From the NCBI GenBank assembly GCA_963812745.1, contig CAWEWE010000004.1, forward strand, positions 332,734-396,733: DNA of 64,000 nucleotides, read 5' to 3'. Below the pieces are notes generated by a model, which was not told where the DNA came from, did not search any database, and worked only from the letters and a program-made list of their open reading frames with translations. The translations under genes and the position numbers were made by a program. This document shows, one piece after another, positions 1 through 64,000 of the stretch. Every line of letters starts with the position of its first letter. Position 1 is the first letter of the stretch. This DNA is from an uncultured Chloroflexia bacterium. Its GTDB lineage: Bacteria > Chloroflexota > Limnocylindria > Limnocylindrales > CSP1-4.

Positions 1-61
1 GGGGCGGTTGAGCGTCAATCGCACGCCCCAATCGGTCGGCGTCGTGAGGAGCAGGGGCTCG

Positions 62-2287
62 TCAGCCATGGGGAACCTGCGGCGCGGGCGAAGCGAGGAC
101 CACGAGGGCATCGACCGCCACGGCGCCTTCGGCCGAGGCGATCACCGGGTTGAGGTCGACCTCGATGAGGTCCGGCCGCTCGATCCCGAGGCTCGACAGC
201 GCGACGACCAGCTCGGCGACCGCATCGCGGTCGATGGCCGCACGACCGCGGGTGCCGGCCAGCAGACGGGCCGCCCGAAGCTCGTCGAGCATCGACTGGG
301 CGATCGGGAGGGTCACCGGGGCGAGCCGGATCGCGACGTCGTCGAGGACCTCGGCAAGGACGCCGCCGAGCCCGACCACGACACACGGCCCGAACGACGG
401 GTCACGCCGCAGGCCGACGATGAGCTCGAGTCCGTCGTCGGCCATCGGCTCGACGAGGAGACCACGGGCATCGATCCCGTGCTGGCGCGCGGCGCGGAGC
501 AGCTCGTCGGCAGCCGCCCGGATGGCGTCGTCGCCCTGGAGCCCGAGCCTGACCAGTCCGAGATCGCTCTTATGCGGCAGGTCGACTGCGTCGATCTTCA
601 GGACCACCGCGTGACCGCCGAGCGGCCGCGCGGCCTCGACCGCAGCCTCCGCGTCGGGGACCGCGACGGCAGGCGTGACCGACAGCCCGGCAGCCCGCAG
701 CATGTCGAGGCTCTCGCGTTCGGGCAGGGCACGGAGCCCGGTGGGCACGGTCACCGCGGTCTCGTCGAGACCGTAGGCCGTGCGATCGCGCGCCAGCGGC
801 GACCAGGCGGCTCGCCATGGCCCGGATGCGACCCGGGCCCCTCGGCGTCGCTCCCAGCGAGCGACCGCGCCGATCGCATGGACGGCCTCGCGCGCCCCGC
901 GCAGCAGCGGCGCCCCGCCACCCTGCTCGTCGAGCACCGCCTTGGTCTCGGGCGGCGGCTCGCCGGACGTGAGCGACACGTAGACCGGCAGCAGCCATGG
1001 CCGCTCGCGCGTCGCGTCGAGCAGGGCGCGGGTCACCTCGTCCGCCGTGGCGACCTCCGCCGCCATCGAGCGATACGGGAAGTCGTGCACCTGGACGAGC
1101 ACGTCGTACGCGCCGGAGACCGCCATCGCCTCGAAGACCGCCCCGTACGCGGTGGTCGCGTCCGCCGCTCCCCAGGGATCGAGCGGGTTGCCGATGAAGC
1201 CCATCGTCGGGAGCGCCTCGAGGATGCTCGTTCGGGCGTCATCGGGGATGGGCGGCAGGTCGAGCCCGGCCGCCGGCGCGAGGTCGGCGATGAGCGATGC
1301 CTCGCCCGTGCTGACCGTCACGACACCGGTCCGGCCACGCCCGATGCCACGTCCCGTCCGGCGGATGCCCTCGACGAGCTCGGCCGTCTCCAGCAGCTCG
1401 TCGAGGTCCGCGCACTGGATCACGCCGGCCGCGTCGAGGGCGGCGTCGGTGACCCGGGCCTCGCCGGCGAGCGATCCGGAGTGGGCGATCGCGGCGGCGC
1501 GGGCATGCTCGCTCCGACCGACCTTGACGGCCATGATCGGCTTGCCCAGCTCCAGCGCGCGATCGGCGAGCGCGAGGAACCGCTCCGGCCGGCGAAACCC
1601 CTCGAGGAACAGGATGACCGAGGTCGTCTCGGGATCATCGAGGCAATACGCGAGGTAGTCGCAGACGTCGAGGACGACCTCCGAGCCGCAGCTGATGATC
1701 CGGCTGAAGCCGACCCGAGATCCCGACTGCACGAACGCATCGGTGACCGACCCCGACTGGGCGATCCCGGCGACCCCGCCGCGTGGCAGGTACGGGGAGA
1801 CATCGCCGATGTACGTGGCTGCGTTGACGGTGAGGTCGATGACGCCCATGCAATTCGGGCCGACCAACGCCATGCCGTGCCGGCGGGCGATGGCCGCCAC
1901 CTCGGCCTGCATGGCTGCCGCGGCCGCGCCCCCTTCGACGACCCCGCCACCCGGGATGACGACGGCGGGGATCCCGGCATCGGCCGCGGCCTGGGTGACG
2001 ACCGCCGCGCGCAGCGGGTTGAGCGCCACGAGGGCGATGTCCGGTCGCTCCGGCAGCGCGTCCAGCGACGGGTAGCAGGGCTGGCCGAGCAGCTCGTCGT
2101 ACTTGGGATTGACGAAGTGGCAGCGCGTCGCGCTGTCCATCAGCCGCAGATTGTCGCGGACCGTCTCCGCGATCCAGCTGCGCGCGGACGCGCCGACGAC
2201 GGCGATCGACGTCGGCTGGAAGACGGGCCGCAGGTCGATCGCTCGGCTACCCGCGGCTTCGGTCGGGACGGCCACGGGGTCGATCAT
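62..2287 (-). CDS. ADP-forming acetyl-CoA synthetase / NDP-forming acyl-CoA synthetase, fused alpha-beta (CoA-binding + ATP-grasp), about 741 aa
   Basis: Long ORF 62..2746. The functional part starts at MIDPVAV (ATG 2285-2287, overlapping the ACAD stop as ATGA). CoA-binding motif SIAVVGASARS. The C-terminal ATP-grasp region ends ...DLNPVIASAEG. The upstream Arg-rich extension is a frame artefact. Confidence 0.75.
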   Translation of the reverse strand: MIDPVAVPTEAAGSRAIDLRPVFQPTSIAVVGASARSWIAETVRDNLRLMDSATRCHFVNPKYDELLGQPCYPSLDALPERPDIALVALNPLRAAVVTQAAADAGIPAVVIPGGGVVEGGAAAAAMQAEVAAIARRHGMALVGPNCMGVIDLTVNAATYIGDVSPYLPRGGVAGIAQSGSVTDAFVQSGSRVGFSRIISCGSEVVLDVCDYLAYCLDDPETTSVILFLEGFRRPERFLALADRALELGKPIMAVKVGRSEHARAAAIAHSGSLAGEARVTDAALDAAGVIQCADLDELLETAELVEGIRRTGRGIGRGRTGVVTVSTGEASLIADLAPAAGLDLPPIPDDARTSILEALPTMGFIGNPLDPWGAADATTAYGAVFEAMAVSGAYDVLVQVHDFPYRSMAAEVATADEVTRALLDATRERPWLLPVYVSLTSGEPPPETKAVLDEQGGGAPLLRGAREAVHAIGAVARWERRRGARVASGPWRAAWSPLARDRTAYGLDETAVTVPTGLRALPERESLDMLRAAGLSVTPAVAVPDAEAAVEAARPLGGHAVVLKIDAVDLPHKSDLGLVRLGLQGDDAIRAAADELLRAARQHGIDARGLLVEPMADDGLELIVGLRRDPSFGPCVVVGLGGVLAEVLDDVAIRLAPVTLPIAQSMLDELRAARLLAGTRGRAAIDRDAVAELVVALSSLGIERPDLIEVDLNPVIASAEGAVAVDALVVLASPAPQVPHG

Positions 2288-3462
2288 CCGACGACGCGGT
2301 CGACGCCGCGCTTCTCCAACGCCCGGGCGATGATCAGCCGCTGGATCTCGGACGTGCCCTCCCAGATCCGGTCGACCCTGAGCTCGCGGAAGAACCGCTC
2401 GGCGGCCGTCTCGCGCATGTAGCCGCGACCGCCGAACACCTGCACGACGCGGTCGGCGCAACGGAACGCCGCTTCCGACGCGAACAGCTTGGCGAGCGAC
2501 GCCTTGGCGTGGACGACCTTCGGGTCGGCGCCCTCGTCGGCGAGGACAGCGGCCTCGCGCGTCAGCAGCCGGGCGGCCGACGCGTCGGCGGCAGAGTCGG
2601 CCAGCGGGAAGGACACGCCCTGGAAATCGAAGATGCGCTCGCCGAACTGGACCCGCTCGACCGCCCAGTCGACGGCCTCGGTCAGCAGCCGCTCCATCGC
2701 GCCGGTGCAGCGGGCGCCGATGTGGATCCGCTCCTCGACGAACCACTCGTTGGTGAGCTCATCGGCCTGGCCGACACCACCGAGGACCGCGGAGGCATGG
2801 ACCCGGACCCCGTCGAGCACGAACTGCGGATGGCGGTCCGCGAAGGTGTGCATGTAGTCGGGATCGTGCTTGAGGGTCACGCCCGGCGTGTCGTAGTCGA
2901 CCAGGAACAGCGTCGGCCGGCGGTCGTCGCCGTCGATGACGACGCAATGGAAGATCATGAAGTCGGTCTCGTCGGGCGGGCCGGTCACGAACCACTTCTC
3001 GCCGTCGAGGACGTACTCGCCGGTGTCGGCATCGCGCACGGCGGTCGCCTCGAGTGCCCGGGCGTCGGAGCCGGCGCCCGGCTCGGTGACCGCGTAGGCG
3101 CCGAACCGCTCGCCACGGAGGCTCGGCTCGAGATATCGCCGGCGCTGGTCGTCGTCGCAGTGCAGCAGGGCGTTGTAGGCGCCCGGGATGTACGACCAGA
3201 GGCCGCCGGTCGACTGACCGAGCTGCTCGTGGACGAGGACCTGCTCGAGCATCGACCAGCCCTGGCCGCCGACCTCGACCGGCAGCGACCCGCCGACGAG
3301 CCCGGCCTCGATCGATGCGTCGCGGATGGCCGCGCGCTGCTCCGCAGGGATCCGACCGCCCGCGCGCTCGAACTCGACCTCGACCGGCTGGAGGACGTCG
3401 CGTGTGAATCGACGCGCGCGCTCCTGGAGCTTGAGCTGGTCCGGGCTCAGCGTCAGGTCCAC
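2284..3462 (-). CDS. acyl-CoA dehydrogenase
   Basis: C-terminal ACAD motifs (RIWEGTSEIQRLIIARAL, YAVTEPGAGSD). A GTG start (VDLTLSPDQLKLQERARRF) lies at 3460-3462, with an alternative GTG at 3480. The track ORF 2284..4773 fuses it artefactually with the upstream surface-protein frame. Confidence 0.8.
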   Translation of the reverse strand: MDLTLSPDQLKLQERARRFTRDVLQPVEVEFERAGGRIPAEQRAAIRDASIEAGLVGGSLPVEVGGQGWSMLEQVLVHEQLGQSTGGLWSYIPGAYNALLHCDDDQRRRYLEPSLRGERFGAYAVTEPGAGSDARALEATAVRDADTGEYVLDGEKWFVTGPPDETDFMIFHCVVIDGDDRRPTLFLVDYDTPGVTLKHDPDYMHTFADRHPQFVLDGVRVHASAVLGGVGQADELTNEWFVEERIHIGARCTGAMERLLTEAVDWAVERVQFGERIFDFQGVSFPLADSAADASAARLLTREAAVLADEGADPKVVHAKASLAKLFASEAAFRCADRVVQVFGGRGYMRETAAERFFRELRVDRIWEGTSEIQRLIIARALEKRGVDRVVG

Positions 3463-3530
3463 GCGCCAAGGATGGCGCACAGGATGGGCCGGCTCCGCGC
3501 GTCGTCGCAGGGCGCGGGACGGCGGACATG

Positions 3531-3561
3531 GAAGAGGGCCGGTCGGCGACCGGCCCTCTTC
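3531..3561. terminator. perfect 14-bp inverted repeat hairpin GAAGAGGGCCGGTC-ggc-GACCGGCCCTCTTC
   Basis: Seen directly in the sequence. It sits between the 3' end of the giant surface-protein gene and the ACAD start. A possible alternative adhesin stop (tca 3579-3581) lies 18 nt before it. Confidence 0.5.
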
Positions 3562-4719
3562 CTGCTCGGCTGCGCTGTTCAGCCGGCGGGGAGGATGTCC
3601 CAGAACGCCTTGTTGGCGATCGACTTGCCGAGTCTTCGGGTCGGCAGATGTGCCCGGGGTGAAGACGCCGCTGTCACCGCCTTCGTTGAAGGCGGCTGCT
3701 TGCGAGGCCGCAAGCTTGATCGCGTTCAGGTTGGTCCCGCAGAACGCGGTCTCCCACGCTGCGAATGATCCGGCGCTCGGCGACGAGCCGAATGCCGAGG
3801 CGTTGAGTTCCGCTGCGATCAGCTGCTGGAGCAGCCGCATCCGAGCTTGATCGATCGAGGAGCGCTTGACGCCCGTGCTCGTCTTGGAGATGTCGGACCA
3901 GAAGGCGCCCATCAACTTGGCCGTTCGTGTCGATGACAGGCGACCGCAAAGGGTGATGTCACCGACGGCGATCGCCACACCCGGGAAGGTGTGCCCACCA
4001 GCAGTCCCACCGAACCAGGCGGCCACGGCGAGGTCGAAGTGCGTCGCCCAGAAGCCTTGTGTCCGGGTCGTGCCGGGACCGGTGTTCTCGAAAACGCAGG
4101 TCACCGTGTCGCCGCTCTTCAAGACGATCGTTGCTGTCTGCGTCGCGAGGTTGCCGAGGCCGGTGCTGCCACCGCTACCGGTGACCGCGCAGTTCAACGG
4201 AGTATTCGGATCCGAGGAGCCCCCGATCCCAGTCAGCACCCAGCCAGCCGGCACGAGCTCGGTGGCGGTGTAGGTGCCGGCCTTCAGGACCTGGGTGTTC
4301 GAGTTGCTTCCGGCTTGACCCGTCAGGTTGAAATCGGCGTAGGCCGGGTTCGTGCCGCCGGCGGCGTCGAAGTTGAACGTCACGGCAGCGCCCGCAGGCT
4401 TGGTGATCTTCTGGATGATGATCGTGCCGCGCTTGTTATTCGTGAACGTGCAGACGATGGTCTCGCCGGCGTCCACGTCCAGGCTGGCCACTGTGGTGAC
4501 GACTGCATCGGCGTCACCGGTGCAGACGATGCTCGCGAGGTCCCAGCCTGTGGGCACGGTCTCGCTGATGGTCTTCGGCCCGAACTCGGTCGGGTCGAGC
4601 GTGTCGATGTGGCTAGACGGCACGAGCAACGAGATCGGATCCGTGTCCAAGTTCTCAGCGACCAGGCCGGTCCCGGTCACCGCGAACTCGAAGTCCTGCG
4701 GATCGCTCGCCGGGTCAGT

Positions 4720-6720
4720 CACCTTCTGGTAGGTGACGGTGGCGTGCTTGGTGTTCTCGAAGGTGCACACCACGGTCTCGCCGGCGTCGATGTCGAGGGT
4801 GGCCGTACGGTGCCGAGCTCGGTGAAGTCGGCGTCACCGGTGCAGTCGAGGGCGGTCAGCGACCAGCCGGCGACGGCCGACTCGATGACGGTATGGGCGC
4901 CGAGCTGGGCGGCGTTCAGGTTGAACGTGTCCTGGCTGGGTAGGGTGGCGTCGCCGGCGTCGGTGTCGAGGTCGAGGTCGGCCGGCACACCGGCGCCGGT
5001 CAGGTCGAAGTCGAAGTCCTGCGGATCGGAGGCCGGGTCGGTGACCTTGACCACCGTCAGGCTGGCGTGCTTGGTGTTCGTGAAGGTGCAGACCACGGTC
5101 TCGCCGGCGTCGATGTCGAGGGTGGCCGTACGGTGCCGAGCTCGGTGAAGTCGGCCCGGCACCGGTGCAGTCGAGGGCGGTCAGCGACCAGCCGGCGACG
5201 GCCGACTCGATGACGGTATGGGCGCCCGAGCTGGGCGGCGTTCAGGTTGAACGTGTCCTGGCTGGGCAGGGTGGCGTCGCCGGCGTCGGTGTCGAGGTCG
5301 AGGTCGGCCGGCACACCGGCACCGGTCAGGTCGAAGTCGAAGTCCTGCGGATCGGAGGCCGGGTCGGTGACCTTGACCACCGTCAGGCTGGCGTGCTTGG
5401 TGTTCGTGAAGGTGCAGACCACGGTCTCGCCGGCGTCGATGTCGAGGGTGGCCGTACGTGCCGAGCTCGGTGAAGTCGGCGTCACCGGTGCAGTCGAGAT
5501 CGGTCAGCGACCAGCCGGCGACGGCCGACTCGCTGACGGTATGGGCGCCCAGCTGGGCGGCGTTCAGGTTGAACGTGTCCTGGCTGGGCAGGGTGGCGTT
5601 GCCGGCGTCGGTGTCGAGGTCGAGGTCGGCCGGCACACCGGCACCGGTCAGGTCGAAGTCGAAGTCCTGCGGATCGGAGGCCGGGACGGTGTCCTTGACC
5701 ACCGTCAGGCTGGCGTGCTTGGTGTTCGTCGAAGGTGCAGACCACGGTCTCGCCGGCGTCGATGTCGAGGGTGGCCGTACTGCCGAGCTCGGTGAAGTCG
5801 GCGTCACCGGTGCAGTCGAGATCGGTCAGCGACCAGCCGGCGACGGCCGACTCGATGACGGTATGGGCGCCCAGCTGGGCGGCGTTCAGGTTGAACGTGT
5901 CCTGGCTGGGCAGGGTGGCGTTGCCGGCGTCGGTGTCGAGGTCGAGGTCGGCCGGCACACCGGCACCGGTCAGGTCGAAGTCGAAGTCCTGCGGATCGGA
6001 GGCCGGGACGGTCTCCTTGACCACCGTCAGGCTGGCGTGCTTGGTGTTCTCGAAGGTGCACACCACGGTCTCGCCGGCGTCGATGTCGAGGGTGGCCGTA
6101 CTGCCGAGCTCGGTGAAGTCGGCGTCACCGGTGCAGTCGAGATCGGTCAGCGACCAGCCGGCGACGGCCGACTCGCTGACGGTATGGGCGCCCAGCTGGG
6201 CGGCGTTCAGGTTGAACGTGTCCTGGCTGGGTAGGGTGGCGTTGCCGGCGTCGGTGTCGAGGTCGAGGTCGGCCGGCACACCGGCACCGGTCAGGTCGAA
6301 GTCGAAGTCCTGCGGATCGGAGGCCGGGACGGTCTCCTTGACCACCGTCAGGCTGGCGTGCTTGGTGTTCTCGAAGGTGCACACCACGGTCTCGCCGGCG
6401 TCGATGTCGAGGGTGGCCGTACTGCCGAGCTCGGTGAAGTCGGCGTCACCGGTGCAGTCGAGATCGGTCAGCGACCAGCCGGCGACGGCCGACTCGCTGA
6501 CGGTATGGGCGCCCAGCTGGGCGGCGTTCAGGTTGAACGTGTCCTGGCTGGGTAGGGTGGCGTTGCCGGCGTCGGTGTCGAGGTCGAGGTCGGCCGTCAC
6601 ACCGGCACCGGTCAGGTCGAAGTCGAAGTCCTGCGGATCGGAGGCCGGGACGGTCTCCTTGACCACCGTCAGGCTGGCGTGCTTGGTGTTCTCGAAGGTG
6701 CACACGATGGTGTCACCGGC
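4720..6720. repeat. six tandem copies of a 321-323 bp coding repeat (107-aa domain) inside the surface-protein gene
   Basis: The motif gatgtcgagggtggccgta recurs at about 4789, 5112, 5438, 5761, 6082 and 6403. The three upstream copies carry 1-nt indels (ggccgtacggtgccgag / ggccgtacgtgccgag versus ggccgtactgccgag in intact copies). Confidence 0.8.
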
Positions 6721-8060
6721 GGCGACCGCGAAGCTGACCCCGTTGGTGATCGGCGTCTCGGTGACGTTGGTGCAGCTGACGCTGGTCAAGCTCCAGCCGG
6801 CGGGCACGTTCTCGACGATCGTCTTGGTCCCGAGCTGGCCCGCGGTCAGCGTGATCACGGTGGTGTTGGCTGTCGTGCCGTCATCGACGAGGTCGATGTC
6901 GCCCGGCATCCCCGACCCGCTGGTGTCGAAGTCGAAGCTGGTCGAGCCTTCGGGAGTGGCCTGCTTGACGACGGTGACCGTGGCGTCCTGGACGTCGATG
7001 AAGGTGCACACGATCGTGTCACCGGCGGCGACCGCAAAGCTGACACCGTCGGTGATCGCCGTCTCGGTGACACCGGTGCAGTCGACGCCGGTCAGCGACC
7101 AGCCGCTCGGCACCGTCTCGGTGATGGTCTTGGTGCCGGCCAGCTGGGCGGCGGTCAGCGTGAACACGATGTCGTTGTCGCCGGGGCCGGCGCCGTCATC
7201 GACGAGGTCGATGTCGGGCCCGATCCCGGCGCCTGTGGCGTCGAAGTCGAAGCTGGTGGCGCCTTCGGGGGTGGCCTCCTTGACCACCGTGACCGTGGCG
7301 TCCTGGCTGTCGTTGAAGGTGCACACGATCGCGTCACCGGCGGCGACCGCGAAGCTGACCCCGTCCGTGATCGGCGTCTCGGTGACATTGGTGCAGCTGA
7401 CGCTGGTCAGTGACCAGCCGCTCGGCACCGTCTCGGTGATGGTCTTGGTGCCGGCCAGCTGGGCGGCGGTCAGCGTGAAGACGATGTCATTGTCGCCGGG
7501 GCCGGCACCGTCATCCACGAGGTCGAAGTCGGCGCTGATGCCGGTCCCGGTGCCGTCGAAGTCGAAGCTCGTGGCGCCCTCGGGGGTGGCCTCCTTGACC
7601 ACCGTGACCGTGGCGTCCTGGCTGTCGTTGAAGGTGCACACGATGGTCGCCCCGGCAACGACCGCGAAGCTGACACCATTGGTGATGGCCGTTTCGGTGA
7701 CACCGGTGCAATCGACGCTGGTCAGGCTCCATCCGGTGGGCACGTTCTCGGTGATCGTCTTGGTCCCGAGCTCCGCGGCGGTCAACGTGAACGACACGTC
7801 GTTGTCGCCCGGGCCGGCGCCGTCATCGACGAGATCGATGTCGGCGTGATTCCGGTGCCGGTGGCATCGAAGTCGAAGCTGGTGGCGCCTTCGGGAGTGG
7901 CCTGCTTGACCACCGTGACCGTGGCACCTTGCGTGTTATTGAACGTGCAAGTGATCGTCTCGCCGTTGTCGAGGTCGAGGGCGGTATTCACCTCTGTGTC
8001 ACCCAGCGAGCTCACGCACGAGACGCTGGACAGCGTCCAGCCGGCCACGGCGTTCTCGGT
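6721..8060. repeat. four to five tandem copies of a ~310 bp coding repeat (second ~100-aa domain type)
   Basis: aaggtgcacacgat recurs at about 6696, 7003, 7317, 7631 and 7935. Encoded units are ..VCTFNDSQDATVTVVKEATPEGATSFDFDATG... Confidence 0.7.
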
Positions 8061-10269
8061 GACGGAGTAGTTCCCCGGCGTCAGCGAGCCAGAGTCGTTC
8101 GACTGCCCATCAGTGAGGCCGAAGTCAGGGTTGGTCCCGGCGTCCCAGCTGGCGACGAAGTCGAACGACTGCGTCGATGCATCAGGGGTCGTCTGCTTGA
8201 TCGTGACGATGTTGCCGGCCGGCGGGATGGCATTTGCTGCCATCTGGTTGTCGCGGCCGCCGGCGAGCTGCGCCGTCGAACAACAGGAATTTGACGTGAT
8301 AGGGCGAGCCTGCGATGCCGCCTGCTCCACCGCCGGTGAGGTTCCACTCGCTCGATAGCGCAACGTGCGCACCGAACCAGAGGCACGACCGAGCAGGTCG
8401 TCGGATCGTTCCCCTTCTTGCACGCACGCGTCGGCTCATTGCCAACGGTGAAGGTGATCGTAATCACCGTCTCGCTGTCGCCGGCGTATGAGCCGCTGGT
8501 CGACGGTGCGGTCGTGCTGGTCATGTTCCCGTTCCGCATCGTGAAGTTGCGGCCGGCGGGCTGGGTGACGCTGTCTGTCGTGAAGATGGCGTGCGTATCG
8601 GGCTGTATCGGCTCTAGATCGTCGGGACCCCAGAGTCGCGCAGCCGGTGATGTCGTCGCAGAGGTCGGCGTCCGTGATCCAGTTTTCCGAAAAGTTCCAA
8701 GTGGTGAGGAAGTCGTACGCGTGATTGCGCCGCCCTTGGTAGTGCCGTACTGGAGCGTGAGCGTGTGGGTGCTACCCGGGAAGCAATCCGGTCAAGCCAG
8801 AGTCGCTGGACGGTGGCGTCGCCCTCGAAATACGTGGAGTTGTTCGCACTTGAGGTTGCCATTGATCCAGTCGCAGTCCGGTATCGCCCGCTGCATACCC
8901 ATCGCCGTCGTCGTTGGCGCACTGGTCGTACGTGCCGATCGACATGTCGGTGAACGCGGTCGTCGCCGTGCCCGAGATGGGGCCGGTAGCGACGACGTTG
9001 TAGTTGGCGACGAACCATGTCGGGAGCTCAAACATGTACGTGATGCTGGCCGGCTCGCTGAGCGACCGGTCGGGTCGCACGTGGCGGGTCCAGGAGCTGC
9101 CGAGCGTCGTCGTTGACAAAGATATGGACGACCTCCCCGGCGGCCCAGTTCGTCCCAGTGAGCGTGACCGTCTCGCCCGGCGGCATAGTCGGCCTTGTCA
9201 CTGGCGATCGTGGGTGGCCCACTCGGGACATATGTCGGGCTGGGCTCGGCGGAGGTCGCCGGCGCGAGCGGCTCGGGGCTTGTGGCAGGCTCGCCCAGTG
9301 GTTGCTGGGTCGCCTGAGGGCTCGGCGCTGGGGTCGGTGACCTCGGTCGGATCGGGCTCGGTCGCACCCGGATCGGTCGTCGCCTCGGGCGCAGGCGTGG
9401 TCTCGGGAGCTGCTGTCGGGTCTGGGGCTGCAGTCGGCTCCGCGACGGGCTCCGGCGTGGGCTCAGGGGTCGGGTCGGGGGTGGGCGCGGGTGTCGGGTC
9501 TGGGGTCGGTTCGGGTGTGGGTCGGCGTAGGCTCAGGCGTCGGATCGGGCGCGACCGCTTCGGCCGGCGCGGCCTCCGGGGGCGCTGCGGGATCGGCCGC
9601 CACGGCGGCGATCGGGATCATGACCGCCCCGATGAACACGGCGATCTGGAACACGACGAGCAGCCGGGAGCCAAGGCGGCCGGCACGGCTCCGCCGTGGA
9701 TCAGGGAACGGCAGCGCCGGCGCGTCCTCCAGGGCTCGCGCGAGATCCTTGTGGAGGATCTCCGGTGAGATGAATCGCCTGGTCCGCCGCGCGCGCTCGT
9801 TCATGATCTAAACCTCCCCAACCCTGCCCGGAACACACGAATGCCACCGTGCCGACGGCACGGTGGCGTCATCTAGCTGTTCCATCCTCGCGGGCACCGG
9901 ACAGCCCCGGCACCCGGCATCCCCTCCGAACCAGTCGCCCAGCAGCAATAGCTGCCTCCCCACTTTTGCCACTAGCGAGGTGACGGATCACGGACCTTGA
10001 CTGGGTGGTCCCGTGAAGGGCATCGCGCTATGGACCTGCGACCGGGCGCGCCCCCCGGCGCTGCGACCTGCTCGCATGGGTGGTGTACCAGCGCACCACC
10101 CGGTACGTCAATACCAGGACCGTGAACTATCCGCCTAGCGTGCAGGTTTGTCGCGAGGTTGACACTCCTGACGCGACGGAGCCGCGAAGTCCGGTATCGT
10201 CGGCGCGGCCCCGGGGGGACGGTCGTCCATCGAACCGGCGGGCTGCCAACGCGGCGTAGCGGAGGGAGT

Positions 10270-11868
10270 GTGTCCTCGAGCACGGACGAGAACCTGGGCA
10301 TCCCGCCGTCCCTGGACCCTGAGGCCGCCGTCGTCGAAGCGGACCAGGGTCGCTCCGCGAATATCAAGCAGATCCGCGGATCCAGCCTGCTCCTGCTCGG
10401 TCGGATGATCGGGCTGGGGCTCGACTTCGTCGCCCAGGTCCTGATCGTCCGCTACCTCGAGAAGACGGAGTACGGCGCGTTCGCGCTGGCGCTGTCGATC
10501 GTGGCGCTCGGGACCACCATCTGCCTCCTCGGCCTCGAGCGGACCGTCGGGCGGTTCGCGCCGATCTACCAGGAGCGCGGCGATCTGGGCCGCATGTGGG
10601 GCACGATCGTCGTGGTCGTCAGCACGGTGATCACGATCGGCCTGGCCCTCGTCCTCGCCGTGTATGCCTTCCAGGGATTGATCGGCGGGGCGGTCGACAA
10701 CGAGCTCGCGCTCTCGATCCTGCTGGTGATGATCGTGCTCTCACCGCTGCAGGCGCTCGACAGCTTGCTGATCGCGCTGTTCGCGACGTTCGGGTCGGCC
10801 CGCTCGATCTTCTTCCGGCGCTACGTCTTCGCCCCGGTGCTGCAGCTGAGCGTCGTGATCGTGCTCATCGCGACCGAGAGCGGCGTGCGCCTCCTCGCCC
10901 TCGGCTACGTCCTCGCCGCGGCCGCGGGCATCGCGTTCTACTTCGTCGTCCTGCTCCGCCTCCTCCAGCGCCAGGGGTTGCTGGCGCACCTGACGCGGGA
11001 CTCGCTCCGGCTGCCGGTCCGCGAGGTGTTCTCGTTCAGCATCCCGCTCCTCGCGTCCGACCTCGTGTTCGTCCTGCGCAGCTCGCTCACGGTCATCCTC
11101 CTGGAGGTCCTGCGGAACACGGAGGAGGTCGCCGAGTTCCGGGCGGTGCTGCCGATCGCGGTCCAGAACATGTTCGTGGCGACGAGCTTCCGCTTCATCT
11201 TCACGCCAGGCGCGTCGCGGCTCTACGCGCGCGGGGACCGGCGCGCGCTCAACGACCTGTACTGGCAGACGGCGACATGGATCGCGATCCTGTCGTTCCC
11301 GGTCTTCGCGCTCTGCGTGGCCTTCGCCGAGCCGGTCGTGGTCCTCCTGTTCGGCGAGCCGTATCGGAGTGCCGGCACGGTGCTGAGCATCCTGTGCATC
11401 GGCTACTACGTCAGCGGCAGCATCGGCTTCAACTCGCTGCTCCTGCGCGTGTTCGGGCGGGTCAAGTACATGGTCACCACGGACCTCACCACCGCGGCGA
11501 TCAGCATCGTGGCGACGGTGTTCCTGATCCGGGCATTCGGGGCGGTCGGCGCCGCGATCGCCACGACCGGCACGTTGATCATCCAGAACGTCCTCTACCA
11601 GTGGGGCATCCGGACCCGAACGACCGTCGAGGCGGTCGACCCGCGCTTCATCCGACCGTATGCGTCGATCTTCATCGGGGCGGCCCTCGCCGTCGCCGTC
11701 GAGCGGCTCCTCGATCCGCCGCTCATCGTCGGCGTGGTGGTGGTCGGGCTGATCTCGCTTGCCGTGCTCGGGATCAACCGCCACGCGCTGCGGGTCCTCG
11801 AGACGTACCCCGAGCTCGGGCGCTTCCCGCTCGTGCGTCGGATCTTCGGTGACCCGTCACCCACATGA
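10270..11868 (+). CDS. polysaccharide/oligosaccharide flippase (MOP/Wzx-like polysaccharide biosynthesis protein)
   Basis: Fourteen-TM-like hydrophobic profile typical of Wzx/MOP flippases. An in-frame GTG at 10270 follows GGAGGGA. The track ORF runs from 10159 with an Arg-rich N-terminal extension that is unlikely to be real. Confidence 0.65.
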   Translation: MSSSTDENLGIPPSLDPEAAVVEADQGRSANIKQIRGSSLLLLGRMIGLGLDFVAQVLIVRYLEKTEYGAFALALSIVALGTTICLLGLERTVGRFAPIYQERGDLGRMWGTIVVVVSTVITIGLALVLAVYAFQGLIGGAVDNELALSILLVMIVLSPLQALDSLLIALFATFGSARSIFFRRYVFAPVLQLSVVIVLIATESGVRLLALGYVLAAAAGIAFYFVVLLRLLQRQGLLAHLTRDSLRLPVREVFSFSIPLLASDLVFVLRSSLTVILLEVLRNTEEVAEFRAVLPIAVQNMFVATSFRFIFTPGASRLYARGDRRALNDLYWQTATWIAILSFPVFALCVAFAEPVVVLLFGEPYRSAGTVLSILCIGYYVSGSIGFNSLLLRVFGRVKYMVTTDLTTAAISIVATVFLIRAFGAVGAAIATTGTLIIQNVLYQWGIRTRTTVEAVDPRFIRPYASIFIGAALAVAVERLLDPPLIVGVVVVGLISLAVLGINRHALRVLETYPELGRFPLVRRIFGDPSPT

Positions 11869-13142
11869 GCACGGATCGGCCGACCACGCGCTCGCGCGTC
11901 CCGCCGGTCTTCGAGTCGCTCGCGTACCTGTATGGGCCCGCGGAGCCGTCGCATCTTGCGGTCATGGTCGAGGCGAGCGATCGCTGGGAGCTGCCGCGGC
12001 CGCCCGACGCGGGCGTCGACGTCGTGCTGTGGGGACGGCACGCCCGCAACATCCGACCGTCCGCGTCGGGCATCCCGTTCGCGGTCCGCCGCGAGGCGGC
12101 ACTGGCGCGGCTGCGCGGCCGGCCGCCCCGCGGGCTGCGCCTCGCCGAGCTCCACCGCCTGGTGCCGGTGTCGCGACCCGGTCGCCTGCGGCGACCGATC
12201 CGGAACGTGCTGCTCGGCGGCGCCCTGGCCGAGCTCGTTCGCGGCGATCGACCGACGCGCGTCATCGATGCCGTCGCCGTGGCTGCTGGCGCCCCATCGA
12301 TCAGTCGGGGGTTGCGGCCGAGTGGCGACGGATCGGCCCTCGCGCGCCTCGACCTCGACGCCCGGACCCAGGCCGAGTTGCGCGTGGCCAAGGTCGGCCA
12401 CACGAAGGACCCGGCGCGCGGCCGCGCGGCCCTGCTCGCCCTGGCGGCCGCCGACGTCCCGCTCGTCCCCCGACCGCTGGGCGGCGGCATCACGGCCGGC
12501 GCGGCATGGGCGACCGAGTCGGTCATGGTGGGTCAGCATGTCGACACGCTGACGCCGGCCCTGCTCGACCAGATCACCCGGTTCCTTGCCGCGTTGCCCG
12601 CAGGTCCCGTCGACCGACGCGCGGTCGACGATCAGCTGGCCGAGGTCGCCGAGGTCTTCCCCGAGCATGCGGCGGCCTTCGAGCGGGCCGCGGCTTCGGC
12701 CGCCAGGTGGGGAGCGTCCCTGCCGGCGGTCCTCGTGCATGGCGACATGTGGCTCAACAACGTGTTCATCACCGACGGGCAGCTGAGCGGCGTGTTCGAC
12801 TGGGATACCTGGCACCCGGCCGGCCTGCCCGGCACCGACCTGTTGAACCTGCTGGCGGCGGATGCCCGGACGCATCAGCGCCGCGACATCGGTGAATTGC
12901 TCGCCGCCGACTACTGGCGCTCACCCGACGTCGTCGATGCGCTTCGCGCGTACGCGCGTGCGCGCGATCTGCCTGCCCCCGATGACGCCGGTCTGGCGGC
13001 CATCGCGATCGGCTGGTGGGCGAGCCGTGTCGCCGGCTCGCTCCATCGAGCCCACCGCTCGATCGACGATCCGGCCTGGGTCCGGCGCAACGTCGACCTC
13101 GCCCTCGATCGCATCGAGCGGCTCGAGCGGGAGCTCGGCTAG
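11865..13142 (+). CDS. phosphotransferase-family (APH/CotS-like) kinase
   Basis: Brenner catalytic motif HGDMWLNNVF and Mg-binding motif FDWDTW. The start overlaps the flippase stop (ATGA), implying translational coupling. Confidence 0.7.
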   Translation: MSTDRPTTRSRVPPVFESLAYLYGPAEPSHLAVMVEASDRWELPRPPDAGVDVVLWGRHARNIRPSASGIPFAVRREAALARLRGRPPRGLRLAELHRLVPVSRPGRLRRPIRNVLLGGALAELVRGDRPTRVIDAVAVAAGAPSISRGLRPSGDGSALARLDLDARTQAELRVAKVGHTKDPARGRAALLALAAADVPLVPRPLGGGITAGAAWATESVMVGQHVDTLTPALLDQITRFLAALPAGPVDRRAVDDQLAEVAEVFPEHAAAFERAAASAARWGASLPAVLVHGDMWLNNVFITDGQLSGVFDWDTWHPAGLPGTDLLNLLAADARTHQRRDIGELLAADYWRSPDVVDALRAYARARDLPAPDDAGLAAIAIGWWASRVAGSLHRAHRSIDDPAWVRRNVDLALDRIERLERELG

Positions 13143-13291
13143 GCACTCGGGGTAGGCCCATTGCCGGCGTGCGCCGGAAAACGTCCTGAGGGGATTGAAC
13201 ACGCCTGCCGACAGGCCTACTATCGGCGTCCGCACCATCCGCGAATCCCGGGGGAGGAGCCAGGCCGAGACCGGCCGGAAGGGGGTTCGTC

Positions 13292-16200
13292 ATGCGCGAC
13301 CGTCGGAAGTCGTTCCTTGCCACCCTGTCGACGATCTTCCTGATCAGTGCACTGCTCGTGCCGGTCGGGGCGGGCGCCGCAGGACCCAAGCCGGCGACCG
13401 CGCCGGACACCGGAAAGGTCGACCTGTACGAGGCGACCGTCAGCACCGCCCTCGTGCAGCAGATCATCGAGGCGGGCTTTGACGTCGTCGACGTCCAGCT
13501 CCTCGCGAATGAGCGCGCGAGGATCACACTGGCCCTCAAGCCCAACGAGCGGATGGCCGTCCGCAAGATGGGGGTCACGCTCGAGTCGTGGCGCAATAAC
13601 GACGGACTGACGGCGACCCAGCTCGCGACGCAGCAGACCAGCGCCGGGTTCAAGGTCTGGCGTGACAACGACGGGCCAGACGGATTGGATGCCTACGCGC
13701 ACGCCATCGCGGCCGCCAATCCGGACCTGCTCAAGCTCGAGGTCATCGGGGAGACCCACGGCACCAACCCCAACGGGATCCCCGGGTCCACCGACGACAC
13801 GCCGCGCGACATCATCGCGTTGCAGCTCACGGTCGGCGCTGATGGGCTCGCCGGTGGTCAGAAGCCGGCCGTCCTCTACAACTCGTTGCAGCACGCCCGG
13901 GAGTGGATCGGCGGTGAAGTCAACCGCCGGCTCCTGGAGTGGTACATCAAGCGCTATCGCGAAGGCGATCCCAAGATCATCAGCCTGCTGCAGACGACCG
14001 AATTGTGGTTCGTCCTCGTGTCGAACCCCGATGGGTATCAGTACACATTCTCTGAAGGCAATCGACTCTGGAGGAAGAACCTTCGGGACAACGACGGGAA
14101 CGGGATCATCAACGGCCTCGACGGCGTCGATCCCAACCGCAACTACCCGGAGCACTGGGGCTGGGATGACGACGGCTCATCGCCGCTGATCTCGAGCGAG
14201 ACCTACCGCGGCCCGTCGGCCGCCTCCGAGCCCGAGACGCAGGCGATCATCGGCCTCTACGACCAGGTGGATTTCGTCTTCCACGTCAACTGGCACTCGG
14301 TCGGGCAATGGCTGCTCTACGGTCTCGGCTCGATCATGGACACGCCCACGGCCGACGATCCGATCTTCGTCGCGCTGTCGGGCACCGACAAGCAGCCCGC
14401 GATCCCGGGGTTCAACCCCGGGCTCAGCAGCTCCGAGCTGTACGTTACGAACGGCGACACGAACGACTTCGCGTATGCGCAACGCGGCGCCCTCGGGTGG
14501 GTCCCGGAGCTGAGCGAGGGTCCGAACGGCGACAGCTTCATCTTCCCGGACAAGGAAGGCCAGATCCAGGCGGAGTTCAACCGGGTCCTCCCCTTCGCCC
14601 GGAGCGTCGCGTTGTCGGCCCTTGATCCAGACGATCCGATCTCGTCGACCGGGGTCAAGGTCGCGCCGTTCTACCTCGACGTCTCCAAGATCGACCCGCA
14701 GAAGGCGTCGAACCCGTTCAGCGACCTCACCTTCAAGTACGCCTATGGCGATCCGCAGCCGGTCCAGATCCTGGCCAAGCGGGATCTGAACGGTGACGGG
14801 ACGTCGAACGACGCTGTCACGCTCCGCTACTCGATCAATGGCGGCGCAGCGCAGTCGACGACGACATCGGAATGGCAGGGCGGTGACCGATACGGAAAGG
14901 CCGGTGACGAGTACTTCCAATTCATGCGCGGCAATGTCACCGGCATCAACCCGGGCGACTCGGTCCGCGCCTGGTTCACCGGAGGCGGCCAGACCAGCGA
15001 CTCGTTCACCTTCCAGGTGGTCGAGGACAGTCCGGCCCAGGTCCTCATCCTGGCAGCTGAGGACTACAGCGGGGCGACGAACGACCCTCCCTACCCGTCT
15101 GCCAGCGGGCCGTTCCTGCTGAGCTACTACACCGATGCGCTCGACGCGAACGGGATCACCTATGACGTGTACGACGTGGATGCCAGGGGCAGGACCGCGC
15201 CCAGTCAGATCGGTGTCCTGGGCCACTACGACGCGGTCATCTGGTATACGGGCAACGACTTCCTGACGAGGGAGGCTGCGCAGGTGCCCGGCACCGGCTT
15301 CGCGACCCTGGGCTTCCGCGAGATGCTCGAGGTCCGGGCGTACCTCAATGAGGGCGGCAACCTGCTCTACACGGGTCAGCATGCGGGCGTCCAGTTCGCG
15401 CAGGCATTCCCCTTCAACCCGGTGAGCACACCGCCTTACTGCGACGGGACCGTACCTACCAAGACCGCCGTCGAGTGCCGCATCGCCGACGACGACTTCC
15501 TCCAGTACTGGTTGGGGTCCTACATCTACGAGGACAACGCCGGCCTGGCCGGCCCGAGCGACCCGTTCGATGTGCTCGGTGTGTCGACCCCGTTCTCAGG
15601 CACGTCCTGGGTGATGGAGGGCGGCAGCAGCGCGAACAACCAGGTGAGTGCCGAGGCATTCATCACGACCAGCAGCCTGCTCGATGTCGCGGACTATCCG
15701 CAGTTCACGAGTAGCGCCCCTGCAGAGTGGGTCACCGGAGTCGCTGGTTCGTTCGAGCCACATACCGGGACCCAGTACCTGTACTCCGACCGCGCCGACA
15801 TCAGCTACAAGCGGATCAGGCGCGATGTCACGGTTCCTGCGGGCGGCGGAACGATGTCGTTCTTCACGTCCTATGACACGGAGCCCAATTGGGACTTCGT
15901 GTTCGTCGAGGTCCACGACGTCGACGCTGACACGTGGCAGACCATGCCGGATGCCAACGGCCATACGAACTCCAGCACCGGCGACAGCTGCCCGGAGGGC
16001 TGGCACGAGCTGCACCCGTGGCTGGTCCAGTACCAGGGTGCTGACTGCGCCGGGGCGCGCTGGAACGCGCACTCTGGCCGGTCGGCCGGTTGGGAAGAGT
16101 GGGAGATCGACCTCGCCGCATTCGCGGGCCACGATGTCGAGATCTACTTCTCGTACGCGAGCGACTGGGCGTTCCAGGGCCTGGGCGCGTGGTTCGACGA

Positions 16201-16484
16201 CGTGACCTTCAGCTTCGAGGGCACGACCGAGAGCTTCGAGGCCGGGACCGGGGCATGGGTCGTTCCTGCCGGCGTACCTGCCGGGCAGCTCACCGAATCC
16301 CAACGATTGGTACCGGACCACGGACGTCGGATTCTCGGAAGGCGCGGTCGTCGGCATGACGCCGACCGATGCCAACTTCCGGACGCTCCACTTCGGGTTC
16401 GGCTTCGAAGGGATCAGCACATCGGCGGAGCGGAACGAGGTGATGTGCCGCGCGATGAACCACCTGGGCATCACCTGCTCATAG
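13292..16484 (+). CDS. secreted zinc carboxypeptidase, peptidase M14 family, with large C-terminal extension; apparent frameshift near 16275-16295
   Basis: Signal peptide MRDRRKSFLATLSTIFLISALLVPVGAGAA. M14 signatures are LQHAREWIGGE (HxxE zinc ligands) and LVSNPDGY. The C-terminal ~70 aa (...PNDWYRTTDVGFSEGAVVGMTPTDANF...HLGITCS*) are in a different frame that ends at TAG 16482-16484. The track ORF continues to 16552 in an Arg-rich frame. Confidence 0.7.
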
Positions 16485-16503
16485 CGTCAGGCGAGCATCT
16501 CGA

Positions 16504-16527
16504 GGGGCCGGCCGCGAGGCCGGCCCT
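16504..16527. terminator. GC-rich hairpin GGGGCCGGCC-gcga-GGCCGGCCC between convergent genes
   Basis: Seen in the sequence between the M14 peptidase (+) and ppk2 (-). It has a GNRA loop and no U-tract. Confidence 0.4.
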
Positions 16528-16544
16528 TCCATGTCCGGCGAGCG

Positions 16545-17366
16545 TCAGGTGATGACGAGATCAGCCGGCACGTCGGCAGCGACGGCCGGATAAGCCGGCT
16601 TCAGGTCGGCGATCGTGTCGGCCAGGATCCGGGCGACGGCGAGGTTGCGGAACCACTTGCGGTTGGCCGGGATCACATACCACGGCGCGACATCGGTCGA
16701 GCACTTCGAGAGCGCCTCGTCGAACGCGGCCTGGTAGTCGTCCCAGCGGGCACGCTCCTGCAGGTCGCCCATGGAGAACTTCCAGCGCTTGGTCGGGTCG
16801 TCATAGCGCGCCTGGAAGCGCTCGCGCTGCTCCTCCCGATCGATGGACAGGAAGAACTTGACGATGGTCGTCCCGTTGGCGGCAAGGTGTCGCTCGAATG
16901 CATTGATCTGGTCGTAGCGCTTCGACCAGACGGCCTTCGGGACGAGCTCGTGGACGCGCACCACGAGGACGTCCTCGTAATGGGATCGGTTGAAGATGCC
17001 GATCTCGCCCTTTCGCGGCATCGCCTTGTGGACGCGCCACAGGTAGTCGTGCGATAGCTCCTCGCTGCTCGGGACCTTGAACGACGTCACCGGGCTGCCC
17101 TGCGGGTTGAAGGCCGTCATGACCTTCTTGATCGTCCCGTCCTTGCCGGCGGCGTCGATGCCCTGCAGGACGACCAGCACCGAGCGCTTGGCTTCGGCCC
17201 AGAACCGGTCCTGCAGCTCGGCCAGGCGGTCGAGCTGGCGGGCCGTCTCCCCCTCGGCGCTCGCCTTGTCCCAGCCGAACGTCGCCCCGTGGTCGCGCCT
17301 CGCCAGCCGGACCCGGGTGTCTGGCCGGACCCGCAGCTCGCGGCGCAAGTCGGGGCGAGTGGCCAT
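16545..17366 (-). CDS. ppk2: polyphosphate kinase 2 (PPK2 family polyphosphate:nucleotide phosphotransferase)
   Basis: PPK2 Walker-A-like motif LQGIDAAGKDGTIKKV, plus ...NRSHYEDVLVVRVHE. The likely start is MATRPDLRREL (17366); the track ORF begins at 17426. Confidence 0.8.
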   Translation of the reverse strand: MATRPDLRRELRVRPDTRVRLARRDHGATFGWDKASAEGETARQLDRLAELQDRFWAEAKRSVLVVLQGIDAAGKDGTIKKVMTAFNPQGSPVTSFKVPSSEELSHDYLWRVHKAMPRKGEIGIFNRSHYEDVLVVRVHELVPKAVWSKRYDQINAFERHLAANGTTIVKFFLSIDREEQRERFQARYDDPTKRWKFSMGDLQERARWDDYQAAFDEALSKCSTDVAPWYVIPANRKWFRNLAVARILADTIADLKPAYPAVAADVPADLVIT

Positions 17367-17450
17367 GGCGCACCTCCATGAACGGGTCGGTCGGTCGACC
17401 GGTCGTATCATGCGACCGTACCGCATCGCCTCGCGCAGGAGCGCTCACCG

Positions 17451-18896
17451 ATGACCGTCGTGACGGGCACCAAACCGCATCCGATCTTCCTCGCCGGCCG
17501 CTGGGTCGATTCGCCCGACCGCCTGGAGGTGTCGAACCCGGCCGACCCGGCCAACCCGGCAGGGGCGACCTACAACGCCACCCCCGAGCAGTACGAGGAG
17601 GCCGTCAACGCGGCCGTCGACGCGTTCGAGGTCACCCGGAAGCTGCCCGCCTACGAGCGGGGACGGATCCTGCGTGAGATCTCGAATGGCATCAAGGCGC
17701 GCCGCGAGGAGCTCGGCCGGCTCATCGCGCTCGAGGCCGGCAAGCCCATCCGCGACGCCCTGGTCGAGGTCGACCGCGCGACGCTGACCTTCCGTCTCGG
17801 CGCCGAGGAGGCAGAGCGGATGACGGGCGAGCTCATCCCGCTCGACCTGATGCCCGCCTCGAAGGACCGCGTCGGCATCACGCGCCGCTTCCCGATCGGC
17901 CCGATCGCCGCGATCTCGCCGTTCAACTTCCCGCTCAACCTCGCCGCGCACAAGCTGTCGCCGGCGATCGCGAGCGGCAACCCGATCGTGCTCAAGCCAC
18001 CGTCGAAGGACCCGCTCACGATGCTGACCGTGGCCGAGATCGTCGAGGCCGCCGGCGTGCCGGCCGGTGCCGTGAGCATCCTGCCGATGACCCGCGAGCT
18101 CGGCGATCGCATGGTCGCCGACGAGCGGTTCAAGCTGCTGACCTTCACCGGGTCGCCGTCGGTCGGCTGGCGGATGAAGGAGCGCGCGGGCAAGAAGAAG
18201 GTCGTGCTCGAGCTCGGTGGCAACGCCGGCGTGATCGTGGACAAGTCGGCCGACATCGATTGGGCCGTGAAGCGGATCCTCGTCGGCGCGTACGCGTACG
18301 CGGGCCAGGTGTGTATCAGTGTCCAGCGGATGTTCGTGGACGAGTCGATCTGGGACTCGTTCATGGAGCGCTTCCTGGCCGGGGTCGGCGCGCTCAAGGT
18401 GGGCGACCCGCTCGACCCCACCACCGATGTGGGCCCGATGGTCGACGAGCACCAGGCCAGCCGCACCCAGCAATGGGTCGACGAGGCGGTGGCGATGGGT
18501 GGCAAGGTCCTCGCCGGTGGCAAGGCGCAGGGCACCTTCTTCCCGCCGACCGTCCTGACCGACGTCCCGGTCGCCGCCCAGGTGTGCAGCAACGAGGCAT
18601 TCGCGCCACTCGTGGTGGCGTTCCCATCCACGGACATGGGTGACGCGATCAGCCGCGTCAACGACTCGATGTTCGGGCTGCAGACCGGCGTGTTCACCAA
18701 CGACCTGGCCGGCGCGTGGCAGTCGTTCAACGAGCTCGAGGTGGGCGGCGTCATCATCAATGACATCCCGACCTACCGGATCGACCACATGCCGTACGGC
18801 GGGGTGAAGGACTCCGGGCAAGGCCGCGAGGGCCTGCGCTGGGCCATCGAGGACATGACCGAGATCCGCATCATGGTCCTCGCCCAGCCGTCCTGA
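17451..18896 (+). CDS. NAD(P)-dependent aldehyde dehydrogenase family protein
   Basis: ALDH motifs ELGGNAGVIV (a Glu-active-site-region variant) and the catalytic Cys in GQVCISVQRMFV. RBS AGGAG upstream. 481 aa. Confidence 0.85.
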   Translation: MTVVTGTKPHPIFLAGRWVDSPDRLEVSNPADPANPAGATYNATPEQYEEAVNAAVDAFEVTRKLPAYERGRILREISNGIKARREELGRLIALEAGKPIRDALVEVDRATLTFRLGAEEAERMTGELIPLDLMPASKDRVGITRRFPIGPIAAISPFNFPLNLAAHKLSPAIASGNPIVLKPPSKDPLTMLTVAEIVEAAGVPAGAVSILPMTRELGDRMVADERFKLLTFTGSPSVGWRMKERAGKKKVVLELGGNAGVIVDKSADIDWAVKRILVGAYAYAGQVCISVQRMFVDESIWDSFMERFLAGVGALKVGDPLDPTTDVGPMVDEHQASRTQQWVDEAVAMGGKVLAGGKAQGTFFPPTVLTDVPVAAQVCSNEAFAPLVVAFPSTDMGDAISRVNDSMFGLQTGVFTNDLAGAWQSFNELEVGGVIINDIPTYRIDHMPYGGVKDSGQGREGLRWAIEDMTEIRIMVLAQPS

Positions 18897-18924
18897 CGCA
18901 GCCCGGAACCTCGCCGTCGATCGG

Positions 18925-19614
18925 TTAGGACTCCGCCCGCGCGAGCCCGTTGCGGATCGCGTACCGCGTCAGCGCGTTCATGCCGCGGATGCCGAGCTTC
19001 GTCGACACGTTGGCCAGATGGCGGCGGACGGTGTGCACGCTGATGTCGAGCGACTGGGCGATCTGGGCGGCCGACTGGCCGGACGCCAGCAGGCTCAGGA
19101 CCTCGCGCTCCCGCGCGCTCATCGTGCCGGCCTCGAACCAGCGGATCGAGTCCTCGACGACGGCGTTGGTCACGCTGCTGTGGAGGTAGCGATCACCCCG
19201 CGCCACGGCCCGGATGGCCTCGACAAGCTCGCGCGACTGGGCACCTTTGATCATGTACCCGGCGGCTCCCGCGGCGAGTGCCTGGCGGACCGTCTCCGGG
19301 TCGCTGTGCATCGTCAGGACCACCACCCGGAGATCGGGCTGGCGGGCGCGCAGCGCACGGAGGAGCGGCATGGCATCGCCCTCGGGGAAGGTCAGGTCGA
19401 GGACCAGCACGTGCGGCCGCTGCGTCACGACGAGGTCGAGCGCCGACGCATGGTCGGCGGCCTCGCCGACGATCTCGAAACCCTTCTCGCCCTGGAGCAC
19501 CATCCGCAGGCCCTCTCGGATGAGGTGGTGGTCGTCGACGAGCGCCACGCGGATCACCCCGGGCAGGGCCGCACGCGACGAGACGCGATGCGCGAGGTCC
19601 GGCGTGGGCTCCAT
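18925..19614 (-). CDS. two-component response regulator, NarL/FixJ (LuxR-type HTH) family
   Basis: Receiver domain (VALVDDHHLIREGL...LVLDLTFPEGD) plus a C-terminal LuxR HTH (REREVLSLLASGQSAAQIAQSLDISVHTVRRHL). Confidence 0.85.
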   Translation of the reverse strand: MEPTPDLAHRVSSRAALPGVIRVALVDDHHLIREGLRMVLQGEKGFEIVGEAADHASALDLVVTQRPHVLVLDLTFPEGDAMPLLRALRARQPDLRVVVLTMHSDPETVRQALAAGAAGYMIKGAQSRELVEAIRAVARGDRYLHSSVTNAVVEDSIRWFEAGTMSAREREVLSLLASGQSAAQIAQSLDISVHTVRRHLANVSTKLGIRGMNALTRYAIRNGLARAES

Positions 19615-19650
19615 CAGCGGGACAGCTGGACCGGCGGCCCGATCTGCGGC

Positions 19651-20724
19651 TCAGGACGGACTGCCGGCGGCCGCGGCACTGGGCACGACGATCTCGACGC
19701 GCGTCCCGGAACCACGCTGCGTGCGGACCTCGACCGTGACTCCGTGGATGCTGGCGCGCTCGTACATGCCGTCCAGGCCGAGCCCACGATCGCGAGCGGA
19801 GGCGTCGAACCCGATTCCGTCGTCACCGACGACCAGCCGCACGGTGTCGTCGACGAGGTGCCCGCCGATCCAGATCCGCCGCGCCCGGCTGTGCCGTGAC
19901 GCGTTGCCGAGCGCCTCCTGGACGATCCGGTAGAGATCGATCTCCATCTCGGGCTCGAGGAAGCCGGGTGGCAGGAGGGCTGGGTCGAAGCGCAATTCGA
20001 CGGGGACGCCGGCCGACCGGGCGAGGTTGTTGAGCGCGGCACCGAGGCCGATCTCGTGCACCCGCGTGGGCCGCAGCTTGGCCGCGACCTGGCGGGTCTC
20101 GGCGAGTGCCGCGGCCGCGAGCTCGCGCGCGCGCAGGACCCCCGTCTGATGCGTCGCCTGTCCGGTCCGACGGTCGGCATCCTTGACGTCGGTGACCTGA
20201 AGTTCGTGGTCGGCCGCATCGAGCGTGAGGATCACCGCGGTCAGCGTCTGGCCGACGCCGTCATGGAGCTCCCGGGCGAGGCTCGCGCGCTCCTCCTCGT
20301 GGGCGGTCACGAGCCGCTCGCTCGCCTTGCGGTACAGCGCCGCATAGTGGCGAGCCGAGGTGGAGACGCGGTCCGCAAGGACGGCGACGATCACCGCGAT
20401 CGCGACCATGAGCGGCCATTCGGTGAACTCGAGCTGCTCTTCTGTGGGCGGCACGCCGACCGCGTCCGACACCGCGAGGTAGGCGACCATCACGATGGTC
20501 GCGACGAGGATGCGCCACAGCGCGGCAGCCAGGCCGTAGATGAAGGCGCCGATGGCGACGGTGAGCCACAGGCCCTGCAGCAGGATCTCCGGATCGGCCA
20601 GGCGCAGGAACAGCGCGACCGCGAAGACACCGCAGGCCAGGTCCACGACGCGGCGGAGCAGGACGGGATCCAGTGTCGCCAGACGTGATGAACGATGGTC
20701 CCTGAACGGACCGTCGATGGTCAT
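19651..20724 (-). CDS. sensor histidine kinase, HisKA_3/NarX-like
   Basis: TM segments followed by the H-box EERASLARELHDGVGQTL and an HATPase_c region. I place the start at MTIDGPF (ATG 20722-20724); the track ORF extends to 20913. Confidence 0.75.
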   Translation of the reverse strand: MTIDGPFRDHRSSRLATLDPVLLRRVVDLACGVFAVALFLRLADPEILLQGLWLTVAIGAFIYGLAAALWRILVATIVMVAYLAVSDAVGVPPTEEQLEFTEWPLMVAIAVIVAVLADRVSTSARHYAALYRKASERLVTAHEEERASLARELHDGVGQTLTAVILTLDAADHELQVTDVKDADRRTGQATHQTGVLRARELAAAALAETRQVAAKLRPTRVHEIGLGAALNNLARSAGVPVELRFDPALLPPGFLEPEMEIDLYRIVQEALGNASRHSRARRIWIGGHLVDDTVRLVVGDDGIGFDASARDRGLGLDGMYERASIHGVTVEVRTQRGSGTRVEIVVPSAAAAGSPS

Positions 20725-20791
20725 CCGTGAGCCCCCATTTGATGGATGTTGAGTATAGGCAGGGGCAGTCGAGGGAACAATGATGTGGTGG

Positions 20792-20809
20792 CCGAATCGG
20801 GGGATTCGG
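20792..20809. promoter_or_regulatory. perfect inverted repeat CCGAATC-gggg-GATTCGG in the divergent HK / RND intergenic region
   Basis: Seen in the sequence about 90 nt upstream of the RND1 start and about 70 nt upstream of the HK start. It is a candidate operator for the adjacent NarL-type regulator. Confidence 0.3.
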
Positions 20810-20900
20810 TCGGGATCGTGGTGGGTCCTGTCAACACCAGCGTCGCTGAGGGGCGGCGTCTGCGGCTGTTTTCCCGACGGGAGTGGTGGGGGATGACGAC

Positions 20901-23900
20901 ATGATGCGTGCACTAGTCAGCACAAGCGTTCGCTTCCGGCTGATCGCGATCGGCATCGCCGGCGTGCTCTTGCTGGTGGGGGCGACCCAGCTGCAGAACG
21001 CGCGCGTCGACGTGCTGCCGGAGTTCTCGCCGACGATCGTCGAGGTCCAGACCGAGGCGCTCGGCCTGTCGGCCGAGGAAGTCGAGGAGCTCGTCACGGT
21101 CCCGTTGGAGGCCGACCTCCTCCACGGCGTGGCCTTCCTCGAGAAGATCGAGTCGAAGTCCCTGCCCGGCCTGTCGTCGATCCAGATGACCTTCGAGCCG
21201 GGCACCGAAGTGCTCAAGGCCCGCCAGGTGGTCGCCGAGCGGCTGACGCAGTCGCACGCCCTCCCGAACGTCGCCAAAGCGCCGGTCATGCTCCAGCCCC
21301 TCTCATCCCTCAACCGGTTCATGATCGTCGGCCTCAGCTCGAGCGAGAAGTCGCTCATCGAGATGTCGGTGCTGGCGCGCTGGAACATCCAGCCGCGCCT
21401 CATGGGCGTCCCCGGCGTCGCGAACGTGTCGATCTTCGGCCAGCGCGAGCGGCAGCTCCAGGTCCTGGTCGACCCGGCCCAGCTGCGCCAGCGCGGGGTC
21501 ACACTCGACCACGTGGTCGAGACCGCCGGCAACGCACTGTGGTTCTCGCCCCTGACCTTCCTCGAGGCGTCGACGCCGGGCACCGGCGGCTTCATCGACA
21601 CGCCGCAGCAGCGGCTCGGCATCCAGCACATCCTGCCCATCCGCTCCGCCGAAGACCTCGCCCAGGTCGCCATCGACCGCGGTCCCGATGCGGCGCCTCT
21701 GACCCTCGGTGACGTCGCGACCGTCGTCGAGGACCACCAGCCGCTCATCGGCGACGGGATCGTCGGCAACGGCAACGGCCTCGTGCTCGTCATCGAGAAG
21801 TTCCCTGATGTCAACACGCTCGATGTCACCCGCAATGTCGAAGCCGCGCTCGCGGCGATGCAGCCGGGCCTGCCCGGCATCCAGGTCGATACGACGCTCT
21901 TCCGCGAGGCCTCGTTCATCGATGCCTCGCTCGGCAACGTGTCGCTGGCGCTGCTGGCTGGCTTCCTCCTGATCGCGCTCGTCCTGGGTCTCATCCTGTT
22001 CGACTGGCGAGCCGCGCTGATCAGCCTCATCACCATCCCGCTGGCGGTGCTCGCAGCCGCCGTGGTGCTCCACCTCATGGGCGTGTCGCTCAACGCGATC
22101 AGCGCAGTCGGGATCATGATCGCCGTCGGGGTGGTGGTCGACGACGTCGTCGGCCTGGTCGAGGGCGTGCGTCATCGGCTACGGACGCCACGGCCCGGGG
22201 ACGTGGATTCCGGACGCGCGAGCGTGATCACCGAGGCCGTCCTCGAGAGCCGTGGTCCGGTCGTCTACGCGACCCTGATCATCCTCGTGGCGCTCCTGCC
22301 GCTCCTGTTCGTGGACGGCACGCTCGGCGCCTTCCTGCCGTCCCTCCTGCGCGCGTATGCAGTCGCCATCGTCGCGTCACTCATCGTGTCCGTGACGGTC
22401 GCCCCGGCACTGGCAGTCCTCGTCCTCTCTGCTGCACCTGGCGAACGGCGCGAGTCGCCCCTCCTCCGGCGACTCCGCCGCTCGTACGAGTCGGCCATGA
22501 GCTGGTTCGCGAGCCGCGCGCGGCCGGCGTGGGTGATGATCGGCACCGTCGTCGTCGCCGCCGCGGTCCTCGCAAGTGTTGCCATCGCGCCCGCGGACGG
22601 GAACGGCGTCCTGCCATCGTTCCGCCAGCGTGATCTCCTCATCCACTGGGATGGCGCGCCGGGCATCTCGCATCCGGAGATGAACCGGATCGTGGGCCGC
22701 GCCGCAGCCGAGCTGCGCACGATCCCGGGCGTCCGCAACGTCGGCGCCCACGTCGGCCGCGCGATCATGTCCGACGAGCGGGCCAACGTGAATACCGGCG
22801 AGATCTGGGTCAGCATGGATCCGGGCGCCGATTACGACCGGACCCTCGATGCCGTCCAGACGACCGTCGACGGCTATCCCGGCCTGGCGCGGTCGGTGAC
22901 GACCTACCCGGCCGACCGTATCGCCGAGGTGTTCGGCACCCCGGATCGCGACGTCGCCGTCCGGATCTACGGGCAGGACCTGTCGACGCTCGAGACCAAG
23001 GCCGAGGAAGTCCGCGGCGCGATCTCCGGCATCGGCGGTATCCAGGCGCCGTCTGTCTCCACGACCGTCAAGGAGCCCACGGTCCAGATCGAAGTCGACC
23101 TGGACAAGGCGGCCGCAGTCGGCCTCAAGGCCGGCGACGTCCGGCGGGCCGCCACCTCGCTCCTGTCCGGCATCCAGGTCGGCAACCTCTTCGAGGAGCA
23201 GAAGGTCTTCGAGGTCGTCGTCTGGGGTACGCCGGAGCACAGGGCGAGCCTCGATACCATCAAGGCACTGCTGATCGATACGCCCGACTCCGGGCTGGTC
23301 CGGCTTGGCGATGTCGCCGACGTCAAGGTCGCGGCGGTGCCGAGCGTGATCGACCGCGAAGGCGTGATGCGCTACCTGGACGTCACGGCAGACGTCCAAG
23401 GCCGTGACATCGGATCCGTCGTCGCGGACGTCCGGGCAGCCGTCGCAGCGGTGCCCTTCGCCATCGAATACCACGCCGAGATCAATAGCGCCGGCCTCGA
23501 GCGGCAGGCCGCGCAGATGCAGCTGCTGGTTCTGGCCGCCGGCTGCGTGGTGCTGATGCTGCTGCTCCTCCAGGCCACGTTCGGCGCCTGGCGACTCGCC
23601 CTGCTGGTGCTGCTGGCGGTGCCGGCGGCGGCCGCTGGTGGTGTCGTCCTGGCGCTGGCGACGGGTCAGCTGCTAACGCTGGGGGCGCTTGCCGGGTTCA
23701 TCCTGGTCATCGCCATCACGATCCGCCACGCCGTCGCCCTCATCGATCGCTTCCGGCGGATCGAGCGGAGCGGCGCTGTCCCTGGCGCCGAGGTGGCAGT
23801 GGCCGCCGTCCAGGAGCGGCTGGTCCCGATCGTGACGACCCTGCTTGCCACCGCCGCGTTCGCCCTGCCGTTCATCGTCCTTGGCGACGTGGCCGGCCTC

Positions 23901-24068
23901 GAGATCCTGCGGCCCATGGCGATCTTCGTCCTGGGTGGGCTCGTGAGTGCCGCCCTGCTGATCCTGTTCGTCGTCCCGAGCATCTACATCCTGTCCGGCC
24001 CGAGCCCGGAGTCCGAGACCGAATCGTTGTTGAGCGAACCACCGGCCCTCGAGCCGACCGCGGCATAG
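20901..24068 (+). CDS. RND efflux transporter permease, CzcA/CusA-like (heavy-metal-efflux type)
   Basis: 12-TM architecture with two large periplasmic loops. Conserved TM4 motif GVVVDDVVGLVEG. N-terminus similar to CzcA ([35 protein letters not shown]). In-frame ATG at 20901, with a possible GTG at 20883. Confidence 0.85.
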   Translation: MMRALVSTSVRFRLIAIGIAGVLLLVGATQLQNARVDVLPEFSPTIVEVQTEALGLSAEEVEELVTVPLEADLLHGVAFLEKIESKSLPGLSSIQMTFEPGTEVLKARQVVAERLTQSHALPNVAKAPVMLQPLSSLNRFMIVGLSSSEKSLIEMSVLARWNIQPRLMGVPGVANVSIFGQRERQLQVLVDPAQLRQRGVTLDHVVETAGNALWFSPLTFLEASTPGTGGFIDTPQQRLGIQHILPIRSAEDLAQVAIDRGPDAAPLTLGDVATVVEDHQPLIGDGIVGNGNGLVLVIEKFPDVNTLDVTRNVEAALAAMQPGLPGIQVDTTLFREASFIDASLGNVSLALLAGFLLIALVLGLILFDWRAALISLITIPLAVLAAAVVLHLMGVSLNAISAVGIMIAVGVVVDDVVGLVEGVRHRLRTPRPGDVDSGRASVITEAVLESRGPVVYATLIILVALLPLLFVDGTLGAFLPSLLRAYAVAIVASLIVSVTVAPALAVLVLSAAPGERRESPLLRRLRRSYESAMSWFASRARPAWVMIGTVVVAAAVLASVAIAPADGNGVLPSFRQRDLLIHWDGAPGISHPEMNRIVGRAAAELRTIPGVRNVGAHVGRAIMSDERANVNTGEIWVSMDPGADYDRTLDAVQTTVDGYPGLARSVTTYPADRIAEVFGTPDRDVAVRIYGQDLSTLETKAEEVRGAISGIGGIQAPSVSTTVKEPTVQIEVDLDKAAAVGLKAGDVRRAATSLLSGIQVGNLFEEQKVFEVVVWGTPEHRASLDTIKALLIDTPDSGLVRLGDVADVKVAAVPSVIDREGVMRYLDVTADVQGRDIGSVVADVRAAVAAVPFAIEYHAEINSAGLERQAAQMQLLVLAAGCVVLMLLLLQATFGAWRLALLVLLAVPAAAAGGVVLALATGQLLTLGALAGFILVIAITIRHAVALIDRFRRIERSGAVPGAEVAVAAVQERLVPIVTTLLATAAFALPFIVLGDVAGLEILRPMAIFVLGGLVSAALLILFVVPSIYILSGPSPESETESLLSEPPALEPTAA

Positions 24069-24079
24069 GAGCGACTCTG

Positions 24080-24514
24080 ATGACACGACATCGCTGGTTC
24101 CTGACCGGTATCGCGGTCGCCGCGCTGGCCCTGGGTGCCTGCAACAGCGGCTCGACCACATCCGAACCCAAGGTCGAAGCCATCACCATCGCCGAGGACG
24201 AGGCGACGGGTCTCAAGACCCTGACCCTGTCCGAGAAGGCCGCGGAGCGCCTGGGCGTCGAGACCGCGGAAGTCGCCGGGAGCGGCTCGCAGATGTCGAT
24301 CCCGTACGCCGCCGTCGTCTATGACGCCCAGGGCAAGACCTGGACCTACGTCAATGCCCAGCCGCTCGTGTACCAGCGCGCCGAGATCACGGTCGACGAG
24401 ATCGACGGCGATGTCGCGCGCCTCTCCGTGGGGCCGGCGAGCGGTGCGCTCGTCGTCACGACGGGTGCGGCCGAACTGTACGGCGCTGAGATCGGCGTCG
24501 GCGGCGGTCATTGA
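24080..24514 (+). CDS. 144-aa lipoprotein resembling only the C-terminal beta-barrel/membrane-proximal part of an RND membrane-fusion (periplasmic adaptor) protein
   Basis: Lipobox LALGAC. Mature region IPYAAVVYDAQGKTWTYVNAQPLVYQRAEITVDEIDGDVARLSVGPASGALVVTTGAAELYGAEIG matches the MFP C-terminal pattern (..P.sAv..d.qG..yVfv......r.v..g...g..v.i..Gl..Ge.vV..G...L.dG..v). RBS AGGAG. It lies between the two RND pumps. Confidence 0.55.
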   Translation: MTRHRWFLTGIAVAALALGACNSGSTTSEPKVEAITIAEDEATGLKTLTLSEKAAERLGVETAEVAGSGSQMSIPYAAVVYDAQGKTWTYVNAQPLVYQRAEITVDEIDGDVARLSVGPASGALVVTTGAAELYGAEIGVGGGH

Positions 24515-24553
24515 TCACCGCCTAACCCACGTCACTGGGGGGAGACCTCGGTC

Positions 24554-27500
24554 ATGATGCGCCGGATCATCGCTCTCAGCCTGCGCTTCCGCTTCATCGT
24601 CGTCGCGCTTGCGGCGGCCCTGTTGATCTTCGGTGCTGCCCAAGTGCAGGCCATGCCAGTCGACGTCTTCCCGGAGTTCGCTCCGCCGAAGGTCGAGATC
24701 CAGACGATCTGCATCGGCCTGTCGGCTGAGGAGGTCGAGCAGCTCGTCACGGTGCCGATCGAGCAGTCGCTCGCCGGCATCGAGGGCCTGGAGACCATCC
24801 GTTCGAAGTCGGTCATCCAGCTCTCGCAGGTCGTGCTGCTGTTCAAGCCCGGGACGAACGAGCTCGAAGCTCGCCAGCTCGTAGCCGAACGGCTCGCCCA
24901 GATAACACCGTCGCTACCGACCTGGGCCGCACCACCGGTGATGCTCCAGCCGCTGTCGGCGACGAGCCGCGTCATGAAGATCGGTCTGAGCTCCGAGACG
25001 GTCGATCAGATCGACATGTCGATGATCTCGTACTGGACGATCCGGCCCCGACTGCTGAGCGTCTCCGGCGTGGCGAACGTCGCCATCTGGGGCGAGCAGA
25101 TCGACATGCTGAGCGTGCAGGCCATCCCGGACAAGCTCGTCGAGCACGGGGTCGCCCTCACCGACATCATGGACGCCGTCTCCGAGACGCTCGATGACGG
25201 GCTCCTGCAGTTCAACACCGGCAACTTCACGGGGACCGGCGGGTACATCGACACGCCCAACCAGCGCTTCGTCATCCGCCACGTGCCGCCCGTCGTCGGC
25301 GTCGAGGATCTCGCCCACGTCACCGTCCCAGGCCGCGACGGCCAGGCGGTCCCGCTCACCGACGTGGTCGAGCTGGTCCGCGCCCATCAGCCGCTGATCG
25401 GCGAGGCAGTCATCAACGACGGGCCGGGCGTCATGCTCATCGTCGAGAAGTTCCCGTGGGCCAACACGCTCGACGTGACTCGTGGCGTCGAGCTCGCCCT
25501 CGACGACCTTCGACCGGGCCTGTCCGGCATCGACGTCGACCACACGATCTTCCGCCCGGCCAGCTTCATCGAGCAGGCACTCCACAACCTGTCGAATGCG
25601 CTGATCCTCGGCAGCATCCTCGTATTCGTCATCCTGATCGTCTTCCTGTTCGAGTGGCGGACCGCGCTGATCAGCCTCGTGGCGATCCCGCTGTCGCTGA
25701 TGGCCGCCGCGATGGTCCTGTACTTCCGGGACGTCACGATCAACACGATGATCCTGGCGGGCTTCGTCATCTCGGTGGGGGTCGTCGTCGACGACGCGAT
25801 CATCGACGTCGAGAACATCACCAGACGGCTGCGCCTGGCGCGCCTCGAGGGCAGCACGAGGTCGACCGCTTCGATCATCCTCGACTCGTCGCTGGAGGTC
25901 CGCAGCGCGATCGTCTATGCCACGCTGATCGACGTCATCGCGGTGTCGCCGGTGTTCTTCATCAGCGGCCTGTCGGGTTCGTTCTTCCAGCCGCTGGTGA
26001 TCTCCTATGGGCTCGCCGTGCTGGCATCGCTGGTCGTCGCGCTCACGGTCACACCGGCGATGGCCTTCATCCTGCTGCGCAACGCTCCGATCGAGCGCCA
26101 GCGCTCACCCATCACCAAGCGGCTGCAGGAGGGCTACGCCCGCCTCATCACGCGCATCCTCCGGACGACGCGTCCCGCCTTCGTGACGGTCGGCCTGGTG
26201 AGCATGGTCGGGCTCGGCGTGTGGCCGCAGCTCGGCCAGTCGCTCCTGCCCGACTTCAAGGAACGCGACTTCCTGATGCACTGGGTGACCGCGCCGGGTA
26301 CATCCATCGGCGAAGAGACCCGGATCACGATCGAAGCGTGCAACGAGCTGCGCGAGATCCCCGGTGTTCGCAACTGCGGGTCGCACATCGGCCAGGCCTT
26401 CGTCGCCGACGAGCCGTACGGCGTCGAGTTCGGCGAGAACTGGATCAGCATCGATCCGGCGGTGGACTACGACAAGACGCATGCCGCCGTCCTCGAGGTG
26501 GTCAACGGCTACCCGGGCCTTCGGCGCGACGTGCAGACTTATCTGAAGGAGCGCATCCGCGAGGTCCTCACCGGCTCCAGCGACGCCATCGTCATCCGCA
26601 TCTACGGTCCGGACCTCAAGGTCCTCAAGGACCTCGCCGATGACGTCGAGGAGAAGCTCGGCGCCATCCCGGGGATCATCGACCTCCACAGTGAGCAGTT
26701 GATCGACATCCCCCAGATCCAGGTCCAGGTCGACCTCGCCAAGGCGCAGGCCCACGGCGTGAAGCCGGGTGACGTCCGGCGCATCGCCTCGACCTACATG
26801 GCCGGCGAAGAGGTCGGCGACATCTTCAACACCGGCAAGGCGTACGACGTGGTCGTCTGGAGCGTCCCGCAGAAGCGCGGTAGCGTCACGGACGTCGAGA
26901 ACCTCCTCATCGACACCGCGTCCGGTAGCAAGGTCGCCCTCAAGACGATCGCGGATGTGACCGTCGCGCCGACCGCCGGCCACGTGAACCACGAGGAGAC
27001 GGCCCGTCGGATCCACGTCGATGCGAACGTCAGCGGCCGCGACCTCGGTGCGGTGATCACCGACGTGAAGGCCGCGCTCGCCACCGTGCAGTTCCCGCAG
27101 GAATACCATCCGGAGCTGCTCGGTGAATACCAGGAGCGGCAGGCGGCGCAGGACCGGCTCCTGCTGTTCGCGATCGTCGCGGCGGTCGGCGTGTTCCTGC
27201 TCCTGCAGGCGTCGTTCGGTAGCACGCGCCTGGCGATCCTGTCGTTCCTGACCCTTCCGTCGGCACTCGTCGGCGGCATCCTCGCCGCGTGGGTCGGGAC
27301 CGGCGTGGTGTCGCTCGGGGCACTCGTCGGGTTCTTCACGGTGCTGGGCATCGCGGCCCGCAACGGCATCATGATGATCAACCACTTCCAGCACCTCGAG
27401 CGCTACGAGGGGATGGAGTTCGGGCCGGCCCTCGTGGTCCGCGGAGCCCGGGAGCGGCTGGCACCGATCCTCATGACGGCGCTCGCGACCGGCCTCGCGC

Positions 27501-27679
27501 TCGTCCCGCTGGCGATCGCCGGCGACCTGCCGGGCCATGAGATCGAGCACCCGATGGCGATCGTCATCCTGGGCGGCCTGGTCACCTCGACCCTGCTCAA
27601 CCTGTTCGTCGTCCCGTCCCTCTACCTGCGGTTCGGCCGGAGCAAGCCTGCGACCTCAGGAGCCGCCGCGGCGGCCTGA
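24554..27679 (+). CDS. RND efflux transporter permease, CzcA/CusA-like (second paralog)
   Basis: TM4 motif [20 protein letters not shown] is typical of HME-RND. RBS GGGGGGAG. 1041 aa. Confidence 0.85.
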
Positions 27680-27731
27680 CACGCTCCCCGCGCGACCCGG
27701 GGTCACTGTCCCAGCGTTCCCGTCGAGGGGA

Positions 27732-27763
27732 GCCGAATGACGGCCAAGCGGCCGTCATTCGGC
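27732..27763. terminator. perfect 14-bp hairpin GCCGAATGACGGCC-aagc-GGCCGTCATTCGGC, bidirectional terminator between convergent genes
   Basis: Seen in the sequence between the RND2 stop (27679) and the APH-family gene stop (27793). Confidence 0.55.
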
Positions 27764-27792
27764 GTATCCGGGGGTCGAACGCTGGACGGCCG

Positions 27793-28812
27793 CTACTGCC
27801 GAGCGTCGAGCCGCTCGATGAGGTCGACCAGCCACATCGCCGGGCCGTCGCCGAACGTTCCCATCGCCGCGGGGTCGACGCCGGAGAGTGCTCGCGCCCA
27901 TGCCGCCGACTTGCCGATCCGACCGAGATCGAGTGCCAGCCCGAGGACGTCGTGCAGGGCGGCCCGCGGCAGCACGTCGGTCCAGGCTTCCAGGTAGGCA
28001 TCGCGAAGGCGGATGAGCTCCGGTCCATCGGGATCCGTGCCCAGCCGGTGGGCGACCGAGTTCAGCGTCGTGACCAGCGTCGCGAACGGGTGGGCCACGG
28101 CCGCGTCGCCCCAATCGAAGAAGCGGACACCGTCCGTGCCCACGAAGACGTTGCCGCTATGCAGATCGTCGTGCTGGATCGTGGCCGCGATCCCCGAGCG
28201 GTCCAGCTCACCGGCCGTGGCCGCGACCCACTCTCCCAGGCCGCGTAGCCGCTCGCGACCCGCCTCCGCCGCCGGCCGGTCGTCGTCACCGACAAGTGCC
28301 CACCACTGATCGTCCTCGACGATCCGTGCCAGCTCCCCGGGGAGCGCCGCGGGCCTGCCGTCCGGGACGCCCAGCGCGAGCAGCTCCCCTACGCGATCCT
28401 CGACACTTCGTTGGAGAAGGGCGTAGTCGGCGAGGATCCGCTCCCACGCGGCGAGGTCGGCGTCGCCAGTGCCGTCCGGACGAGTCTGGCGGAGCGTCGG
28501 GCCGCCGTCCTCGAAGAGCAGCCATCCTCGCTCGGCGTCCGCGTCGAGCGGCAACGACACGTGCCCCACGTTCCACGCTGCGAACGCCGTCAGCAGCCCC
28601 GCCTCGTGGGCGGTGCCCGGGCCGGAGGCCTTGCACCAGACGGCGCCACCGTCGGTCAGGATGCGGAACACCGTCGACCACGGCCGGACGTGCGGCTGCT
28701 CCACCGTTCCGACGACCGAGCGGCCGTGGGCCCTGAGCCGATCACGCGCCCAGGCGAGGATCGTCTCGACCCACGCAGGGTCGGTCCAGGCGGTCCGGCC
28801 CTGCCCGCTCAT
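27793..28812 (-). CDS. phosphotransferase-family (APH-like) kinase
   Basis: Catalytic motif HDDLHSGNVF and Mg-binding motif FFDWGDAAVAHPF. The start MSGQGRTAW (ATG 28810-28812) overlaps the upstream phosphoesterase stop (ATGA). Confidence 0.7.
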   Translation of the reverse strand: MSGQGRTAWTDPAWVETILAWARDRLRAHGRSVVGTVEQPHVRPWSTVFRILTDGGAVWCKASGPGTAHEAGLLTAFAAWNVGHVSLPLDADAERGWLLFEDGGPTLRQTRPDGTGDADLAAWERILADYALLQRSVEDRVGELLALGVPDGRPAALPGELARIVEDDQWWALVGDDDRPAAEAGRERLRGLGEWVAATAGELDRSGIAATIQHDDLHSGNVFVGTDGVRFFDWGDAAVAHPFATLVTTLNSVAHRLGTDPDGPELIRLRDAYLEAWTDVLPRAALHDVLGLALDLGRIGKSAAWARALSGVDPAAMGTFGDGPAMWLVDLIERLDARQ

Positions 28813-29810
28813 CCCGGGCTGAAGAACTCGTCCATCGTCCCGGCCGAACAGGACTCGGCGAGGCAGTCGAGACCCCACGCGTCCTGGATCGTGCGCAGCA
28901 GCGTGTAGTGGTCGTGCCGCTCGGTCGACCGGGAGCCGGCCGGGATGTGAGGTGAGGCCACGATCGTGGCGATGTGCCCGCCCGAGGGCTCGTCGCCGGC
29001 GTCCTCGTCGAACGTCACGACGAGCAGCCCGCCGTCACGGAACGCGTCGCTCTCGAGGATGGTGGGCACGAGCTCGGCCAGCCAGGCGTCGGCCCGGTCC
29101 AGCGGGCAGTCGTGCGCGTTGTGGCACTGGTTCGGGACGATGAAGGCGAAGTCCGCGTCTCCGGGCCGGAAGGCGGTGAAGTCCTGCAGATACGCACACC
29201 GGCGCGGGTCGGTCCGGATGCTCGTGAAGCTGATGGCCGGCGCGTGCTTGCGCTCGTACACCCCCTCGCCGTCACGCCCACCGCTGGCGGAGCTCCCGGT
29301 GAAACACCCGTCGGGGCGGTTCTCCGCGTACTCGCGCCATGTCCGCCCGCGCGCCTCGATCTGGTCGGCGATGGTCGGCGCGTCGATGTCGTGGCTGCGG
29401 TTGTCGGTCACGCCGTGGATCGAGCCGCTGAACATGGCGAAGTAGTTGGGCTGCGACGGCCGGGCGACACCGAACGACCGCTCGGCCAGGCCGAAGCGCT
29501 CGATCAGCCCGTTGGTGTACGGCATGTCGTCCGCCCCGACCACCCGGTCGTAGTCCTGGTTCTCGAGGACGATGATCCAGACGTTGGGGAAGTCCGGGAT
29601 CGCGGCCGACGGACTCGGCCCGGCCGACGAGGACGGCGACGGCGACGCGCTGGTCGATGGCGCCACGGTGGCGGATGGCGGTGCCGTCGCTGATCGCGAC
29701 GGGGCGGGCGTGGGGGTCGAGCCGGCCCGTTGCGTCAGTCCGTATGCCAACAGGACCACGACGACCAGGCCGACGCCGAGGGCGAACGCGATCGAGCGCT
29801 GCTTCGTCAC
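28809..29810 (-). CDS. membrane-anchored phosphoesterase-family protein (phospholipase C / acid phosphatase AcpA-like, PF04185-type)
   Basis: N-terminal TM (IAFALGVGLVVVVLLAYGL) and a Ser/Pro-rich linker. The phosphoesterase core has IIVLENQDYD...NYFAMFSGS...IVPNQCHNAHD motifs. Confidence 0.65.
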   Translation of the reverse strand: MTKQRSIAFALGVGLVVVVLLAYGLTQRAGSTPTPAPSRSATAPPSATVAPSTSASPSPSSSAGPSPSAAIPDFPNVWIIVLENQDYDRVVGADDMPYTNGLIERFGLAERSFGVARPSQPNYFAMFSGSIHGVTDNRSHDIDAPTIADQIEARGRTWREYAENRPDGCFTGSSASGGRDGEGVYERKHAPAISFTSIRTDPRRCAYLQDFTAFRPGDADFAFIVPNQCHNAHDCPLDRADAWLAELVPTILESDAFRDGGLLVVTFDEDAGDEPSGGHIATIVASPHIPAGSRSTERHDHYTLLRTIQDAWGLDCLAESCSAGTMDEFFSPG

Positions 29811-29827
29811 GCTCCCCCTCGACGAGA

Positions 29828-31504
29828 TCAGCGCTTCCGGCCGCCGCCGAACAGCGTGCCGAAGATCCCGCGGATGATGTCCTGACCGAGCCGCGACGTC
29901 GCGACCCGGCCGCCGGTCCGCACGACGTTGTCGATCGTCCGCTGGCGCGCCTTGGCAGTAGCGGCGGCCTCCCGCTCCTCGGCCTTGCGCTGCCGCTCCG
30001 CCTCACGCGCGGCGCGTTTCTGGGCGGCCTCAACCTCGCGCTGCTGGCGGGCGATCTCGCGAGACTGCTGCGCGGGTGTCATGTCGTTCAGGCCGCCCGC
30101 GGTCGTCGGGTCGAGTCCGGCGCGCGTCGCCTCCTCGATCGCGGCCTGACGAGCCGCCGCGACCCTGGCCGTGATCCGTTCGTGGGCACTGTCGCGATCG
30201 ACCGTGGCGCCGTACTTGGTCGCGAACGTGCTGCCGGCGACCGCCGCCGCGAACGCGTCCGGCGGCATCGGTGCCATCAGCGAGTCGGGCGGCAGCAGCC
30301 GCGTGGCCGCCAGCGGCGTGGGCACCCCGCGCGGCGACAGGACCGTCACCAGCGCCTCGCCCGTCCCGAGCGAGGTGATCGCCTTCTCGACGTCGTAGAA
30401 GTCGGTCATCGGGAAGGTCCGCGCGGTCTTGCGCAGGGCGTCGGCGTCGTCGGGCGTGAACGCGCGCAGGGCGTGCTGCACGCGGTTGCCGAGCTGGGCG
30501 AGCACGGCCGCCGGCACGTCGGTGGGCGCCTGGGTCACGAAGTACACGCCGACGCCCTTCGATCGGATGAGTCGGGCAGTCCGCTCGATCTGGTCCATCA
30601 ACGCCTCTGAGGCATCGTCGAAGAGCAGGTGCGCCTCGTCGAAGAAGAAGCACAGCTTCGGCTTGGGCAGGTCGCCCGCCTCGGGCAGGGTCTCGTACAG
30701 CTGGGCGAGCATCCACAACATGAACGTCGAGAACAGGCGCGGCTGGTCCATGACATCGGCCAGCTCCAGGATGCTGATGACACCCTGGCCATCGGCCGTC
30801 GTGCGGATGAGGTCCTCGACCTCGAACTCCGGCTCGCCGAAGAAGACGTCCGCGCCCTCCTGCTCGAGCACGACGATCGACCGCAGCAGCACGCCGACCG
30901 TCGCCGTCGACATCCCGCCGTAGTCCTCGAGGATCGCCTTGCCCTCATCGGACGAGAGGAACTTGAGCGAGGTCGCGAGATCCTTCAGGTCGAGCAGCGG
31001 CAGGTCGTTGTCATCGCAGTACTTGAAGACGAGGGCGAGGACGCTCGTCTGCGTCTCGTTGAGGTCGAGCACCTTGCCCAGGAGCAGCGGACCGAACGAG
31101 CTGACCGTGGCGCGGACCTGTGCACCGTTCTTGCCCGACAGGGACAGGAACTCGACCGGGTGCCCCGACGCCTCGAACTGCCAGCCCAACGAGGCCACGC
31201 GTTCCTGGACCTTGGGGTTCGCGCCGTCGCCGGGGAGGGCGATGCCCGACAGGTCGCCCTTGATGTCGGCCGCGAACACCGGGACGCCCGCCTTTGACAG
31301 CTGCCCCGCCAGCAGCTGGAGCGTCTTGGTCTTGCCGGTCCCGGTCGCCCCTGCCACCAGCCCGTGGCGGTTGAGGATCGACATCGGGATGCACACCCGG
31401 ACATCGTTGAAGAGCTCGCCCTCGTGCATCGCGCTGCCGACGATCAGGCTCGGCTCGTCGAACGCATAGCCGGCCGAGATCGCGTCGCGGAATGCCTGAT
31501 CCAT
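29828..31504 (-). CDS. DUF853 (helicase HerA-like C-terminal domain) P-loop NTPase, YjgR-like
   Basis: Walker A GATGTGKTKTL, and Walker B/DEAH-like LCFFFDEAHLLF. The basic/coiled C-terminal tail is typical of the DUF853 family. Confidence 0.7.
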   Translation of the reverse strand: MDQAFRDAISAGYAFDEPSLIVGSAMHEGELFNDVRVCIPMSILNRHGLVAGATGTGKTKTLQLLAGQLSKAGVPVFAADIKGDLSGIALPGDGANPKVQERVASLGWQFEASGHPVEFLSLSGKNGAQVRATVSSFGPLLLGKVLDLNETQTSVLALVFKYCDDNDLPLLDLKDLATSLKFLSSDEGKAILEDYGGMSTATVGVLLRSIVVLEQEGADVFFGEPEFEVEDLIRTTADGQGVISILELADVMDQPRLFSTFMLWMLAQLYETLPEAGDLPKPKLCFFFDEAHLLFDDASEALMDQIERTARLIRSKGVGVYFVTQAPTDVPAAVLAQLGNRVQHALRAFTPDDADALRKTARTFPMTDFYDVEKAITSLGTGEALVTVLSPRGVPTPLAATRLLPPDSLMAPMPPDAFAAAVAGSTFATKYGATVDRDSAHERITARVAAARQAAIEEATRAGLDPTTAGGLNDMTPAQQSREIARQQREVEAAQKRAAREAERQRKAEEREAAATAKARQRTIDNVVRTGGRVATSRLGQDIIRGIFGTLFGGGRKR

Positions 31505-31630
31505 GGGTCCTCCGAGGCAGCCGAACGGTCCGTTCGAGGGGAAGGCGCAAGGGTATCATCGGACCCCCGCGCCGCCACTTCGCACCTCACCGCGGCGGCC
31601 GGCACGGGATGCTCACAGCCGGAGGAAGCC

Positions 31631-32035
31631 ATGCGCATCGAGGATGTCGAGGGCATCGGCCCGACCAATGCGGCCAAGCTCGAAACGGCGGGCGTCAGCA
31701 GCACGGACGACCTGCTGGAGCGGGGTGCGAAGCCGTCAGGCAGGCAGTCGCTCGAGGCTGCGACCGGCATCGCCCACTCGCTGATCCTCGAATGGGTCAA
31801 CCACGTCGACCTGATGCGGATCGACGGGGTGGGCTCGGAGTATTCCGACCTGCTCGAGGCGGCCGGGGTCGACTCGCCGGCCGAGCTCGCCCGACGCAAT
31901 GCGGCCAACCTCGCGACGACGATCGACGAGGTCGTGGCCGCCCGCCCGAACATCGTCCGCCGTGCGCCGAACGAGAAGGAGCTCCAGGGCTGGATCGACC
32001 AGTCGAAGAAGCTGGACAAGGTGGTCGAGCATTGA
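31631..32035 (+). CDS. small tandem helix-hairpin-helix protein (DUF4332-like)
   Basis: Two HhH-like repeats (IEDVEGIGPTNAAKLETAGVSSTDDLL and MRIDGVGSEYSDLLEAAGVDSPAELA). RBS GGAGGAAG 4 nt upstream of ATG 31631. The stop lies 13 nt before mscL. Confidence 0.5.
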   Translation: MRIEDVEGIGPTNAAKLETAGVSSTDDLLERGAKPSGRQSLEAATGIAHSLILEWVNHVDLMRIDGVGSEYSDLLEAAGVDSPAELARRNAANLATTIDEVVAARPNIVRRAPNEKELQGWIDQSKKLDKVVEH

Positions 32036-32048
32036 CCGGCCGAGGTCG

Positions 32049-32447
32049 ATGATCGCCGAATTCCGGGGGTTCCTGCTCAGGACGAATGCGCTGGCGCTGG
32101 CCATCGGGGTGATCATCGGCGGCGCGCTCGGCACGGTCATCAACTCGCTGGTCAACGACATCATCATGCCGCCCATCGGCCTCGCCCTGGGCGGCGTGGA
32201 CTTCTCGTCGCTGAAGGTCGTCCTCAAGGCCGCGGTCGGCGGTGATCCGGCCACCGAGGTGGCGATCCGCTGGGGCGCCTTCATCAACGCAGTAATCGCG
32301 TTCATCGCGATCGCGCTGGTGGTGTGGCAGCTCAGCCGGACGTTCGTCAACGAGGAACCGCCGACCGAGGTGAAGACCTGCCCGTTCTGCAAGGAGGCCA
32401 ACGCGCCTGACGCGACACGCTGCAAGGCCTGCACGAGCGAGATCTAG
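32049..32447 (+). CDS. mscL: large-conductance mechanosensitive channel MscL with C-terminal CxxC...CxxC zinc-ribbon-like tail
   Basis: MscL signature FRGFLLRTNALALAIGVIIGGALGTVINSLVNDIIMPPIG. The C-terminus ends KTCPFCKEANAPDATRCKACTSEI. Confidence 0.85.
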   Translation: MIAEFRGFLLRTNALALAIGVIIGGALGTVINSLVNDIIMPPIGLALGGVDFSSLKVVLKAAVGGDPATEVAIRWGAFINAVIAFIAIALVVWQLSRTFVNEEPPTEVKTCPFCKEANAPDATRCKACTSEI

Positions 32448-32479
32448 GCCGCCGGTTCCGCGGGCCGCTTCGGCGCCGC

Positions 32480-32684
32480 GGAACATCTGATGTTCCGATC
32501 GACGCCTGGGCGGCGCCTCGAGCGGCGGTTCTTGGCTTTTGGAACCTCACGATGTTCCAATCAGCGGCTGAAGTTCGCGAAGATCGGTCCTCGTTCGCCG
32601 TTTGGAACCTCCAGTGTGTTCCAACCCGCCGAGCAGCCATGGCGATAAGGCGGTTCGATCGCCGGTCGGAACATAGGGTGTTCC
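32480..32684. repeat. array of four regularly spaced (61-64 bp) inverted repeats GGAAC-N7-9-GTTCC (mostly TTGGAAC...GTTCCAA)
   Basis: Site 1 (32480-32496) is GGAACATCTGATGTTCC, a perfect 17-bp palindrome. Site 2 is 32539-32560, site 3 is 32602-32624 and site 4 is 32668-32684. All lie in the 600-bp non-coding stretch between mscL and GGDEF-EAL gene 1. Confidence 0.6.
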
Positions 32685-33044
32685 AAAGGCGGCCGCCGGC
32701 GAGGTGACGATCGCTCAGTCGTCTCTCGGTTGCTCCCTGAGGTACCCATCCGGGACGACGCCCACGACCTCCATCCCGTACCGAGCCGCGATCTCCTCGA
32801 GTGCGGTTTCGTCCATCCCGGTCCGCAACCCCGCGGCCAGCTCGTCGAAGAGTCACGTCGAAGCCGCCGACGTCGATCATGCGCGCCTCGCCCGGACCGG
32901 GCACGAACGCACCATCACCGAGTCTCACGATCGAGGGCCTCCCTCCAGACGCACCGGGACGTTCGTACCGGTGATTATCGAGGGTCCGTTGGGGTACAGA
33001 TAGGTCCGCCGCAGTCTGGCGCCGCCTGGGGATGCGCGAACAGG

Positions 33045-34667
33045 ATGTCCAAGAAGCCGAGGAAGCTCCCGCGATCGTCGTCCCGAGCGATCAGCCGCCT
33101 CACCACGACCGCGTTCGTGTTCGATGTGCTCGTCGCCGTGATCGCTGTCGGGGCATCGACCGCGCTGGTCGGCGGCGCGCTGGGTCCAGGGGGAACGACC
33201 CTGGATCCGGTCGTGCTCGTCGGGGCGGCGGGCGCGACGATGGCCACCCTCGTCCTGGGCGTGCTGGCGTTCGCCACGGTGCGCATCCGCCACCACGCAG
33301 CCGTCCTCGAATCCGAGCGCTCGGATCTGCGCGAGGCCTATGACCGGGCGCGGCTGGACTCGCTCCGCGACGGGCTGACGGGACTCGGCAACCATCGAGC
33401 ATTCCAGGAAGAGCTCGACGTCCAGGTCGCGACGGCCCGGGACGAGGACGCGCCGCTGGCCCTACTCATCGTCGACGTCGACGACCTCAAGAAGATCAAC
33501 GACCGACGCGGTCACGCGGCGGGCGATGAACTGCTTCGCGCCGTCGCCCAAGTCATGCACGCGAACCTGCGGCGATCGGATCGTGCGTACCGGATCGGCG
33601 GCGACGAATTCGCATTGCTGCTGCCGGGCTGCGGTCTCGACGACGCGGCGATCATCGCCAATCACCTCCTGGCAGCGACGCTCGGCGGCCACCATGGTCG
33701 GATCGGCTCGTTCTCGGTCACCATCGGCATCTCGGCGTTCCCCACGCCGAGCTCGGATCGACAACAGCTGCTCCACCACGCCGACGCGGCGATGTACGCC
33801 GGCAAGCGCCATGGCCGGACGAAGGTGGAGCTGTTCGATCCGCGGCGCCACGGCATCGCCGACGACACCCGGACACTCGCGCAGCTGGTCGCTGCGGTCG
33901 AACGCGTGACCACGAAGGGCCAGTTGCAGGCGGTCTACCAGCCCATCTACTCGCTGCGCACTGGTGCGGTCTCGGGGTTCGAGGGCCTTGTCCGGCTCGG
34001 ACCCAACGCGGAGTTCGACGCACCGACCGCGCTGTTCGTGGCCGCCGAGGCGACCAGTCGCACGATCGAGCTCGATGTCGTCTGTGCCGAGACGGTCCTG
34101 GCCGGCGCGCGCGATCTTCGACCCGACCAGTACCTCTCGATCAACCTGTCGCCGCGGACCCTGGAGTCCGACGCGTTCAGCCCGCTCGAGGTGCTAGCCC
34201 TCGCCCGCCGCTACGGCGTCCCGCCGACCCAGCTGGTCATCGAGCTGACCGAACGCGAGGCCGTGGAGGACCTCGAGAGCCTCCGCTCGGCCGTGGCCGC
34301 ATTGCGACGCCAGGGCGTCCGCATCGCCCTCGACGACATCGGTGCCGGGAACGCCGGGTTGCGGCTGTTGAGCGAGGTCGACTTCGACATCATGAAGATC
34401 GACCTGTCGCTGGTCCGGGCGGGCGCCACGCATGAGCCGTCGGAAGCGGTGCTCCGCGCGCTCGGGAGCTTCGCTCGCCAGCGTGGCCACCAGATCGTCG
34501 CCGAAGGCATCGAGACCCCCGATCTCCTCGAGGCCGTGCTCGAGCTGAACTACGACGCCGGGCAGGGCTACCTGTTCGGGAAGCCCGGATCCACGATGGC
34601 GATGGCGGACCTCAAGCTGGTGGACCTGATCACCGGCGGCGAGGCCTCCGAGCATCCCGCGGCCTGA
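33045..34667 (+). CDS. membrane-anchored diguanylate cyclase/phosphodiesterase (2 TM + GGDEF + EAL)
   Basis: GGDEF domain (LTGLGNHRAFQEEL...DELLRAVAQ...RIGGDEFALLLPG) and EAL domain (YQPIYSL...ELTEREAVEDL...DDIGAGNAGL...QGYLFGKP). ATG at 33045; the track ORF from 32730 has an Arg-rich extension that is unlikely to be real. Confidence 0.85.
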   Translation: MSKKPRKLPRSSSRAISRLTTTAFVFDVLVAVIAVGASTALVGGALGPGGTTLDPVVLVGAAGATMATLVLGVLAFATVRIRHHAAVLESERSDLREAYDRARLDSLRDGLTGLGNHRAFQEELDVQVATARDEDAPLALLIVDVDDLKKINDRRGHAAGDELLRAVAQVMHANLRRSDRAYRIGGDEFALLLPGCGLDDAAIIANHLLAATLGGHHGRIGSFSVTIGISAFPTPSSDRQQLLHHADAAMYAGKRHGRTKVELFDPRRHGIADDTRTLAQLVAAVERVTTKGQLQAVYQPIYSLRTGAVSGFEGLVRLGPNAEFDAPTALFVAAEATSRTIELDVVCAETVLAGARDLRPDQYLSINLSPRTLESDAFSPLEVLALARRYGVPPTQLVIELTEREAVEDLESLRSAVAALRRQGVRIALDDIGAGNAGLRLLSEVDFDIMKIDLSLVRAGATHEPSEAVLRALGSFARQRGHQIVAEGIETPDLLEAVLELNYDAGQGYLFGKPGSTMAMADLKLVDLITGGEASEHPAA

Positions 34668-34680
34668 CGGGCCCTCCGGG

Positions 34681-35520
34681 TCAGGCGTCCGGGCTGGGGT
34701 AACTGCCGAGGACCCTCGTCATGGTCGTCACGCTGCGCACCTCGTCGAGGGCCGCCGCCATCGATGGGTCGGCGATGTCCCCGTCGAGGTCGATCCAGAA
34801 GACGTATTCCCACGCGCGCTCGCGGCTCGGGCGCGATTCCAGCTTGCGCATGTTCAGGCCGTGGGCAGCGATGACCCGCAGCACCGCCAGCAACGTCCCC
34901 GGCTCGTTGCGCACGGCGACGACCAGCGTGGTCCGTTGATGGTCCGGCGGCGCTACGAGCGCGGGTGGCCGTCCGTCGGCCCGCGCCAGGACGAGAAAGC
35001 GCGTCCGGTTGCCGGGCAGGTCGCCGACGTCGTCGGCCAGGATCTCGAGGCCGAACAGCGCCGCCGCGCGCGGCGAGAGGACGGCCGCGGCACCACGCTC
35101 AGCCGCGTCCGCGATGGCCTTCCCGGCACCGGCGGTGTTGTAGGTCGACAGCAGCTGCCACTGGTGCGAGCGCAGGAACGCCTCGGCCTGGCCGAGCGCC
35201 TGGATGTGCGAGTACACCCGTTCGATGTCCTCCAGCCGCTGACCGGGCAGGGCGGCGAGGCACAGCCGCACCGGGACCATCACCTCGCCGTGGATCACGA
35301 GGTCGAATTCCACGAGCAAGTCGTAATTCTCGCGGACCGTGCCGTTGATCACGTTCTCGATCGGCACGACGCCGGCCTCGGCACGCCCGTCGGTCACCGC
35401 CTCGAACACGGCGCGGAAGCTGCCGACCGCGCTGCGCGGCGCATCCCCGAACGCCGCGAGCACCGCGTCCTCGGCGAACGCGCCGGGCTCGCCGGCGTAG
35501 ACGATGGAGCTTGATGGCAT
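34681..35520 (-). CDS. pheA: prephenate dehydratase
   Basis: PDT domain with the motif TRF plus a C-terminal ACT domain (TTLVVAVRNEPGTLLAVLRVIAAHGLNMRKLESRPS). The start is MPSSSIVYAGEPGAFAE. Confidence 0.85.
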   Translation of the reverse strand: MPSSSIVYAGEPGAFAEDAVLAAFGDAPRSAVGSFRAVFEAVTDGRAEAGVVPIENVINGTVRENYDLLVEFDLVIHGEVMVPVRLCLAALPGQRLEDIERVYSHIQALGQAEAFLRSHQWQLLSTYNTAGAGKAIADAAERGAAAVLSPRAAALFGLEILADDVGDLPGNRTRFLVLARADGRPPALVAPPDHQRTTLVVAVRNEPGTLLAVLRVIAAHGLNMRKLESRPSRERAWEYVFWIDLDGDIADPSMAAALDEVRSVTTMTRVLGSYPSPDA

Positions 35521-35823
35521 GCGCGAGTGTAGGCATGCGCGGTGCTCGACCGCCCGAGGTCGCCACGGCCCCGCGATCCGGCATCGGGACCACACGGCAC
35601 CGGCCCGATGGTCCCATCGCTCCCCATACCACCAGCGTGGTGCGACCACGGGCCTCGTTGGGTACAACTCGATGACGACCCTCGAGACCTAGGACCCTGC
35701 CGCTTGCCGACTACCGACCGGGGCGCTCCGACACGACCGAACACGCGCGCGGGCAGCTCGCCAGTCGCGGGCACGCGCGGCGCATTCAGCGCAGCCATCG
35801 GCCGTGTCCCGACGCAGGTCCGT

Positions 35824-38376
35824 GTGTGGACGCTGACCCTCGTGCTCGCGGCGGCGACGGTGGTCGCCTACGCGGTCTTCCTGGTCGATCGGCCCGGTCG
35901 CGAGGTACCGGTCGCCGTCCCATGGCCGATCATCGCGATCGCGGTCGTCATCGCCGAGCTCAAGGTGGTGCAGGTCCATTTCCGCCGCGAGACCCACGCG
36001 TTCTCGTTGAGCGAGTTCCCGGCCGTGATCGGGATGTTCTTCCTGCCACCCGGGGAGTACCTGCTTGCGGTCCTCACCGGATCCGCGGTGGCGTTCGTCA
36101 TGACCGGCTCGCGATTCGTGAAACTGGCGTTCAACCTCGCGAACTACGGGCTGATCGCGGTGATCTCGATCTCGATCGTCCTGTCGATCGCCTCCCCGAC
36201 GGGGCCGCCCGGCCTTCGCGAATGGGCGGCGGCGTTCGCGGCGACCACCCTCGCCACGGTGCTCAGCTCCGTGACGATCGCCCTCGTGATCACCCTCTCG
36301 GGCGGGGCACCGCAGTTCCAGAAGCTGCCGGAGATGATCCAGTTCGGGAGCATGGTCGCGCTCGCCAACACGAGCCTGGCGTTGCTCGCCGTGACGGTCC
36401 TGTGGCTCGATCCGATCCTGCTCTGGCTGCTGGTCCTGCCGCTCGTCATGATCTTCGTCGCCTACCAGGCCTACATCTCGGAGCGCGAGAAGCACGAACG
36501 CCTGGAGCTGCTCTACGAGTCGTCGCGGATCCTGCAGCACTCCCCGGAGATCGACTCGACGCTGGTCGCCCTGCTCAGCCACGCCAGGACGATGTTCCGT
36601 GCCGAGCTCGCCGAGGTGATCCTCTATCCGCGATCGGCGGGCGCCGAGGGGCTGTGGGCCCGGTCCTGGCACGATCGCGAACCCGAGATCGCGAGCCCAG
36701 GCGACGAGACGCTGCGACAGCCGCTGCACGACCTCGTCCGATCGTCCATCGGGCCGTTCATGCACGAGACCCGTGATCACCGCGGCAGGGTCGCCCGGCA
36801 CATGGTCGGCGCGCTGCGCGGCGAGTCCGACATCATCGGCGCGCTGGTCGTCACCAACCGGCTCACGGAGGGGACGACGTTCGGGGACGACGACCTTCGC
36901 CTGCTCGAGACCCTGGCGAACCAGACGGCGGTCGCCCTCGAGAACGGACACCTCGAGCAGTCGCTCGCCGAGCTGTCGCGCCTCAAGGAGCAGCTCCGGC
37001 ACCAGGCGTATCACGACCCGCTGACCGGGCTGCCCAACCGAACGCTCTTCCTCGAGACCGTTGCGGAGCGATTGGACGGGGAAAGTCCGCGAATGCCGGT
37101 CGTGCTGTTCCTCGACCTCGACGACTTCAAGGTCGTCAACGACACGTTGGGTCACGACGCGGGCGACCGCCTGCTGTGCGAGGTTGCGGCCCGGCTGCGC
37201 ACGGTCCTCCGCACGGGAGACATCGCGGCTCGGCTCGGTGGCGACGAGTTCGCGATCCTGCTCGACGACCCGCTTGGCCTCGGTCGGGCGAGTGTCGTGG
37301 CCGACCGGATCATCGACGCGCTGCGCGCGACCTTCCCGCTCGACGGCCGCGACATCGCGATCGGCGTCAGCATCGGGATCGCCACCGGCCGGATCGGCAT
37401 CAATGCCGACGAGCTGTTGCGCGACGCAGATGTCGCGATGTACACCGCGAAGGCGACCGGCAAGAACCGGGTCACGGTGTTCGAGCCGACGATCCACGCC
37501 GCGATCGTCGCCCGCCACGAGCTGAGCGCCGAGCTGTCACGCAGCCTCGGCCGCGGCGAGCTCGATGTCTTCTACCAGCCGATCGTCGAGCTCGCGACGC
37601 GGCGGATCGTCGGCGTCGAGGCGCTGATCCGCTGGCAGCACCCGGTGCGCGGCCTCATCGGCCCCAGCGAGTTCGTGCACCTCGCCGAGGAGACCCGCCT
37701 GATCCGACCGCTCGGCCGGTGGGTCCTGCTCGAAGCGTGCCGGCAAGCCGTGGAGTGGGCAAGCACGATCCCAGACGGAGTCGAGCTGACGATGTCGGTG
37801 AACCTGTCCGCACAACAGCTCCAGGAACCGGACTTCGTCGGTGATCTGCGCGAGATCCTCGAGGACACGGGCCTGCCGCCCCACCAGCTCGTCCTCGAGA
37901 TGACCGAGACCGTGATGTTCCACGACACCCTGACCACGCTGTCGCGGCTCGAGGCCATCCGCGACCTCGGGGTGCGCATCGCGATCGACGACTTCGGGAC
38001 CGGCTACTCATCGCTGGGCTACCTGCGCCGGTTCCGCGTCGACATCCTCAAGATCGCGCGCGACTTCATCGGCCCTGCCGATCGCGAGGAGGAATGGGCG
38101 TTCGCGAGCGCGATCGTGGCGATCGGCCGCTTGCTCGGGGTGACGATGGTCGCCGAGGGGATCGAGGAACCGGGCCAGCTCGATCGCCTGATCGAGCTCG
38201 GCTGCGAGCTCGGCCAGGGCTACCTGTTCGCCCGACCGGCGCGCGCCGCCGAGATCGGCCCATTGCTGGGCGCCGAGATCGCGACGGCCACGGCGGTTCA
38301 AGGCGACACCCCCGGAGCCGACGCGTCCGATACCCGTCCCGATCATCGTCGCGCCATGGCGGTCGACCCGACCTAG
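35824..38376 (+). CDS. multi-TM sensor diguanylate cyclase/phosphodiesterase (8+ TM, GAF, GGDEF, EAL)
   Basis: N-terminal polytopic membrane region, a GAF-like segment (IGALVVTNRLTEGTTFGDDDLRLLETLANQTAVALEN), GGDEF (RLGGDEFAILL) and EAL (ELTMSVNLSAQQL...QGYLFARP). In-frame GTG near 35824; the start is uncertain. Confidence 0.8.
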   Translation: MWTLTLVLAAATVVAYAVFLVDRPGREVPVAVPWPIIAIAVVIAELKVVQVHFRRETHAFSLSEFPAVIGMFFLPPGEYLLAVLTGSAVAFVMTGSRFVKLAFNLANYGLIAVISISIVLSIASPTGPPGLREWAAAFAATTLATVLSSVTIALVITLSGGAPQFQKLPEMIQFGSMVALANTSLALLAVTVLWLDPILLWLLVLPLVMIFVAYQAYISEREKHERLELLYESSRILQHSPEIDSTLVALLSHARTMFRAELAEVILYPRSAGAEGLWARSWHDREPEIASPGDETLRQPLHDLVRSSIGPFMHETRDHRGRVARHMVGALRGESDIIGALVVTNRLTEGTTFGDDDLRLLETLANQTAVALENGHLEQSLAELSRLKEQLRHQAYHDPLTGLPNRTLFLETVAERLDGESPRMPVVLFLDLDDFKVVNDTLGHDAGDRLLCEVAARLRTVLRTGDIAARLGGDEFAILLDDPLGLGRASVVADRIIDALRATFPLDGRDIAIGVSIGIATGRIGINADELLRDADVAMYTAKATGKNRVTVFEPTIHAAIVARHELSAELSRSLGRGELDVFYQPIVELATRRIVGVEALIRWQHPVRGLIGPSEFVHLAEETRLIRPLGRWVLLEACRQAVEWASTIPDGVELTMSVNLSAQQLQEPDFVGDLREILEDTGLPPHQLVLEMTETVMFHDTLTTLSRLEAIRDLGVRIAIDDFGTGYSSLGYLRRFRVDILKIARDFIGPADREEEWAFASAIVAIGRLLGVTMVAEGIEEPGQLDRLIELGCELGQGYLFARPARAAEIGPLLGAEIATATAVQGDTPGADASDTRPDHRRAMAVDPT

Positions 38377-38393
38377 CGACCAGCGGAGGCACC

Positions 38394-38963
38394 GTGTTCA
38401 TCCTGTACTCGCTCGTCATCGGCCTCGCCCTCGGCATCGCCTTGGGCGGCCGGCCGGCGGGGCTTGCCACGCTGCGCTTCCGATGGTCGGGGCTGATGCT
38501 GACCGGGCTGCTCGTGCAGGTCGTGCTCTTCTCCGAACCGGTGACCGAGCGCGTCGGCGCCTGGGGCCCGTCGATCTATGTCGCCTCGACCGCGGCCGTC
38601 CTCGCCGCTGTGGTGGCCAATGCCTCCATCCCTGGGATGGCGATCGTGGCAGCCGGCGCGGTCAGCAACCTGGCCGCGATCGTGGCCAACGGTGGCTACA
38701 TGCCGGCCGCACGCTCGGCGCTGGCCGCCCTGGGCAAGACCGATCCCACGACCTACTCCAACAGCGCCAGCATCGAGCACCCCGCGCTCGAACCGTTGAC
38801 CGATATCTTCGCGATGCCCGCGTGGCTGCCGTTCGCGAACGTGTTCAGCGTCGGGGACATCCTCATCGCCGTGGGGGTCGCGACGACCATCGTGCTGGCG
38901 ATGCGCCGGACAGGCGGCGGGTCATCGGCGGTCGCCACGACCGGCGAGCCGCTCGCCACGTAG
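38394..38963 (+). CDS. small integral membrane protein of unknown function, immediately downstream of the GGDEF-EAL gene
   Basis: GTG at 38394 (VFILYSLVIGLALGIALGG...). There are 5-6 predicted TM segments. I recognise no catalytic motif. Confidence 0.5.
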   Translation: MFILYSLVIGLALGIALGGRPAGLATLRFRWSGLMLTGLLVQVVLFSEPVTERVGAWGPSIYVASTAAVLAAVVANASIPGMAIVAAGAVSNLAAIVANGGYMPAARSALAALGKTDPTTYSNSASIEHPALEPLTDIFAMPAWLPFANVFSVGDILIAVGVATTIVLAMRRTGGGSSAVATTGEPLAT

Positions 38964-39102
38964 GCGACCGGCCGGGTGGTTGCCACGACGCAACTCCCCC
39001 TTCCAGCGGGTCGTCGATGGTACCGAATACTCATTGGTACTGGGGTCCCGTCGCCTCACCATCGCGTGGGAGGCAACTCGTCCCCCCACTTACCGGATCG
39101 TC

Positions 39103-39190
39103 CAGGGCAAACCCGTCGCGAGGCGGGGACGCAAAGCCAGGGATCTCTCATCCGAGACCGCCCGGCTGCCGGTCCAGCGAGTGCCGAGCC
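39103..39190 (+). ncRNA. candidate c-di-GMP-I (GEMM) riboswitch
   Basis: CCAGGGCAAACC (39103-39114) is followed by a hairpin CCCGUC-GCGA-GGCGGG with a GNRA loop (39112-39127), then GACGCAAAGCC (39128-39138) and a second hairpin region. This matches the conserved core of the GEMM class I aptamer (..AGGGCAAACC..GNRA-hairpin..GGGACGCAAAGCC..). Downstream, CCUUC-GAUA-GAAGG (39189-39202) can sequester the SD GAAGGAG. Confidence 0.6.
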
Positions 39191-39210
39191 TTCGATAGAA
39201 GGAGCAACCC

Positions 39211-39300
39211 GTGAAGGCGAACCTGGCGCGCTTCACCTGGGCCCTCACGCTGCTGGCCGTCATGGCCCTGAGCGTGGGTGCGGGGATCCGGTGGCAGTAG
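39211..39300 (+). CDS. 29-aa hydrophobic, signal-peptide-like micro-ORF (MKANLARFTWALTLLAVMALSVGAGIRWQ) downstream of the riboswitch
   Basis: Strong SD GAAGGAG lies 7 nt before GTG 39211. The TAG stop (39298-39300) is followed 2 nt later by a second, out-of-frame small ORF. The two may be one secreted ~60-aa peptide if an indel is present. Confidence 0.3.
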   Translation: MKANLARFTWALTLLAVMALSVGAGIRWQ

Positions 39301-39302
39301 CC

Positions 39303-39395
39303 ATGACGACCGTCATGGCTTCGACCGACCGTGTCCTATCGATGACCTCCGGACACCCAGAGGTCGTCATCGAGTCCGGGCACCGCTGGGGCTGA
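39303..39395 (+). CDS. 30-aa small ORF MTTVMASTDRVLSMTSGHPEVVIESGHRWG
   Basis: ATG 39303, stop TGA 39393-39395, immediately followed by a terminator hairpin. It may be the continuation of the preceding peptide in a shifted frame. Confidence 0.25.
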   Translation: MTTVMASTDRVLSMTSGHPEVVIESGHRWG

Positions 39396-39417
39396 GCCCC
39401 GACGGACCGATCTCATC

Positions 39418-39446
39418 GAGGGGCGCCGGCCACGCCGGCGCCCCTC
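39418..39446. terminator. perfect 13-bp hairpin GAGGGGCGCCGGC-cac-GCCGGCGCCCCTC followed by GTTCGTTGTCC
   Basis: Seen in the sequence. It terminates the riboswitch-controlled mini-operon and lies before the convergent PadR gene. Confidence 0.5.
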
Positions 39447-39475
39447 GTTCGTTGTCCTACATCCCGGCCCGCCAG

Positions 39476-40036
39476 CTAGCGAGCCGCGCGCGCCACGATC
39501 CCTTCCCAGAAATCGACCGCCGCGCCCTCGTAGAGCAGGCCCATCCGCAGCGTCTCGCCGCGCCAGCGCTCGACCGTCCGCCCGCCCTTCGCAGGTCTGC
39601 CCGGGCGGTGCTCGAACCGCTCGTCTTCCCGGTATGCGGACAGCTTCGCGCGATGGATCGCGAGCTGCTGCTCGGCGAGACGCAGCGTGGCATCCGACGA
39701 GGCCAGATCGGCGAAGAAGAGCTGCAGGAGCCCCGGGTCGCGCAGCTCCGTCGGCACTTCGGACGGCTGGTCGAGCCACGCATCGAGGGCCGAGACACCG
39801 GCACTCGTGATCATGAAGACGCGTCGACGCCGTCCTTCGGTCTCGCGCGTCTCGGTGAGCAGGCCCATGGCCGCGAGACGGGGAGGCTCGCTGTACAGCA
39901 GGGTGTGCGGGAACGACCAGAAGTTGCCCAGCGTGGCCTGAACGTGGCGCTCGAGGTCATAGGGTGTCGACGGTCCTTCGCGTGCGAGCAGCCCGAGGAC
40001 GAGGTAGGACGTGGCGGTCAGGGTCCTGCTTGACAT
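39476..40036 (-). CDS. PadR-family transcriptional regulator
   Basis: PadR winged HTH (LTATSYLVLGLLAREGPSTPYDLERHV...LYSEPPRLAAMGLL) plus a C-terminal dimerisation region. Start at MSSRTL (alternative at 40045). Confidence 0.8.
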   Translation of the reverse strand: MSSRTLTATSYLVLGLLAREGPSTPYDLERHVQATLGNFWSFPHTLLYSEPPRLAAMGLLTETRETEGRRRRVFMITSAGVSALDAWLDQPSEVPTELRDPGLLQLFFADLASSDATLRLAEQQLAIHRAKLSAYREDERFEHRPGRPAKGGRTVERWRGETLRMGLLYEGAAVDFWEGIVARAAR

Positions 40037-40180
40037 AGTACGCATCGTACCATACGATACGAAGTATTCCGCACTGTCCACAGCGAACCAGTCGCCGGGG
40101 AAATCCAAACCCGGTGGGCATCCCGTGATGCTCGACCCTGGACCCGCTCACGCCAGCGCGGCCGCTAGCAAGGGTGGTAT

Positions 40181-40615
40181 ATGACCACGAACCTGAAGAT
40201 GATCGAGCGGATCCCGCTCGAGATCTTGAACAAGGGCGACCTTGGGCTCGTCGACGAGATCTACGCGACTGACTACGTCGAGCGCACCGGCCTGCCGGGC
40301 GTGCCGACGACTCGCGACGGTTTCAAGCAGACCGTGAAGGCGCTTCGAACGGCGTTCCCCGATCTCCACTACACGATCGATGACGCGATCGAGAGTGGCG
40401 ACCGGATCGTCCACCGCCTGACCGCCAGCGGCACCATGAAGGGTGACTTTCAGGGTATGCCTGCAACGGGCAAGCGAGCCACGTGGACCGAGATCCATAT
40501 CGGGAAGGTCGTCAATGGGCGTCTGACCGAGCACTGGGGCCTTGTCGACCAGCTTGACATGCTCGTCCAGCTCGGCGTCATTCCTGCCCCGGGTAGGACA
40601 CCCGTCGCCGTCTAG
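40181..40615 (+). CDS. SnoaL-like ester cyclase / polyketide-cyclase-fold protein (PF07366-like)
   Basis: The pattern ILNKGDLGLVDEIYATDYVER...VHRLTASGTMKGDFQGMPATGKRATWTEIHIGKVVNGRLTEHW is typical of ester cyclases. It is divergent from PadR. Confidence 0.7.
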   Translation: MTTNLKMIERIPLEILNKGDLGLVDEIYATDYVERTGLPGVPTTRDGFKQTVKALRTAFPDLHYTIDDAIESGDRIVHRLTASGTMKGDFQGMPATGKRATWTEIHIGKVVNGRLTEHWGLVDQLDMLVQLGVIPAPGRTPVAV

Positions 40616-40639
40616 TCGTCGACCGTAGACGCGAAAAAT

Positions 40640-40668
40640 GGCCCCGGCACAAGCCGGGGCCTTTTCTC
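40640..40668. terminator. rho-independent terminator GGCCCCGGC-acaa-GCCGGGGCC-TTTTCTC (bidirectional)
   Basis: Seen in the sequence. It lies 25 nt after the ester cyclase stop, and the complementary strand gives the hairpin plus ATTTTT for the convergent XRE gene. Confidence 0.8.
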
Positions 40669-40782
40669 GCGCATGTCCTACTGGAGACGCAACCCAGGCG
40701 ATAGACGCTGACCGCGCTCGGCGCTCGAGTCGTCGCCAATGCTGGTGCCCCCTCCACTCTCTCCCTACTATTACAGTCCTCC

Positions 40783-41127
40783 TCACCGCGATCGCCGCCT
40801 GGCGCGATACCAGGCGAGATACTCCAGCAGCTCGTCTCGCTCGGCGTCGGTAACATCCGCGAACAGGGCGGCTCCGACCGTTTCGGTGGTATTCCCGTTC
40901 GCCTCTCCGGCGATACGGTAGCCGTTGAGGCGCATCAGCTCGGCGTAGGGCACCGACAAGGCCTCGCTCAATTGGTGGAGGACGTGCGGCGAGGGCTTTT
41001 TGACCGCATCGTTCTCGAGTTTGCTCAGGTACGCGGGCGAGATGCCGGCGGCCCTGGCCGCGTCGACGGTCGACAGCGCGCGAACCTCCCGCGCCTGCTT
41101 CAGCAATGCGCCGAATGATGGTGCCAT
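40783..41127 (-). CDS. XRE-family (Cro/C1-type HTH) transcriptional regulator
   Basis: HTH_3 motif LKQAREVRALSTVDAARAAGISPAYLSKLEND. Start at MAPSFG (41127). Confidence 0.75.
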   Translation of the reverse strand: MAPSFGALLKQAREVRALSTVDAARAAGISPAYLSKLENDAVKKPSPHVLHQLSEALSVPYAELMRLNGYRIAGEANGNTTETVGAALFADVTDAERDELLEYLAWYRARRRSR

Positions 41128-41335
41128 CCCCGCGGACGTTCTCCTGCGGCCTGGATCGTCGACCTGGTCGGACGATAGCACGCTTTACCACAGTTGAGTA
41201 CGACACTACAGTTGACAACAGGGGCGTTTCCGTGGTTCAATGCTTGCACGGCAACGACCGCCACGTCTCCGCAAGCGGATGAGCCCCGCCTACCACGCTT
41301 GACGCCGGAACGTTCGCCGGCGAAAGGTCGTCCCG

Positions 41336-41986
41336 ATGCCGCTCCAAGAGCTGTTCGTTCTCGCCGTCGCAGCCATGGTCGGCCTGGCCGCGATGCGGCT
41401 GATCAGGGTCCGACTCGGCCGAGTGCCACACCCTGCGGGCTGGGCCAGGATCCCGTTCATCATCGCGTTCCTGCTCGTGCCGCCAATCGTGCTCGCAGCA
41501 CTGATCCAGCCGGCCTGTGGCCTCTTCGGCGGCGTCGCGTGGGTACCGATGTACGTGGCATTGCTGGTCGCCATCGCGCTTGCGATGTGGATCGCGGCGC
41601 AGGTCGCCAGGAACTTCGCACCTCGTCGATCGCGCCCGCTCCTCCTGTTGGCCCTGGTGGCGAGTGAAGATGAGCACGTGGACGACGGGTTCGATCCACC
41701 GCTGACCGTGCCGCTGGCCGAAAGCCAGTCGCACGTTGCCGTTGCCAATGCGGTGTTTCCGAGAGGTCCAGAGTTCCCGACGCAGATGGATCGCCCGGAT
41801 TTTCGCGCGGCATGGGATGCACTCGATGCCGCGACACGGACGCTGGAAGGGCGGATCGCCGATGACGAGCGTCGTGGCCTGGGTGTCGCCTCGTCGGCCA
41901 TGGCGTCGGCCGAGGACGCGCGCGGTCGCCTGGAGACCCTACGGCGCTTCGCTTCAGACGGTGGTCAGGCGTGGGCCGCGACCTGA
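41336..41986 (+). CDS. hypothetical membrane protein (3 TM N-terminal, soluble C-terminal)
   Basis: Divergent from the XRE regulator. TM segments are LFVLAVAAMVGLAAM, IPFIIAFLLVPPIVLAALI and VPMYVALLVAIALAMWIAA. I recognise no motif. Confidence 0.4.
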   Translation: MPLQELFVLAVAAMVGLAAMRLIRVRLGRVPHPAGWARIPFIIAFLLVPPIVLAALIQPACGLFGGVAWVPMYVALLVAIALAMWIAAQVARNFAPRRSRPLLLLALVASEDEHVDDGFDPPLTVPLAESQSHVAVANAVFPRGPEFPTQMDRPDFRAAWDALDAATRTLEGRIADDERRGLGVASSAMASAEDARGRLETLRRFASDGGQAWAAT

Positions 41987-42046
41987 AAGCGCGGCTCGCG
42001 AAGAAGCCGGGCTACCGCCCGGGCTTTCTTCGTTCATAGAGCGGGA

Positions 42047-43090
42047 TCAGCGAGCGTCGGCCCGATCGGATAGCGCGGTGCGGCTGGGGGTGGGCATGGG
42101 CGCCTCGCAGACACGCCGCAGGACGTCGCTGAGTCGCGCCGTCGCGACCCCGATCACGCTGTCGGCGGCCCCGTAGTAGAGGAGCAGCGTGTCGGCGCTC
42201 TCGTCCAAGGTGACCAGCCGCACGGGAACACCACCCGGCCGACGTCGCCGGTGATCTCGTACGGGGTCGAGGGCCCGAACACCCACTCGTCGGTCTGGTG
42301 CAGGATGGTCGTCGGGTCCTCGAGGTCCAGCAGCGCCAGACCCGCTCGATAGATCGGCCCGTCGGCCGTCGAGTGGACGCCGTGATAGAGGACGAGCCAG
42401 CCCTCGGCCGTCTCCAGCGGGGGCGGACCGAGACCGATCTTGCCGGCATCCCACCAGGCGCCGTCGCGGGCCTCGAGCAGCAGCTGGTGGTCGCCCCAGT
42501 GGCGGAGGTCCGGCGAGTACGAGATCCACATGTGGGCACCGCCGCGCAGCGGCGACGGGCGGTGGATCATCGCCCAGCGTCCGTCGAAGCGGCGAGGGAA
42601 GAGCGCCGCGTCCTTGTCCTCGGGCGGCATGACCGGCCCGAGTCGGCGTGACGCTTCGGAAGTCGGGGGTCATCGCCAGGGAGACGAGCGGCCCACGACG
42701 GCTATAGGCGGTGTAGGCGATCGCCCACTCCTCGCGCTCCGGAAGCCAGGTGAGCCGAGGGTCTTCGCAGCCCCAGATCTCTTCGGCTGAGTGCTCCACA
42801 TCGGGTCGCAGGAGCGGCTCGGGGTCGAAGCGCCAATCCGAGATGCCGTCGGCGCTGCGGGCGACATGCAGCATGGAGATCCCGCGCAGGTCCTCGACGC
42901 GGGTCGAGGAGGACGGTCTCGTTCCCGACCCGGGCAGCGCCCGGGTTGAAGACGGAGTTGGCGGCGATATGGCACGTCGGCCGGCGGTGATGATCGGGTT
43001 CGATGCCGGACCGCTCGAAGAGCTCGGGCGGTCGGGTCCATGGCGCCAGCGCGACCGCCCGCCGCTCGGTGCGGGCGTGCGCGACCCGGT
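42047..43090 (-). pseudogene. GH130-family glycoside hydrolase/phosphorylase, fragmented by at least 3 frameshifts
   Basis: GH130-like segments sit in three frames: ..SVFNPGAARVGNETVLL.., ..EEIWGCEDPRLTWLPEREEWAIAYTAYSRRGPLVSLAMTPDF.., ..MIHRPS...GWLVLYHGV...VFPCGW.. and ..TLLLYYGAADSVIGVATARLSDVL... Confidence 0.55.
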
Positions 43091-43099
43091 GTGCGGATC

Positions 43100-44150
43100 G
43101 CATCGCTCGGATCCGCTCAAGGGCGATCAGCCACATCAACGTCGACTCGGCTCCCTGGTTCGTGTTGACACCCTGCGGCGTGAGGCCATCGAAGCACGCG
43201 CCGCGCTCTGGGACGGCGATCGGCACGTCGCAGATCGTTGTCGCCGAGGAACCACGCATACGCCCGCTCCATCGCGACACGATACCGGTCGTGCTCCGGT
43301 CGCCTCGATGGGCGGCTTCCGCCGCCAGCAGCAGCGCCGTCGCCTCGATCGGTTGCTGGTCGAATCTCGACTTCGTGCCCCCGCGTGGCCACCACCCGTT
43401 GCCGACCGGGTGAGAGATGGCCGGCCGGGTCGGGTCTGCGAGTCGATGAGCCAGTCGAGGACGTCGAGGCCTGCCTGGAGCATCTGGCTCGAGTCGACGA
43501 ACCGCCCAGCGACGATCAGCGCCTGGGCCGGGAGGGCGTTCTCGTAGGTCAGGCGCGATTCAGGCCACGGCCACGCCGACGTCGACGTCCCGCGATCCTG
43601 GAAGATCGATCCGAGCCGGTTCGCCATCAGGCGGTAGGCGAGCGCGGCTCGTGATCGTCGGTGCGCTCCGCATCACGGCCTCGCAGCCCAGCAAGACCGA
43701 CGACTGCGCGCGGAGGGCGCGCAGGCCCTGCGTCGCCGGCAGCGCCTGGAGGAACAAGCGAGGAAGCGGACGCGACCAGGGCAGCGATCCGGGGCTTCCG
43801 CGATCGTCCAGCCGAGCGCGAGCATCGCCCGACCCTGACTGTCCTCGGACGCGGTCCCAGCCAGCCACGACCCGTCGACAGCGTCGGAAGTTGCGGAACC
43901 TGCCGGTCGCGTGATCGAAGGCCTCGTCCAGGAAGCGCATGCCCGGCCATGCACTCGCCGCGACCGCGTCCCAACCGAGCTCACGCTGGTGGAGCAGATC
44001 GACCTGCAGGGCGCGGGCGACGTCATCGGTGCAGTAGCCGTGGGCTGGATCGGGGTCGGCTCCGACGGCGTGCTGCATGATCCCGAGATCGCCAGTGAGC
44101 GCGTCGAGATGCGCCCGGCTCACGGGATGGAGCGGTGCCAGGTCAGGCAT
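43100..44150 (-). pseudogene. glycoside-hydrolase-like protein (possible alpha/alpha-barrel type), fragmented across 3-4 frames
   Basis: ATG 44148-44150 overlaps the GT4 stop (ATGCCTGA). Fragments are MPDLAPLHPVSRAHLDALTGDLGIMQHAVGADPDPAHGYCTDDVARALQVDLL.., ..GSIFQDRGTSTSAWPWPESRLTYENALPAQALIVAG.. and ..GVNTNQGAESTLMWLIALERI... The family assignment is weak. Confidence 0.3.
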
Positions 44151-45310
44151 TGATCGCGGCCAGGACCCCAGCCGGCTCCGCATGCGGCTTCGCCGATCCC
44201 ACCTGTCCGAGCACGCGACCGTACTCGGCGCCGACGGCCGACCACACCATCCGCCGACTGTACGCATAGGCACGCCGCCCGATGGCGGCGCGAAGCCGTC
44301 GTCGCCGAGGACCTGGTTCAGCGCGTCGGCCCAGCGCGGCTGCGGATCCGGCGGGACGAGGATGCCGCGTCCGTTCGCAAGCACCTCGGTAGCGTAGGCG
44401 TACGGCGTCGACACGATCGCCCGGCCCGCACCCATGGCATAGGACAGCGTGCCGGACACGATCTGGTCCAGCTTCGGATACGGCGTCACGAACACATCGG
44501 CCGCCTCGAGCCAGCGGGTCAGCTCGACCCGGCCGACGAAGCGATCCACGAACCGGACGTGGTCGGCCATCCCGAGCCGCTTGACCTGGGCGACGCAGTC
44601 GCTCCCGGTACGCCTCCCCTTCGGTCCGCAGCAGGTCGGGATGGGTAGCACCGACCAGCACATAGAGGGCCGCCGGGTTGGCCGCAACGACTGCCGGCAG
44701 GGCATCGAGGACCAGCTCGTAGCCCTTGCCGGGACCGAGCAGGCCGAAGCTCAGGATGACGTCGCGTCCTGCCAGCCCGAGATCCGTCTTGACCGTCTTC
44801 GGATCGACGAGCGGCAGCTCCGGAACGCCGTGGGGGATGATGTGCAGACGCTGGGGATCGACGCCGTAGACGTTGCGCAGGAGCGTCCCAGCTGACCGCG
44901 ACATCACGACCGTGGCATCGGTTCGAGCGACCAGCTCGGAGAGGACGGCTCGCTGGCCGTCGGTCGGGTCCTGCAGGACCGTGTGGAGCGTCGCGACTGC
45001 GGGGACGCGGAGGGCGTCGACGAAGTCGAGGACGTAGGCGCCGTCGTCGCCGCCCCAGATGCCGTACTCGTGCTGGATCGACACGACGCTGGCACACCGA
45101 TCCAAGCCGCGCGCGACGTGGATGTAGTCGGCGAGCTCATCCCGACGGATCCGATGGTGGACCTCGATGGGATAGGGCAATGGTCTGCGCGGACGGGTGC
45201 AGGGCGACGATCTCGCGACTGCCGGTCGCGGAGGCGAGGTCGTGGGTGAACGACGCGATCCCGCATCGGCGCGGGGGATAGGTGGAAACGAATGCGGTGC
45301 GGGCGATGAC
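44143..45310 (-). pseudogene. GT4-family glycosyltransferase, fragmented by at least 3 frameshifts
   Basis: N-terminus VIARTAFVSTYPPRRCGIASFTHDLA.., middle ..HIIPHGVPELPL...ILSFGLLGPGKGYELVLDA.., then in other frames ..VKRLGMADHVRFVDRFVGRVELTRWLEAADVFVTPY.. and the C-terminus ..LRAAIGRRAYAYSRRMVWSAVGAEYGRVL... Confidence 0.55.
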
Positions 45311-45468
45311 GTGGCTCCTCTCGGCTGATTCGCGTCGCGGGCCCGAACAGGAGGCCGGGCGGTCAGCTCGATCAGCGACTGGGACCGCCCACACGCTGCG
45401 TGCGCTCGGCTGGCGATCCGGTCGCGAAACAGAACGGCCCGTCTGAAGCGACGGGCCGCTATTGGTGA

Positions 45469-45671
45469 CTAGGCGGACCGCACCTGGCTGGCGCGCGGGC
45501 CCTTCGGGCTCGACTCGATCTCGAACTCACTCGCTCGCCGCCGACAAGGCGGTCGAAGTCGATCGACTGATCGAGAGCGCCGCGATGGAAGAAGTATTCC
45601 TTCGCATCCTCGGCGGTGATGAAGCCGAAGCCGCGGTCGGCGACGATCTTCTTGATGGTTCCGGTGGTCAT
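45469..45671 (-). CDS. cold-shock protein (CspA family) with one apparent 1-nt frameshift near 45525
   Basis: N-terminus MTTGTIKKIVADRGFGFITAEDAKEYFFHRGAL (RNP1-like GFGFI). The canonical C-terminus ..EFEIESSPKGPRASQVRSA* is in the adjacent frame (ORF 45469..45924). Confidence 0.7.
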
Positions 45672-45815
45672 GAGGACCTCCAACACTTCCCGAACAGGGA
45701 TGCTGAGCGCACGGTCCGTTCGAGAAGGGGGATCGACCACGCGGAGTGTCGCCACGAGTCGCGGCGAAGCCACAGCATAGCACAAACGTTCCAGATGTGC
45801 CACCGGGCCGTCGCC

Positions 45816-45850
45816 CGCCGGCTGCCGGCGTCGACCCGCCGGCAGCCGCG
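45816..45850. terminator. 13-14 bp GC-rich hairpin CGCCGGCTGCCGGCG-tcgacc-CGCCGGCAGCCG(G)CG after the leu cluster
   Basis: Seen in the sequence just past the stop (45857) of the last minus-strand gene of the ilv/leu supercluster. Confidence 0.45.
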
Positions 45851-45856
45851 CCGCTC

Positions 45857-46405
45857 CTACTGGTTGAACCAGTCGACCGTGTCGATCTTGCCCTTTTCCT
45901 CGTCGAGCTCGGCGCGTTGCTCACGGGCAGCTCCTGCCGGCAGGGGCGACTTGTGCCGCGCCCGTGTCCCGGTCGCGGCTGCCGCTTCCGGGGCGCCCGT
46001 CCAGTGCGCCTCAGCGAGCATCTGGTTCAGCGCCACGAGATAGGCCTCGATCGATGCCGCGATCACGTTCGGACCACGGGCCTCGCCGCTGTATTCACCC
46101 TCGCCGCGCTCGCCCGAGGCGAGCGGCGGCGCGATCCGCACGTTGACGACGCCGATCGTGTCGGTCCCCTCCCCCAGCGCGTGGATGTCGTAGGCCAGGA
46201 GCCGCGGATGACCGTCGAGGACTTCGGCGATCGCCTTGTCGACGGCCCGGTACAGGGCATCGATGGCGCCGATGCCTTCGGCCGAGGCCTGCCAGTGATG
46301 GTCGCCTGCGTCGATGATCACGGCGCCGCGGCTGCGGGCATTCGAGCCCGTCGACACGGTCCAGCGGGCGAGGCGGAGCGGCGCGGTGGCGTCGTGGCCG
46401 GGCAT
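45857..46405 (-). CDS. stand-alone LeuA-allosteric (LeuA_dimer-like) domain protein, 182 aa
   Basis: ..AVIIDAGDHHWQASAEGIGAIDALYRAVDKAIAEVL...DIHALGEGTDTIGVVNVRI...GPNVIAASIEAYLVALNQM matches the C-terminal regulatory domain of 2-isopropylmalate/citramalate synthases. RBS GGGAGGT; the ATG lies 4 nt after the cimA-like stop. Confidence 0.6.
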   Translation of the reverse strand: MPGHDATAPLRLARWTVSTGSNARSRGAVIIDAGDHHWQASAEGIGAIDALYRAVDKAIAEVLDGHPRLLAYDIHALGEGTDTIGVVNVRIAPPLASGERGEGEYSGEARGPNVIAASIEAYLVALNQMLAEAHWTGAPEAAAATGTRARHKSPLPAGAAREQRAELDEEKGKIDTVDWFNQ

Positions 46406-46409
46406 CGAG

Positions 46410-48121
<1,712 letters not shown>

Positions 48122-48125
<4 letters not shown>

Positions 48126-49240
48126 GCCGGGACGCCCGCCTGGAGCGCGTCGATCACCGCGGTCGTCATCGCGGTGGTGCCGACGACCACGAGGCCGTCC
48201 TTGGCGTCGCGTGGGTCCGCGAGATCGTGAGTCCGCCAGCCCTCATCGAGCGCCTGCGACACGGCCGCCTCGATCGCCGACGAGACGTCGGGGCGCTTGA
48301 ACGACGAGAACATCATCATGGCCGCCGACAGGATGGTGCCGATCGGGTTGGCCAGGTCCTGGCCGGCGATATCTGGGGCCGAGCCGTGGATCGGCTCGTA
48401 CAGCCCGAATGTCCCGTGTTCGGTCTGACGGTCGGCAAGCGACGCCGAGGGCAGCATGCCGAGGCTGCCGGCGAGGACCGCCGCTTCGTCCGACAGGATG
48501 TCGCCGAACAGGTTCTCGGTGACGATGACGTCGAAGTCGGCCGGGCGTTTGATCAGCAGCATCGCGCACGAGTCGACGAGCTGATGGCTGACCTCGACGT
48601 CCGGCATGCGCCGACGCTCCTCGTCGACGACCCGACGCCATAGGCGGGACGTCGCCAGGACGTTGGCCTTGTCGACGCTGGTCAGACGACGGCGGCGGAT
48701 CAGCGCATACGCCCCCGCGAGCAGGACGATGCGGCGGATCTCGTCTTCGCTGTACGGCATGGTGTCGACCGCGTGCCGTTGACCCTTCTCGTGGGCGGCC
48801 TCCTGTCGCTCGCCGAAGTACACGCCGCCGGTCAGCTCGCGAACGATGAGCAGGTCGACGCCCGCCAGGAGCTCCGGCCGGAGCGGCGACGACGCGACGA
48901 GCGCCGGGTGCACCTTGACCGGCCGCAGGTTGGCGAACAACCCGAGATCGCCGCGCAGGGCGAAGAGGGCCTGTTCCGGCCGGACGGCCGCGGACGGGTC
49001 GGACCACTTCGGCCCGCCGACGGCGCCGAGCAGGATCGCATCGGCGGAGCGGCAAGCCTCGATGTCCTCGGGTCGGATCGCGACGCCATACGCATCGATC
49101 GCGGCGCCCCCGGCGACGACCTCCGTCCACTCGATGGCGAAGTCGAATCGCTCACCGGCGGCGTCGAGCACACGCCGGGCGGCATCGACCACGTCTGGCC
49201 CGACGCCATCGCCGGGGATCGCAACGACCCGGTAGCGCAT
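48122..49240 (-). CDS. leuB: 3-isopropylmalate dehydrogenase
   Basis: Motifs SADAILLGAVGGPKW, IVRELTGGVYFG and NLFGDILSDEAAVLAGSLGMLPSASL. It overlaps the cimA-like start (ATGA). Confidence 0.9.
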
Positions 49241-50881
49241 CAGGGAAGCCCGCGCTCCGTTCGCTGGTTCGCGAAGGCCACCGCGACACCGTTGATCTCA
49301 GCGCCGTGGAGCTTGTTCGTGGCCACGAGATAGGCGTCGAGCGACGCCTCGATGATGTTCGTGCTTAAGCCGTGGCCGGACACGATCAGCGCGCCCGGGC
49401 CCTCATCCGATGAGCGCCGGCAGCGGACCAGCGACCTGGCCCTGGGCATCCTCGCCGGCCGACACCGCCTTGATCTCGTACTCGGTCAGCGTCGGGTGCC
49501 AGCCGAGGACCGGCTGCACCGCGTCGTCGACCGCCTGGAAGAGCGCGTTGACCGGCCCGTTGCCGGTGGCCTCGGCGCTCCGCTCGCGGCCGTCGACCGC
49601 CAGCGTGACGGTCCCGGTCGCGTTGCCGCCGTGCGAGGACGTGACGCTCCAGCCGACGAGCGAGACGCTCGCCGGGACCTCCGACGCTCGCTGCTCGACG
49701 AGCGCGAGGAGGTCGGCGTCGGTGACCTCCTTCTTGGCGTCGGCGAGCTCGATCGCCTGGCGATAGATCGTATCGAGCGCCTCGCCCTCGAGATCGTGGC
49801 CGAGCTCGCGGAGCTTGCCCTGGAGGCCACGCCGGCCCGACAGCTTGCCGATCGTCAGCTGGCTACCGGACAGCCCGACCGACTGCGGGGTCATGATCTC
49901 GTACGTCAGCGGGTGCTTGATGACGCCATCCTGGTGGATGCCCGACTCGTGGGCGAAGGCGTTGCCGCCGACGATCGCCTTGTTGGGCTGGACGGCGAAG
50001 CCGGTGAGATAGCTGACCAGGCGCGATGCTGCGGTGATGTGCTCGGTCTGCACGCCGGAGCCGACGGCCTGGAACTGCGTCGGCCGCGTCCGGAGGGCCA
50101 TCACGACCTCCTCCAGGGACGCGTTGCCGGCCCGCTCGCCGAGGCCGTTGATCGTGACCTCCACCTGGCGCGCGCCGGACTGGACCGCGGCAAGCGTGTT
50201 GGCCGTGGCCAGACCAAGGTCGTTGTGGCAATGGATGCTGACGGTCGCCTGGTCCCCGACGAGATCGACGACGCGCTTGGTGAGCGCCGCGAATTCGCTC
50301 GGGATGGCATAGCCGACGGTGTCGGGGATGTTCACGGTCGAGGCCCCGGCCTCGACGACCGCCTCGTAGACCTGCATGAGGAAGTCGGTGTCGGTGCGCG
50401 AGGCGTCCTCGGCGCTGAACTCGATCTCGGCGTCGCGGCCGAGCTGTTCGCGTCCATAGCGGACCCAGCGCACCGCTTCGGCGAGCGCGGTCTCGCGATC
50501 GACGCGGAGCTTGTGCTTGAGGTGGATGTCGCTGGTGGCGATGAAGACGTGGAGATGCGGTCGATGGGCGATCTTGATCGCCTCGATCGCCCGTTGCGGG
50601 TCACCGTCACGGCAGCGGGCAAGGGCTGCCACGGCGATGTCCTGGGGCGTCTCCTGGGCGATCCGCCGGACCGCCTCGAAATCGCCCGGCGAGGCAGCGG
50701 GGAACCCGGCCTCGATGACATCGACCTTGAGCCGCGCGAGCTGGCGTGAGACCTCCAGCTTCTCGGCCGCGGTCAGCCCGGCGCCGGGCGCCTGCTCGCC
50801 GTCACGGAGCGTGGTGTCGAAGATCCGGACGCTGCCGGCCGGCACGAACGGCCCGGCCGGCCGGGGTACGGGCGCGCTCAC
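49240..50881 (-). CDS. leuA: 2-isopropylmalate synthase with one apparent frameshift near 49440
   Basis: [11 protein letters not shown] and [18 protein letters not shown], then the regulatory domain ..[15 protein letters not shown]... The expected C-terminus (..[23 protein letters not shown]..) is in the adjacent frame (ORF 49240..49449). Confidence 0.8.
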
Positions 50882-51939
50882 GACGTGGTCCCCGATGCGG
50901 CCGGCGTGCGCGTCGCCGCAGCCTGGGCCTGCCCCGCCTGGACGGTGACCGGGTCGAGGAACGGCATCTTGGCACGCAGCTCGGCGCCGACCTGCTCGAT
51001 CTGATGGTCGCGATCCTGCTGGCGGAGCCGCTGGAACTGCTGGCCGCCGGTCTCGTACTCATCGATCCAGCGCTCGGCGAACGATCCCGAGCGGATGTCG
51101 GCCAGCACGTCCTGCATGGCGGCCTTGGCTCCCTCGGTCACCCGCGGCCCGGAGACGTAGTCGCCGAACTCGGCGGTGTCGGACACCGAGAAGCGCATGA
51201 AGTTGAGCCCGCCCCGGTACATCAAGTCGACGATGAGCTTGAGCTCGTGCATCGTCTCGAAGTAGGCGAGCTCGGGCTGGTAGCCTGCCTCGACGAGCGT
51301 CTCGAAGGCCGCTTTCACGAGCGCCGACACGCCGCCACACAGCAGCGCCTGCTCACCGAACAGGTCGGTCTCGGTCTCCTCCGCGAAGGTGGTCTCGAGG
51401 ACGCCGGCCCTGGTCGAGCCGAGCGCTCGCGCGTAGGCGAGCACGCGATCCCGGGCCGTGCCCGAGGCGTCGCGGTCGACCGCGAACAGCGCCGGGACGC
51501 CGCCGCCCTGCTTGTACACGCTGCGCAGCAGGTGGCCCGGGCCCTTGGGCGCGACCATGCCCACGTCGACCACGTCCGGCGGCGTGATCCGTCCGAACCG
51601 GATGTTGAAGCCATGGGCGAACATCAGCAGCTGTCCGGGCCGCAGGTTCGGGGCGATGTCCGTGTCGTAGACGGCCTTCTGGGCGGTGTCCGGGACGAGG
51701 ATCATGATGATGTCGGCATCGCGGACCGCATCGGCGACGTCGGCGACGCGCAGCCCGGCTTCCTCGGCCAGGGCCCGGCTCTTGGAGCCGGGGGCGAGAC
51801 CGACCACCACGTCCGCCCCGCTCTCGCGGAGGTTCTGGGCGTGGGCATGCCCCTGGCTGCCGTAGCCGATGATCGCGATCGTCTGCCCCTCGAGGGCGCT
51901 CGGATCCGCATCGGCGTCGTAGTACATCCTGGCGGTCAT
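50878..51939 (-). CDS. ilvC: ketol-acid reductoisomerase
   Basis: [21 protein letters not shown], and HGFNIRFG. 353 aa. It overlaps the leuA start. Confidence 0.9.
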
Positions 51940-52538
51940 TTCTTCGTTGCCTCCTCGATGGATCCTGCGCCCCTCGCCATGACCACCGTTCCGGTCCGGA
52001 CGAGCTCCTTGATGCCATAGGTCCGCACGAGCGACACGAACGTGTCGATCTCGCTCTCCGTGCCGGTGACCTCCGCGATCACCGACCCCTCCACGAGGTC
52101 GACGACGCGTCCGCGCGACAGCTCCACCATCCGGAGGATCTCGTCACGGTTCGACTCCGTGGCGCGCACTTTCACGAGCGCGAGCTCGTGCGCGACGGTC
52201 GGCTCCGAGGTGACGTCCTGGACCTTGAGGACGTCGATCAGTCGATACAGCTGCTTGGCCGCCTGCTCCACCGCCACGTCATCGCCGTGGAGGGTGATCG
52301 TCATCCGGCTGACGTCGTCGCGATCGGTGTGGCTGACGGCCAGCGAATCGATGTTGAAGTTGCGCGCGCGCATGAGGCTGGCGACCCGGTTCAGCACGCC
52401 CGGCTTGTTGAGGACCACCGCCACCAGGACGTGGCGACGCGTTTCGCCACTGCCGGGCAGGGCGCGTGGCGGTGGGACGGCGTGGGCCGGTTGGGTAGAT
52501 CCGGCCGGGACCTTGCCGTTCGAGTCGGGGTTGCTCAC
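51936..52538 (-). CDS. ilvN: acetolactate synthase small (regulatory) subunit
   Basis: ACT domain [37 protein letters not shown] 52536-52538 overlaps the ilvB stop (GTGA). Confidence 0.85.
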
Positions 52539-54401
52539 TCGTCGGCCCCACCCCAGTTCTCGATGAGGTCGGACAGGCCCTTGCCCGCCGGCATCATCGG
52601 GAAGACGTTCTGCTCCTCGGCGATCTCGAACCAGATGAGGGCCGGACCATCGACGCCCTGGGCGAAGCGGATCGCCTCGTCCACCTCGCCCGGGGTCGAC
52701 GCCTTCACGGCTGGGATCCCGAACGCCTCGGCGAGCTTCAGGTAGTCGGGGCCGAGCAGGTGTGCCGAGTGGTAGTTGCCCCCGTAGATGATCTCCTGCC
52801 ACTGGCGGATCATCCCGAGCTTCTTGTTGTCGAACAGGGCGATCTTGACCGGGATCCGGTCCTGGACCAGGGTCATCAGCTCCTGGAAGGTCATCTGGAA
52901 CCCACCGTCGCCGGTGATCGCCCAGGTCTCGCGGTCCGGGCGGCCGAGGGCCGCGCCCATCGCCGCCGGCACGCTGAAGCCCATCGTCCCGAGGCCGCCC
53001 GACGAGACGTGCTGGTTCGGCTCGCGGAAGCCCGTGTAGCGCGCCAGCCACATCTGGTTCTGCCCGACGTCGGCGACATAGGTCGCCCGGTGGTCGCTCA
53101 GCTCGCCGATGCGCTGCACGACGTAATCGGCCGACAGGAGCCCGTCGCGCCACGCCCCGGAGCCATGCCATGACGACGACTCGGAGTCGCGCCGCCATTC
53201 GGCGAGCTGATCGAGGTACTCAGCGCGGTCCGCCAGCGGCGTCTCGGGGACCATGCGGGTGAGTGCCTGCGAGGACGCGCTTGGCGTCGCCCACGATGGG
53301 CACCTCGACCGCGACGTTCTTGCCGATCTCGGCGGGGTCGATGTCGGCGTGGACGATCCGCGCATACGGGGCGTAGGTGCGCACGTTGCCGGTGACGCGG
53401 TCGTCGAAGCGCATGCCGATGGCGATCAGCAGGTCGGCCGACTGGATGGCCCGGTTGACGTGCTTCCAGCCGTGCATGCCCATGTAGCCATACGCCAGCG
53501 GGTGGGTCTCGTCCATGGCCCCGATGCCGAGCAGCGTCCACGCCACCGGGATCGAGGTCTTCTCGGCGAACGCGCGCAGGTCGTCCCAGGCCTCGGCGTG
53601 TAGCACCCCGTGGCCGGCCAGGATGACCGGGCGCTTGGCGGCCGCGATCTCGGTCACCGCGGTCTTGAGCTGGCGGCCGTGCCCCTCGAGGTTGGGCCGG
53701 AAGCCGGGCAGGCCCGCGACGACCTCCTCGTCGGTCGGATGTTCGGCGCGGGTCTCCTGCTGGAGCGCGTCCTTGGTGATGTCGATGTGGACCGGGCCGG
53801 GCCGGCCGGTCCGCGCGATATGGAACGCCTCGGCGACGACCCGCGGCAGGTCGTTGGCGTCGCGGACCAAGTAGTTGTGCTTGGTCATCGGCAGGGTGAT
53901 GCCGTTGATGTCGATCTCCTGGAAGGCATCCTTGCCGATCAGCGCCGCAGGCACGTTGCCGGTGATCGCCACCATCGGGACCGAATCCAGGAGGGCCGTC
54001 CCGATGCCAGTCACGAGGTTGGTCGCGCCCGGCCCGGACGTTCCCATACACACGCCGACGCGACCCGTGACGCGGGCGTAGCCGTCGGCCGCGTGGGCGC
54101 CGCCCTGTTCGTGGCGGACGAGGACGTGGCGGAGCTCCGGGTAGTCGCCGAGGACGTCGTAGAGGGGCAGGATGACGCCGCCGGGGTAGCTGAAGAAGAC
54201 GTCGACGCCCTGGCGAAGGAGCGCTTCACACAGCACGTCGGCACCGATCCGCGTGCGCTTGAGGTCGCGTGCCTCGTGGAGCATGTCCTTGCGGGCCTGC
54301 TCGACGGCCGAGGCGTGCACCGACCCGTCGCCGGGCACGTGGCTGCGACGCGGTCTCGGCGCCGGACTCGGCGGTTTCTCGGGATCGGTCCTGATCGTCA
54401 T
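52535..54401 (-). CDS. ilvB: acetolactate synthase large subunit with one apparent frameshift near 53250-53290
   Basis: N-terminal and middle TPP-enzyme domains lie in ORF 53220..54401 (GADVLCEALLRQGVDVFFSYPGG...). The C-terminal TPP-binding domain lies in ORF 52535..53365 (..GLGTMGFSVPAAMGAALGRPDRETWAITGDGGFQM..). Confidence 0.85.
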
Positions 54402-54434
54402 GGCGGCCCCTCAGTTCGTGTCAGACAAACGAAA

Positions 54435-54458
54435 GACCCTCGCCACCCGGCGAGGGTC
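54435..54458 (-). terminator. attenuator-type terminator GACCCTCGCC-ggg(t)-GGCGAGGGTC followed by UUUCGUUUGUCUG on the ilvB-sense strand, ~20 nt upstream of the ilvB RBS
   Basis: Seen in the sequence. Its position in the ilvB leader and the U-rich tail fit transcription attenuation. A Leu/Ile/Val-rich leader ORF candidate lies at 54488..54697 (-). Confidence 0.5.
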
Positions 54459-54849
54459 CCTTCGGTGATGCGTTGGTGTCGTGACGCCTAGCGTCCGTCC
54501 TCTCGCATCCCTCCGTTCTCCCGCCGGGAGCCGGTAATAAGGCCGAGAAGGCCGTCCAGCCCCAGGAGCGAGCGAATAAGCGCGAGGAGCGATACGTCGG
54601 CGAGCGGACTCGACTCGAGCGGCATGTGGACGCGGCGGCCATCCGTCGTGATCACGACGGCGACTGCACGCTGGTCCTGCCGATCGAAACGGCCCAAGCT
54701 GGCCTCCAGACGCTCGATCCGCCCGGTCAGAGCCGTGCGGTTCGCGAAAGTCTAGCAGGGATGGACCTTGCGTCAACGTCCCCCCGATGGTCCTAGCCAT
54801 GACAGCCACGTGGCGACGCCCGCTCCCGACGTCGGCGGGCGCTCGTCAG

Positions 54850-56430
54850 TCAGCGCGCCTCCGCCCCGAAGCCCGAGGACCGGAAGCCCGAGCCGAACCG
54901 GAGGCCCTGGTCGCGGACCAGCTCGTCGAGGTCCACGGTCTCGGTCGACGGCCGCTCCAGCGGCACGCCGAGGAGATAGCCCTGACCGGCGCGGATGCCA
55001 AGCGACCGCACGAACTCGAGCTGCTCGACGGTCTCGATGCCCTCGGCGATGACCAGCGCGCCCCACCGGTCGGCGAGGTCCTTGAGCGTCTCGACGACCT
55101 CCTGCGACGTCGCGCGGACGACACCGCCCTGGATCAGCGAGAGATCGATCTTGACGATGTCGAACCGCAGCTGGGACAGCAGCCGCAGGCCGGCGTTGCC
55201 GGCGCCGACGTCGTCGGCCGCGATGCGCATCCCCGCGGCGCGACACGCGTCGACCGCGCGGCTGAGCCGGTCCATGTCCTCGACGGCCTCGCGCTCGGTC
55301 AGCTCGAGCACGATGCGGCCCGGATCGACGCCGTGCCGGTTCGCGAGCTGGACGAGGCCGTGGACGCTGAACTGGTCCGACTCGAGCGAGCGCGGCGAGA
55401 TGTTGAGCGTCAGGCTGCCCGGCAGCGACAGGCGGGCGAACGCGGCGATCGATGTCGTGAGGCTGGCGAGGTCGAGCTCGACGGTCCGGCCGAACGCCTC
55501 GGCCGCGGTGAACAGCTCGGTCGCGTCGGCGAAGCCGGAGCCCGGCATCGGCCGGCTGAGCGCCTCGAAGCCGCGCGGGCGGCCCGACCGCAGATCGAAG
55601 ATCGGCTGGAAGACCGTGTTGAGCGCACCAGCGGCGGCCACCTGTGCGACGAGCCCCGCCCGACCGGCGACCGAGCGCTCCATGCCGGGCGAGCCGTGGC
55701 GCTCGGGCTCGAAGATCGAGACGCACGTGCGGCCGTGCTTCTTGCCGTATGCCAGCGCCGCATCCGCCTCGCGATAGAGCGTGGCCCGATCGGGTGCGGT
55801 GCCGGGTGCCGCGGCGATGCCCACCGTGAACGACCACGGCTGCATCGGCGCCCCGTCCCGTCTGCGGCGATCATCCACGCCGCGCTCCAGCACCGTCGCC
55901 AGGATCCGGCGCATCGCCAGGTAGGCGCCATCGGCATCCACACCGGGCATCAGCACCGCGAACTCGTCGCCACCGATGCGGAAGACCTGGTCGCCGCGGC
56001 GCAGGCCGGCTGTCAGCACGCCCGCGATACCGACCAGCACGCGGTCGCCGCCGGCGTGGCCCTCGGCCTCGTTGACCTTGCCGAAATCGTCGAGGTCGAG
56101 GATGGCCAGCGAGAGTCGGCTGTTGTAGCGGGTAGAACCGACCCACTGGCGCTCGAGCTCTTCCTGGAACGCGCGATGGTTGCCGAGACCGGTCAGGGCG
56201 TCGCGCAGCGACTCGGCGCGCGCTCGGGTGTAGGCGTCCTCGAGGACGACCCGTGCACGGTCCAGCCGTTCGGCCGGCTCCAGGATCCGCTTCGCGAGCC
56301 AGACCGTGAGTCCGCCGAGCGCGAGCGAGAGCGCCGCGATCCCGGCGGTCGGCAGGAGGATCGACGCACCGTCACCGATGCTGAGCGAGTAGATGACCGG
56401 TGTGGCCAGCGCGACCGGGATCGCGAACAT
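54850..56430 (-). CDS. membrane-anchored GGDEF-EAL protein, close paralog of the 33045 gene (N-terminus probably extends upstream of 56430)
   Basis: LTGLGNHRAFQEELERQ, RIGGDEFAVLMPG, and EAL motifs (FQPIFDL, ELTEREAVEDM, DDVGAGNAGL, QGYLLGVP). In-frame sequence upstream of the annotated Met encodes another TM segment (LFLALIT-MFAIPVALATPVIYSL). Confidence 0.8.
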   Translation of the reverse strand: MFAIPVALATPVIYSLSIGDGASILLPTAGIAALSLALGGLTVWLAKRILEPAERLDRARVVLEDAYTRARAESLRDALTGLGNHRAFQEELERQWVGSTRYNSRLSLAILDLDDFGKVNEAEGHAGGDRVLVGIAGVLTAGLRRGDQVFRIGGDEFAVLMPGVDADGAYLAMRRILATVLERGVDDRRRRDGAPMQPWSFTVGIAAAPGTAPDRATLYREADAALAYGKKHGRTCVSIFEPERHGSPGMERSVAGRAGLVAQVAAAGALNTVFQPIFDLRSGRPRGFEALSRPMPGSGFADATELFTAAEAFGRTVELDLASLTTSIAAFARLSLPGSLTLNISPRSLESDQFSVHGLVQLANRHGVDPGRIVLELTEREAVEDMDRLSRAVDACRAAGMRIAADDVGAGNAGLRLLSQLRFDIVKIDLSLIQGGVVRATSQEVVETLKDLADRWGALVIAEGIETVEQLEFVRSLGIRAGQGYLLGVPLERPSTETVDLDELVRDQGLRFGSGFRSSGFGAEAR

Positions 56431-56734
56431 GGTGATCAGCGCGAGGAACAGGCGCAGCCGGACGACACGCAGGTCGGTCGACCTGTCGAAGATCGTGTCC
56501 TCCGGATCGCGGGCGTCGGGAATCGGAGCGCTGGTCTGGATGATCGGCCTCCGGATCGGGCGAGGTCCGGCGGGATGGGCGACGCGGTGCCGGTCGCGTC
56601 GTTATACGCCGCTCAGGCCGTGGCGCGTACGGGCACCGTCGTACCGCCCGCGATAGGACCTCCGGACACGCTCTGCTACCCTTCCGGCCGCAAGGCGGCC
56701 GCCGCACACCAGCCATCCGGAGACCCGCGCACCG

Positions 56735-58174
56735 ATGACATCCTCGCGAACGATCGTCGACAAGATCTGGGCCGACCACGTCGTCGCCGAGGATCCCGGC
56801 TCTCCGGCCGTGCTCGCGGTGGACCTCCACCTCATCCACGAAGTGACATCGCCGCAGGCGTTCACCGGCTTGCGCGAGCGCGGCCTCGGCGTCCGTCGAC
56901 CGGGCCAGACCGTGGCGACCGCCGACCACTCGATCCCGACCACGCCACGAAACCTGCCGATGCTGGACCTCCAGGCGGCCGCGCAGATCGGCCAGCTCGA
57001 GCGCAACTGCGCCGACTTCGGGATCCCGCTCCACGGGATCGGCTCGCCGTCGCAGGGCATCGTCCACGTCATCGGGCCGCAGCTCGGGCTCACCCAGCCC
57101 GGGATGACCATCGTGTGCGGCGATTCGCACACTTCGACCCATGGCGCGTTCGGGGCGTTGGCATTCGGGATCGGGACGAGCGAGGTCGAGATGGTCCTCG
57201 CTACGCAGACGCTGCTCCAGCGCCGGCCGAAGACCTACGAGGTCCGCGTCGATGGACGGCTCGCGGCCGGCGTGTCGGCCAAGGACATCATCCTCGCGCT
57301 GATCTCCCGGATCGGGGTCGGCGGCGGTACGGGCCATGTCTTCGAGTACCGGGGCGAGGCCATCCGGGCGCTGACGATGGAACAGCGCATGACCGTGTGC
57401 AACATGAGCATCGAGGGCGGGGCACGAGCCGGGCTGATCGCCCCGGACGAAACGACGTTCGACTACATGCACGGCCGGCCGCATTCGCCCCAGGGCGCCG
57501 ATTGGGACGCCGCGGTCGAGCGCTGGCGGGGTCTGCCGACCGACGACGGCGCGACCTTCGACCGGTCGATCACGATCGACGCGAACGCGCTCGAGCCGAT
57601 GATCACCTACGGGACGAACCCGGGGATGGGCATCCCGATCACGTCGCGCGTGCCCTCGCCGGACGACGAGACCGACCCCGCGCAGCGCCGCGCGCTCGAG
57701 CACGCGCTGTCCTATATGGATCTCCAGCCTGGTCAGCCGATCCTCGGCCAGAAGGTCGACGTCGTGTTCGTCGGGTCGTGCACCAACGGCCGCATCAGCG
57801 ACCTGCGGCTGGCAGCCGCCGCCCTCAAGGACCGACGCGTCGCCGATGGCGTGCGCCTGATGGTCACGCCCGGGAGCGATGAGGTGAAGCGCGAGGCCGA
57901 GCGCGAAGGTCTGGCTGACGTGTTCAGGGCGGCCGGCGGCGATTGGCGCGAATCGGGCTGCTCGATGTGCATCGCGATGAACGGCGACCAGCTCACGCCG
58001 GGTCAGTACGCGGTGAGCACGTCGAACCGCAACTTCGAGGGCCGGCAGGGCAAGGGCGGACGTACGTTCCTCGCGTCGCCGCTGACCGCCGCCGCGTCCG
58101 CCATCACCGGCGTCGTGACGGACCCGCGAACGCTGCCCGGCATCGAGAGCATGGCCGCGGTGGGCGGCCGCTGA
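56735..58174 (+). CDS. leuC: 3-isopropylmalate dehydratase large subunit
   Basis: Aconitase-family motifs [27 protein letters not shown] and [12 protein letters not shown]. 479 aa. Confidence 0.9.
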
Positions 58175-58176
58175 CG

Positions 58177-58797
58177 ATGGCAGAGCCGTTCCGGATGTTC
58201 ACGAGCAAGGTCGTGCCGATCGACGCCGAGAACGTCGACACCGATCAGATCATCCCGGCGCGCTATCTCAAGGTGACCGACAAGGTCGGTCTCGCCGATG
58301 CCCTGTTCCGCGACTGGCGCTTCGAGGAGGACGGCTCGCTCAAGGATCCGCCGTTCATCCTCGACACCGCGGGCATGGCCGGGCGCCAGATCCTGCTGGT
58401 CGGCGACAACTTCGGGTCCGGGTCGTCGCGCGAACACGCCCCCTGGGCGCTGACGTCATGGGGCGTCCGCGCCATCCTGTCGACCGGCTTCGCCGACATC
58501 TTCAAGAGCAACAGCCTCAAGAACGGGCTGCTGCCGATCGAGGTGACGCCGGAGATCCACGGCCGGCTGCGCGAGCTGCTCGAGCGCGATCCCGACGCGG
58601 CATTGACCGTCGACCTCGCCGAGGAAGGCGTGCTGCTGCCGGACGGTTCGACGATCGACTTCGTGATCGATCCGTTCGCCAAGCGGATGCTGCTGGCCGG
58701 GACCGACGAGCTCGGCTACCTCCTGTCGAAGGAGGCGGACATCAGCACATGGGAAGCGTCGCACCCGCCGCGCATCGAGACCCGAGCGACGGCCTAG
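58177..58797 (+). CDS. leuD: 3-isopropylmalate dehydratase small subunit
   Basis: MAEPFRMFTSKVVPIDAENVDTDQIIPARYLK...GDNFGSGSSREHAPWAL. The ATG lies 2 nt after the leuC stop. Confidence 0.9.
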   Translation: MAEPFRMFTSKVVPIDAENVDTDQIIPARYLKVTDKVGLADALFRDWRFEEDGSLKDPPFILDTAGMAGRQILLVGDNFGSGSSREHAPWALTSWGVRAILSTGFADIFKSNSLKNGLLPIEVTPEIHGRLRELLERDPDAALTVDLAEEGVLLPDGSTIDFVIDPFAKRMLLAGTDELGYLLSKEADISTWEASHPPRIETRATA

Positions 58798-59147
58798 CCC
58801 CCGTGGATCAGGCGGGCCGTGGCGCGGCCCAACGCGGCTGGATCGGGCGGAGCATCGTGCGGCGGGCGCAGACAGCACAGCCGAGGTGTGGGGTCGGGCC
58901 GTGCTGGCGATGTGCCTCGACGGCTGCGCGGAGGACACGGAAGGGCCGTGTCGCGGCATGGCGCACGGGGCGGGTCATGGTCGATGGCCTCCGGGCTAGC
59001 GGCGGGTCAGTGATGGTTCGAGCATCGGCGAGGCGGGCGCTCGTACCCACGGACGGAGGGCGACCGTCGGATTGGACGACCGACGAGGTCCGGCGACGAC
59101 ATGCGGCCGTTCGGAACCGCAAGCCCGGTCGGTCCGTCACGTGGCGC

Positions 59148-59669
59148 ATGAACATCCTTCGATCGACCGGCCGCTTCGGCGCCGGCACCCTGGCCATCGC
59201 CCTGCTGCTGGCTGCCTGTTCGAGCGGCGGTGCGGCACCATCGGCTAACCCGAGCCAGCCACCGTCCGACACACCCGTCAGCGCTCCGCCCAGCACCGGC
59301 AACGGTTCGGACCCCGGACCCGTCATCGGGGCGAAGCCGGTGGTCCCGAAGCCGGGTCAGGCGATCGGCCTCCATCCGGTCCCCGCCGAGGAGCTCAGAG
59401 CCCGCGTGGACGGCAACAAGATCATCGTGACCGCCATCTGGACGACCGGCGTGGAACCCTGCACGATCCTCGACTCCATCGTCGTCGACAAGGGCGAGGG
59501 CACCTACACGATCACGCTCCGCGAGGGCAGTAGCCCGCAGGAGATCGCCTGCATCGCGCTCGCCGAGCAGCACGTGACCGAGTTCGAGATCCCCGACGTC
59601 GCCGCCGGCGACTGGACGATCAGCGATTCCGGCGGCGTCGCGCCACCCGTCGCCGTCACGGTCAGCTAG
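59148..59669 (+). CDS. lipoprotein of unknown function (173 aa)
   Basis: Signal peptide with lipobox LLLAAC, a Ser/Pro-rich linker, then a ~110-aa domain (..KIIVTAIWTTGVEPCTILDSIVVDKGEGTYTITLREGSSPQEIACIALAEQHVTEFEI..). Confidence 0.5.
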   Translation: MNILRSTGRFGAGTLAIALLLAACSSGGAAPSANPSQPPSDTPVSAPPSTGNGSDPGPVIGAKPVVPKPGQAIGLHPVPAEELRARVDGNKIIVTAIWTTGVEPCTILDSIVVDKGEGTYTITLREGSSPQEIACIALAEQHVTEFEIPDVAAGDWTISDSGGVAPPVAVTVS

Positions 59670-59717
59670 GGGACCGCGCGGCGACGGGCACGCCGCGCAC
59701 CGAACCACACCGAACCG

Positions 59718-59747
59718 CCCCGGACCGCACACGTCCGGGGCGTTCTC
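59718..59747. terminator. hairpin CCCCGGAC-cgcacac-GTCCGGGG followed by CGTTCTC
   Basis: Seen in the sequence 50 nt after the lipoprotein stop and before the MarP-like gene. Confidence 0.5.
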
Positions 59748-59772
59748 ATGACCCCTGTGCGACGATCGGTCC

Positions 59773-60960
59773 GTGAACCCGCTCGACCTCGTGGCCATCA
59801 TCCTGGTCGTCCTCGCCGTGGTCCTCGGGTTCAGCTCCGGCGCACTGCCCCAGGTCGGCGGGCTGCTCGGCGCCGTCGGCGGCGGCGCGCTGGCGGTCCT
59901 CGCGATCACCCGGCTCGTCGAGCCGCTCGACGCGATCCCCGTCAATGTCCGCCCGTACGCGGTGCTCGCGGTGCTCCTGATGGCCGTCGGCATCGGCAAA
60001 TCCGTCGGCTCGGCGATCGGGCGAACCGCCGCGCGATCGCTGGGCTCCGGCATCCTCGGTGCGGCGGATCGAGTCGCCGGCGGGCTGACCGGCGCCGCAC
60101 AGGCGCTTCTCGTGGTGTGGCTGGCCGGCGGGTTGCTGGCGATCGGGCCCGTGCCCAGGCTCACCGAGGCGGCCCAGACATCGACCGCGATCCGCACCCT
60201 GAACGCGGTCCTGCCCCCACCCGACGCGATCGCCGGCGAGCTGGGCCAGCTCCTGGGCGATTCCGGTCTGCCCGATGTCTTCGTCGGCTTCGAGCCGCTC
60301 CCGCGTCCCCCGGTCGACATTCCCACGGACGCCAGCGCGCGGCAGATCGCCGAGCTCGCGGAGGGGAGCACCGTGCGGGTCCTGGCCATCGTCTGCGGCG
60401 ACCGCGCCGCCGGCAGCGGCGTTGCCGTCGCAGACGGGTACGTCGTCACCAACGCCCACGTGGTCGCCGGATCGCGTGATGGCGCGGTCAGCGTCGCGAC
60501 CGTTCGTGGCGACCCGGTCGACGCGCGCGTCGTCCTGTTCGACCCGCTCCTCGACGTGGCTCTGCTCCACGCCCCGGACCTCCGCGCGCAGGCGCTGCGG
60601 TTCGCCAGCCGCGACCCGGGCCGGGGGATCGCCGGGGCGGCGCTCGGCTATCCGGGCGGCGGCTCGCTGACGATCGTGCCTGCGGCCGTCACCGGTGCCT
60701 ATCGCGCGACCGGGCGCGACATCTACGGGCGCCTGCGGGTCGATCGCGACATCCTCGAGCTCCGCGCCGAGATCGAACGTGGCGACAGCGGCGGTCCGTT
60801 CGTGTTGCGGGACGGGACCATCGGTGGCCTCGTCTTCGCCGAGGCGCGGACGGACCAGGATGTCGGCTACGCGCTGAGTCCGACCTCGGTGGCGGTGCGC
60901 ATCACGCCGTCGCTCGGGCGGACGGGCGCGGTCGAGACGGGGAGCTGCCTGCGGACCTAG
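59773..60960 (+). CDS. CvpA-family membrane domain fused to trypsin-like (S1) serine protease, MarP-like
   Basis: Four N-terminal TM helices, then a protease domain with His (VVTNAHVV), Asp (DVALL) and Ser (GDSGGP) triad motifs. The architecture matches the mycobacterial MarP/Rv3671c family. Confidence 0.8.
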   Translation: MNPLDLVAIILVVLAVVLGFSSGALPQVGGLLGAVGGGALAVLAITRLVEPLDAIPVNVRPYAVLAVLLMAVGIGKSVGSAIGRTAARSLGSGILGAADRVAGGLTGAAQALLVVWLAGGLLAIGPVPRLTEAAQTSTAIRTLNAVLPPPDAIAGELGQLLGDSGLPDVFVGFEPLPRPPVDIPTDASARQIAELAEGSTVRVLAIVCGDRAAGSGVAVADGYVVTNAHVVAGSRDGAVSVATVRGDPVDARVVLFDPLLDVALLHAPDLRAQALRFASRDPGRGIAGAALGYPGGGSLTIVPAAVTGAYRATGRDIYGRLRVDRDILELRAEIERGDSGGPFVLRDGTIGGLVFAEARTDQDVGYALSPTSVAVRITPSLGRTGAVETGSCLRT

Positions 60961-61373
60961 TTCGGCCGGCCGGGCGTCAGCTCCGAGATCCAGTGGGCGA
61001 CCGCGCGCATGACCTTGTCACGGATCTTCGGCTGGTTCGCGAGGAGCGAGGTGAACTCCCGATGGCCGACCACCAGCAGGGTCGCCGGTGTCGCCGCCAT
61101 GGCCGTCGCCGTCCGCGGGGCCTTACCGAGGAGCGCCAGCTCACCGAAGAAGTCTCCCGGCCCCATGGTGTTGACGCGCTTGCCCGCCTTGCTGATGTCG
61201 ATCTTGCCGTCGAGGATCACGAAGAACTCGTGCCCGGACGCGCCTTCCTCCGTGAGGACCTTGCCAGCGTTCACCGTGACCTCGTCGGCAAGCTTGCTGA
61301 CCGCGGCGAGGTCTCGCTCGCTCAGGTCCGCGAAGAGCGGACATTTCGACAGCATCGTGGCCTTCTGATCCAT
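60957..61373 (-). CDS. cyclic-nucleotide-binding domain protein (139 aa)
   Basis: cNMP-binding motifs FFVILDGKIDISK...GPGDFFGELALL...RTATAMA. Start at MDQKATML. Confidence 0.7.
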   Translation of the reverse strand: MDQKATMLSKCPLFADLSERDLAAVSKLADEVTVNAGKVLTEEGASGHEFFVILDGKIDISKAGKRVNTMGPGDFFGELALLGKAPRTATAMAATPATLLVVGHREFTSLLANQPKIRDKVMRAVAHWISELTPGRPN

Positions 61374-61477
61374 CGCCCTCGACCATCCCTCCTCGCAGTG
61401 ACCCCTCAGGTTCCGGTCGCGGCAGCATACGCGCTGGGTCCTTCCACTGGAAGGTCGGATGCAGCGGCTATCCTCCC

Positions 61478-63157
61478 GTGATGGCGGAGGGACGGCCCGG
61501 GCGGATGGACTTGGCGATCGGCGCATTGCGCACCGCCCTCGCCGAACCTGCCATCCGCCGGCTGACCGTCGCGTGGTTCGCGGTGATGGCCGGCAAGTGG
61601 GCGCTCTTGGTGGCCACGCTCGTCATCGCCTACGACCTCGGCGGACCCTTCGCGGTGGGGATCCTCGGCGTCGTGCGTTACCTCACCCCGGCGATCATCG
61701 CGCCGCTGGCCGGGTTGCCCGCCTCGCGCTGGCCGCTGGAGTCGGTGCTGCGCGCCACCAACCTCGTCCGGACGATCGCGGCTGCCGGGGCGTTGGTCGT
61801 GGTCGCGACCGACGCGCCATTTGCCGCCCTGGCGGTGATGGTCGGCCTCGAGGCCGGCGCCGGGGCGTTCACGCGACCGATCCACATGGCGCTCCTGCCG
61901 GCCTGCGGGCGGACGCCCGAGCAGCTCATCGCCTCGAACGTGACGTCGAGTGCGGCAGAGGGTCTCGGGACGTTCGTCGGGCCGGCACTCAGCGGCCTCC
62001 TCCTGGTGGTCGCCGGTCCAGCCGCGGCGATCGCCGCGGTCGTAGCGCTCTATGCCCTGGGCCTGGTCGCCATCACCGGGCTCCACATCCCGGCCGTGGG
62101 ACGACGCGCCGATCCGCCGACCATCACGACGGTCCTGCGCGAGATCTCGGCGGGTGTCAGAGCTGCCGCCACGCTGCCCGGTCCCCGGCTGGTGATCATC
62201 GGCTTGGCCTTCCAGACGTTCGTGCGTGGGCTGCTGACGGTCCTCGTCGTGGTCGCCGCGATCGAACAGCTGGGTCTCGGTGAAGGCGGCGTGGGAACCT
62301 TGAACGCGGCGATGGGCCTCGGCGGTCTGGCCGGCGCGCTCGCCGCCATCGGCCTTGCGGGTAGGAGCCGGCTCGGTCCGGCGTTCACGGTCGCACTGGC
62401 CGGTTGGGGTGCGCCGATCGCCGTGATGGGACTCATCGTCGATCCGGTGGTCGCCCTGGTCTCGATGGCGGCTGTGGGGCTGAGCAACAGCATCCTGGAC
62501 GTATCGGGGTTCACGCTCGCCCAGCGGACCACCCCGAACGCGTCGCGGGTCGCCCTGCTCGGGCTCATCGATAGTGTCGCGAACGTCGGACCGGCACTCG
62601 GGGGCCTCGTCGCGCCGCTGCTGATCGCGTCGATCGGGACCCCGGCCGCGCTCGTCGTGACGGGCGCGATCCTTCCGGTCGTGGCCCTCATCGGCTGGCC
62701 GGCGATGCGGCGGCTCGACGAGGGCGGGCCGGTCGCGGCACGTCGCGTGGCGCTCGTCCATGACCAGCCGCTGTTCGCGCCACTGTCGCTGGCGTCGGTC
62801 GAACACCTTGCCGGGTCGCTGACACCGGTCCGGTTCGAGGATGGCGAGTGGCTCATCCGCGAGGGCGAAGCCGGCGACCGCTACGTCCTCATCGACGAGG
62901 GTATGGTCGAGGTCGTCCAGGGTGGTCGGCACCTCCACGAACTTGGGCCGGGGACGGGCATCGGTGAGATCGCGCTCCTGCAGGCCATCCCACGGACCGC
63001 CTCGGTCATCGCCCGGGGACCGGTCAGCGCGTATGGCCTCGACCGGTCGTCATTCCTCGAAGCCGTCCTGGGGCACGCCGCCAGCCACGCCGCCGCGTCA
63101 GCGGTGTCGGATGACCACCTCGAGGCGGATGCCACCAGGGCGGCCGCCCGCTCCTGA
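61478..63157 (+). CDS. MFS transporter with C-terminal cyclic-nucleotide-binding domain
   Basis: About 12 TM segments, followed by a cNMP domain (FEDGEWLIREGEAGDRYVLIDEGMVEV...GPGTGIGEIALLQAIPRTASV). It is divergent from the small cNMP-binding gene. Confidence 0.75.
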   Translation: MMAEGRPGRMDLAIGALRTALAEPAIRRLTVAWFAVMAGKWALLVATLVIAYDLGGPFAVGILGVVRYLTPAIIAPLAGLPASRWPLESVLRATNLVRTIAAAGALVVVATDAPFAALAVMVGLEAGAGAFTRPIHMALLPACGRTPEQLIASNVTSSAAEGLGTFVGPALSGLLLVVAGPAAAIAAVVALYALGLVAITGLHIPAVGRRADPPTITTVLREISAGVRAAATLPGPRLVIIGLAFQTFVRGLLTVLVVVAAIEQLGLGEGGVGTLNAAMGLGGLAGALAAIGLAGRSRLGPAFTVALAGWGAPIAVMGLIVDPVVALVSMAAVGLSNSILDVSGFTLAQRTTPNASRVALLGLIDSVANVGPALGGLVAPLLIASIGTPAALVVTGAILPVVALIGWPAMRRLDEGGPVAARRVALVHDQPLFAPLSLASVEHLAGSLTPVRFEDGEWLIREGEAGDRYVLIDEGMVEVVQGGRHLHELGPGTGIGEIALLQAIPRTASVIARGPVSAYGLDRSSFLEAVLGHAASHAAASAVSDDHLEADATRAAARS

Positions 63158-63176
63158 CCGCGCCTACACTGCACGC

Positions 63177-64000
63177 CATGCCCGACGCCGTCACCACCGC
63201 ACCGTCGCATCCCTACGACCGCCCGACCGATCCGGCCAAACGCCATTCGACGGCCCTGACCGACGGCCCCGACCGGGCCGCTGCGCGGGCGATGCTCAAG
63301 GCGATCGGTTTCACCGACGAGGATCTCGCCAAACCGCTCGTCGGCGTGGCCACGACCTGGATCGAGACGATGCCGTGCAACTACAACCAGCGGCGCCTGG
63401 CCGAGCACGTCAAGGACGGCATCCGTGCGGCGGGTGGCACGCCGATGGAGTTCAACACGGTGTCCGTGAGCGACGGCGTCTCGATGGGCACCGAGGGCAT
63501 GAAGGCGTCGCTGGTCAGCCGCGAGGTCATCGCCGACTCGATCGAGCTCGTCGTCCGTGGCCACCTGTTCGACGGCGTGGTCTGCCTGGTGGGCTGCGAC
63601 AAGACGATCCCTGCCGCCGCGATGGCCCTCGGCCGGCTCGATGTCCCCGGGCTGATCCTCTACAACGGCACGATCTACCCGGGCGTCTACAAGGGCCGGC
63701 GGGACGCCACCGTGGTCACGGTGTTCGAGGCGATCGGCGCCTATCGGGCCGGGAAGATCAGCCTCGACGAGCTGTACGAGGTCGAGAACGTGGCCTGTCC
63801 CGGGGCGGGCGCGTGTGGCGGACAGTTCACCGCCAACACCATGGCGACGGTCATGGAATTCATGGGGCTCTCGCCCGCTGGGCTCAATGGCATCCCTGCC
63901 GAGGATCCGGCCAAGGACGCCGCCGCCCGGCAGAGCGGCGAGCTCGTCATGGACCTCGTCCGCCGCGACGTGCGGCCGTCGGTGTTCGTCACCCGCGAGG
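63177..64000 (+). CDS. ilvD: dihydroxy-acid dehydratase, 5' portion (truncated by window end)
   Basis: The N-terminal IlvD pattern is MLKAIGFTDEDLAKPLVGVA..WIE..PCN..RLAEHVKDGIRAAGGTPMEFNT..VSDG..MGTEGM..SL.SREVIADS.ELVVRGH..DGVV...GCDK..P..AMA, plus ..CPGAGACGGQFTANTMA.. (Fe-S Cys ligands). It is absent from the ORF track because no stop lies inside the window. Confidence 0.9.

Follow-up and report, generated by a model that had tools for sequence, protein, structure and literature searches.

A c-di-GMP-I aptamer upstream of two conserved micro-ORFs at a GGDEF-EAL locus of uncultured Limnocylindria

The locus and its neighbour genes

We analyzed a stretch of 64 000 nt (hereafter the window) from an uncultured bacterium of the Chloroflexota (Limnocylindria). 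It carries two GGDEF-EAL genes, a gene for a DUF5317 membrane protein and, downstream of these, a compact unit in which a c-di-GMP-I aptamer is followed by two micro-ORFs and an intrinsic terminator. The features are the following.

32730–34667, first GGDEF-EAL gene, upstream of the aptamer unit
35542–38376, plus strand, 7TM-GAF-GGDEF-EAL gene (Pfam matches; 890 aa in the gene call of the public record)
38394–38963, plus strand, DUF5317 membrane protein gene (189 aa; Pfam matches)
39034–39062, plus strand, putative promoter: −35 TTGGTA at 39034–39039, spacer of 17 nt, −10 CACCAT at 39057–39062
about 39066–39070, plus strand, predicted transcription start
39066–39089, plus strand, predicted leader hairpin H0 (GUGGGAGG ... 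CCCCCCAC), directly upstream of P1
39095–39175, plus strand, c-di-GMP-I aptamer (Rfam match at 39097–39174)
39095–39100 with 39170–39175, plus strand, aptamer helix P1
39107–39108/39131–39132 and 39112–39117/39122–39127, plus strand, aptamer helix P1a with a GCGA (GYRA) tetraloop
39135–39147/39154–39167, plus strand, aptamer helix P1b
G39106, A39133 and C39169, plus strand, pocket nucleotides equivalent to G20, A47 and C92 by alignment to the Rfam models
39176–39210, plus strand, expression platform: linker, anti-SD arm, loop, SD arm and 6-nt spacer
39189–39193 and 39198–39202, plus strand, SD hairpin (CCUUC, loop GAUA, GAAGG)
39198–39204, plus strand, SD sequence GAAGGAG, 6 nt upstream of the GTG at 39211
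39211–39300, plus strand, micro-ORF1 (ORF1), 29 aa, MKANLARFTWALTLLAVMALSVGAGIRWQ, GTG start, TAG stop
39300–39319, plus strand, ORF2-start hairpin GCCAUGAC-GACC-GUCAUGGC, a perfect 8 bp, burying the AUG at 39303–39305
39303–39395, plus strand, micro-ORF2 (ORF2), 30 aa, MTTVMASTDRVLSMTSGHPEVVIESGHRWG, ATG start, TGA stop, in a frame other than that of ORF1
39417–39457, plus strand, intrinsic terminator: 14-bp stem (39417–39447) with 13 G-C pairs, 3-nt loop and T-rich tail TTCGTTGTCC

The features described in an earlier note on this DNA, made from the sequence alone, were all found, with coordinates that agree exactly or to within 1–2 nt; these include the two GGDEF-EAL genes, both situated upstream of the unit. 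The actinobacterial context assumed in that note had to be abandoned, as the relatives we collected are all MAGs of Chloroflexota or Ca. Limnocylindria. Every comparison given below uses genomes that are uncultured MAGs and statistics run on related sequences; the p-values overstate independence because the sequences are kin.

The protein encoded at 35542–38376 has intact GGDEF, EAL and DDFGTG motifs and about seven N-terminal transmembrane (TM) segments. Its GAF-GGDEF-EAL orthologues were present in 49 of 54 aptamer-bearing DUF5317 loci and in 1 of 26 DUF5317 loci without the aptamer, which supports the tie to GGDEF-EAL genes that the earlier note had read from this locus. In a sample picked on ORF1 alone, 68 of 74 cases had DUF5317 directly upstream in the same orientation. 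The linkage survives a permuted gene order in two loci (L013 and L023), and a GGDEF-EAL gene lies 3′ of the unit in L013, L016, L017 and L023. The unit is syntenic with the GAF-GGDEF-EAL and DUF5317 genes; within one class such synteny could partially reflect inheritance.

The next gene after the unit in the window, PadR, is convergent and shares the terminator at 39417–39457 with it; most loci have no same-strand gene after the unit. PadR was rejected as a functional partner, being found in 4 of 54 loci only. Nor did profile and fold searches support DUF5317 as an LspA-like signal peptidase II (Peptidase_A8), as they gave no significant sequence or fold similarity that includes the catalytic Asp motifs GNxxDR and FNxAD. 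A public record 99% identical to the window has no gene called between DUF5317 and PadR; the micro-ORFs are therefore truly unannotated, as the earlier note had supposed from its list of open reading frames.

The aptamer and its place among Rfam families

The aptamer core CCAGGGCAAACC / CCCGUC-GCGA-GGCGGG / GACGCAAAGCC occupies 39103–39141, within the Rfam match at 39097–39174 (plus strand). When the 64-kb window was compared with 4227 families, this was the sole Rfam match, to RF03167 with 65.1 bits (gathering score 59, E = 4.2e-13); a second family of clan CL00126 also exceeded its own gathering score at the aptamer, with an overlapping and lower-scoring match. Orthologues with RF01051 as their best match scored 53–59 bits, the RF01051 gathering score being 35; from these scores and from the lower-scoring clan match we infer that the window copy exceeds 35 bits as well. 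Other matches in the region (BjrC68, HDV ribozyme, mascRNA) were sub-threshold and were discarded as chance similarities arising from the terminator hairpin.

The earlier note had proposed a class I c-di-GMP aptamer here, to be checked by cmsearch with RF01051 and RF01786 and by helix covariation. The class assignment stood, with the class I clan above the curated gathering threshold; the top family, though, was RF03167 and not RF01051. Covariation among 55 leaders supported helices P1, P1a and P1b: 92.5% of alignment cells were paired versus 29–48% in slid controls, 11 pairs were changed on both sides (one P1 pair exchanges CG, UA and UG in 26, 15 and 12 leaders), and the covariation score was reached by none of 500 shuffles.

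The RF01051 aptamer Vc2 of Vibrio cholerae has the same P1/P1a/P1b architecture, the same core (GGCAAACC...GGGACGCAAAGCC...GCUGCCG), an equivalent G20, A47 and C92 pocket (Vc2 numbering, which we take from its crystal structures) and a GNRA-type tetraloop in P1a, which is GCGA in the window and GUGA in relatives (GNRA/GYRA). The 5′ leader site, in the orientation of the downstream gene, is also as in RF01051. Unlike Vc2, the window aptamer lacks the canonical 11-nt GAAA-tetraloop receptor (CUAAG...UAUG), because P1b is short, and the GCGA/GUGA loop corresponds to a ‘type 2’ GEMM layout. Further differences from RF01051 and Vc2 are the phylum, Chloroflexota, and the regulated genes, a pair of micro-ORFs in place of an ordinary protein gene. 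The aptamer is of the c-di-GMP-I type in identity and fold and has the canonical G20/A47/C92 pocket; c-di-GMP is its probable ligand.

Could it instead truly belong to the c-di-GMP-I-GGC variant (RF03167), its pocket being altered and its ligand perhaps not c-di-GMP? The variant was reportedly defined by Weinberg et al. (PNAS, 2017), and we take ‘GGC’ to mean G20/G47/C92, as worked out from a comparison of the two Rfam consensus lines and from the Vc2 structure. RF03167 was the top-scoring family for the window and, at 59–65 bits, for several orthologues; the short P1b without receptor and the GC-rich stems also resemble this family. Its consensus (GACGC-G-AAgCc), however, differs from that of RF01051 (GACGC-A-AAgCc) in a single conserved position, and at this position, number 37 of the RF03167 model, the window has A (39133), as do all the copies scored, 54 from genomes and 119 from metagenomes (173 of 173). 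With A at the distinguishing position in the window and in some 170 relatives, the binding pocket is canonical, and we rejected the GGC pocket. Furthermore, orthologues of one locus alternate between RF03167 (59.0–65.1 bits) and RF01051 as best match depending on P1b length, and RF03167 scores are at or just over the cutoff while those of RF01051 are ∼20 bits over theirs. The alternation suggests that RF03167 outscores RF01051 because P1b is short in the RF03167 model and has no 11-nt receptor there. We consider a true GGC variant very improbable; the RF03167 score by itself would misfile this aptamer.

The micro-ORFs and the signals around them

ORF1 was found behind every complete aptamer (54 genome loci and ∼120 metagenome contigs), preceded by a conserved and correctly spaced SD sequence. 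Conversely, in a sample defined by a DNA pattern of the ORF1 N-terminus alone, the aptamer was situated 110–125 nt upstream of ORF1 in 119 of 123 cases. From a basic N-terminus (n-region MKANLAR) the peptide passes into a hydrophobic helix (h-region of ∼14 residues); small residues occur in its c-region, and it ends in a GAG-x-RW tail, GAGIRW-Q in the window. Conservation extends over the whole length, with tail GAG(I/M)RW and invariant residues K2, R7, A24, G25, R27 and W28; in >150 independent loci the end is RW plus 0–3 residues, giving 29–31 aa in most. Differences between the copies fall on the three codon positions as 6833/3838/11477, and 44% of changes are synonymous in frame versus 13% and 7% when the frame is shifted. 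ORF1 is under coding constraint, and the 29-aa hydrophobic GTG-start ORF of the earlier note is real and conserved. The label ‘secreted or membrane peptide’ given to it there is a plausible guess from sequence. No Pfam or NCBIfam family matched ORF1, and an exhaustive search returned 54 short unnamed clusters only, none with E <1e-10. A pre-specified test of conservation periodicity (95–105 degrees) in ORF1 and ORF2, bearing on an intact TM helix versus a cleaved signal peptide, was not significant (1206 of 5000); a peak at 85–90 degrees was post hoc and not robust (p 0.04–0.37).

ORF2 starts at 39303, 2 nt past the ORF1 stop, and ends SGHRW-G in the window. The second micro-ORF that the earlier note placed after ORF1 recurs in its relatives: an ORF with an RW tail was present in at least 45–50 of 55 genome loci and in 93 of 115 metagenome units (about 80–90%). 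Its tail, (A/S/C/Q)(G/Q)(H/Q/R)RW plus 0–1 residues (rarely plus 6), is commonly (A/S)G(H/Q)RW and resembles the GAG(I/M)RW of ORF1, so both peptides end in a tail of the G-x-R-W type. Upstream of the tail the N-terminus is hypervariable, the length varies from 9 to 35 aa (the shortest version is MAPLAGHRW), and a hydrophobic segment is mostly missing (hydropathy <1), with a well-conserved TM-type ORF2 in at least 11 lineages. The Gly of the motif is encoded by four synonymous codons (14/7/11/12) and the His by CAC or CAT (21/15), a sign that the peptide itself is under selection; the Arg codon is CGC in 48 of 50. The ORF2 tail is under coding constraint.

In >150 loci the ATG of ORF2 is located between −13 and +5 nt from the ORF1 stop. 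Both this ATG and the ORF1 stop are kept in these loci, which refutes the suggestion of the earlier note that an indel might have split a single pre-peptide of ∼60 aa. The ORF2 start is buried: among 120 distinct contexts its accessibility was 0.27 versus 0.45 with shuffled flanks, being lower in 96 of 120 (p = 3e-13). Such a buried start is consistent with translational coupling of ORF2 to ORF1, which we consider probable.

The SD sequence of ORF1 is sequestered as well. The probability that it is unpaired was 0.345 versus 0.466 with shuffled linkers (146 distinct platforms, lower in 116 of them, p = 3.5e-12). The two arms co-evolve: cognate SD/anti-SD duplexes had a mean of −6.37 kcal/mol and non-cognate ones of −5.68 kcal/mol, and the observed mean was reached by none of 5000 permutations. 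The hairpin that the earlier note had offered as a possible SD-sequestering element is therefore evolutionarily kept.

The response of the platform to ligand is much less distinct. With the P1 3′ strand free, the modeled exposure of the initiation region was 0.478 versus 0.427 with the strand locked; where the change exceeded 0.1, the free form was more exposed in 51 sequences and the reverse was seen in 18 (p = 1.6e-5). Full-leader thermodynamic models (MFE and partition function) gave SD exposures for the bound and unbound states that were alike (0.40 versus 0.39). A test of cognate versus non-cognate duplexes, whose power was low even with P1 as positive control, gave no signal for P1-3′ with the anti-SD arm and a marginal one (80 of 5000) for P1-5′ with the initiation region. 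The signal for polarity is slight and varies with clade, and the modeled polarity leans weakly towards c-di-GMP as an OFF signal.

Upstream of P1 by ∼35–40 nt the 55 aligned loci share a TAnnnT-type block (TAGCGT, TACGTT, TACCGT, CACCAT), the last T being kept in at least 90% of them. The putative promoter and predicted start given above are based on this block and on a weak match to consensus; a generic sigma-70 scan made no promoter call at 39034–39062, because the −10 element matches at 3 of 6 positions only. The hairpin H0 has equivalents of other sequence in relatives (GAGGACGA/UCGUCCUC, GAGACGA/UCGUCUC, AAGACA/GUCUU). In a rough MAFFT alignment 63% of its cells pair versus 38–61% in slid controls, both partners vary in 6 of 7 pairs, and the covariation score was reached by none of 500 shuffles; we regard H0 as moderately supported.

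At its 3′ end the unit is closed by the terminator, which had been noticed earlier in the window copy. Nearly all loci have hairpins of −25 to −40 kcal/mol situated 1–30 nt (mostly 10–30 nt) past the ORF2 stop, which makes the unit self-contained. Tandem duplications of the whole unit occur.

Function of the peptides: proposal and alternatives

The whole explanation that we favor, with a probability of about 0.72, is an autonomous riboswitch with a bicistronic micro-operon acting near a c-di-GMP enzyme. The region ∼39034–39457 would be an autonomous transcription unit of ∼350–400 nt, whose micro-operon is preceded, in the 5′ leader, by a canonical c-di-GMP riboswitch of class I. The platform would act on translation, with the SD sequence of ORF1 held in a short hairpin reaching towards the start codon, and the state of P1, c-di-GMP-locked or free, would shift the accessibility of the initiation region. 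Ribosomes on ORF1 would open the hairpin that buries the ORF2 start, so that both peptides would be made together, and the strong terminator would end the transcript. The peptides would be the functional products, with selection on their shared G-x-R-W tail. As the unit is hard-wired beside them, the 7TM-GAF-GGDEF-EAL protein and DUF5317 are the most likely proteins for the peptides to act on or with, forming a c-di-GMP feedback loop; adjacency to the enzyme and to DUF5317 is what points to these targets and suggests a small-peptide feedback loop.

Some larger membrane sensors and enzymes are known to be modulated by small membrane proteins, e.g. PhoQ by MgrB and SafA, and AcrB by AcrZ. By analogy, the ORF1 product may be another single-helix peptide of ∼30 aa whose gene lies beside that of a multi-pass membrane signalling protein or shares its regulation. 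The present peptides would differ in having a conserved C-terminal G-x-R-W tail, found also on the non-membrane ORF2 peptides, and in that the riboswitch would sense the product of the presumed target enzyme.

One could go further and speculate that the peptides are dedicated regulators or ligands of the 7TM-GAF-GGDEF-EAL protein, possibly with DUF5317, so that riboswitch, micropeptide and enzyme make up a homeostat. Here c-di-GMP, through the riboswitch, would set peptide synthesis, and the peptides in turn would control how fast c-di-GMP is synthesized or broken down. In the boldest form the active species would be the short G-x-R-W tail, as an exported Phr-like signal or a minimal binding epitope, which would allow ORF2 to shrink to the nine residues of its shortest version and keep the tail. 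We offer this extension tentatively, with the odds against it.

Other functions of the peptides were considered. ORF1, as well as the TM-type ORF2, might be a Sec-type signal peptide, with cleavage after A24 (...V-G-A|G-I-R-W-Q) releasing a G-x-R-W signal of 4–6 residues in the manner of Phr; ORF2 would supply a related xGHRW peptide. The n- and h-regions are classic, the small residues at −1 (A24) and +1 (G25) are both invariant, and the tail is the sole part common to ORF1 and the otherwise unrelated ORF2 variants. Many Chloroflexota are monoderm and as such suited to secreted peptide signals. The resemblance to Phr/RRNPP pro-peptides covers tiny pre-peptides, a signal-peptide-like N-terminus and conserved, presumably active C-terminal 4–6 residues; it does not extend to the surroundings, where we saw no cognate receptor of the Rap, Rgg or PlcR type, no Opp-type importer and no other conserved peptide transporter or receptor gene. 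Moreover, cleavage is putative here, most ORF2 versions have neither signal sequence nor hydrophobic segment and would therefore need another export route, and the searches described above do not make DUF5317 a peptidase for the task. This reading is unlikely.

The micro-ORFs might also be cis-acting leader or arrest peptides, where the G-x-R-W-stop tail, in the exit tunnel or at termination, steers mRNA fate or terminator read-through. Such a role would fit an ORF2 that is conserved only in the last five residues by the stop and may be as short as 9 aa, its near-invariant CGC codon for Arg, a terminator 1–30 nt beyond the stop, and the four loci with a GGDEF-EAL gene after the unit. Most loci, however, have no same-strand downstream gene to regulate (the next gene in the window being convergent), ORF1 is conserved in full length and not in the tail alone, and at least 11 lineages keep a TM-type ORF2. 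The exit tunnel is long enough to enclose a 29-aa peptide; as ORF1 stays wholly within it, force release of the SecM/MifM style cannot apply. A SecM-like arrest suggested by the likeness of GIRAGP and GAGIRW was rejected for this reason and for lack of a downstream gene. We judge a cis-acting role to be rather improbable.

The size of ORF1 and its single hydrophobic helix are typical of toxins of the TisB/Hok/Fst type, and its SD sequence is occluded in a highly structured mRNA, as might be expected if ORF1 were a membrane-depolarising peptide similar to type I toxins with synthesis gated by c-di-GMP. Yet the scan of the region gave no antisense RNA or promoter signal, the invariant G-x-R-W tail occurs on non-hydrophobic ORF2 peptides too, the linkage to c-di-GMP enzymes is tight and withstands rearrangement, which suggests a specific partner, and a toxin would run a risk from tandem duplications of the entire unit; a toxin is quite improbable.

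Finally, the region 3′ of the aptamer as a riboswitch-controlled structured small RNA with incidental ORFs, an idea that draws on the fold of the 371-nt unit (z = −5.8 relative to shuffled versions, with several near-perfect hairpins inside the ORFs), is very improbable given the in-frame codon-position signature and synonymous changes in ORF1 and the ORF2 tail, the conserved SD sequence at correct spacing, ORF lengths and stops kept while ORF2 nucleotides otherwise vary freely, and hairpins that are explained as the terminator or as occluding the SD sequence and start codon. The RNA may still have a dual function, peptide-coding and structured.

For the riboswitch-controlled micro-operon that we favor, the closest precedent is the CD1980.2 family of C. 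difficile, 58-aa membrane-associated proteins behind the class I riboswitches Cdi1_6 and Cdi1_8-11; c-di-GMP-I riboswitches of this species repress genes of small membrane proteins, the output of the family is sporulation, and no homologues were reported outside C. difficile (bioRxiv 10.64898/2026.06.10.731418). The analogy would be functional and not one of family membership. In both cases a class I riboswitch lies directly ahead of tiny, hydrophobic, formerly unannotated ORFs that occur in multiple or duplicated copies, and c-di-GMP, a repressor there, is possibly one here. On the other hand, the CD1980.2 proteins have 58 aa versus 29 plus 9–35 aa here; their genes are monocistronic, in contrast to a bicistron with a shared RW tail and probable coupling; control is by premature termination rather than by SD occlusion; and the genes are scattered, whereas the Limnocylindria unit is hard-wired beside a GGDEF-EAL enzyme.

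Riboswitches for c-di-GMP are already known, and Rfam detects this one automatically; its ‘c-di-GMP-I-GGC’ label can fall on aptamers with a canonical pocket and may mislead searches for altered ligand specificity. What is new here is that the controlled genes are a pair of peptides, 29 and 9–35 residues long, with no family assignment, encoded by micro-ORFs that gene callers overlook or wrongly extend through the riboswitch. Conservation of the pair spans an entire class of uncultured Chloroflexota that are abundant in soil and freshwater. The locus suggests that the combination of a c-di-GMP riboswitch with tiny proteins is a more general theme, evolved independently in a phylum other than that of C. 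difficile. The shared C-terminal G-x-R-W tail and the physical linkage to an enzyme of c-di-GMP turnover go beyond the C. difficile case and make the feedback hypothesis directly testable.

The aptamer and its binding pocket

At gathering thresholds, the only Rfam 15 match in the 64-kb window lies at 39097-39174 on the plus strand (65.1 bits, E = 4.2e-13), where a second family of the same clan also exceeds its own threshold; a permissive rescan of 38950-39500 gave nothing more than chance matches below threshold, produced by the terminator hairpin. The score is far beyond what chance would give, and the aptamer is real. In an alignment of 55 leaders, 92.5% of cells are paired under the P1/P1a/P1b helix model, compared with 29-48% when the partners are slid by 1-3 columns; 11 pairs have changed on both sides, and the covariation score was reached by 0 of 500 shuffles. 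The earlier note had proposed a class I c-di-GMP aptamer here, and both match and covariation bear this out, with c-di-GMP binding itself a prediction; on direct reading of the sequence, every element described at 38800-39700 is present.

Features of the unit (window positions)
39095-39175, plus strand: class I c-di-GMP aptamer
G39106, A39133 and C39169, plus strand: pocket nucleotides equivalent to Vc2 G20, A47 and C92 (model alignment)
39176-39210, plus strand: Shine-Dalgarno (SD) platform
39211-39300, plus strand: ORF1, 29 aa, GTG start
39300-39319, plus strand: perfect 8-bp hairpin burying the ORF2 start codon
39303-39395, plus strand: ORF2, 30 aa, ATG start
39417-39447, plus strand: terminator, 14-bp stem with a T-rich tail

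For the window aptamer, RF03167 (c-di-GMP-I-GGC, gathering score 59) outscores all other models, RF01051 included. The consensus lines of the two families have a single conserved difference, GACGC-G-AAgC versus GACGC-A-AAgC, at a position which we take to be the equivalent of A47 in the Vibrio cholerae Vc2 aptamer. Vc2 A47 intercalates between both guanines of the ligand. The G defining RF03167 was not found at this position in the window aptamer, which has the helices and pocket nucleotides of RF01051; the nucleotide is A here and in all relatives (54 genome loci and 119 metagenome contigs), ruling out a true GGC variant. Since this A is constant and is accompanied by G39106 and C39169, the pocket is, as judged from sequence, canonical. 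Orthologous aptamers in 14 related loci, all with A, match best either RF03167 (59.0-65.1 bits) or RF01051 (53-59 bits, gathering score 35), the top family being set mainly by the length of P1b. The 'GGC' label can be traced to the RF03167 model, whose P1b, like that of these RNAs, is short and lacks the 11-nt tetraloop receptor; the P1a loop (GCGA/GUGA) and the short P1b make a 'type 2' GEMM layout. This is a pitfall of annotation: P1b length splits orthologous aptamers between two families although their canonical pocket is identical, and the RF03167 gathering score of 59 thus admits canonical A47 aptamers with short P1b. Taken as an RNA, this is an unremarkable representative of a riboswitch class that is already very well known.

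Upstream of the putative promoter, the stretch 38990-39045 holds two more conserved blocks. The first, AACTCCCCC at 38992-39000, reads GGAACCTCCCCC, GACAACTCCCCC or GCACTGACCC in relatives, and its minus strand reads GGGGGAG, which is SD-like; the second (39020-39045) is (G/A)GTAC followed ∼11 nt later by (C/T)AT.GGTC(C), with GGTACCgaatactcattGGTACT as the window version. Either a transcription-factor operator or the 3′-end of DUF5317 could account for the blocks. Directly 5′ of P1, at the predicted transcript 5′-end, a covarying hairpin (39066-39089) with a CU-rich, anti-SD-like 3′ arm may stabilise the 5′-end or join the switch.

The micro-ORF pair and its relatives

We took 80 loci from a species-representative genome collection by way of the neighbouring DUF5317 protein. 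Essentially all are Chloroflexota / Candidatus Limnocylindria(-les) MAGs (52-83% identity, best segment), and the actinobacterial setting assumed earlier was wrong. Three MAGs with the same syntenic module (L006, L041 and L075) are labelled Patescibacteria group, Gemmatimonadales and Steroidobacteraceae, probably by mis-binning or mislabelling rather than through horizontal transfer. Because these loci had been selected through DUF5317, a second sample, independent of synteny, was collected by scanning metagenome contigs with a back-translated pattern of the ORF1 N-terminus only. The aptamer core was found 110-125 nt upstream in 119 of 123 matches with enough upstream sequence (two of the other four being obvious chance matches). 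In this sample, chosen on ORF1, an RW-tailed ORF2 was present in 93 of 115 units, DUF5317 lay just upstream on the same strand in 68 of 74 contigs with ≥900 nt upstream, and seven contigs carried two complete tandem units. Tandem whole-unit duplicates in L038, L085, L094, L104, L133, L163 and L176 have a period of ∼490-560 nt and an aptamer for each copy; in several pairs ORF1 of the first copy is C-terminally extended (36-38 aa).

All complete aptamers are followed by an SD and a GTG (rarely ATG) start ∼115 nt from the aptamer 5′-end. The length of ORF1 is mostly 29-31 aa but reaches 45 aa in a few loci; its consensus is MKANLARFTxAxaLLAsMALslGAGmRW-x. Among 46 distinct sequences, pairwise differences at codon positions 1/2/3 number 6833/3838/11477, the synonymous share of differing codons is 44% in frame versus 13% and 7% in the other frames, and K2, R7, A24, G25, R27 and W28 never change. 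This codon-position signature and the six invariant residues establish the suspected 29-aa ORF as a gene, which the public record leaves uncalled: a 99%-identical copy on a 1.35-Mb ENA contig has no gene calls between DUF5317 and PadR.

The second micro-ORF is present in at least 45-50 of 55 loci, its ATG at −13 to +5 nt from the ORF1 stop. It is 9-35 aa long (the shortest is MAPLAGHRW), with an almost unconstrained N-terminus, TM-like in about eleven lineages and hydrophilic in others, and a tail (A/S/C/Q)(G/Q)(H/Q/R)RW plus 0-1 residue. In the tail Gly uses all four synonymous codons and His both; therefore, selection acts on the peptide. L073 even has two clear paralogues. The suggestion that both frames form a single ∼60-aa pre-peptide is refuted, as across loci ORF1 ends in a stop and ORF2 has its own ATG; they are separate genes with a common tail motif. 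In the window, a small GGGGC-UGA-GCCCC hairpin (39388-39400) holds the UGA stop of ORF2 in its loop.

Neither peptide matched Pfam or NCBIfam models. Large protein collections contain them only now and then, either as hypothetical proteins without a name or within ORFs wrongly drawn upstream across the riboswitch; most ORF1-containing entries among the database proteins P0021-P0074 are over-extended calls of 60-109 aa, in frame through the riboswitch (e.g. ...DRPGQTRREAGTQSQGSLIRDRPAAGP...VKANLARF...), so automatic annotation misses ORF1 and also mis-draws it.

Expression platform and switch polarity

The interval between aptamer and ORF1 contains no terminator. The SD sits inside a hairpin whose arms vary by clade (CCUUC/GAAGG, GACUC/GGAGUC, CUCAC/GUGAG, CGCCA/UGGCG, CCUCCAU/AUGGGAGG). 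Its core is unpaired with probability 0.345 versus 0.466 with shuffled linkers, lower in 116 of 146 distinct platforms (p = 3.5e-12), and the pairing of cognate arms is stronger than that of non-cognate arms (equalled in 0 of 5000 permutations), in agreement with the sequestering hairpin proposed earlier. The terminator expected after ORF2 is likewise there: nearly every locus has a hairpin of −25 to −40 kcal/mol no more than ∼30 nt past ORF2, mostly at 10-30 nt. Folded as a whole, the 371-nt unit has z = −5.8 relative to shuffled versions.

Across 120 contexts the ORF2 start is unpaired with probability 0.27 versus 0.45 with shuffled flanks (p = 3e-13); this burial, together with the juxtaposed stop and start, argues in folding models for translational coupling of ORF2 to ORF1. 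Before the invariant Trp, Arg is encoded by CGG in 40 of 55 ORF1s and by CGC in 48 of 50 ORF2s (window 39289-39294 and 39384-39389). The CGG preference in ORF1 may be due to the SD-like GGUGG that CGG-UGG forms ∼8 nt ahead of the ORF2 start.

Full-leader models gave the same SD exposure with the aptamer enforced or P1 blocked (0.40 versus 0.39), and a cognate/non-cognate test of P1-3′ against anti-SD pairing, a test with little power, gave no signal. Textbook mutually exclusive helices exist in individual clades (e.g. loci L013, L019, L048, L058, L073 and L079). In a platform-only model with the P1 3′ strand available or removed (n = 149; n = 55 in an earlier run), the initiation region was more open with the strand free (0.478 versus 0.427); among shifts >0.1, 51 sequences were more open with the free strand and 18 showed the opposite (p = 1.6e-5). 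The shift is small but consistent and favours c-di-GMP as an OFF signal, at odds of only about three to two.

Genomic wiring and possible roles of the peptides

An orthologue of the 944-aa ORF (35542-38376; 890 aa in the public record) lies immediately upstream of DUF5317 in 49 of 54 aptamer-bearing DUF5317 loci and occurs in 1 of 26 aptamer-less ones, confirming that the unit is tied to GGDEF-EAL genes. Linkage persists where the order is permuted, with riboswitch and peptides preceding GGDEF-EAL (L013, L023); L016 and L017 have a second GGDEF-EAL gene after the unit. The protein encoded upstream of DUF5317 has ∼7 N-terminal TM segments of no Pfam family, then GAF, intact GGDEF, and intact EAL and DDFGTG motifs. 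The TM domain (∼97-307 aa; window 35824-36470) precedes GAF, is kept in orthologues and is a candidate sensor or peptide docking site.

The convergent neighbour PadR, present in four close relatives only, is incidental; downstream of it a 356-aa ORF (40148-41218, minus strand) with no Pfam match is conserved in the four closest relatives only. DUF5317 (38394-38963) repeatedly matches signal peptidase II (Peptidase_A8) in Pfam below threshold; the match centres on F-S-V-G-D, an invariant motif resembling LspA FNLAD, and another invariant Asp (LTD137) lies 18 residues before it. Homology to signal peptidase II found no support in profile or fold searches. We found no paper mentioning DUF5317.

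The linkage of unit, GGDEF-EAL gene and DUF5317 is the main ground, an indirect one, for the proposal that the c-di-GMP enzyme and DUF5317 are targets or partners of the peptides. Our default reading is that of a small membrane protein with one helix, which would dock onto a partner; tested for helical periodicity, the pattern of conservation gave no clear signal. A pro-peptide is a candidate alternative: signal-peptide-like cleavage after invariant A24 would release G-x-R-W-x, in keeping with the n/h/c layout of ORF1 and with an ORF2 conserved in its tail only. A further rival, arrest or leader peptides acting in cis, was considered given the conserved tail before the stop and the near-invariant CGC Arg codon in ORF2; that most loci lack any downstream gene counts against it.

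The closest functional precedent for the whole arrangement is in Clostridioides difficile, where five class I riboswitches precede 58-aa membrane-associated proteins that are c-di-GMP-repressed and sporulation-promoting, a family reported without homologues outside C. difficile (bioRxiv 10.64898/2026.06.10.731418). There c-di-GMP is an OFF signal, as is favoured here; however, the two systems are unrelated in sequence, and the C. difficile genes are monocistronic and termination-controlled, whereas the window unit is an ORF1-ORF2 pair with an SD hairpin. In the literature on c-di-GMP riboswitches and small ORFs we found no paper mentioning Limnocylindria. The main interest lies in an unannotated pair of RW-tail micropeptides and its wiring to a c-di-GMP enzyme, in uncultured hosts known from sequence alone.
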